From: Candidatus Latescibacterota bacterium
GTDB lineage: Bacteria > Latescibacterota > UBA2968 > GCA-2709665
NCBI GenBank assembly: GCA_963662665.2
Contig: CAXXJS010000038.1
Location: 1-23,578, forward strand
Length of the DNA: 23,578 nucleotides
Direction: 5' to 3'
The notes beneath the pieces were generated by a model. The model ran no database searches and had not been told where the DNA came from. It saw only the letters and a program-made list of their open reading frames with translations. The translations under genes and the position numbers were made by a program. This document shows, piece after piece, positions 1-23,578 of the stretch (positions are counted from its first letter, which is position 1; every line of letters begins with the position of its first letter).

Positions 1-519
1 CAGTTCTACAAGTTCGGCTTTGGTATGCTCCTGCAGGTAGGTCCGCAAGGTAGTATCCCGGGATTGCCCGGTTTCGATGCTATCGGAAAGTGTCTCATCA
101 GGCTCCTCGTCCGGGTCATCAACGTCGAATTCCAGCGGCTCCTTATCGTTTTCCGTGATTGCGTCCAACTCGTCTAGGAGCGGGTCGTTTGCTTTAACCC
201 GGCCGACAGCGGTTCTCTTTTTTGCCATTTCCAGATATTCCACAATGACGGCCACCGCGTGTTTGAACGTCGTCCAGTAGGGACAGGTACATTCGCCTGT
301 AAGGTCCTTGTCTCCCTCAATACTCACCCTTGTGGCATAGAGGTGGCTGCCCGCCACCCAGGCGACCAGGGCGCCCTCTTCGTCGCGTTGCAATTCCCGA
401 ACGGCCCCTTTTCTCTGATAGGACCGACCCCGCGCAACGATGCGGCTGCCCGCCCATTCCTCCAGATCGTCCCACGTCAGTTCCGAAAAAGGATCAATGG
501 GCTCTTCGTGTTCGGTCAT
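1..519 (-). CDS. SWIM zinc-finger family protein, 5' part (runs off the window edge)
   Basis: Manual translation from ATG 519: MTEHEEPIDPFSELTWDDLEEWAGSRIVARGRSYQRKGAV...LVAWVAGSHLYATRV...GECTCPYWTTFKHAVAV...; no stop before position 1. The RG..Y, V.Gs..Y and CxC..xKH motifs match bacterial SWIM proteins. Absent from the ORF track because there is no stop in the window. Confidence 0.8.
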   Translation of the reverse strand, partial: MTEHEEPIDPFSELTWDDLEEWAGSRIVARGRSYQRKGAVRELQRDEEGALVAWVAGSHLYATRVSIEGDKDLTGECTCPYWTTFKHAVAVIVEYLEMAKKRTAVGRVKANDPLLDELDAITENDKEPLEFDVDDPDEEPDETLSDSIETGQSRDTTLRTYLQEHTKAELVEL

Positions 520-568
520 GTTCTTTCGGGGAGCCATTTGGATCAGGTAATCCTTTCAAAAAACGGCA

Positions 569-597
569 CTTATATACTTATCCTGACAGGTTGACAA
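569..597 (-). promoter_or_regulatory. Putative sigma70-type promoter for the SWIM gene
   Basis: Minus strand TTGTCA-N17-TATAAG, ~50 nt upstream of ATG 519. Confidence 0.5.
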
Positions 598-679
598 TTG
601 CTGTACTCGGCATTGAAATTCTTCCTCGGCCTACCTCGGCTCGTACTCATTTCCTTCCACAATATTTCAACATTGCGGC

Positions 680-708
680 TTGACAGGATTAATTCTATCC
701 GGTACTTT
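680..708 (+). promoter_or_regulatory. Putative sigma70-type promoter for the small coiled-coil gene
   Basis: TTGACA-N17-TACTTT, ~40 nt upstream of ATG 750. Confidence 0.6.
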
Positions 709-749
709 TGCAGAGAAGACATCCAATTGACAATCACGGGAGTACGCAA

Positions 750-989
750 ATGAACGGAGAAAACACCTCATGGAGTAATGTTCTCAAGATGAATACACCT
801 ACTATTGTTGCACTTGCGGCTATTTTCATCACTATGTTCAGTCTCAAAGCCGATATTCATAGTCTCAAAGCCGATATTCGAGAACTCAGACAGGATATCG
901 ACCGAAAACTTGAAAGAATAGATGCCCGCCTGGATTCCTTCGGAGAACGCATCACCGCAAACAAGACAAGGCTCGACACCCTGGATTAA
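750..989 (+). CDS. Small protein with one hydrophobic helix followed by a heptad coiled coil
   Basis: ATG 750 preceded by GGGAG; hydrophobic stretch IVALAAIFITMF then LKADIHSLKADIRELRQDIDRKLERIDARLD heptads; promoter upstream and hairpin terminator downstream. Confidence 0.7.
   Translation: MNGENTSWSNVLKMNTPTIVALAAIFITMFSLKADIHSLKADIRELRQDIDRKLERIDARLDSFGERITANKTRLDTLD
840..879 (+). repeat. 21-bp-period tandem duplication (one heptad) inside the coiled-coil gene
   Basis: AGTCTCAAAGCCGATATTC at 840-858 and 861-879, encoding SLKADIH/SLKADIR. Confidence 0.9.
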
Positions 990-1011
990 CCCGATCTCCC
1001 GTAACACCATC

Positions 1012-1051
1012 AACAGCCTGCCCGAATCCCAAATCGGCAGGCTTTGTTATT
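1012..1051. terminator. Hairpin terminator between convergent ORFs
   Basis: AGCCTGCC(C)GA 1015-1025 pairs with TCGGCAGGCT 1034-1043, followed by TTGTTATT on +. Confidence 0.6.
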
Positions 1052-1137
1052 CCTCTTCCGTTCGCCTCCTCTTCCTGTCCTTCAGAATCCGCTCAGTACG
1101 CTCCTGTAAACTGCCAGAATCGACTCTCTCGCCCCTC

Positions 1138-1362
1138 TCAGTGTTCCTCTGGTGTCCCTGACTCATTGACAAGCTTCTGAATCGTCTCAGGAGTGCTACT
1201 GTCAAACTCCTCCTCCCACAAACTGATCGTCTGATCATCAGGGAATGTCTTCAACGGGCCATAGGTCCCATCCGCCTGACGATACAAGGCACCGGATCCA
1301 AACGCGTCAGAGCCCGGAAGAACGCTTAACAGGACGATCATCAACGTACGCTTAAGAACCAT
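1138..1362 (-). CDS. Small hypothetical protein with a signal-peptide-like N-terminus (possibly frameshifted)
   Basis: MVLKRTLMIVLLSVLPGSDAFG... basic then hydrophobic N-terminus; starts just after the ImmA stop; no recognisable family. Confidence 0.35.
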   Translation of the reverse strand: MVLKRTLMIVLLSVLPGSDAFGSGALYRQADGTYGPLKTFPDDQTISLWEEEFDSSTPETIQKLVNESGTPEEH

Positions 1363-1380
1363 TAACACCCGGCAGTGCCC

Positions 1381-2517
1381 TTACAGACTTGCCGAGAAGG
1401 CCCGCAATGTCGACACCTTCCTTATACCGAGAAGTCGGAAGGACTCGGAAAACGAAGTCCGCCCTCCCAGCGTACTGGTCACCAAGGCGCCACCAAACCG
1501 CCGACCTACACGCGCCTTGAGCGTTGGATGGAAACTGCCGCCGCTTGCCGGTTCGATGTTCCTTATTCGATCCAATTCCCGGCCGTAGGCTGACCCAAGC
1601 TCTTCACGGTCCAGTGCACCGACGTCGTGAAGCCGGCGAAGTACGACCAACGTGCTGACTTTGAACTCGCGAGCCAGGCGATTGAGCTGATTTGGTAGTT
1701 CCTCGCTCTCACGGTAACGCTCACGCAAGGACGCAAGCGGCACAAGAAGCTCGGCGGCGACACGGTTGCACCACGCCTCTACTTCGTGGACAGGCACGGA
1801 AACCACGTCTGCATTGGAAAGGGCCGACTCGCCGAGCCAGATGTGGCCGAGTTCGTGAGCCAACGTAAACATCTGAGCCGCCTTCGTGTCGGCGCCGTTA
1901 ATAAAGACCAGCGGTGCATGATCGTCGCTCAGGGCGAAGCCCCGAAACTCTGCGGGGTCAAGCCTGCGATGGGTGTTGTTACCAACGATCCCGCTTGTCA
2001 TTACCAATACGCCCAGCGCATCGGCCTGCTCAATAAAGCGCCTCAGCGCCTCGGTCCAGGTACGTAGATTGTGCCGCTCCTCGATATCGAATCCCAGTTC
2101 GGCCCTAATCTTTCCCGCAGTGGACTCAACATCGCTGTGAGTTGTAGCGGACCCGACAAACGCCAGCGGATCTTCTCCCTCGATGCGTGCATAGTCGCGG
2201 TACCAATCCTGGCGCTGCAAACAGAGATAGATTGTATCCAACAGTTCCACACTGGGCCGTCCGACGAACTCATTGCTGATCGTTCGCATGTCAGGTATAG
2301 GGACCGGTTCATCAAGCGGCTCCGAAAGGAAGAAAGAACCGATAGGCGCATGGGTGGCGCGGGCGAGTTTTTCCAGTTGCTTAAGCGTTGGCCGCTTTTC
2401 ACCGCTTTCCCACTCAGGATACTTGGGAAATCGCTTCACGAGAGTATCCACATGAATGCCCGCCCGCTCTCGCGCCCAGCGAAATAACTCCGGTTTGACA
2501 TTGACCCGCAGTGTCAT
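1381..2517 (-). CDS. XRE-HTH + ImmA/IrrE (Peptidase_M78/DUF955) zinc metallopeptidase
   Basis: Start ATG 2517 with AAGGAG RBS; N-terminal HTH (LFRWARERAG...WESGEKRPTLKQLEKLA); FRGFAL, FTLAHELGH (HExxH), E.WCNRVAAELLVP, FKVSTLVVLRRL. Confidence 0.93.
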   Translation of the reverse strand: MTLRVNVKPELFRWARERAGIHVDTLVKRFPKYPEWESGEKRPTLKQLEKLARATHAPIGSFFLSEPLDEPVPIPDMRTISNEFVGRPSVELLDTIYLCLQRQDWYRDYARIEGEDPLAFVGSATTHSDVESTAGKIRAELGFDIEERHNLRTWTEALRRFIEQADALGVLVMTSGIVGNNTHRRLDPAEFRGFALSDDHAPLVFINGADTKAAQMFTLAHELGHIWLGESALSNADVVSVPVHEVEAWCNRVAAELLVPLASLRERYRESEELPNQLNRLAREFKVSTLVVLRRLHDVGALDREELGSAYGRELDRIRNIEPASGGSFHPTLKARVGRRFGGALVTSTLGGRTSFSESFRLLGIRKVSTLRAFSASL

Positions 2518-2705
2518 TGGAGACTCCTTAATACCTGAATGGCTACAGCCCGGACGGCGAGGGCTTCGATATGCTCCGACACCTGCTTGACCGTCTCCTC
2601 CCGCCAAGCACAAAACGCAACGTCGCACCCCTCCTTTTCCAGACCCTTTGCCGTTGCGAGACCGATCCCGCGGTTCCCACCCGTCACAAGTACGACTTTT
2701 GTCAC
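2514..2705 (-). pseudogene. N-terminal fragment of a short-chain dehydrogenase/reductase (SDR)
   Basis: KVVLVTGGNRGIGLATAKGL (TGxxxGIG Rossmann motif); SDR-like sequence stops at ...AVAIQ just before the expected D(V/L); the GTG start lies inside the IS end. Confidence 0.85.
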
Positions 2706-2751
2706 GGATCGCCCTAATCAGGCCACCCATGATCGGCATAATGGAGCCACC
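2700..2751 (+). repeat. IS21 right end with two tandem transposase-binding repeats
   Basis: GATCGCCCTAATCAGGCCACC (2707-2727) and GATCGGCATAATGGAGCCACC (2731-2751). Confidence 0.85.
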
Positions 2752-2790
2752 TGGAAGTGGCGATTTGGGGGTTTCGGAAGGGGCATGTAA

Positions 2791-4062
2791 TTAGTGTTTT
2801 TCAGCCTCCTTTCCAAGGTGTTTTTTTGGTGATTGTGGTAAGGGTTTAGGTGCGCGGAAGCTCTCGCCTTCCAGGATGACGCGATAGGCGCCGTGTCTGA
2901 GGCGGTCGCAGGCGGCTTCCAGGCGCCGGGTGCCGTAGCGTTCGGAAAGTCGGATGATGCCTTGCGCCGCGCGGAGGTTGTCCAGCACGCGATTGGAGAA
3001 GAGGGTCTTGATGAGGCCGTGGCAGTCGCCGTGAACCTTCACCTTGGCCCAGGCCGCCTGCTCAGGTGGAGTGGCGGGTAACGGTTTGAGGAACCCGCGC
3101 TCGGTCTGTGCGAACCGTGTCAGCGGCCGTTCGTGGGTGGTGCCGTGAATGAGGTTGCCGGCCACCCCCTGGATCCAGTCCTGGAACTGTCGATTGGCAT
3201 CGCTTATGTCACGGAACTGGCGCAGGGGCACAAAGGTGCGCTTGTCATACTTCACGGCAGCCACCACGCGCCCCTTCTTCTTCGGGTCTCGCACGGGGCA
3301 CGGTGAGATGGTGAAGCCATAGCCTTCCGCACACTCGCCGTAGGCGCGCTGTACCTCCGGATCGTGGTAACAGGCCCTGGTGATGGCGTTTTTATGGTTG
3401 TCGATGACTACGCGTGCCGGCACGCCGCCGAAGAACTCGAAGGCGCTTCGATGGCAGGAAAGCCACGTCTCGACCTTTTGATCCGGTACGATCTCGGCAT
3501 ACTGGTGGCGAGACCAGGCCAGCACCATCACGAAGATCCACGTCGCGATGGTCTGGTCTGTGAAGACGTCCTCTATCGTGGGACCCCGCCCAAAGTCCAC
3601 CTGCGCCACGTCGCCCGGATCGAAGTCCAACACGGTCGTGACGTCGGGATGAGCGTCTTTGAGCTGTTGGAGAAAACGACGGATGGAAGAATACGAGCCG
3701 GCATAGCCGTAGGTGTCCACCAACGCCTGGTGGATGACCGTACCCCGGATACCCTGACGCCACCAGGCCGTCACCTTATCCTGGTAGGGTAGCACCGACG
3801 ACGCCGACTGAGGTCGTAAGGAAGGAACCTGCAGAACCTGCGCGAGGGTCGCATCATCGGGCAATACGCTGGAAGCCTCCAGCCATCCCTCACGGCCAGC
3901 GACTTCACGAAGCGCCTGCCTGTGTGTGTCCGCATGCAGACAGGCGCCGGCCTTCTGACGACCCATCAACCCTGAACGGGCGATCGCACGATCCGACTCG
4001 CCCAAACGCATACGCGTCAATACCTGGCGATACTCATACATCTCGAACCTCCGGTTTGCCAT
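2791..4062 (-). pseudogene. istA: IS21 transposase IstA with internal deletions, fused in frame to the IstB C-terminal tail
   Basis: ATG 4062 with GGAGG; HTH, PGDVAQVDFG, FVMVLAWSRH, FFGGVPARVVIDN, HGTT motifs; ends in DRLRHGAYRVILEGESFR, which resembles the IstB C-terminus; the conserved KG(K/R)VE glutamate reads V. Confidence 0.85.
3912..3947. repeat. Palindromic REP-like element inserted in frame in istA
   Basis: GCGCCTGCCTGTGTGTG-TC-CGCATGCAGACAGGCGC hairpin; adds ~10 aa (CLHADTHRQA) to the N-terminal HTH region. Confidence 0.7.
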
Positions 4063-4142
4063 GTTCTTCCCTCCTGATTGTCGGGGAGACACTCAGAAGG
4101 TAGATACGTTGCCGGAAAGTCCGAAACCTCAATCGCATCCGA

Positions 4143-4195
4143 GGTGGCCTGATTAGGCCGATCCCGCATTGGCCGCATTTGGGCGATCATTAACA
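4143..4195 (-). repeat. IS21 left end with two tandem transposase-binding repeats
   Basis: Minus strand TGTTAAT-GATCGCCCAAATGCGGCCAAT-GCGG-GATCGGCCTAATCAGGCCACC. Confidence 0.85.
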
Positions 4196-4228
4196 AACAA
4201 GCTGTGCGGTATACACGTCCGGCAACAA

Positions 4229-4783
4229 TCATAAGCGCATATCGGACAGTACCACCGTCAAACGGGAATTGATGTCCCCTTCGGTGCCCAACACTCGCGC
4301 CAGATAAGAAAGTGCCAGACCGTACCCGCACCCGAGTCGGCCCAGCCATACAGCAAGCCGCAGGTAGCTTTCTGGTTCGTCCGCATCGCCGAAGCCGCCC
4401 GCTGCCAATGGCAAGACCAAACTAACCGCCGTCGGATGGTTGTACGCTGCCAGCCCGTCCTTTGCCTCGTTGGCCCACCAGCTACGGTCCTCATTGAACC
4501 GGAACTCATCCGGCAGGCACTTCCATACGGCGTCCATCTGTTCGTACGCCGCGCGCAGCTCTGTTGTCATCACGTGCACGCCGTCGGCGCTGATTTCGCA
4601 CTTGGTGATCGCTACCGCATGGAGGCACACTTTGCGCAGACGGAAGACCCAGTCTGGCTCGTCCGCCTTGACCCTTCGCTTCGGGGCGTCGATGTCGATG
4701 TGGATTCGAGTGAGTTCGCGAAGCATGTCGCGAGACTTCTCGCACCGTCCTCGCTGCACCTCAGTCGGTTCGAGCGCTTCCAT
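4229..4783 (-). CDS. Hypothetical helical protein, possibly DUF5677-like
   Basis: ATG 4783 preceded by GAGAGGA; overlaps the upstream gene end; motifs LRAAYE and LAAYNHPT. Confidence 0.5.
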   Translation of the reverse strand: MEALEPTEVQRGRCEKSRDMLRELTRIHIDIDAPKRRVKADEPDWVFRLRKVCLHAVAITKCEISADGVHVMTTELRAAYEQMDAVWKCLPDEFRFNEDRSWWANEAKDGLAAYNHPTAVSLVLPLAAGGFGDADEPESYLRLAVWLGRLGCGYGLALSYLARVLGTEGDINSRLTVVLSDMRL

Positions 4784-5669
4784 CCATTCCTCTCGTCGCG
4801 GCGGCTTGGGCGGCGCCAATTAGCGCCTTGGACGACTCCCGTAGGTCGCTGAGTTGTGCCAGCGCAGGTTCTACCCACTGGTCCCATTGATCACCCGTGT
4901 CTCCGGGGACCGGGCACAACGCTACAGCAGCGTTCATGTGAGCCACCTGCTCCACGAGGTAGGACATCAAGCCCATGAACGCGAATTCGTCATCAACCTT
5001 GTCGATGGATATGACGCCACCTCGCCACGAAAGCCCCCTCCAATCCGCCGTCTTGCCGTGGCTGAAGTGCTCGCTCAAGTAGCCGTACCATGCGCGGCCT
5101 CCAGCGAGGTGCGCCACCTTGTCTGCTTGATTGAGGCGCCACGATTTCTGCCTCTTCGGCGTCCCTGCCCCGAATTCTTTCGCTACGGCGGCTTCCGCCT
5201 TCGTCGCCATCTTACGCAATTCCTTGGCGCTGATTCGGCCTTTGGTTCTGTTACGTAACGTTTGATAGAAGTCCGCGTTCGTTCGGGTCCCCAACATCGC
5301 GGTGGCTTTCTCCATCGGCATGAGTACATCCGGCGCAATGAACAGAGTACGAAATCTGAACACAAGCTGTCCGGCACATTCAAGTACCGGCCTCATCTGC
5401 ACCGCAAGCGAGTGCAAGTTGCCGCTCTCGTTAGCTCGGAGGACGGCATTCGTGTGTATCCGCGCCTTGCGAAGCAGCAGTGCGCCTTCGATCCGTATCG
5501 CCGCAGTTGGATCTGCATTGATGTCGATTTCCGCTGTGGACTCACGCCAACCGCCGCTAACGTTCAGCCGCCGTTCGATCTTGCATGTCGTCTCGATCGT
5601 GTTCGTCAGCAGCTTTGCCATGCCCGCTCGACATCTGGCAACGTCAGTTCTCAACGGATTGTTGCTCAT
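4761..5669 (-). CDS. Hypothetical helical protein, DUF5677-like
   Basis: 302-aa ORF with AGGAG RBS; MRPVLE (R..lE) and YGYLSEHFSHG (Y..LS...H) motifs. Confidence 0.6.
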   Translation of the reverse strand: MSNNPLRTDVARCRAGMAKLLTNTIETTCKIERRLNVSGGWRESTAEIDINADPTAAIRIEGALLLRKARIHTNAVLRANESGNLHSLAVQMRPVLECAGQLVFRFRTLFIAPDVLMPMEKATAMLGTRTNADFYQTLRNRTKGRISAKELRKMATKAEAAVAKEFGAGTPKRQKSWRLNQADKVAHLAGGRAWYGYLSEHFSHGKTADWRGLSWRGGVISIDKVDDEFAFMGLMSYLVEQVAHMNAAVALCPVPGDTGDQWDQWVEPALAQLSDLRESSKALIGAAQAAATRGMDGSARTD

Positions 5670-6018
5670 TTTATTGCTCCTGTAACGGTCGACAGCATGC
5701 GCCCCGACGCCTACAGCGGCGTTCGCTTGAGTGTCCAGAACGAACCCGTGATACCCGGTGCCATCGCCGGTTTGATTCGTCCTCTCAGTCGATCAGAGCT
5801 TCATTCAGCCTCAGACACTTTTCCTCGTTCAGAACCTCAAAGCGCATCACCTTGCTCCGCATGTTTATCACAAACTCGGCCAAATCGGCCTCGCGGACCA
5901 CGAAAAACAGATCCAATTGGCAAGCAACATCTCAGCAGCAAGGTTTCGATTCAAGCAAAGAACACGCTTGCGGTTCATGGTCTCGCGGCCAATGCTGTTC
6001 CTGTATGGGCTCTACGTA

Positions 6019-6051
6019 CAAAAGGGTCTGTCGCTCTTGCCGACAAACCCT
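6019..6051 (-). terminator. Intrinsic terminator downstream of hicA
   Basis: Minus strand AGGGTTTGTCG-GCAAGAG-CGACAGACCCT followed by TTTG. Confidence 0.65.
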
Positions 6052-6073
6052 CTCGTGCAGCATTATTTAATGG

Positions 6074-6304
6074 CTATATTACACTCAGAAACTCGCCCCG
6101 GTCAATACCCGCCTGCGTAAGTATACCTCTAATTGTTCCACGCGCCAGTCGTTGATGCACAGGAACAACCGCCACTTTGCTTCTGATCGGATCGGGACGC
6201 TTAAGCACAACATGGCTTCCACTCTGTCGTACAAAAACAAAACCGAGTTTTTCGAGTGCTGCAATAACGTCATTGCCGGACTTGTCCGAAGGCAATTTAG
6301 GCAA
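6074..6304 (-). CDS. hicA: Type II TA system HicA family mRNA interferase toxin
   Basis: LEKLGFVFVRQSGSHVVL...VVPVH..LARGTIRGILTQAGI; GSH catalytic motif; TTG start overlaps the hicB stop. Confidence 0.93.
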   Translation of the reverse strand: MPKLPSDKSGNDVIAALEKLGFVFVRQSGSHVVLKRPDPIRSKVAVVPVHQRLARGTIRGILTQAGIDRGEFLSVI

Positions 6305-6482
6305 TCTTGAACTCCGTCACCGTAGCCCCGGTTTCTTCAAGGTAAAGAGTCGTGGCCTCCTTGAGGTTTTCCAACGCTTCCTTCGGGGAAGTGCCCTGGC
6401 TTACCGTACCCAATGCCGGACAATCGGCAACGTACAAATCATCCTCTTTTGTAATCACCGCGGTCAAGTTTCTCGCAGCCAT
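6297..6482 (-). CDS. hicB: Type II TA system HicB family antitoxin (short form, no DNA-binding domain)
   Basis: ATG 6482 with AGGAGG; YVADCPALGTVSQGTSPKEALENLKEA signature; 61 aa. Confidence 0.92.
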   Translation of the reverse strand: MAARNLTAVITKEDDLYVADCPALGTVSQGTSPKEALENLKEATTLYLEETGATVTEFKIA

Positions 6483-6771
6483 TGGATCCTCCTGGAGAAT
6501 CATCCGTCGTACCACAATCTACGATATTAAAGAAGCGGGGCGGGCGCTAATGACTGAATCCAGACCTGATAGCGAATATATCAAACCTGCCAATATTGTG
6601 CAATTGCTTTTCTGCAATCGGGCAAAAATCGAGGATGAATCCAAGCCGCAGCGCCTGTCCGGCGAGTTTCGGTGTGGTCTCTTCACGTCTCCCCTCTTTT
6701 TGCCGGAAGCAGTGAATAGTTGACAACTGTGCACTTGCTACAGCCGAACGGAACTTGCCTAAACGGGGACG

Positions 6772-7025
6772 CTGAGCTTTTCGAAGTGCCCGCGTTTCGG
6801 TGCCTCTTTCACCCTTCGCCGGCCCTTCGACAAGCTCAGGGTGACGGGTCAATGGTGTATAACAATGTATACGATAGGCTGCTCCCTGAGATACCTATCT
6901 TTAGACTCTTACAGTAAGACTTCAACGCAGGATGCGTGCAGGTTTAGTCAGGCTGTTTGCATAATGTAAGGGATTGAAATCCCCCCACCGCATCAGCCGT
7001 CGCCGCCCCTTCGACAAGCTCAGGG
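6772..7025. repeat. Three copies of a CTTCGACAAGCTCAG REP-like unit
   Basis: Identical CCCTTCGACAAGCTCAGGG at 6823-6841 and 7007-7025; inverted 14/15 copy CTGAGCTTTTCGAAG at 6772-6786. Confidence 0.85.
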
Positions 7026-7044
7026 GCCGGGCTCGGCTTCTGCG

Positions 7045-7445
7045 ACTCCCCCTCACGGGGGGAGTGATTGAACTCTCAAACGGGCTCGCCCGATAATTGC
7101 CGACATTTGGTTGCGGTTAAGCGTTGCGAACCCGCGCCGGGCAACCGGTATCCGGGAGGTGTCGCAAAATGCGACAGTTGCGCATTTTCCGGTTTCCCTT
7201 TGTGTCTTTGTGTCTTCGTGTGAGCTGACTTTGTCTGGCTTGGCTGAGGGGTCTCCAAAAAGCGGGGAGCCGTGAGCCGGGAGACGGGAGAAGACGTCCT
7301 TGCCCGATTGGTTCTTCCTTTATGCAATCGGCAAGAAGCGAAACCGCACGGGGCAGGCAATCTCTCCCCTCCCTCCCGGGAGCGAGGGCATCCCGCCCTT
7401 GTAGCGCTTCGATTGGATTTGTAGGGGCAGCCCTCGTGGCTGCCC
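7045..7445. repeat. Cluster of further palindromic and short tandem repeat elements
   Basis: ACTCCCCC-TCACG-GGGGGAGT 7045-7065; GTCGCA-AAA-TGCGAC 7161-7175; (CTTYGTGT)x3 7198-7221; heptamers GKGAGMM x4 7265-7292; GCGAGGGC-ATCCC-GCCCTTGT 7382-7402; GTAG-GGGCAGCC-CTCGT-GGCTGCCC 7421-7445. Confidence 0.75.
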
Positions 7446-7455
7446 TGCTCGGCCA

Positions 7456-8217
7456 TTAGCTTTTTTCTAAGCGCTTCTCGAAAAATGTCCTTACGTCCGC
7501 GAGTTGCTTCGCGTAGAAGACGGCGTCTTCGTTGCCGCGGGAATCGAGCGCGGCAACCGCAGTATCGAATTCCGATTCGCCGGTTTCGTTGTCGCCCGAG
7601 AGGATTTTCGTCAGCCCGACGTAGCCTTCGAGCATGGTCTGCTGATCGGGATTGCCGCCGGCCGAAGCGCTGTAGTCGCTGGCCGACCCAAATACCGACA
7701 GCGCCTCCATGTACGACCCCTCGGCGATCAGATGGGCGCCAAGAAACCAGTACGTAAAGGCGAGTTGAGCGTCAGTCGGTTCCAGTTCATGCAGTTGCCG
7801 GACGCTGTACCGTGCGAAGGCGGTTCCGTGCCGCATCTGCTCGGGCGAAATTTCAACGCCCGGTTCGTCCCAGCCGATCCACGTGAAGGACGCGGCGTTG
7901 GTTGCCATCCTCTTGGCGGCGAATCGGAGCTCCCTCGCGGCGGCGGCGTCAATGCCGTCGCCCGCGCACGCCTTAAAAAGGCAATAGTGGATGCCTGCAT
8001 TCGCGAAGTGTATCACCTGCTCCGTAGAATTCGCTTTCCAATAACAGTCGAGCAGGAGGTTTTCAAAGACCTTGACCACTTTCAACTCATCCGCAAGTCC
8101 GAGCACAAATTCGCTGGCGGCGTAGAGGTCCTTCTCTGCGGCCAGAGATTGGACCGTCTCGAAAATCTCCTCGCGCGTCACGGGATCCCGCCTTTGCATG
8201 CAATCACAGTCAATCAT
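7456..8217 (-). CDS. Hypothetical all-helical (TPR-like) protein
   Basis: 253-aa ORF 22 nt downstream of polX; helical-repeat pattern (WFLGAHLIAEGSYMEALSVF); exact start uncertain. Confidence 0.7.
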   Translation of the reverse strand: MIDCDCMQRRDPVTREEIFETVQSLAAEKDLYAASEFVLGLADELKVVKVFENLLLDCYWKANSTEQVIHFANAGIHYCLFKACAGDGIDAAAARELRFAAKRMATNAASFTWIGWDEPGVEISPEQMRHGTAFARYSVRQLHELEPTDAQLAFTYWFLGAHLIAEGSYMEALSVFGSASDYSASAGGNPDQQTMLEGYVGLTKILSGDNETGESEFDTAVAALDSRGNEDAVFYAKQLADVRTFFEKRLEKS

Positions 8218-8239
8218 TCCCTGAACGACAGCCCATCAC

Positions 8240-9952
8240 TTAGTCACTCTTAATTACGGTCAGAAAATCATCCACGGTCATCGTGTTCAGGACGTCCGCA
8301 GGCGTCAGTCCGCCCTTCCGGCCAACGCCCAGGCCGTACTTCATCTGCTCCAACCCCTCGACGCTGTGGGCATCCGTGTTGATTGCAATCTTCACGCCCT
8401 TTTCCCTGGCGTATCCGATATGCCGCCAGTCCATATCCAGCCGTCGCGGATTGGCGTTCAGCTCTATGGACGTATTGGCCTCGGCCGCGGCGTCGATGAC
8501 GGCGCGGTGGTCCAGCGGGTAACCCTCGCGCGAAAGCAGCAATCGACCCGTGGGATGCCCGAGGATGTCCACGTGGGGATTCTGCACCGCCCGTACGATC
8601 CGATCGGTCGCTTCAGCCTCAATCATGCCGAACCTGGAATGCACGGACGCCACGACAACGTCGAACTCCGACAGGAATTCATCCTCGAAATCCAGCCGCC
8701 CGTCGCCCAGAATATCTACCTCGATTCCCTTCAACACCCGGATGCCATCGAGTTCGGCGTTCACGCTGTCGATTTCCTCCCACTGGGCGCGGACCCGGTC
8801 CTCGGTGAGACCGTTCGCATAGGCTGCCGCCTTGCTGTGGTCGCATATCCCGATGTATCCGTAACCCAGTTGGGCCGCTGCGCTCGCCATTTCCATCACG
8901 TCCGCCCTGCCGTCGCTGTGCCGGGTGTGCACGTGCAGCGTCCCTCGCAGGTCCGCGCGTGACACCAGCGCTGGCAGCGCCCCTGCCTCCGCCAGTCGAA
9001 TCTCGCCTCCTCCCTCACGAAGTTCCGGAGGGATTTCGGACAGACCCAGCACTTCGAACAGCGCGGGCTCGTCGGCACACGGGATTCGACGTTCGCCGTC
9101 GAATAGACCGTTCTCGTCCAACTTCAGTCCCAATTCGGACGCTTTGGCGCGCACTTGCGCGACGTGCGCCTCGCTGCCCGTAACGTGATGCAGTGCGGTC
9201 GCAAACGCTTCCTCCGCCACGAGCCACAGGTTCACACGCATGCCGGACTGCAACATTACACTCAACCGCGTCTCACCCTTTTCCACAACTTCGTCCACTT
9301 CTCCGTACCGTACCAGTGCGTCGGCCAGTCCGTCCGGATCCTTCGTGCTGGCGACAAGTTCCAGTTCCTTATGCGTTTCGCTACGGCGCCTTACGCTTCC
9401 GGCCACGGCGAGCCGTTCAACGCCTGCCTGGTCGTCCAGAAACGCCCGAACCCCCTCCGCCCCTTCGCGAGCGTTATTGCACAGAAATTGCCCCCGGTGC
9501 TTCTGCATGTATTGAATTCCGTGGGCGATCCGTTCGGCGGTCTTCCGGCCGAATCCGCTCATCGCCTCCAGATCGCCGGAGTCGCAGGCTCTGGAGAGCG
9601 CATCAATGTCCACGATGCCCAGTTCTTCATAAATCGCTCGCACTCTCTTGGCGCCGAGACCCGGTATTTCGGTCATTTCCATCAAACCTTCGGGGACGGA
9701 CGACTTCAATTCCTCCAGTCCTGGCAGACAGCCGGTCTCCACGAGTTCGCCGATCCGCCCCGAGAGTCCCTTCCCGATGCCCCGGACCGAGTCCAGCTTG
9801 CCCTCGGACGCCAGCGCCGCCACCGGTTCCCCGAGGGAATCGATTGCCCGGGCGGCGTTGGCGTACGCGCGGATGCGAAAACCGCCCTCGCCGTTCAACT
9901 CCATCAACATCGCCATCTCTTCCAGAATTTCCGAAACCTCCCGGTTGTCCAT
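8240..9952 (-). CDS. polX: PolX family protein with C-terminal PHP domain (non-canonical polymerase site)
   Basis: FRIRAYANAA, HhH motifs GIGKG/GLGAK/GFGRK, AGSVRR, TGS; PHP motifs LHVHT.HSDG, DHS, GIEVDI, SVHS, GHPTGR, ELNANPRRLD, NTDAH. Confidence 0.95.
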   Translation of the reverse strand: MDNREVSEILEEMAMLMELNGEGGFRIRAYANAARAIDSLGEPVAALASEGKLDSVRGIGKGLSGRIGELVETGCLPGLEELKSSVPEGLMEMTEIPGLGAKRVRAIYEELGIVDIDALSRACDSGDLEAMSGFGRKTAERIAHGIQYMQKHRGQFLCNNAREGAEGVRAFLDDQAGVERLAVAGSVRRRSETHKELELVASTKDPDGLADALVRYGEVDEVVEKGETRLSVMLQSGMRVNLWLVAEEAFATALHHVTGSEAHVAQVRAKASELGLKLDENGLFDGERRIPCADEPALFEVLGLSEIPPELREGGGEIRLAEAGALPALVSRADLRGTLHVHTRHSDGRADVMEMASAAAQLGYGYIGICDHSKAAAYANGLTEDRVRAQWEEIDSVNAELDGIRVLKGIEVDILGDGRLDFEDEFLSEFDVVVASVHSRFGMIEAEATDRIVRAVQNPHVDILGHPTGRLLLSREGYPLDHRAVIDAAAEANTSIELNANPRRLDMDWRHIGYAREKGVKIAINTDAHSVEGLEQMKYGLGVGRKGGLTPADVLNTMTVDDFLTVIKSD

Positions 9953-10072
9953 AACGCCTCCGTGTTCAGCTTGCAGGCTTGCTCATGGGGTGCAGCCGCT
10001 CGCGCTTGGGAACTCACCAGAAATTCTAAAACAGCTTCCTGACGGCGCCCCGCTGCTTCCCGGCGGGACAGT

Positions 10073-10651
10073 CTACTCCGGCGCCGCTACCCGGGTACTT
10101 CCCACGTCATCCAGCAGGCGGTTGTTCTTCTGGATATAGATAGGCGTGAGGGCAAATGCGATCATATTCACCAGAAGGCTCAGGATCGCAAGGACCTCGT
10201 GCAGGATTTGATAAAACGTCCGGCCCCCTTCGCCGCCGCTCCACAGCAGGTCAGCGTGCGCGCCGCCGCCGATCATCGCGGCAACCATGATCAGCAGAAT
10301 ACCGAACGTCAGCAGGTAGAAAAAACTGCCTTTAAACGCGCGGGCGCGGGCCAGAAACTCCGGATCCAGACCACGCTCCCGAACCTCGGCCTTGATGGCC
10401 GAACCCGTACCCATAAAGTAAAACATCGTTGTCGTCTGCGTGAGGACGGTCAGAAACGCGGCCAGCAGCCCTACTTTCAAATGGGCGCCCACCGAAACCG
10501 CCATCCAGTCGAAGCGGGAGGCGTAACCCATGCCGAAGCTGACCAGCAACAGTGGAATATTCACAACGAGCATGCCCAGAATGGCCGCCTGCATCGTCGT
10601 CGATTTAACGCCTTCTGAAGCACCTGGCCGTTCTGACCCGGTTCCCACCAT
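10073..10651 (-). CDS. Hypothetical four-TM membrane protein
   Basis: Four hydrophobic segments; GGGAGG RBS; promoter upstream. Confidence 0.75.
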   Translation of the reverse strand: MVGTGSERPGASEGVKSTTMQAAILGMLVVNIPLLLVSFGMGYASRFDWMAVSVGAHLKVGLLAAFLTVLTQTTTMFYFMGTGSAIKAEVRERGLDPEFLARARAFKGSFFYLLTFGILLIMVAAMIGGGAHADLLWSGGEGGRTFYQILHEVLAILSLLVNMIAFALTPIYIQKNNRLLDDVGSTRVAAPE

Positions 10652-10776
10652 AGACCTCCCGCCTGTAGATCCAGCGTAGAATGCACGTGGCCGCGACGCA
10701 CCGAAACCGGTGCAAACCTCTCCTGTTTTCAGTGGACATTTGGGTTGCAGGCTTTATTTTCTAGACCGTTCGAAGG

Positions 10777-10805
10777 AATATAGAAAGAGAAGGCAACGCC
10801 GTCAA
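10777..10805 (-). promoter_or_regulatory. Near-consensus sigma70-type promoter for the membrane protein/polX unit
   Basis: Minus strand TTGACG-N17-TATATT. Confidence 0.65.
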
Positions 10806-10837
10806 CTTCCACGCCAGACGCCTCAGGATACCACCCC

Positions 10838-11866
10838 ATGGCGGAAAAGCTGAATGTCGCAATTGCCGGACTGGGACGGGCCGGCTGGTCCAGGCATTTC
10901 AACGACCTCAAGGATGCGCCCGATTTCCAACTCGTCGCCGTTATCGACCCGTTGCCCGATCGTCTCGAGGAGGCGGCCGCTCTTTCCGGCTGCCGGACCT
11001 ACGCGACCGCGAGCGCTTTCTGGAGGAAAGAACGACCCGACGTACTGGTTGTCGCCACGCCCACAAGGCTGCACGAATCGCACGCCCGTCGAGCGCTCCG
11101 CGAAGGCTGTCACGTGATCCTCGAAAAGCCGATGACCACCACCCTCAAGTCGGCCGACCGAATTATCAGCGAAGCGCAACAGCAGGGCCGCCGAGTGCTC
11201 GTCTACCAGCCGCATCGCCTTTCCGCTGAAACGCAAACGCTCAAAGGGATACTCAATAGCGGGATTCTCGGCCCAGTCTACCTCATCCGCCGGTCGCTGA
11301 CACGTTACATGCGCCGAAACGACTGGCAAAGCCTGCGCAAACACGGCGGCGGCATGCTCAACAACTACGGCGCCCACTACCTCGACCAGTTGCTCTACCT
11401 TTCCGACGGCACGCCCGTTGTCGACGTCCGATGCAATCTCTGGGCTATTGCGACGCGCGGAGACGCGGACGACGTGGTTAAAGTCTGGCTGAAGACCGGG
11501 GGCAATCAACTCCTTGATCTGGAAATCAACCACGCGGCTGCACTGCCCGTTGCACCATGGCACATTTGCGGGCGTTACGGAACCCTCGTACAGTCGGAGA
11601 ATGCCTTCCATATCCGACGTTACAACCCCGATCAGGCACCGGAACTGGAAGTGTTCGATGGCGCGGCGCCGGGGCGCAGTTACGACAACCATGATCGGCT
11701 GCCGTGGCAGGAAGAGACGGTGCCGATTCGTACTGAAGCACAACTCGACTTTTACACGAACATCCACGAGACGATTGCGGGAAATGCCGAACCACACGTT
11801 AAAACACACGAATCCCGTGAATTGATCCGGGTCATCGAACAATGCCGGAAACGGTCTGTTTTCTGA
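10838..11866 (+). CDS. Gfo/Idh/MocA family NAD(P)-dependent oxidoreductase
   Basis: VAIAGLGRAG, VATPTRLH, HVILEKPM, GGGMLNNYGAHYLD. Confidence 0.93.
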   Translation: MAEKLNVAIAGLGRAGWSRHFNDLKDAPDFQLVAVIDPLPDRLEEAAALSGCRTYATASAFWRKERPDVLVVATPTRLHESHARRALREGCHVILEKPMTTTLKSADRIISEAQQQGRRVLVYQPHRLSAETQTLKGILNSGILGPVYLIRRSLTRYMRRNDWQSLRKHGGGMLNNYGAHYLDQLLYLSDGTPVVDVRCNLWAIATRGDADDVVKVWLKTGGNQLLDLEINHAAALPVAPWHICGRYGTLVQSENAFHIRRYNPDQAPELEVFDGAAPGRSYDNHDRLPWQEETVPIRTEAQLDFYTNIHETIAGNAEPHVKTHESRELIRVIEQCRKRSVF

Positions 11867-11876
11867 AAGGAGAACG

Positions 11877-12941
11877 ATGCGCAAATCCTCCCGTGCTTTT
11901 CTCGAAGCCATGCTCAATGCGCCCGGCCCATCCGGGTACGAAGGCCCCGTACGTGAAGTCTGGACGGCGGAAACGAAGAAATATGCGGACAAAGTCACGG
12001 TTGACGCGCACGGCAACGCGATTGCGGTCCATAACCCCAAGGGCAGCCCGCGAATCATGCTGGCCGGACACATGGATGAATTGGGGTTCCAGGTCAACCA
12101 TATTGACGACAACGGGTTTATCTACGTCAATACCATTGGCGGCTTCGACACCGGCATCGTCCCGGGCAGGAAGGTTCGCATTCACACCTCATCAGGGGCA
12201 ATTCCCGGTGTTTTCGGCAAGAAGCCGATCCATCTGATGACGGCGGAAGACAGAAAGAAAACGCCCGGGGTCCACGAACTCTGGATCGACATCGGCGCGG
12301 GAGACAACAAGGAGGCCGGAAAGGTCGTCGACGTCGGCGACCCGATCACCTACGATCCCAATTTCGAAATCGTCCGCGGAGATCTGGCCGTCTCCCGCGC
12401 TTTCGACAACAAAATGGGCGCCTACGTGGCGGCGGAAACCCTTCGCTGCGTTGCCCGGTCCGGTAAAACGTCCAGGGCGGCCGTGTTCGCCGTTGCCACC
12501 GTCCAGGAAGAAATCGGCCTGAGGGGCGCGAAAACGAGCGCTTACGGTATAGATCCCGACCTCGGTATCGGCCTGGACGTTGCTTGCGCCACGGATCACC
12601 CCGACGTCGACAAACGTCGTGACGGGGATCTGAAAGTGGGGGCCGGCCCCGTCATCGCTCGTGGAGCCAACATCAATCCGGTTGTCTTCAAGCGCCTCGT
12701 GGCTGCGGCGCAAAAGGCCGATGTGCCGTTTCAGATCGAAGCTGCATCCGGCGGAACCGGGACGGACGCGAACGCCATCCAGCTCACACGCGCCGGCGTG
12801 GCCACGGGCCTTGTCAGCGTGGCGCTGCGTTATATGCACACGCCGGTGGAGATTCTCTCGTTGAAGGACCTGGACCGAACCGTGGCCCTGCTCACCGAAT
12901 TCATCCTGGCAATTTCGCCGAAGACCCGATTCATACCGTAA
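11877..12941 (+). CDS. M42 family metallo-aminopeptidase (FrvX/TET-like)
   Basis: GPSGYE, AGHMDELG, AFDNKMG, VQEEIGLRGA, LDV, GTGTDA, RYMHTPVE. Confidence 0.95.
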   Translation: MRKSSRAFLEAMLNAPGPSGYEGPVREVWTAETKKYADKVTVDAHGNAIAVHNPKGSPRIMLAGHMDELGFQVNHIDDNGFIYVNTIGGFDTGIVPGRKVRIHTSSGAIPGVFGKKPIHLMTAEDRKKTPGVHELWIDIGAGDNKEAGKVVDVGDPITYDPNFEIVRGDLAVSRAFDNKMGAYVAAETLRCVARSGKTSRAAVFAVATVQEEIGLRGAKTSAYGIDPDLGIGLDVACATDHPDVDKRRDGDLKVGAGPVIARGANINPVVFKRLVAAAQKADVPFQIEAASGGTGTDANAIQLTRAGVATGLVSVALRYMHTPVEILSLKDLDRTVALLTEFILAISPKTRFIP

Positions 12942-12964
12942 CGTACCGCAAAGGCGGAGACACA

Positions 12965-13828
12965 ATGAAACTTTCCTGCACGTCGGTCATGCTTCCTCGC
13001 TGGAACCTGGACCGCACCTTCGACAAGCTGGCCGAACACGGGTACGACGGCGTTGAACTGCGCTGTCGTTACAACCCCGCGGACGATGCCGAGGACCCCT
13101 CGTTCTGGGGCCGTCACCTGTCCGACGTCAGCCCGGACAACATCATTCAGAAGGCCGAAGCGATCCGGGCGGCCGAGAGACGGACCGGCATCAAGGTGAT
13201 CGCCCTGGCCCCGAACGTGACGTTGGAAGATACCGAAGTCGTGGAGAAACTGTTCCTGGGCGCCGCCGCGCTTAACCCGGACAACCCGCCCATGATCCGC
13301 ATCGGCGCGCCGAGGCACGACCGGACGCAGCCCTTCTGGCCCCAGTTTCTCAATTCGCGAGCAGGTTTTGCCAACCTCGTCGAAACCGCCCGGGAGTTCA
13401 ACGTCAAGATCCTCTACGAGATTCACGTGGGCACCGTCGCCGTCACCTGCTCACGCGCCATCGAACTGCTGCGCGACCTGGACCCGGACCGAATCGGCGC
13501 CATTTACGACGTTCCGAACATGCTGCGCGTGGGCCTGGAAGACACCAGGATGGGCATGGAACTGCTCGGTCCCTATCTCGCACATTGCCACGTCGGCAAC
13601 GGCAGACCCGTGGTCACCGGGCGCGACGATACCGGCGCCCAGGTCTGGGATTGGGACTTCGCCGACATCCGGGAGGGTATCGCCGACATCGGCCAGATCG
13701 TCCGTGATTTCAAAGACGTCGGCTATTCCGGATACCTTTCGCTGGAAGACTTCGGGCCCGGCGACGACGATGCCAAGGTCGGCGAACAGGGAGCGTATCT
13801 GAGACGGTTGCTTGGGAAGCTGTCTTAA
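12965..13828 (+). CDS. Sugar phosphate isomerase/epimerase (xylose-isomerase-like TIM barrel)
   Basis: GYDGVEL; metal ligands YEIH, YDVPN, HCH, SLED; GYSG. Confidence 0.88.
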   Translation: MKLSCTSVMLPRWNLDRTFDKLAEHGYDGVELRCRYNPADDAEDPSFWGRHLSDVSPDNIIQKAEAIRAAERRTGIKVIALAPNVTLEDTEVVEKLFLGAAALNPDNPPMIRIGAPRHDRTQPFWPQFLNSRAGFANLVETAREFNVKILYEIHVGTVAVTCSRAIELLRDLDPDRIGAIYDVPNMLRVGLEDTRMGMELLGPYLAHCHVGNGRPVVTGRDDTGAQVWDWDFADIREGIADIGQIVRDFKDVGYSGYLSLEDFGPGDDDAKVGEQGAYLRRLLGKLS

Positions 13829-13871
13829 AACCCCCAACGGTCTTCGCCCGGCTGCAAAAGCGCCGGTCTGC

Positions 13872-13935
13872 GTTGGTCGAATCCACCCTTATCTTTAGAT
13901 AGGGGCGGATTCTCCCGCCTTGACCAACACTTTTT
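13872..13935 (+). terminator. Long palindrome/terminator after the oxidoreductase-M42-isomerase unit
   Basis: GAATCCACCCTTATCT-TT-AGATAGGGGCGGATTC (13879-13912) enclosed by GTTGGTC/GACCAAC, followed by a T run. Confidence 0.55.
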
Positions 13936-14060
13936 CGCTCGCGCTCGGGAACTCACCGGGAGTTTTAAGACAACTTCCAGGGCCTGATCGCCATGCGAGA
14001 CTTAAGTTGCGTCCGATAAGAGGTTTATGCCCGCTAACCATAGCGCGAGGAGCGCCATTT

Positions 14061-15317
14061 ATGTCGCAGCATCAGTCCGGTAAACGCCCCATCCGGGTGG
14101 GCATCATCGGCGTGGGCCGTGGGCAGAGCTTCGCCCGTGGCGCAACCGACGCCGTAGGTATGGAACTCGTGGCGCTTTGCGATATCTGGAAGGAGAAGCT
14201 CGAACAGGTAGGTCGGGAATACGGGGTGGCCACGTACACGGACTACGACCGTTTCCTCGAACATGAAATGGACGCTGTCATCCTGGCGAACTACAGCCAC
14301 GAACACGCGCCCTTCGCCATCAAGGCGCTGCAGGCGGAAAAACACGTGATGAGCGAAACCGCAGCGTGCAAGACGCTTGCCGAGGGTGTCGCCCTCTGCC
14401 GGGCGGTGGAAGCCAGCGGCCGGATCTATATGTTCGCTGAAAACTACCCGTTCTCCTCGGCCAACCAGGAGTTGCGCCGCCTCTACCGCAGTGGAGAAAT
14501 CGGAAACGTCACGTACGCCGAAGGGGAATACAACCACGCCGCCGAGGAAAACTGGCGCCTGGGCATCTCACCGGGCCTGGATCACTGGCGCAACTGGATC
14601 CCGCCCACCTACTACTGCAGCCACGCGCTCGCGCCGCTGATGTGCATCACCGGTACCATGCCCGTCTCCGTCAACGCGCTGTCGATCGTTGAAGAGCCCA
14701 CCCAGTCTCCCCACCGCGTGCGCGTGGGCGATCAGGGCGGTCTGATCCTGGTCCGGATGGACAACGGCGCCGTCTTTCGGATTCTGGGCCTGCAGCTCAG
14801 TTCCATCCATCGGGTACGCTATGAAATTCACGGCGAGCGCGGCCTTATCGCCACCGCGGAACCCAACCACTGGGGTTGCGTCCGCGTACACCACGAAGAT
14901 TGGCTGCGCAGCAAGGACCAGTCACTGGACCGCACCTACACGGCGGATTGGCCCGAATTCGGCGATCTCGCACGAAATGCCGGCCACGGAGGCGGGGACT
15001 TCTGGACTAATTTTCACTTCGCCCGCGCCGTCCGATCAGGCCGCCAACCCTATCTGAACGTGTACCGGGGCGTCGGCATGGCCGCCGTAGGCGTGCAGGC
15101 CTGGCGGTCCTGTCTCGAAAGCGGCGCTCCGTTTCCGATTCCCGATTTCCGGCGGAAAACGGCATGCAGGCCCTACGTGGAGGACCACTGGTCGCCCTAC
15201 CCGGAGGACGCCGGCCACGGCCAGCCGCCCCCCAGCACGCGGGGCTACGTGGAACCCGGACCCGACGCCATCCAATCCGCCCGTGAGCGCTGGCGGGGGC
15301 TCGGGTACGACGGCTGA
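14061..15317 (+). CDS. Gfo/Idh/MocA family oxidoreductase, GH109-like subtype
   Basis: ATG 14061 with GAGGAG; IGVGRG, HVMSE, AENY, EGEYNH, YCSH, GHGGGD. Confidence 0.88.
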   Translation: MSQHQSGKRPIRVGIIGVGRGQSFARGATDAVGMELVALCDIWKEKLEQVGREYGVATYTDYDRFLEHEMDAVILANYSHEHAPFAIKALQAEKHVMSETAACKTLAEGVALCRAVEASGRIYMFAENYPFSSANQELRRLYRSGEIGNVTYAEGEYNHAAEENWRLGISPGLDHWRNWIPPTYYCSHALAPLMCITGTMPVSVNALSIVEEPTQSPHRVRVGDQGGLILVRMDNGAVFRILGLQLSSIHRVRYEIHGERGLIATAEPNHWGCVRVHHEDWLRSKDQSLDRTYTADWPEFGDLARNAGHGGGDFWTNFHFARAVRSGRQPYLNVYRGVGMAAVGVQAWRSCLESGAPFPIPDFRRKTACRPYVEDHWSPYPEDAGHGQPPPSTRGYVEPGPDAIQSARERWRGLGYDG

Positions 15318-15440
15318 GGCGGCAGGGCAGTTCCGGGCGCCCGCCCGGCCAACCGGACCGCTCAGTATCCGTGTTTACAGGCGTTATTGCCCGCATCGGC
15401 TCCCTGTTTCCAGTGACCCTTCAAGCTGACCGGAATGGGC

Positions 15441-15469
15441 TTGACTTGCCCGAAATACGAACATAGGTT
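15441..15469 (+). promoter_or_regulatory. Putative sigma70-type promoter
   Basis: TTGACT-N17-TAGGTT upstream of the CtBP-like gene. Confidence 0.5.
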
Positions 15470-15534
15470 GATGTCGCCGAACGGTGACGACCGGCTTCCC
15501 GTCCCACACTCTCTCTCACGCTGCCATATCCGAT

Positions 15535-16551
15535 ATGTCCGGACGCAAATCAGACGTTGTCATCACGGATTTCATCTCAACTCCCGATCTCGAGAGGGAA
15601 ATACTCCGGGACGTTGCCGACGTCCGGGTTCTGAACGCGACACAGGAAGACGAACTCGCGGGCAGGATCGAAACCGCCGACGCCATTATTCCCTACCACT
15701 ATATCGTCATTTCCGCGCTGACCCTGAACCGCCTCATTAATTGCAAAGTCATCGCCCGGGGCGGCGTCGGATTCGACAATGTAGATGTGGCCCGCGCCCG
15801 TGAACTGGGCATTCCGGTCTGCAACGTACCGGACTACGGAACCGAAGACGTGGCCGATGCTGCCGTGGGCATGGCGGTCTCCATGATCCGTGGCGTCCCG
15901 TTCCTCAACTCGCGCCTGCGCGCATCCAGGGGACCCTGGTCGCCCTCCCAGGCGGCGCCCCTGCAACGCATTCGCGGCAGCGTATTTGCCATCGTCGGCC
16001 TGGGGCGCATCGGCACAGCCGCCGCCCTGCGCGCAAAGGCGCTGGGCATGGACGTGTGCTTCTACGATCCGTACAAACCGGACGGATACGCCAAGGCCCT
16101 TGGAATACGTCGCGCGGAAACCCTGGAGGAAACCCTCGCCCAGGCCTTCGCGCTCAGCATCCACTGTCCGCTTTCCAACGAGACCCGCCACCTGGTCAAC
16201 GCCGAAGCCATCGCGCTCATGCCTGAAGGTTCATACCTGGTGAACACTGCCCGTGGCGCAATCGTAGACACGTCGGCGATCCCGGAGGCCGTCGCATCCG
16301 GCCGTCTGGCCGGGGCGGGGATCGACGTATTCGAATGGGAACAACTCAAGGAAGACGATCCGCTTATCGTCGCCTGGCGGAATCCCGACCACCCCGCGCA
16401 CCATCGGGTGCTTCTAACGCCGCACTCCGCATTCTACTCGGAGCAGAGCCTTACTGACCTGCGTACCAGTACCGCCGAAACCTGCAGAAAGGCCCTGCTC
16501 GGCCAGCCGCTCAGAAACATCGTCAACCCTCCGGCAATCGCAGGATTGTAG
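15535..16551 (+). CDS. D-2-hydroxyacid dehydrogenase, CtBP-like
   Basis: RGGVGFDNVD, CNVPDYG, GLGRIG, HCPL, NTARG, DVFEWE, TPHSAFYS; start (ATG 15535 vs GTG 15484) uncertain. Confidence 0.92.
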   Translation: MSGRKSDVVITDFISTPDLEREILRDVADVRVLNATQEDELAGRIETADAIIPYHYIVISALTLNRLINCKVIARGGVGFDNVDVARARELGIPVCNVPDYGTEDVADAAVGMAVSMIRGVPFLNSRLRASRGPWSPSQAAPLQRIRGSVFAIVGLGRIGTAAALRAKALGMDVCFYDPYKPDGYAKALGIRRAETLEETLAQAFALSIHCPLSNETRHLVNAEAIALMPEGSYLVNTARGAIVDTSAIPEAVASGRLAGAGIDVFEWEQLKEDDPLIVAWRNPDHPAHHRVLLTPHSAFYSEQSLTDLRTSTAETCRKALLGQPLRNIVNPPAIAGL

Positions 16552-16603
16552 CCATTAATCCGCAGGGTTTCACGCATCGCCCATTTCTGAAGGCCGGCAC
16601 TCC

Positions 16604-18109
16604 ATGCCATCCGATCAGAACATCCTGCTGCTCTCAGACGGCCCCGGCGGAACCATCGGTGCCGATCTCGACATTCTGTATCCCGGCAAGGTCACACGCC
16701 TGGACATTACGAGCGAATCCTGCGATCCAGGCGTTCTCGACCGGTATGAATTCCTGATCACCGTGGTGAACGACGGCCGAAACCTGAGGATGCTGGACTA
16801 CAACGCCGTTACTGCATTCGCCGAATCCGGAGGGCAGGTTGTCTCCTGCCTCTTCGAATACGCGCGCAACCGCGGCCTCAATTTCAGCAAGACCCACGTG
16901 CACGACCGCATCCGTCCCGAGATGCGAATCGAGATCGAAAACGACGTGACCCGGGGCTATTCCGTCGGCGACACCGTGTGGTGGTACGGAACCGTCACGA
17001 GCGCTCCCGATCAAAGCTATGCCAACCAGATGTTCCAACGTCAGATCCTGGACCTGGAGACTTCCGACGACGTCGCCGTTCTGGGCATATCCAATCTGAA
17101 CAGCGGCGCCGTTTTGCTGGAAGAAAGCGTTGGCGATGGCCGGATTGTGGCCATGGACCTGGTATCGCCGGTGCGTCCGTGGTACAATTCCTGGGGGAGC
17201 ACGAACAAATATCTTTTCCTGGGCAACGTCGTCAACAACGCCGTCCGTTACGGCAAGCACTATCCGGAACGCCTTTCCTACGATGGATTTGTCGATCTGA
17301 TGTTCGACACCGTGGAAGGGTATCCGGAACTCCACCTGGAGGATGAAGGACGTTCCAGTGACGGCAGACCGGTCTATTCCCTGAACGTCGGCGAAGAATC
17401 CAACCCCACAATGTACTTCGGCGCCGCCATACATGGCTGGGAATGGGAGAACGCGTACGGCCTCCTGCGCCTTGCGGAAATCCTGTGCCAGAGTCCGAAC
17501 GTGGAAGGATTGGAAACCCGCAAACTGCATTTCAAGATGCTGCCGGTGCAGAACCCCGGGGGGTTCGACCGCTTCACCCGCCAGAATTCCCGGGGCGTTG
17601 ACTTGAACCGCAACTTTGACTGCCACTGGGGTGACTTCCACTACACGCAGGACGTGCGGATGCCATGGGACTACAATTACATGGGTACGGAACCCGCCTC
17701 CGAACGCGAGACGCGGATCATCCAGCGCATCATCGACCGATGCCGGCCGCTCTGCGTGATCGATTTCCATACGGCCGACTACATTATGATGCTGTCCCAT
17801 AAGGGCGACGGGGAACTGCTTTCAGCCATTCACACCGATATCCGGGACCGCCTGAAGAACCGTTACCTGACTCAGAAGCCATACGCCGGCGCGTATCAGC
17901 AGGTCAACATGGATCGCATCACCAATTTCCGTCCACCCGAACCCTATTGCATTTCCTATGCGGCCGAACGCGGCGTCCCTGCTGCCTTCCTCATCGAAAT
18001 GTCGGGCAATCGCGACGACGTACACGCCCTCGTCATGAACACGGACACGGTTGTCGAAGTCTGCCTTGCAGCCGTGAAACAATGTCTGTTCAAAGGAGAC
18101 CCACCGTGA
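16604..18109 (+). CDS. M14 zinc carboxypeptidase-like protein with an extra ~215-aa N-terminal domain
   Basis: HGWE (HxxE), NPGG, RQNSRGVDLNRNF, DFH, FLIE; no signal peptide. Confidence 0.88.
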   Translation: MPSDQNILLLSDGPGGTIGADLDILYPGKVTRLDITSESCDPGVLDRYEFLITVVNDGRNLRMLDYNAVTAFAESGGQVVSCLFEYARNRGLNFSKTHVHDRIRPEMRIEIENDVTRGYSVGDTVWWYGTVTSAPDQSYANQMFQRQILDLETSDDVAVLGISNLNSGAVLLEESVGDGRIVAMDLVSPVRPWYNSWGSTNKYLFLGNVVNNAVRYGKHYPERLSYDGFVDLMFDTVEGYPELHLEDEGRSSDGRPVYSLNVGEESNPTMYFGAAIHGWEWENAYGLLRLAEILCQSPNVEGLETRKLHFKMLPVQNPGGFDRFTRQNSRGVDLNRNFDCHWGDFHYTQDVRMPWDYNYMGTEPASERETRIIQRIIDRCRPLCVIDFHTADYIMMLSHKGDGELLSAIHTDIRDRLKNRYLTQKPYAGAYQQVNMDRITNFRPPEPYCISYAAERGVPAAFLIEMSGNRDDVHALVMNTDTVVEVCLAAVKQCLFKGDPP

Positions 18110-19110
18110 TAATCACCGATATCGACCTCTTCGAAGTGGAAATCCCGCCGATTCCGCCCATTGCCAGATACCATCCCAAAATCTATTCAATCACACTGTG
18201 TCGCGTCCATACCGACGGCGGCATCGAGGGAGTCGGCGAATGCCAGGGCGAGCCCGCCCGATTCGCGGAAAAAGCCGCAGCGCTCACCGGGCAGGATCCC
18301 CTTTCCCTGGATCCCTTCGAACAGCCCGATCCCTTCACATGCGCGCTCCTGGACGTCGCCGGACAGGCCTACGGCATCCCCGTCTGGCGCTTTTTTGGGG
18401 AGAAGGTCCGCGACCGCATCCCCGTCTCCTACTGGTCCTGCGCCATGCAGCCCGAAGAGACCGCCGCCGAAGCCGAGATTGGCGCGAAACTGGGTTTCAC
18501 CAACCACAAACTCAAGGCGCGGCCCTGGAACATCGTGGAAACCATCGGGCTCATCAAGGAGGCCGCGGGGCCCGAATACACCGTTGGCGTAGATCCGAAC
18601 ACCGCGTTTCAGCGCCCGAGCGTTGCGGCGCGTCTTGCGGGTGAACTGGAACCGTTCGGAACGGTCGCCAACTTCGAGGATCCCGTGCGCAAAAACAACC
18701 TGGACTGGTATCGCCTCCTGCGTGAAAAAACACATATACCAATCGCGTTGCACCTGGGCGCTCCGGAAGCTGTGCTGAACGCGCTGAAGGCCGAATGCAT
18801 CGACTACGTCAACCTGGGGGGACCGGCTCAGCAGGTGAAGAAATCCGCCGCCCTCGCGGAAGCCGACGACGTCCCCTGCTGGGTGCAGATGGGCGGCCTT
18901 TGCCTGGGCGTCCTCGCCGCGTATTCCGTGCATGTCCAGGCAACCATACCCAATGCCACGCTGCCATGCGACGAACTGCCGTTCACCAGAGTGGCCGACG
19001 TTGTAAACGGCGCACTTGTCGTTGAGGACGGGCACTTCATTCTGCCCGAATCGCCCGGGCTCGGCGTGAAGCTGGATCTGGCCACGGTGGAAAAGTACCG
19101 CACCGGCTGA
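18106..19110 (+). CDS. Enolase superfamily (mandelate racemase/muconate lactonizing enzyme-like) protein
   Basis: GTG 18106 with AAAGGAG RBS, overlapping the M14 stop (GTGA); TDGGIEGVGE, ALLDVAG, KLK, DPN, EDP, PGLGV. Confidence 0.9.
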   Translation: MIITDIDLFEVEIPPIPPIARYHPKIYSITLCRVHTDGGIEGVGECQGEPARFAEKAAALTGQDPLSLDPFEQPDPFTCALLDVAGQAYGIPVWRFFGEKVRDRIPVSYWSCAMQPEETAAEAEIGAKLGFTNHKLKARPWNIVETIGLIKEAAGPEYTVGVDPNTAFQRPSVAARLAGELEPFGTVANFEDPVRKNNLDWYRLLREKTHIPIALHLGAPEAVLNALKAECIDYVNLGGPAQQVKKSAALAEADDVPCWVQMGGLCLGVLAAYSVHVQATIPNATLPCDELPFTRVADVVNGALVVEDGHFILPESPGLGVKLDLATVEKYRTG

Positions 19111-19136
19111 ACTTCAGCCGCATTCGGAGGAAAACC

Positions 19137-19475
19137 ATGCTCCAACTCGCACAAACCGTCCTGGCGCTGTACGGTCTCCTGCTGATCGCCGGCGGCATTA
19201 TGGGCAAGCTCAAATCGGACAGTTCGGTTTCGCTCGCCGCGGGCGGCATCAGCGGTCTGGTCGCGCTCTACGCGTTTTGGACCGGACGGACCGATCCCGC
19301 AACGGGGCTGCTCATTGGCCTGATGCTATCCCTGCTGCTTACCGGTATTTCACTGAGTCGCTTCATCAGGACCCGAAAGCTGATGCCGGCGGGCGTGTTG
19401 CTCATAGCCAGCATCGTCACGGCGGCCCTCATGTCGTATTCACGAAATCAACTCGGCATGACGGGTTCCGTCTGA
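19137..19475 (+). CDS. TMEM14 (UPF0136) family membrane protein
   Basis: YGLLLIAGGIMG..KS.S..SLAAG..SG and RFIRTRKLMPAG signatures; GGAGG RBS. Confidence 0.85.
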   Translation: MLQLAQTVLALYGLLLIAGGIMGKLKSDSSVSLAAGGISGLVALYAFWTGRTDPATGLLIGLMLSLLLTGISLSRFIRTRKLMPAGVLLIASIVTAALMSYSRNQLGMTGSV

Positions 19476-19493
19476 ACCGGGAGGACCACACCC

Positions 19494-20696
19494 ATGAAGA
19501 TCACCGACGTCCGGGTGCGGGAAGTCTCGGTTCCACGGATCTACACCACCTATGCAGCGGACCCGCAGGGGCTCCAGCCCGGTGAAGATCTCAGCCGGTC
19601 CAGATACCAGATCCTCGAGTTCTTCACGGACGGGAACCACGTCGGGCTGGGCGAAGTCCCGGACATCGCCGACCGGATGAATCCGCTCCAGGCCGGCGAT
19701 TTGCGCAATCTCCTGCTGCGGGTATTGAGAGACGGCGACGTCGCCGATCGAAACCATCTGTGCGCCCGTGTCGCGGCGGAACTGCCGGCTGACGTTCATC
19801 CCGAACTCAGGGGTCTCACCCGGTTCGGCGTGGAGATCGCTCTGCTCGACCTCGCCGGAAAGCAATACGGCGCCCCCGTTTTCGAACTCCTGGGCGGGCG
19901 CCGTCACGAACGCGTTGACGTCTGTTGGGTGGCCTATATGCGGCGGGGCGTCTCACTGCAGGAAGAGCTCGACGCGCTTGAAGAAGAAATCATAACAATG
20001 GTCTCCCGTGGACTCCGGGCTTTCAAGCTGAAAGTCGGAGAGGACCTTTCACGCGATCTGGACCGTATCGCGCGTCTTCGCAAGGTAGCGGGTCCCGACG
20101 TCTACCTCAAAGTCGACGCCAGCGGCGCGTGGGAGGAGGACGAGGCCGTGGAAAAAATCCGGGACATGGCCGCCGCCGGCATCGATGCCTGCGAGACGCC
20201 GGTAGTCGCCGTGAACCGCGCTGTCGCCAACGACAATCCCGAATGGATCAACGAAAATGCAGAGGAAGCGGCCTGCTCGCTGGCCCGCGTCCGGAAACAG
20301 ACCCCCGTTCAGATCATCGAACACGTGGCCGATATGGACGATGGTTTCTCAACGGCGCTCATACGCCACCGGGCCGTGGACGTCATTAACGTCATCCCCT
20401 CCCAGGCCGGCGGTATCCTGCGCAGCCAACGTCTGATCCATACCGCACAGGCGGCAGGGGTCCCCGCGCTGCTGGGAAGCACGGTGGAGATGGGTCCCGG
20501 CACCGCCGCGTTTGTCCACCTTGCCGTTGCTTCCGATAACGTAACGGTTCCATCGGACCTGGTCGGGCCGGCCCTCCTGGTGGATGATATCTGCACGACG
20601 CCGTTCAGGTACCGGAGCGGCACGCTCCAACCCTTCGATGGACCCGGCCTCGGCGTTGAATTGGACGAACAGAAAATGAGGCGATGGGCAGTCTGA
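19494..20696 (+). CDS. Enolase superfamily protein resembling the galactarate dehydratase II (GalrD-II) subgroup
   Basis: GLGE, IALLDLAGK, FKLKVG, VDAS, ETP, IIEHV, LGSTVE, SDLVGP, GPGLGVELD. Confidence 0.9.
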   Translation: MKITDVRVREVSVPRIYTTYAADPQGLQPGEDLSRSRYQILEFFTDGNHVGLGEVPDIADRMNPLQAGDLRNLLLRVLRDGDVADRNHLCARVAAELPADVHPELRGLTRFGVEIALLDLAGKQYGAPVFELLGGRRHERVDVCWVAYMRRGVSLQEELDALEEEIITMVSRGLRAFKLKVGEDLSRDLDRIARLRKVAGPDVYLKVDASGAWEEDEAVEKIRDMAAAGIDACETPVVAVNRAVANDNPEWINENAEEAACSLARVRKQTPVQIIEHVADMDDGFSTALIRHRAVDVINVIPSQAGGILRSQRLIHTAQAAGVPALLGSTVEMGPGTAAFVHLAVASDNVTVPSDLVGPALLVDDICTTPFRYRSGTLQPFDGPGLGVELDEQKMRRWAV

Positions 20697-20711
20697 GATC
20701 GCGGGCAATGT

Positions 20712-21152
20712 CTATGACGATTCAGATTCCCGGACGTCGAGACCCAACCCCTCGTCTTCACAGAGCTTTCTCAATTTGCGTATCGCACCGCCCACCCGCC
20801 GGCCCCCGCGCGTAATACCGAACAGGTGCTGGCTGACCACGCGGCGGGAGATCCCCATAATCTCGGCGATTTCCCGTTGCGTCTTTCCGTGGCGGAAATA
20901 CAGAAACGTCGCCTCTTTCTGTTTCTCCGTGAGGCAATGCGGTACCGCCTCCAGAATCCGGAGAGCCAGGTCCGCAATCCGGTCCTCCCACACGTACCGC
21001 AGGCGTCGATCATCGCCGGACTCGAACCAGAGGCCGTCTTCGTCGGAAATCTTCTCCAGCTCGCATTGATTCAGCCGTACTTCCCAGAAATCGGAGTTGT
21101 ACATGTAATCGATCATCTCCTCCGTGTCAGGATCAACCACGCCTTCAGGCAC
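20712..21152 (-). CDS. Sigma-70 region 4 HTH-only protein
   Basis: LTEKQKEATFLYFRHGKTQREIAEIMGISRRVVSQHL...AIRKLRK; no region 2 recognisable; start uncertain (GTG 21152, ATG 21116 or ATG 21104; GGAGG at 21119-21123). Confidence 0.85.
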   Translation of the reverse strand: MPEGVVDPDTEEMIDYMYNSDFWEVRLNQCELEKISDEDGLWFESGDDRRLRYVWEDRIADLALRILEAVPHCLTEKQKEATFLYFRHGKTQREIAEIMGISRRVVSQHLFGITRGGRRVGGAIRKLRKLCEDEGLGLDVRESESS

Positions 21153-21153
21153 G

Positions 21154-21185
21154 AAAAAAACCGCGGGAACTAAGCCTACCCGCGG
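21154..21185 (-). terminator. Intrinsic terminator directly upstream of the sigma-region-4 gene
   Basis: Minus strand CCGCGGG-N11-CCCGCGG followed by TTTTTTT. Confidence 0.8.
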
Positions 21186-21228
21186 CTCCGGAGGGACAAT
21201 CGAGTTGCAAGAAACGGCTGTGATTCCG

Positions 21229-21282
21229 TCAAATACGCCCGGGAGGCGGATAGGTTACGAGGAAGTTTCCGGTCAGCCTCAT
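21229..21282 (-). CDS. Putative 17-aa leader peptide MRLTGNFLVTYPPPGRI
   Basis: GGGAGG SD 6 nt before ATG 21282; TGA at 21229-21231; lies between a predicted promoter and the terminator. Confidence 0.55.
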   Translation of the reverse strand: MRLTGNFLVTYPPPGRI

Positions 21283-21358
21283 TTTTCGCCTCCCTTCTGC
21301 AAAAACGTAAAAAGGGTGAACACGTCAAGCGCCATCAGGCACAATCACGGGCTCCTGC

Positions 21359-21388
21359 AATATACACAATTGCGGATGCACTATTCAA
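21359..21388 (-). promoter_or_regulatory. Putative sigma70-type promoter for the leader/sigma-region-4 transcript
   Basis: Minus strand TTGAAT-N18-TATATT just after the rarA stop. Confidence 0.45.
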
Positions 21389-21390
21389 CG

Positions 21391-22725
21391 CTAAACGTCG
21401 TCCGGCGCGCTTTCCATTCCTGACTTTCGCCTTCTCAACGCGTCCCACCAGTCCATCAGTTCCCGGACCCGCTGTTCGTATCCCCGATCGGAGGGACGAT
21501 AATAGGCCCGGCCCTCCAGATTTTCCGGCAAATGGCTCTGCGCCACGTACCCGTCCGGATCGTCGTGCGCGTATTGGTATCCCCGCCCGTATCCCAATTC
21601 CTGCATCAGGCTCGTCGGTGCATTTCTGAGGTGTACCGGAACGGGCAGATTCGGCTGTTCGATGACGTCCTTCCGGGCTTCGCCGTAGGCCCTGTAAACC
21701 GAATTGCTCTTGGCTGCGGTGGCCAGATACACGGCCGCGTGTGCAATGGCCAGATCGCCTTCGGGGCTTCCCAGAAAATCGTAAGCGTCTTTGGCGGCCA
21801 GCGCAATGGATAGCGCCCGGGGATCCGCGTTTCCGATATCCTCCGACGCAAATCGGACCATCCGACGCAGGATATAGTGCGGGTGTTCGCCCGATTCCAT
21901 CATTCGGGCCAGCCAGTATAGCGACGCATGCGGATCGCTGTCCCTCAGGCTCTTGTGCAGCGCAGAAATCAGATTATAGTGTTCCTCGCCGCTCTTGTCG
22001 TACAGAAACGCCTTGCTTCCCATAGCCGCCTTGACAGACTCCGCCGTCAACCGGCTACCCGTCCCCGCGGATGCCGCGGCCATTTCCAGGACATTCAGCG
22101 CACGGCGGGCGTCTCCCTCCGCCGCAGCGGCTATCGTCTCAAGCGCATCCGGGTGGGCGGTAACGTCCGGCAGCCCGCGCCCGTCGCCGGCAAGCGCGGC
22201 GTCCAGGATTTCGCAAATTTCCGGAACGTCCAGCAGATTCAACACAAACACCTGTGTCCGTGAAAGCAGCGCCGCGTTCACCTCAAAGGAAGGATTCTCG
22301 GTCGTTGCCCCTATCAGATTGATGGTGCCGTCTTCGACGTGCGGCAGGAACGCGTCCTGTTGCGCCCGGTTGAAACGGTGAATCTCATCGATGAACAGGG
22401 TGGTCCGCCTCCCCAACCGGCGTTCCCCTTTTGCGCGCGCGACAATCTCCCTGACCTCCTTCACTCCGGAAGTGACCGCGCTGAACGCTACAAACCGGCT
22501 CTTCGTCAACCCGGCCACGAGCCGCGCCAGCGTGGTCTTGCCCGAACCCGGCGGGCCCCAGAAGATCATCGAAGGCGCCCGGTCGCCTTCGATCAACTTG
22601 CGAAACGGAGCGTCCGGCGCCGTGAGGTGATCCTGCCCATGCACCTCATCCAGGCAGCGCGGCCTCATCCGGTCCGCAAGCGGCGCCTCCGGTTCCAGCG
22701 CGGCGAACAGGTTATCCCCAACCAT
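21391..22725 (-). CDS. rarA: Replication-associated recombination protein A (RarA/MgsA, AAA+ ATPase)
   Basis: PLADRMRP, WGPPGSGKTT, FIDEIHRFN, GATTENPSF, GDARRALN, YNLISALHKS, ASEDIGNADP, GYGRGYQYAHD. Confidence 0.97.
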   Translation of the reverse strand: MVGDNLFAALEPEAPLADRMRPRCLDEVHGQDHLTAPDAPFRKLIEGDRAPSMIFWGPPGSGKTTLARLVAGLTKSRFVAFSAVTSGVKEVREIVARAKGERRLGRRTTLFIDEIHRFNRAQQDAFLPHVEDGTINLIGATTENPSFEVNAALLSRTQVFVLNLLDVPEICEILDAALAGDGRGLPDVTAHPDALETIAAAAEGDARRALNVLEMAAASAGTGSRLTAESVKAAMGSKAFLYDKSGEEHYNLISALHKSLRDSDPHASLYWLARMMESGEHPHYILRRMVRFASEDIGNADPRALSIALAAKDAYDFLGSPEGDLAIAHAAVYLATAAKSNSVYRAYGEARKDVIEQPNLPVPVHLRNAPTSLMQELGYGRGYQYAHDDPDGYVAQSHLPENLEGRAYYRPSDRGYEQRVRELMDWWDALRRRKSGMESAPDDV

Positions 22726-22996
22726 ACCGTCTCCCTGGACCGGCCGACAGCGATTTCAACTTTCGCACCAGGACCCGCTCGTTCACACGGAATGCGAATA
22801 ATTCTTCGCCGTTTACGTACACCACCGGGACCCGCTCGTTGTACGACGCGTATCGTTCCGGATCGTCGTCGACGTCGACGGTCTCGAAACGAAACATGAC
22901 ATGCTTGCCCGCCGACTCGATACGCCCTTTCGCAACGTCGCACAGGTGGCAGTCGTCTCTGGAATAAAGCCTGACCACGGGGAGATTATCGTCCAT
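22712..22996 (-). CDS. Glutaredoxin-like protein (DUF836 type)
   Basis: LYSRDDCHLCD (CxxC), VDVDDD, RVPVV; overlaps the rarA start. Confidence 0.88.
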   Translation of the reverse strand: MDDNLPVVRLYSRDDCHLCDVAKGRIESAGKHVMFRFETVDVDDDPERYASYNERVPVVYVNGEELFAFRVNERVLVRKLKSLSAGPGRRYGWG

Positions 22997-23144
22997 TGGG
23001 AATTACCGCGGGCGAGCCACTTCGACGGGGTGTGAAAACCGGCGGAAGGTATGGTGCGACAGACGACGCAAGCCGCCGAAAAGTTAACGTGAAACCCGGC
23101 ACCGGTCAAGCGGAAAGGGGCGCCGATCCCGGCACTGATTTCCC

Positions 23145-23172
23145 TTGTCACCGTTCCGATAAACCCTATCTT
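23145..23172 (+). promoter_or_regulatory. Putative sigma70-type promoter
   Basis: TTGTCA-N16-TATCTT upstream of ATG 23287. Confidence 0.4.
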
Positions 23173-23286
23173 TAATCGCCCCGACCCACCGGGAAACGCC
23201 GTGAAACGATCCGCAAGCGGGTGTTCCCGTTCAGAGGGCGGATCTGCCAACATCAATGCGTATCGGAATCCGAAAGGACCCCTGAT

Positions 23287-23578
23287 ATGGGCGAGGCGGA
23301 AATTCGCGACTGCTACGGGTGGGCGGAAATCGACCCGGACGAACCGGTAACCGCCGGCGCCACAGGTACCTGGCGAATCATCTATCACGCGGGCAGATAC
23401 GGCGTGGACGACGGCGGCGTCATAAAGATCGCATGGCGCGACGTAAGCGATTGGCAGGCGCCCCAGTTCGACGATCCGGCCGCGCCCGGTTTCGCCTCCG
23501 TTGACACCACGGGACCCTCGTCGCTCCGCCCGGCCTTCGAAAAGCAGCGCTACGTGCGACCCTGGCGCTTATGTGTCA
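23287..23578 (+). CDS. Probable DUF3604-containing protein, N-terminal part (runs off the window)
   Basis: Manual translation MGEAEIRDCYGWAEIDP...YHAGRYGVDDGGVIKIAWRDVSDWQAPQFDDPAAPGF...RPW; AAAGGA RBS; the GxDD.G / PQFxDP pattern is recalled from DUF3604 protein N-termini. Confidence 0.65.
   Translation, partial: MGEAEIRDCYGWAEIDPDEPVTAGATGTWRIIYHAGRYGVDDGGVIKIAWRDVSDWQAPQFDDPAAPGFASVDTTGPSSLRPAFEKQRYVRPWRLCV

Follow-up and report, generated by a model that had tools for sequence, protein, structure and literature searches.

A conserved leader upstream of a sigma-region-4-only gene in Latescibacterota: a probable ribosome-dependent transcription attenuator

The stretch of DNA analysed here, 23,578 nucleotides of a Candidatus Latescibacterota bacterium and referred to below as the window, carries on its minus strand a gene for a small transcription regulator. 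The gene is preceded by a leader with a short open reading frame (uORF) whose peptide ends in YPPPGRI. The locus raises two questions: what does this leader do, and are its three consecutive proline codons the sensor? A sequence-only reading of the window had proposed a polyproline leader-peptide attenuator in which the position of the ribosome decides whether the regulator is transcribed, possibly in response to EF-P, prolyl-tRNA or translation stress. Our analysis argues for the attenuator and against the polyproline signal.

The regulator gene and its leader

Every element listed in the sequence-only reading is present on the minus strand. The Shine-Dalgarno sequence (SD), the 17-codon uORF and the GC hairpin with its T7 run were all found where it had placed them, and the promoter that it predicted coincides with a sigma-70-like match. 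The features of the locus, in the direction of transcription, are as follows.

21359..21388, minus strand: sigma-70-like promoter match, TTGAAT-N18-TATATT, 9 of 12 positions matching
21382-21363, minus strand: motif (A)GTGCATCC-N6-7-TGTGTA, conserved, lying in the spacer of TTGAAT-N18-TATATT
21300..21328, minus strand: second promoter-like site, TTGACG-N17-TTTTTG, read from sequence, weak in the window
21287..21294, minus strand: SD1 of the uORF, GGGAGGCG, which is segment A and pairs with CGCCUCCC at 21248-21241
21229..21282, minus strand: uORF MRLTGNFLVTYPPPGRI, 17 codons plus TGA (ATG at 21282, TGA at 21231-21229)
21238..21254, minus strand: segment B, 5′ strand of the antiterminator, CCUAUCCGC (21254-21246) followed by CUCCCGGG (21245-21238), uORF codons 10-15
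21249-21241, minus strand: proline codons CCG CCT CCC (PPP), inside the uORF
21213..21230, minus strand: small hairpin GACGG...CCGUU over the uORF stop codon, from the minimum free energy (MFE) fold
21186..21194, minus strand: C-box, C-CUCCGGAG, partner of segment B or of the main-gene SD2
21154..21185, minus strand: intrinsic terminator from the fold, CCGCGGG (21185-21179), 11-nt loop, CCCGCGG (21167-21161), T7 (21160-21154)
21138..21153, minus strand: second small hairpin, CGUGCC-UGAA-GGCGUG, just 3′ of the T-run, from the MFE fold
21117..21123, minus strand: SD2 of the main gene, GGAGGAG, 12 nt upstream of the ATG
20712..21104, minus strand: main gene, a sigma-70 region 4 helix-turn-helix (HTH) regulator of 130 amino acids, start set from homologues

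The hairpin had been described as abutting the gene, and this is refuted. Alignments of the homologues begin at MYNSDFW, placing the start at ATG 21104 and not at GTG 21152, leaving a gap of 49 nt between the T-run and the main ATG. The 130-residue product matches Pfam families Sigma70_r4 (31.8 bits, cut-off 24.1) and Sigma70_r4_2 (29.6 bits, cut-off 25.7). Pfam gave no match to region 2, leaving the region 4 HTH alone in a stand-alone protein, and the score against TIGR02937 was 36, under the cut-off of 42.9. The N-terminal part is without an assigned domain, the HTH lying beyond it. A structure model of moderate quality (pLDDT 64.9) has sigma region 4 domains as its best Foldseek matches, with weak E-values, none of them at or below 0.001.

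The region holds three sigma-70-like sites, compared with 0.7 ± 1.0 in shuffled sequences. At the position of the second of the listed sites, other genera have a clean TTGACA-N17-TAnnnT. The GTGCATCC element is found upstream of the regulator gene in 75 of 80 loci, Poribacteria-labelled ones included. In the organism's own genome the full GTGCATCC-N-TGTGTA motif has three sites and is not a genome-wide repeat; a 9-mer of it occurs 34 times, about the chance level. Two other GTGCATCC-N-GTGTA sites in this genome, one intergenic and the second ambiguous, were both judged to be probable chance occurrences. The motif region may act as a promoter or an operator.

The terminator hairpin has a predicted stability of −18.1 kcal/mol (z −2.2), a value equalled in 7 of 200 shuffles. 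A simple terminator scan found none in this DNA, its loop limit being 8 nt as against the 11-nt loop of the hairpin. The stability of the whole 241-nt region is ordinary (z −0.85; 41 of 200 shuffles as stable), so that the case beyond chance rests on conservation. A scan of positions 20600-21800 against Rfam returned no relevant family: the four matches at E-values up to 10 scored 14.6–19.6 bits against gathering scores of 35–80, and none falls within 21154-21300. SD2 is invariant or almost so in alignment A2, and its distance from the main ATG, 12–14 nt, is long for an SD. In the relatives, a hairpin at or after the uORF stop was noticed by eye, as were small hairpins 3′ of the T-run similar to that in the window.

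Conservation and covariation of the leader

The regulator is conserved across Latescibacterota, with a homologue in 51 of 61 related genomes, and is also present in Poribacteria-labelled genomes. At all of the first 30 loci the gene is preceded by an SD, an ATG with a short ORF, a CGCCUCC-type element, a C-box and a T-run. Across 84 distinct leaders of the orthologous gene in Latescibacterota-type genomes, 63 carry this SD, uORF, C-rich element and terminator, the T-run lying 35–75 nt upstream of the main ATG. An ATG lies 3–11 nt downstream of the SD in each of the 30 loci and in each of the 63 leaders that have the T-run; the uORFs are 10–40 codons long. When 151 genomes sampled from the phylum were scanned with a covariance model of the leader, R1, 52 gave a strong match, one per genome and at the coordinates of the regulator gene; the genera without that gene gave none (g2, 0/2; g3, 0/2; g7, 0/1). 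Genus g6 and genome G042 also have paralogues of the regulator, and these are preceded by a leader of a different type. A search of the 61 genomes with a 14-mer of the C-box, one mismatch allowed, gave counts equal to those of a reversed-pattern control and was uninformative; extra exact 14-mer matches in G016, G001 and G007 lie within coding sequence and are due to chance.

The best-supported antiterminator, B:C, is formed by the 3′ part of the uORF (CCUAUCCGC-CUCCCGGG), which pairs with the CUCCGGAG box and with the 5′ arm and loop of the terminator through GCGGGUAGG (21183-21175), a segment common to terminator and antiterminator. A pairing of the Pro-codon region with the region of the terminator 5′ arm had been anticipated; its register had not, and covariation supports 21254-21238 with 21193-21175. 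The two structures are mutually exclusive, and the antiterminator, of 17 pairs, shows covariation. In the alignment, 88.2% of B:C cells are paired, compared with 84.8 ± 0.6% in shuffles, and double-change cells number 20, compared with 7.3 ± 2.1; neither value was reached in 500 shuffles, although the aligned relatives are not independent and shuffle-based figures overstate significance. Six pairs are changed on both sides. At one of the pairs (73-189), UA is found in 18 sequences, GC in 11 and UG in 2. Control registers obtained by sliding one strand along the other are only 35–53% paired. Moreover, among 21 lineage representatives the duplexes of cognate B and C segments have a mean energy of −28.0 kcal/mol, compared with −23.8 kcal/mol for non-cognate combinations (0 of 20,000 permutations). 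In alignment A4, comprising the family with 35-codon uORFs, B and C are nearly invariant, leaving no scope for a covariation test.

The helix between SD1 and CGCCUCCC, A:B, which the sequence-only reading had proposed, is seen in the MFE fold, and 85.5% of its cells in the alignment are paired. The terminator stem has 80–93% of cells paired. Neither helix shows covariation, as is to be expected of nearly invariant sequences. The C-box has a further partner: its CCUCC (21194-21190) can pair with GGAGG (21123-21119) of SD2, and 98.1% of the cells of this helix are paired. One of its pairs (176-256) is compensated, 27 sequences having CG and 3 having UA, and in those three the partner in segment B is also A. 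The RNAalifold consensus picks C-box:SD2 and A:B unaided. Overall, the conservation of these elements with the sigma-region-4-only gene and the compensatory changes in the antiterminator bear out the assignment of a uORF-coupled attenuator to that gene.

Ribosome position and the proline codons

The sequence-only reading had suggested folding the leader with the SD and uORF constrained, and the outcome in silico is a switch. The MFE fold of the free window leader contains A:B and the terminator (−49.9). When the segment from the SD to ATG+15 is masked, the antiterminator becomes the MFE fold (−31.6); a footprint on PPP, or one at the stop codon, gives the terminator. Among 23 lineage representatives, the terminator is predicted in 14 free leaders, in 5 with the SD and start masked, in 22 with a footprint on B and in 19 with one on the last codon. 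With the SD and start alone occupied, the antiterminator is predicted in 18 of the 23. The role of A:B is not uniform, since in 9 of 23 representatives the free RNA has the antiterminator as its MFE fold even before any masking, and masking of the SD leaves the terminator in 5 of 23. These are constrained MFE folds with fixed footprints, a static treatment that ignores co-transcriptional kinetics.

Translation of the uORF is plausible from several features of the sequences. The uORF has a strong SD, and the 3′ end of the 16S rRNA, ...CACCTCCTT, carries CCUCC. Length differences between uORFs inside one genus are in frame (6 nt; 20 versus 18 codons), and in genus g6 the last 8 uORF codons have synonymous differences only (pS 0.176, pN 0). 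The ratio pN/pS is 0.68 for the uORF in the window's genus; it is near 1 outside the last codons, and reaches 1.31 in the family with 35-codon uORFs. Among the leaders, no conserved run of regulatory codons was found in the early uORF, upstream of B.

Are the proline codons then the sensor, such that limitation of EF-P or prolyl-tRNA stalls the ribosome at PPPG and the stall switches the leader? The motif is present in the window, in 13 of the 15 leaders of its genus (L001–L015, the exceptions being L004 and L014) and in the distant lineages L017, L065, L071 and L086. The frame that reads xCU CCx as proline is kept in most lineages, despite uORFs of 17–40 codons, and the genome encodes efp (248 bits). 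There are natural precedents in the Salmonella leaders mgtP (of mgtCBR), an EF-P-responsive leader with three Pro codons in a row, and mgtL (of mgtA); a stall at the Pro codons is reported to promote a structure that allows downstream transcription (PMC5021804, PMC3641672, PMC5299641). The leader described here resembles these in its short Pro-containing uORF, its length and its alternative stem-loops, although there is no sequence relationship. It differs in two further respects. Firstly, its consecutive Pro codons are not conserved across the family. PPP occurs in just 16 of the 63 distinct leaders (17 with L086); PP occurs in 19, (S/P)SPE in 18 and none of these in 10. Where the frame is shifted or stops early (L014, L019–L022, L062 and L066) the CGCCUCC-type nucleotides are retained, and the first two Pro codons (CCG CCU) have invariant wobble bases, as expected from RNA pairing. 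Secondly, a ribosome on the Pro codons is predicted, in the static model, to favour the terminator (22 of 23 representatives) and not the expression fold. Translation to the last codon has the same predicted effect (19 of 23), so that a stall at PPP produces no different fold and cannot be the switch. The SD, short uORF, terminator and covarying antiterminator stem that the sequence-only reading expected in homologous leaders were thus found, and the PPP motif that it expected with them was not generally so; its proposal that polyproline stalling or EF-P is the sensed signal is not supported. A polyproline sensor is unlikely, and the triple-proline motif is probably not the signal to which the leader responds. 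We propose that the PPP and PP codons are mainly a one-frame reading of an RNA element constrained by pairing, acting at most as a brake by which the ribosome is kept on B.

Proposed mechanism and related leaders

We conclude that the 5′ leader of the sigma-region-4-only gene is probably a ribosome-dependent (leader-peptide) transcription attenuator with a layer of translational control. Four RNA segments would compete: A, the SD of the uORF itself; B, the C-rich final third of that ORF, Pro codons included; C, the CUCCGGAG box with the 5′ arm and loop of the terminator; and D, the terminator 3′ arm and U-run. Formation of A:B, serving as an anti-antiterminator and SD-sequestering helix, together with C:D would lead to termination, whereas B:C (about 17 bp) would block the terminator and also free the main-gene SD from the C-box. 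A ribosome that has translated into B, or is paused there or at the stop codon, would mask B, allowing the terminator to form and turning the gene off. If instead the uORF SD and start are occupied, or A:B is otherwise broken, and B is free of ribosomes while the polymerase makes C and D, B:C would form and the regulator gene would be transcribed and translatable. We infer from this direction of switching that the gene would be induced by some form of translation stress, in which RNA polymerase runs ahead of ribosomes that are starting on the uORF or reading its early codons. A metatranscriptome contig from a relative about 90% alike spans rarA and the uORF and ends at the equivalent of 21181, in the 5′ arm of the terminator, a point past which a DNA contig continues; this single RNA contig from one study is a weak hint of termination. 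It came from RNA run X3, whereas runs X1 and X2 gave no contig; stretches without coverage carry no weight, and the small word shares of the runs do not point to a habitat.

A trans-acting factor that binds the leader, be it a small molecule or a protein such as the regulator, might set the switch, the uORF being incidental. The conservation of A, B and C as RNA, the pN/pS values over most of the uORF and the conserved upstream DNA motif, which suggests dedicated regulation at the locus, would all be compatible with such a factor. It is nevertheless highly unlikely, given that 58 of 63 leaders directly show a strong SD, then an ATG and an ORF through B, and that 3 others do so in a second frame. 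The linkers joining A, B and C are variable in both sequence and length and form no conserved aptamer-like core, no Rfam family matches at its gathering score, and CsrA was not found in the genome, whose 92% completeness falls short of proving absence.

The SD, uORF and terminator might also constitute an independent small gene or sRNA, with the regulator transcribed from a promoter of its own downstream of the T-run. Termination would indeed yield a stable RNA, about 140 nt long and ending in a strong terminator, and attenuator-derived RNAs and leader peptides of Sinorhizobium are reported to be able to act in trans (PMC6614838, PMC7298713). However, the 49 nt between the T-run and the main ATG already hold a hairpin and SD2, and the distance from T-run to gene stays within its narrow range in all 63 leaders. 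Moreover, an antiterminator overlapping the terminator would be purposeless at a simple gene end, and the C-box pairs with the SD2 of the downstream gene, with one pair compensated. We regard this arrangement as most improbable. The hairpin might serve only to end transcription of the upstream rarA/mgsA, as the sequence-only reading had itself allowed, but synteny contradicts this view and it deserves next to no credence. The rarA gene is on the same strand, its stop 230 nt upstream of the hairpin, and the relative's RNA contig spans rarA and the leader. Yet rarA precedes the regulator at only 25 of 80 loci, and at the others too the regulator has its leader and terminator; in L006 the upstream region has been replaced and the leader is intact.

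The attenuator may be part of a larger circuit, an extension that we offer tentatively and consider doubtful as a whole. The leader would be a dedicated translation-stress sensor, antiterminating and unmasking the SD of the regulator gene whenever ribosomes on the uORF fall out of step with RNA polymerase before its end, and the regulator would bind GTGCATCC-N-TGTGTA at its own promoter; the PPP and PP codons, in the lineages that have them, would be an EF-P-tunable brake that sets the duration of the masking of B; and the terminated RNA, which would be abundant, or its peptide might act in trans.

In the classical trp, his, thr, pheL and pyrL attenuators of enterobacteria, a short leader ORF, four competing segments and an intrinsic terminator are arranged so that the position of the ribosome selects the fold, and termination is favoured once the ribosome has come to the end of the leader ORF. 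The Latescibacterota leader shares the short ORF, the four segments, the terminator and the logic of ribosome position. It differs from the classical systems in having no run of cognate regulatory codons, in that segment 1 is the leader ORF's own SD, in that the gene controlled is a transcription regulator and not a biosynthetic operon, and in that the same box also sequesters the main-gene SD. A parallel in the direction of switching may be found in the antibiotic-responsive erm leaders, yxjB/tlrB of Bacillus subtilis and hflXr of Listeria, where early arrest of the ribosome on the leader ORF is reported to expose an antiterminator or anti-sequestor and the gene is induced (PMC6851288, PMC6310831, PMC8274638). 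Downstream induction on early arrest is what the folds predict here, although the gene is not a resistance gene and the leader has no recognised arrest motif. The rplJL leader of B. subtilis has an anti-antiterminator, an antiterminator and a terminator, and its leader peptide affects expression; L10(L12)4 sets the switch by binding, and the peptide is thought to counter Rho (PMC4538822). The present leader has the same three-structure logic and a leader peptide, without a recognised protein partner. Of the hallmarks of an attenuator, it possesses a uORF with its own SD, an intrinsic terminator, a covarying antiterminator and, in silico, an overlap of the uORF with a competing segment.

The leader is an undescribed RNA family, absent from Rfam. 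In a full-text literature search on leader peptides of Latescibacter, the papers listed concern secondary-metabolite biosynthesis. Most known leader-peptide attenuators come from cultured Proteobacteria and Firmicutes, where they serve amino-acid operons, resistance genes and a few transporter genes. Here, a probable attenuator is conserved across an uncultured phylum and would govern a transcription regulator. Its design is unusual in that the leader ORF's SD would be the partner in the anti-antiterminator, and one box would serve both the antiterminator and sequestration of the main SD. It is also a warning that an anti-SD-like RNA element can incidentally give rise to polyproline codons in a leader. 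For Latescibacterota, the leader offers a testable entry to gene regulation.

Layout of the leader and the start of the regulator gene

The leader precedes the gene of a regulator containing sigma-70 region 4 only, and both lie on the minus strand.

Elements of the locus in 5'-to-3' order (SD, Shine–Dalgarno sequence; uORF, upstream ORF)
22725-21391 (-): rarA/mgsA gene, 3' end (MgsA_C, 223 bits)
21388-21359 (-): sigma-70-like match TTGAAT-N18-TATATT (9/12 matches)
21294-21287 (-): SD1 of the uORF, GGGAGGCG
ATG 21282 to TGA 21231-21229 (-): 17-codon uORF, MRLTGNFLVTYPPPGRI
21230-21213 (-): small hairpin spanning the uORF stop codon
21193-21186 (-): box, CUCCGGAG
21185-21154 (-): terminator hairpin CCGCGGG/CCCGCGG followed by T7 (-18.1 kcal/mol)
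3' of T7, 5' of GGAGGAG (-): second small hairpin
21123-21117 (-): GGAGGAG, SD2 of the regulator gene
ATG 21104 (-): start of the regulator gene (sigma-70 region 4 domain; Sigma70_r4 31.8 bits, cut-off 24.1)

The SD, the uORF and the hairpin with its T7 run, as described in the sequence-only reading, are all present, and that observation was otherwise correct; the hairpin does not, however, abut the gene. The longest ORF begins at GTG 21152, but conservation puts the start at ATG 21104: alignments of homologues begin at residues 10-16 of the ORF proposed earlier, and most of the predicted regulator proteins held publicly have lengths of 122-144 aa, from which we conclude that translation starts at ATG 21104 (MYNSDFW...), 49 nt after the T-run. 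The spacing from SD2 to this ATG is unusually long, 12-14 nt, in all lineages. The stability of the terminator hairpin was equalled by 7 of 200 shuffled sequences, and the 241-nt region as a whole showed no excess stability over shuffles (z -0.85), so that significance must come from comparison. An Rfam scan of the leader region returned no relevant match. Downstream, two neighbouring ORFs on the opposite strand (17947-20696, +) converge on the regulator gene, the first at 17947-19110 (+) and the second, with the enolase-superfamily domains MR_MLE_C and MR_MLE_N, at 19494-20696 (+).

The regulator belongs to an uncharacterised family whose members are ~124-130 aa long and have generic names in public records. 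These proteins combine a conserved N-terminal part (NPDFWE...) with the region 4 helix-turn-helix. The structure model of the regulator (pLDDT 64.9) comes closest in fold to sigma region 4 domains, with weak E-values. A motif, (A)GTGCATCC-N6-7-TGTGTA, sits ~90-150 nt 5' of SD1, in the window at 21363-21382 (-), inside the predicted promoter spacer. GTGCATCC is found upstream in 75 of 80 loci (L031-L110), including those labelled Poribacteria, some of which have two copies, and its presence is independent of rarA. The motif may serve as an operator, possibly one bound by the region 4 protein itself.

Competing helices and the predicted switch

Named helices were tested in a MAFFT alignment of 32 leaders (A2). 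The antiterminator proposed in the sequence-only reading is only approximate. The supported pairing (B:C) joins the C-rich last third of the uORF to the box and terminator: CCUAUCCGC (21254-21246) pairs with GCGGGUAGG (21183-21175) in the terminator 5' arm and loop and, past a CC bulge, CUCCCGGG (21245-21238) pairs with CUCCGGAG (21193-21186). Over these 17 pairs, 88.2% of alignment cells are paired, compared with 84.8 +/- 0.6 in shuffles (0/500 reach the observed value) and 35-53% in slid-register controls. Both sides change in six pairs, and 20 cells carry a double change against 7.3 +/- 2.1 in shuffles (0/500); for example, pair 73-189 occurs as UA (n=18), GC (n=11) and UG (n=2), and pair 74-188 as AU (n=20), GU (n=10) and GC (n=1). 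The principle holds in distant lineages, where the register is displaced or the paired sequences differ (CCUGCG with CGCAGG or CGCGGG, for instance). Among 21 lineage representatives, cognate duplexes of the uORF 3' part with the box and arm average -28.0 kcal/mol, compared with -23.8 for non-cognate duplexes (0/20000 permutations).

Paired cells make up 85.5% of the helix between SD1 and its anti-SD and 80-93% of the terminator helix; both helices are almost invariant and so show no covariation. In an alternative helix, the box pairs with SD2 (CCUCC 21194-21190 with GGAGG 21123-21119; 98.1% of cells); one of its pairs is CG in 27 sequences and UA in three, and in those three the uORF partner of that box position is likewise A. 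Unaided, RNAalifold picks SD1:anti-SD together with box:SD2. That the uORF is an independent small gene, the regulator being transcribed from a separate promoter, is unlikely given this box:SD2 pairing, the conserved antiterminator and the short, fixed spacing from T-run to gene.

Free RNA of the window leader is predicted to fold into SD1:anti-SD plus the terminator (-49.9). Masking SD1 to ATG+15, a comparison suggested in the sequence-only reading, swaps the terminator for the antiterminator (-31.6), whereas a ribosome footprint with its P site at the second Pro codon, or one at the last codon, restores the terminator. Across 23 lineage representatives, the terminator forms in 14 as free RNA, in 5 with the SD and start masked, in 22 with a footprint five codons 5' of the stop and in 19 with a footprint at the last codon. 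These static folds suggest a shared rule, probably one in which termination follows when a ribosome occupies the last third of the uORF and antitermination when that third is ribosome-free, which is the logic of classical attenuation; the SD1 helix is probably an extra lock in some lineages. Should uORF translation lag behind transcription, regulator expression would rise, and SD2 would also be free because the box would be occupied by the uORF element. One metatranscriptome contig from a ~90%-alike relative spans rarA through the uORF and stops at 21181 in the terminator arm; a DNA contig extends past this point, a weak hint of termination there.

Conservation, B:C covariation and the constrained folds support and sharpen the reading of a uORF-coupled attenuator. 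A switch controlled by some factor, with the uORF incidental, is unlikely: SD, ATG and ORF are universal, no aptamer-like core is conserved, and CsrA was not found in the 92%-complete genome.

The uORF peptide and the polyproline motif

The uORF ends in PPP(E/G)xx in 16 of 63 leaders (L086 also has PPP, farther from the end), contains PP in 19 and, in uORFs of 34-40 codons, (S/P)SPE in 18. The remaining 10 have no such motif: the stop precedes it (L014), it lies in another frame (L019-L022, L062, L066), or other causes apply. Leaders that have lost the frame still retain the nucleotides of the element, and the first two Pro codons show no variation at their wobble positions, as required for pairing with SD1 and the terminator arm; both points count against a peptide-level role. 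In favour of some peptide-level constraint are the (P/S)-P frame kept in most lineages despite widely differing uORF lengths, the exclusively synonymous differences in the last eight codons in genus g6 (pS 0.176, pN 0), the overall pN/pS of 0.43-1.31 and the presence of efp in the genome. By eye, threonine pairs or triplets recur midway through many uORFs, several lineages having TT or TTT.

A polyproline sensor of EF-P, as originally stated, is not supported, the motif not being general. Moreover, the fold predicted for a stall at the Pro codons is the one predicted for unimpeded translation, so that in this model polyproline cannot do the switching; it could lengthen ribosome masking of the antiterminator strand. 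This differs from Salmonella mgtP and mgtL, for which a stall is reported to favour downstream transcription (PMC5021804, PMC3641672, PMC5299641), whereas here the Pro-codon footprint predicts the terminator.

Distribution and variants of the leader

A regulator homologue was found in 51 of 61 related genomes, and a one-genome-per-species scan gave 163 stretches encoding one; the best 80 of these are titled mostly Candidatus Latescibacterota, with some Gemmatimonadota-labelled genomes, the most distant bearing Poribacteria titles. All 30 first loci, from the 61-genome search, have an SD, an ATG 3-11 nt on and a short ORF upstream of the gene, and keep the CGCCUCC-type element, the box with terminator arm and the T-run. 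After removal of duplicates, 110 loci gave 84 distinct leaders, 63 with a T-run 35-75 nt 5' of the main ATG; Poribacteria-labelled loci are without it. The hairpin is not simply the rarA terminator, as only 25 of 80 loci have rarA as the neighbouring upstream gene and one locus (L006) has unrelated DNA upstream with the leader intact; it therefore belongs to the regulator gene.

Several relatives carry variant leaders. In the Poribacteria-labelled loci (L096-L110), a different leader lies ~150 nt 5' of the main start of the orthologous gene, with a strong SD, a ~27-codon uORF covering a conserved GGUGCCUCUG...AUGGCAUAGG hairpin, no T-run and a GCCUCA...UGAGGAG hairpin predicted to sequester the main SD; this leader appears to apply the same idea at the level of translation. 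A distant family (L072-L090, L094, L070, L047) has uORFs of 34-40 codons with a recurring peptide, ...PK(T/A)FV(S/T)D.G.P..SPEC(C/F)W..., and the uORF stop within a covarying hairpin, CCCUGA...UCAGGG; its pN/pS of 1.31 implies that what is conserved may be the RNA. L019-L021 have an SD-proximal ATG followed at once by TGA and, 4 nt on, a second ATG opening a 23-codon ORF in another frame, in which the C-rich element reads RFAS. A long leader also precedes a second, more distant regulator paralogue (L111-L116, genus g6 and genome G042); a CCGCUAAUAACGG hairpin motif is repeated in it and a T-run is present, and its sequence is not related to that of the window leader.

Among 151 genomes sampled from the phylum, 52 gave a strong match to a covariance model made from 32 leaders (R1), once per genome and at the coordinates of the regulator gene; in genera without that gene the model found no strong match, and additional exact matches of the 14-mer box fall within coding sequence. 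On these searches, the leader occurs once per genome and goes with the regulator gene only. It represents a new phylum-wide leader family of dual transcriptional and translational design.
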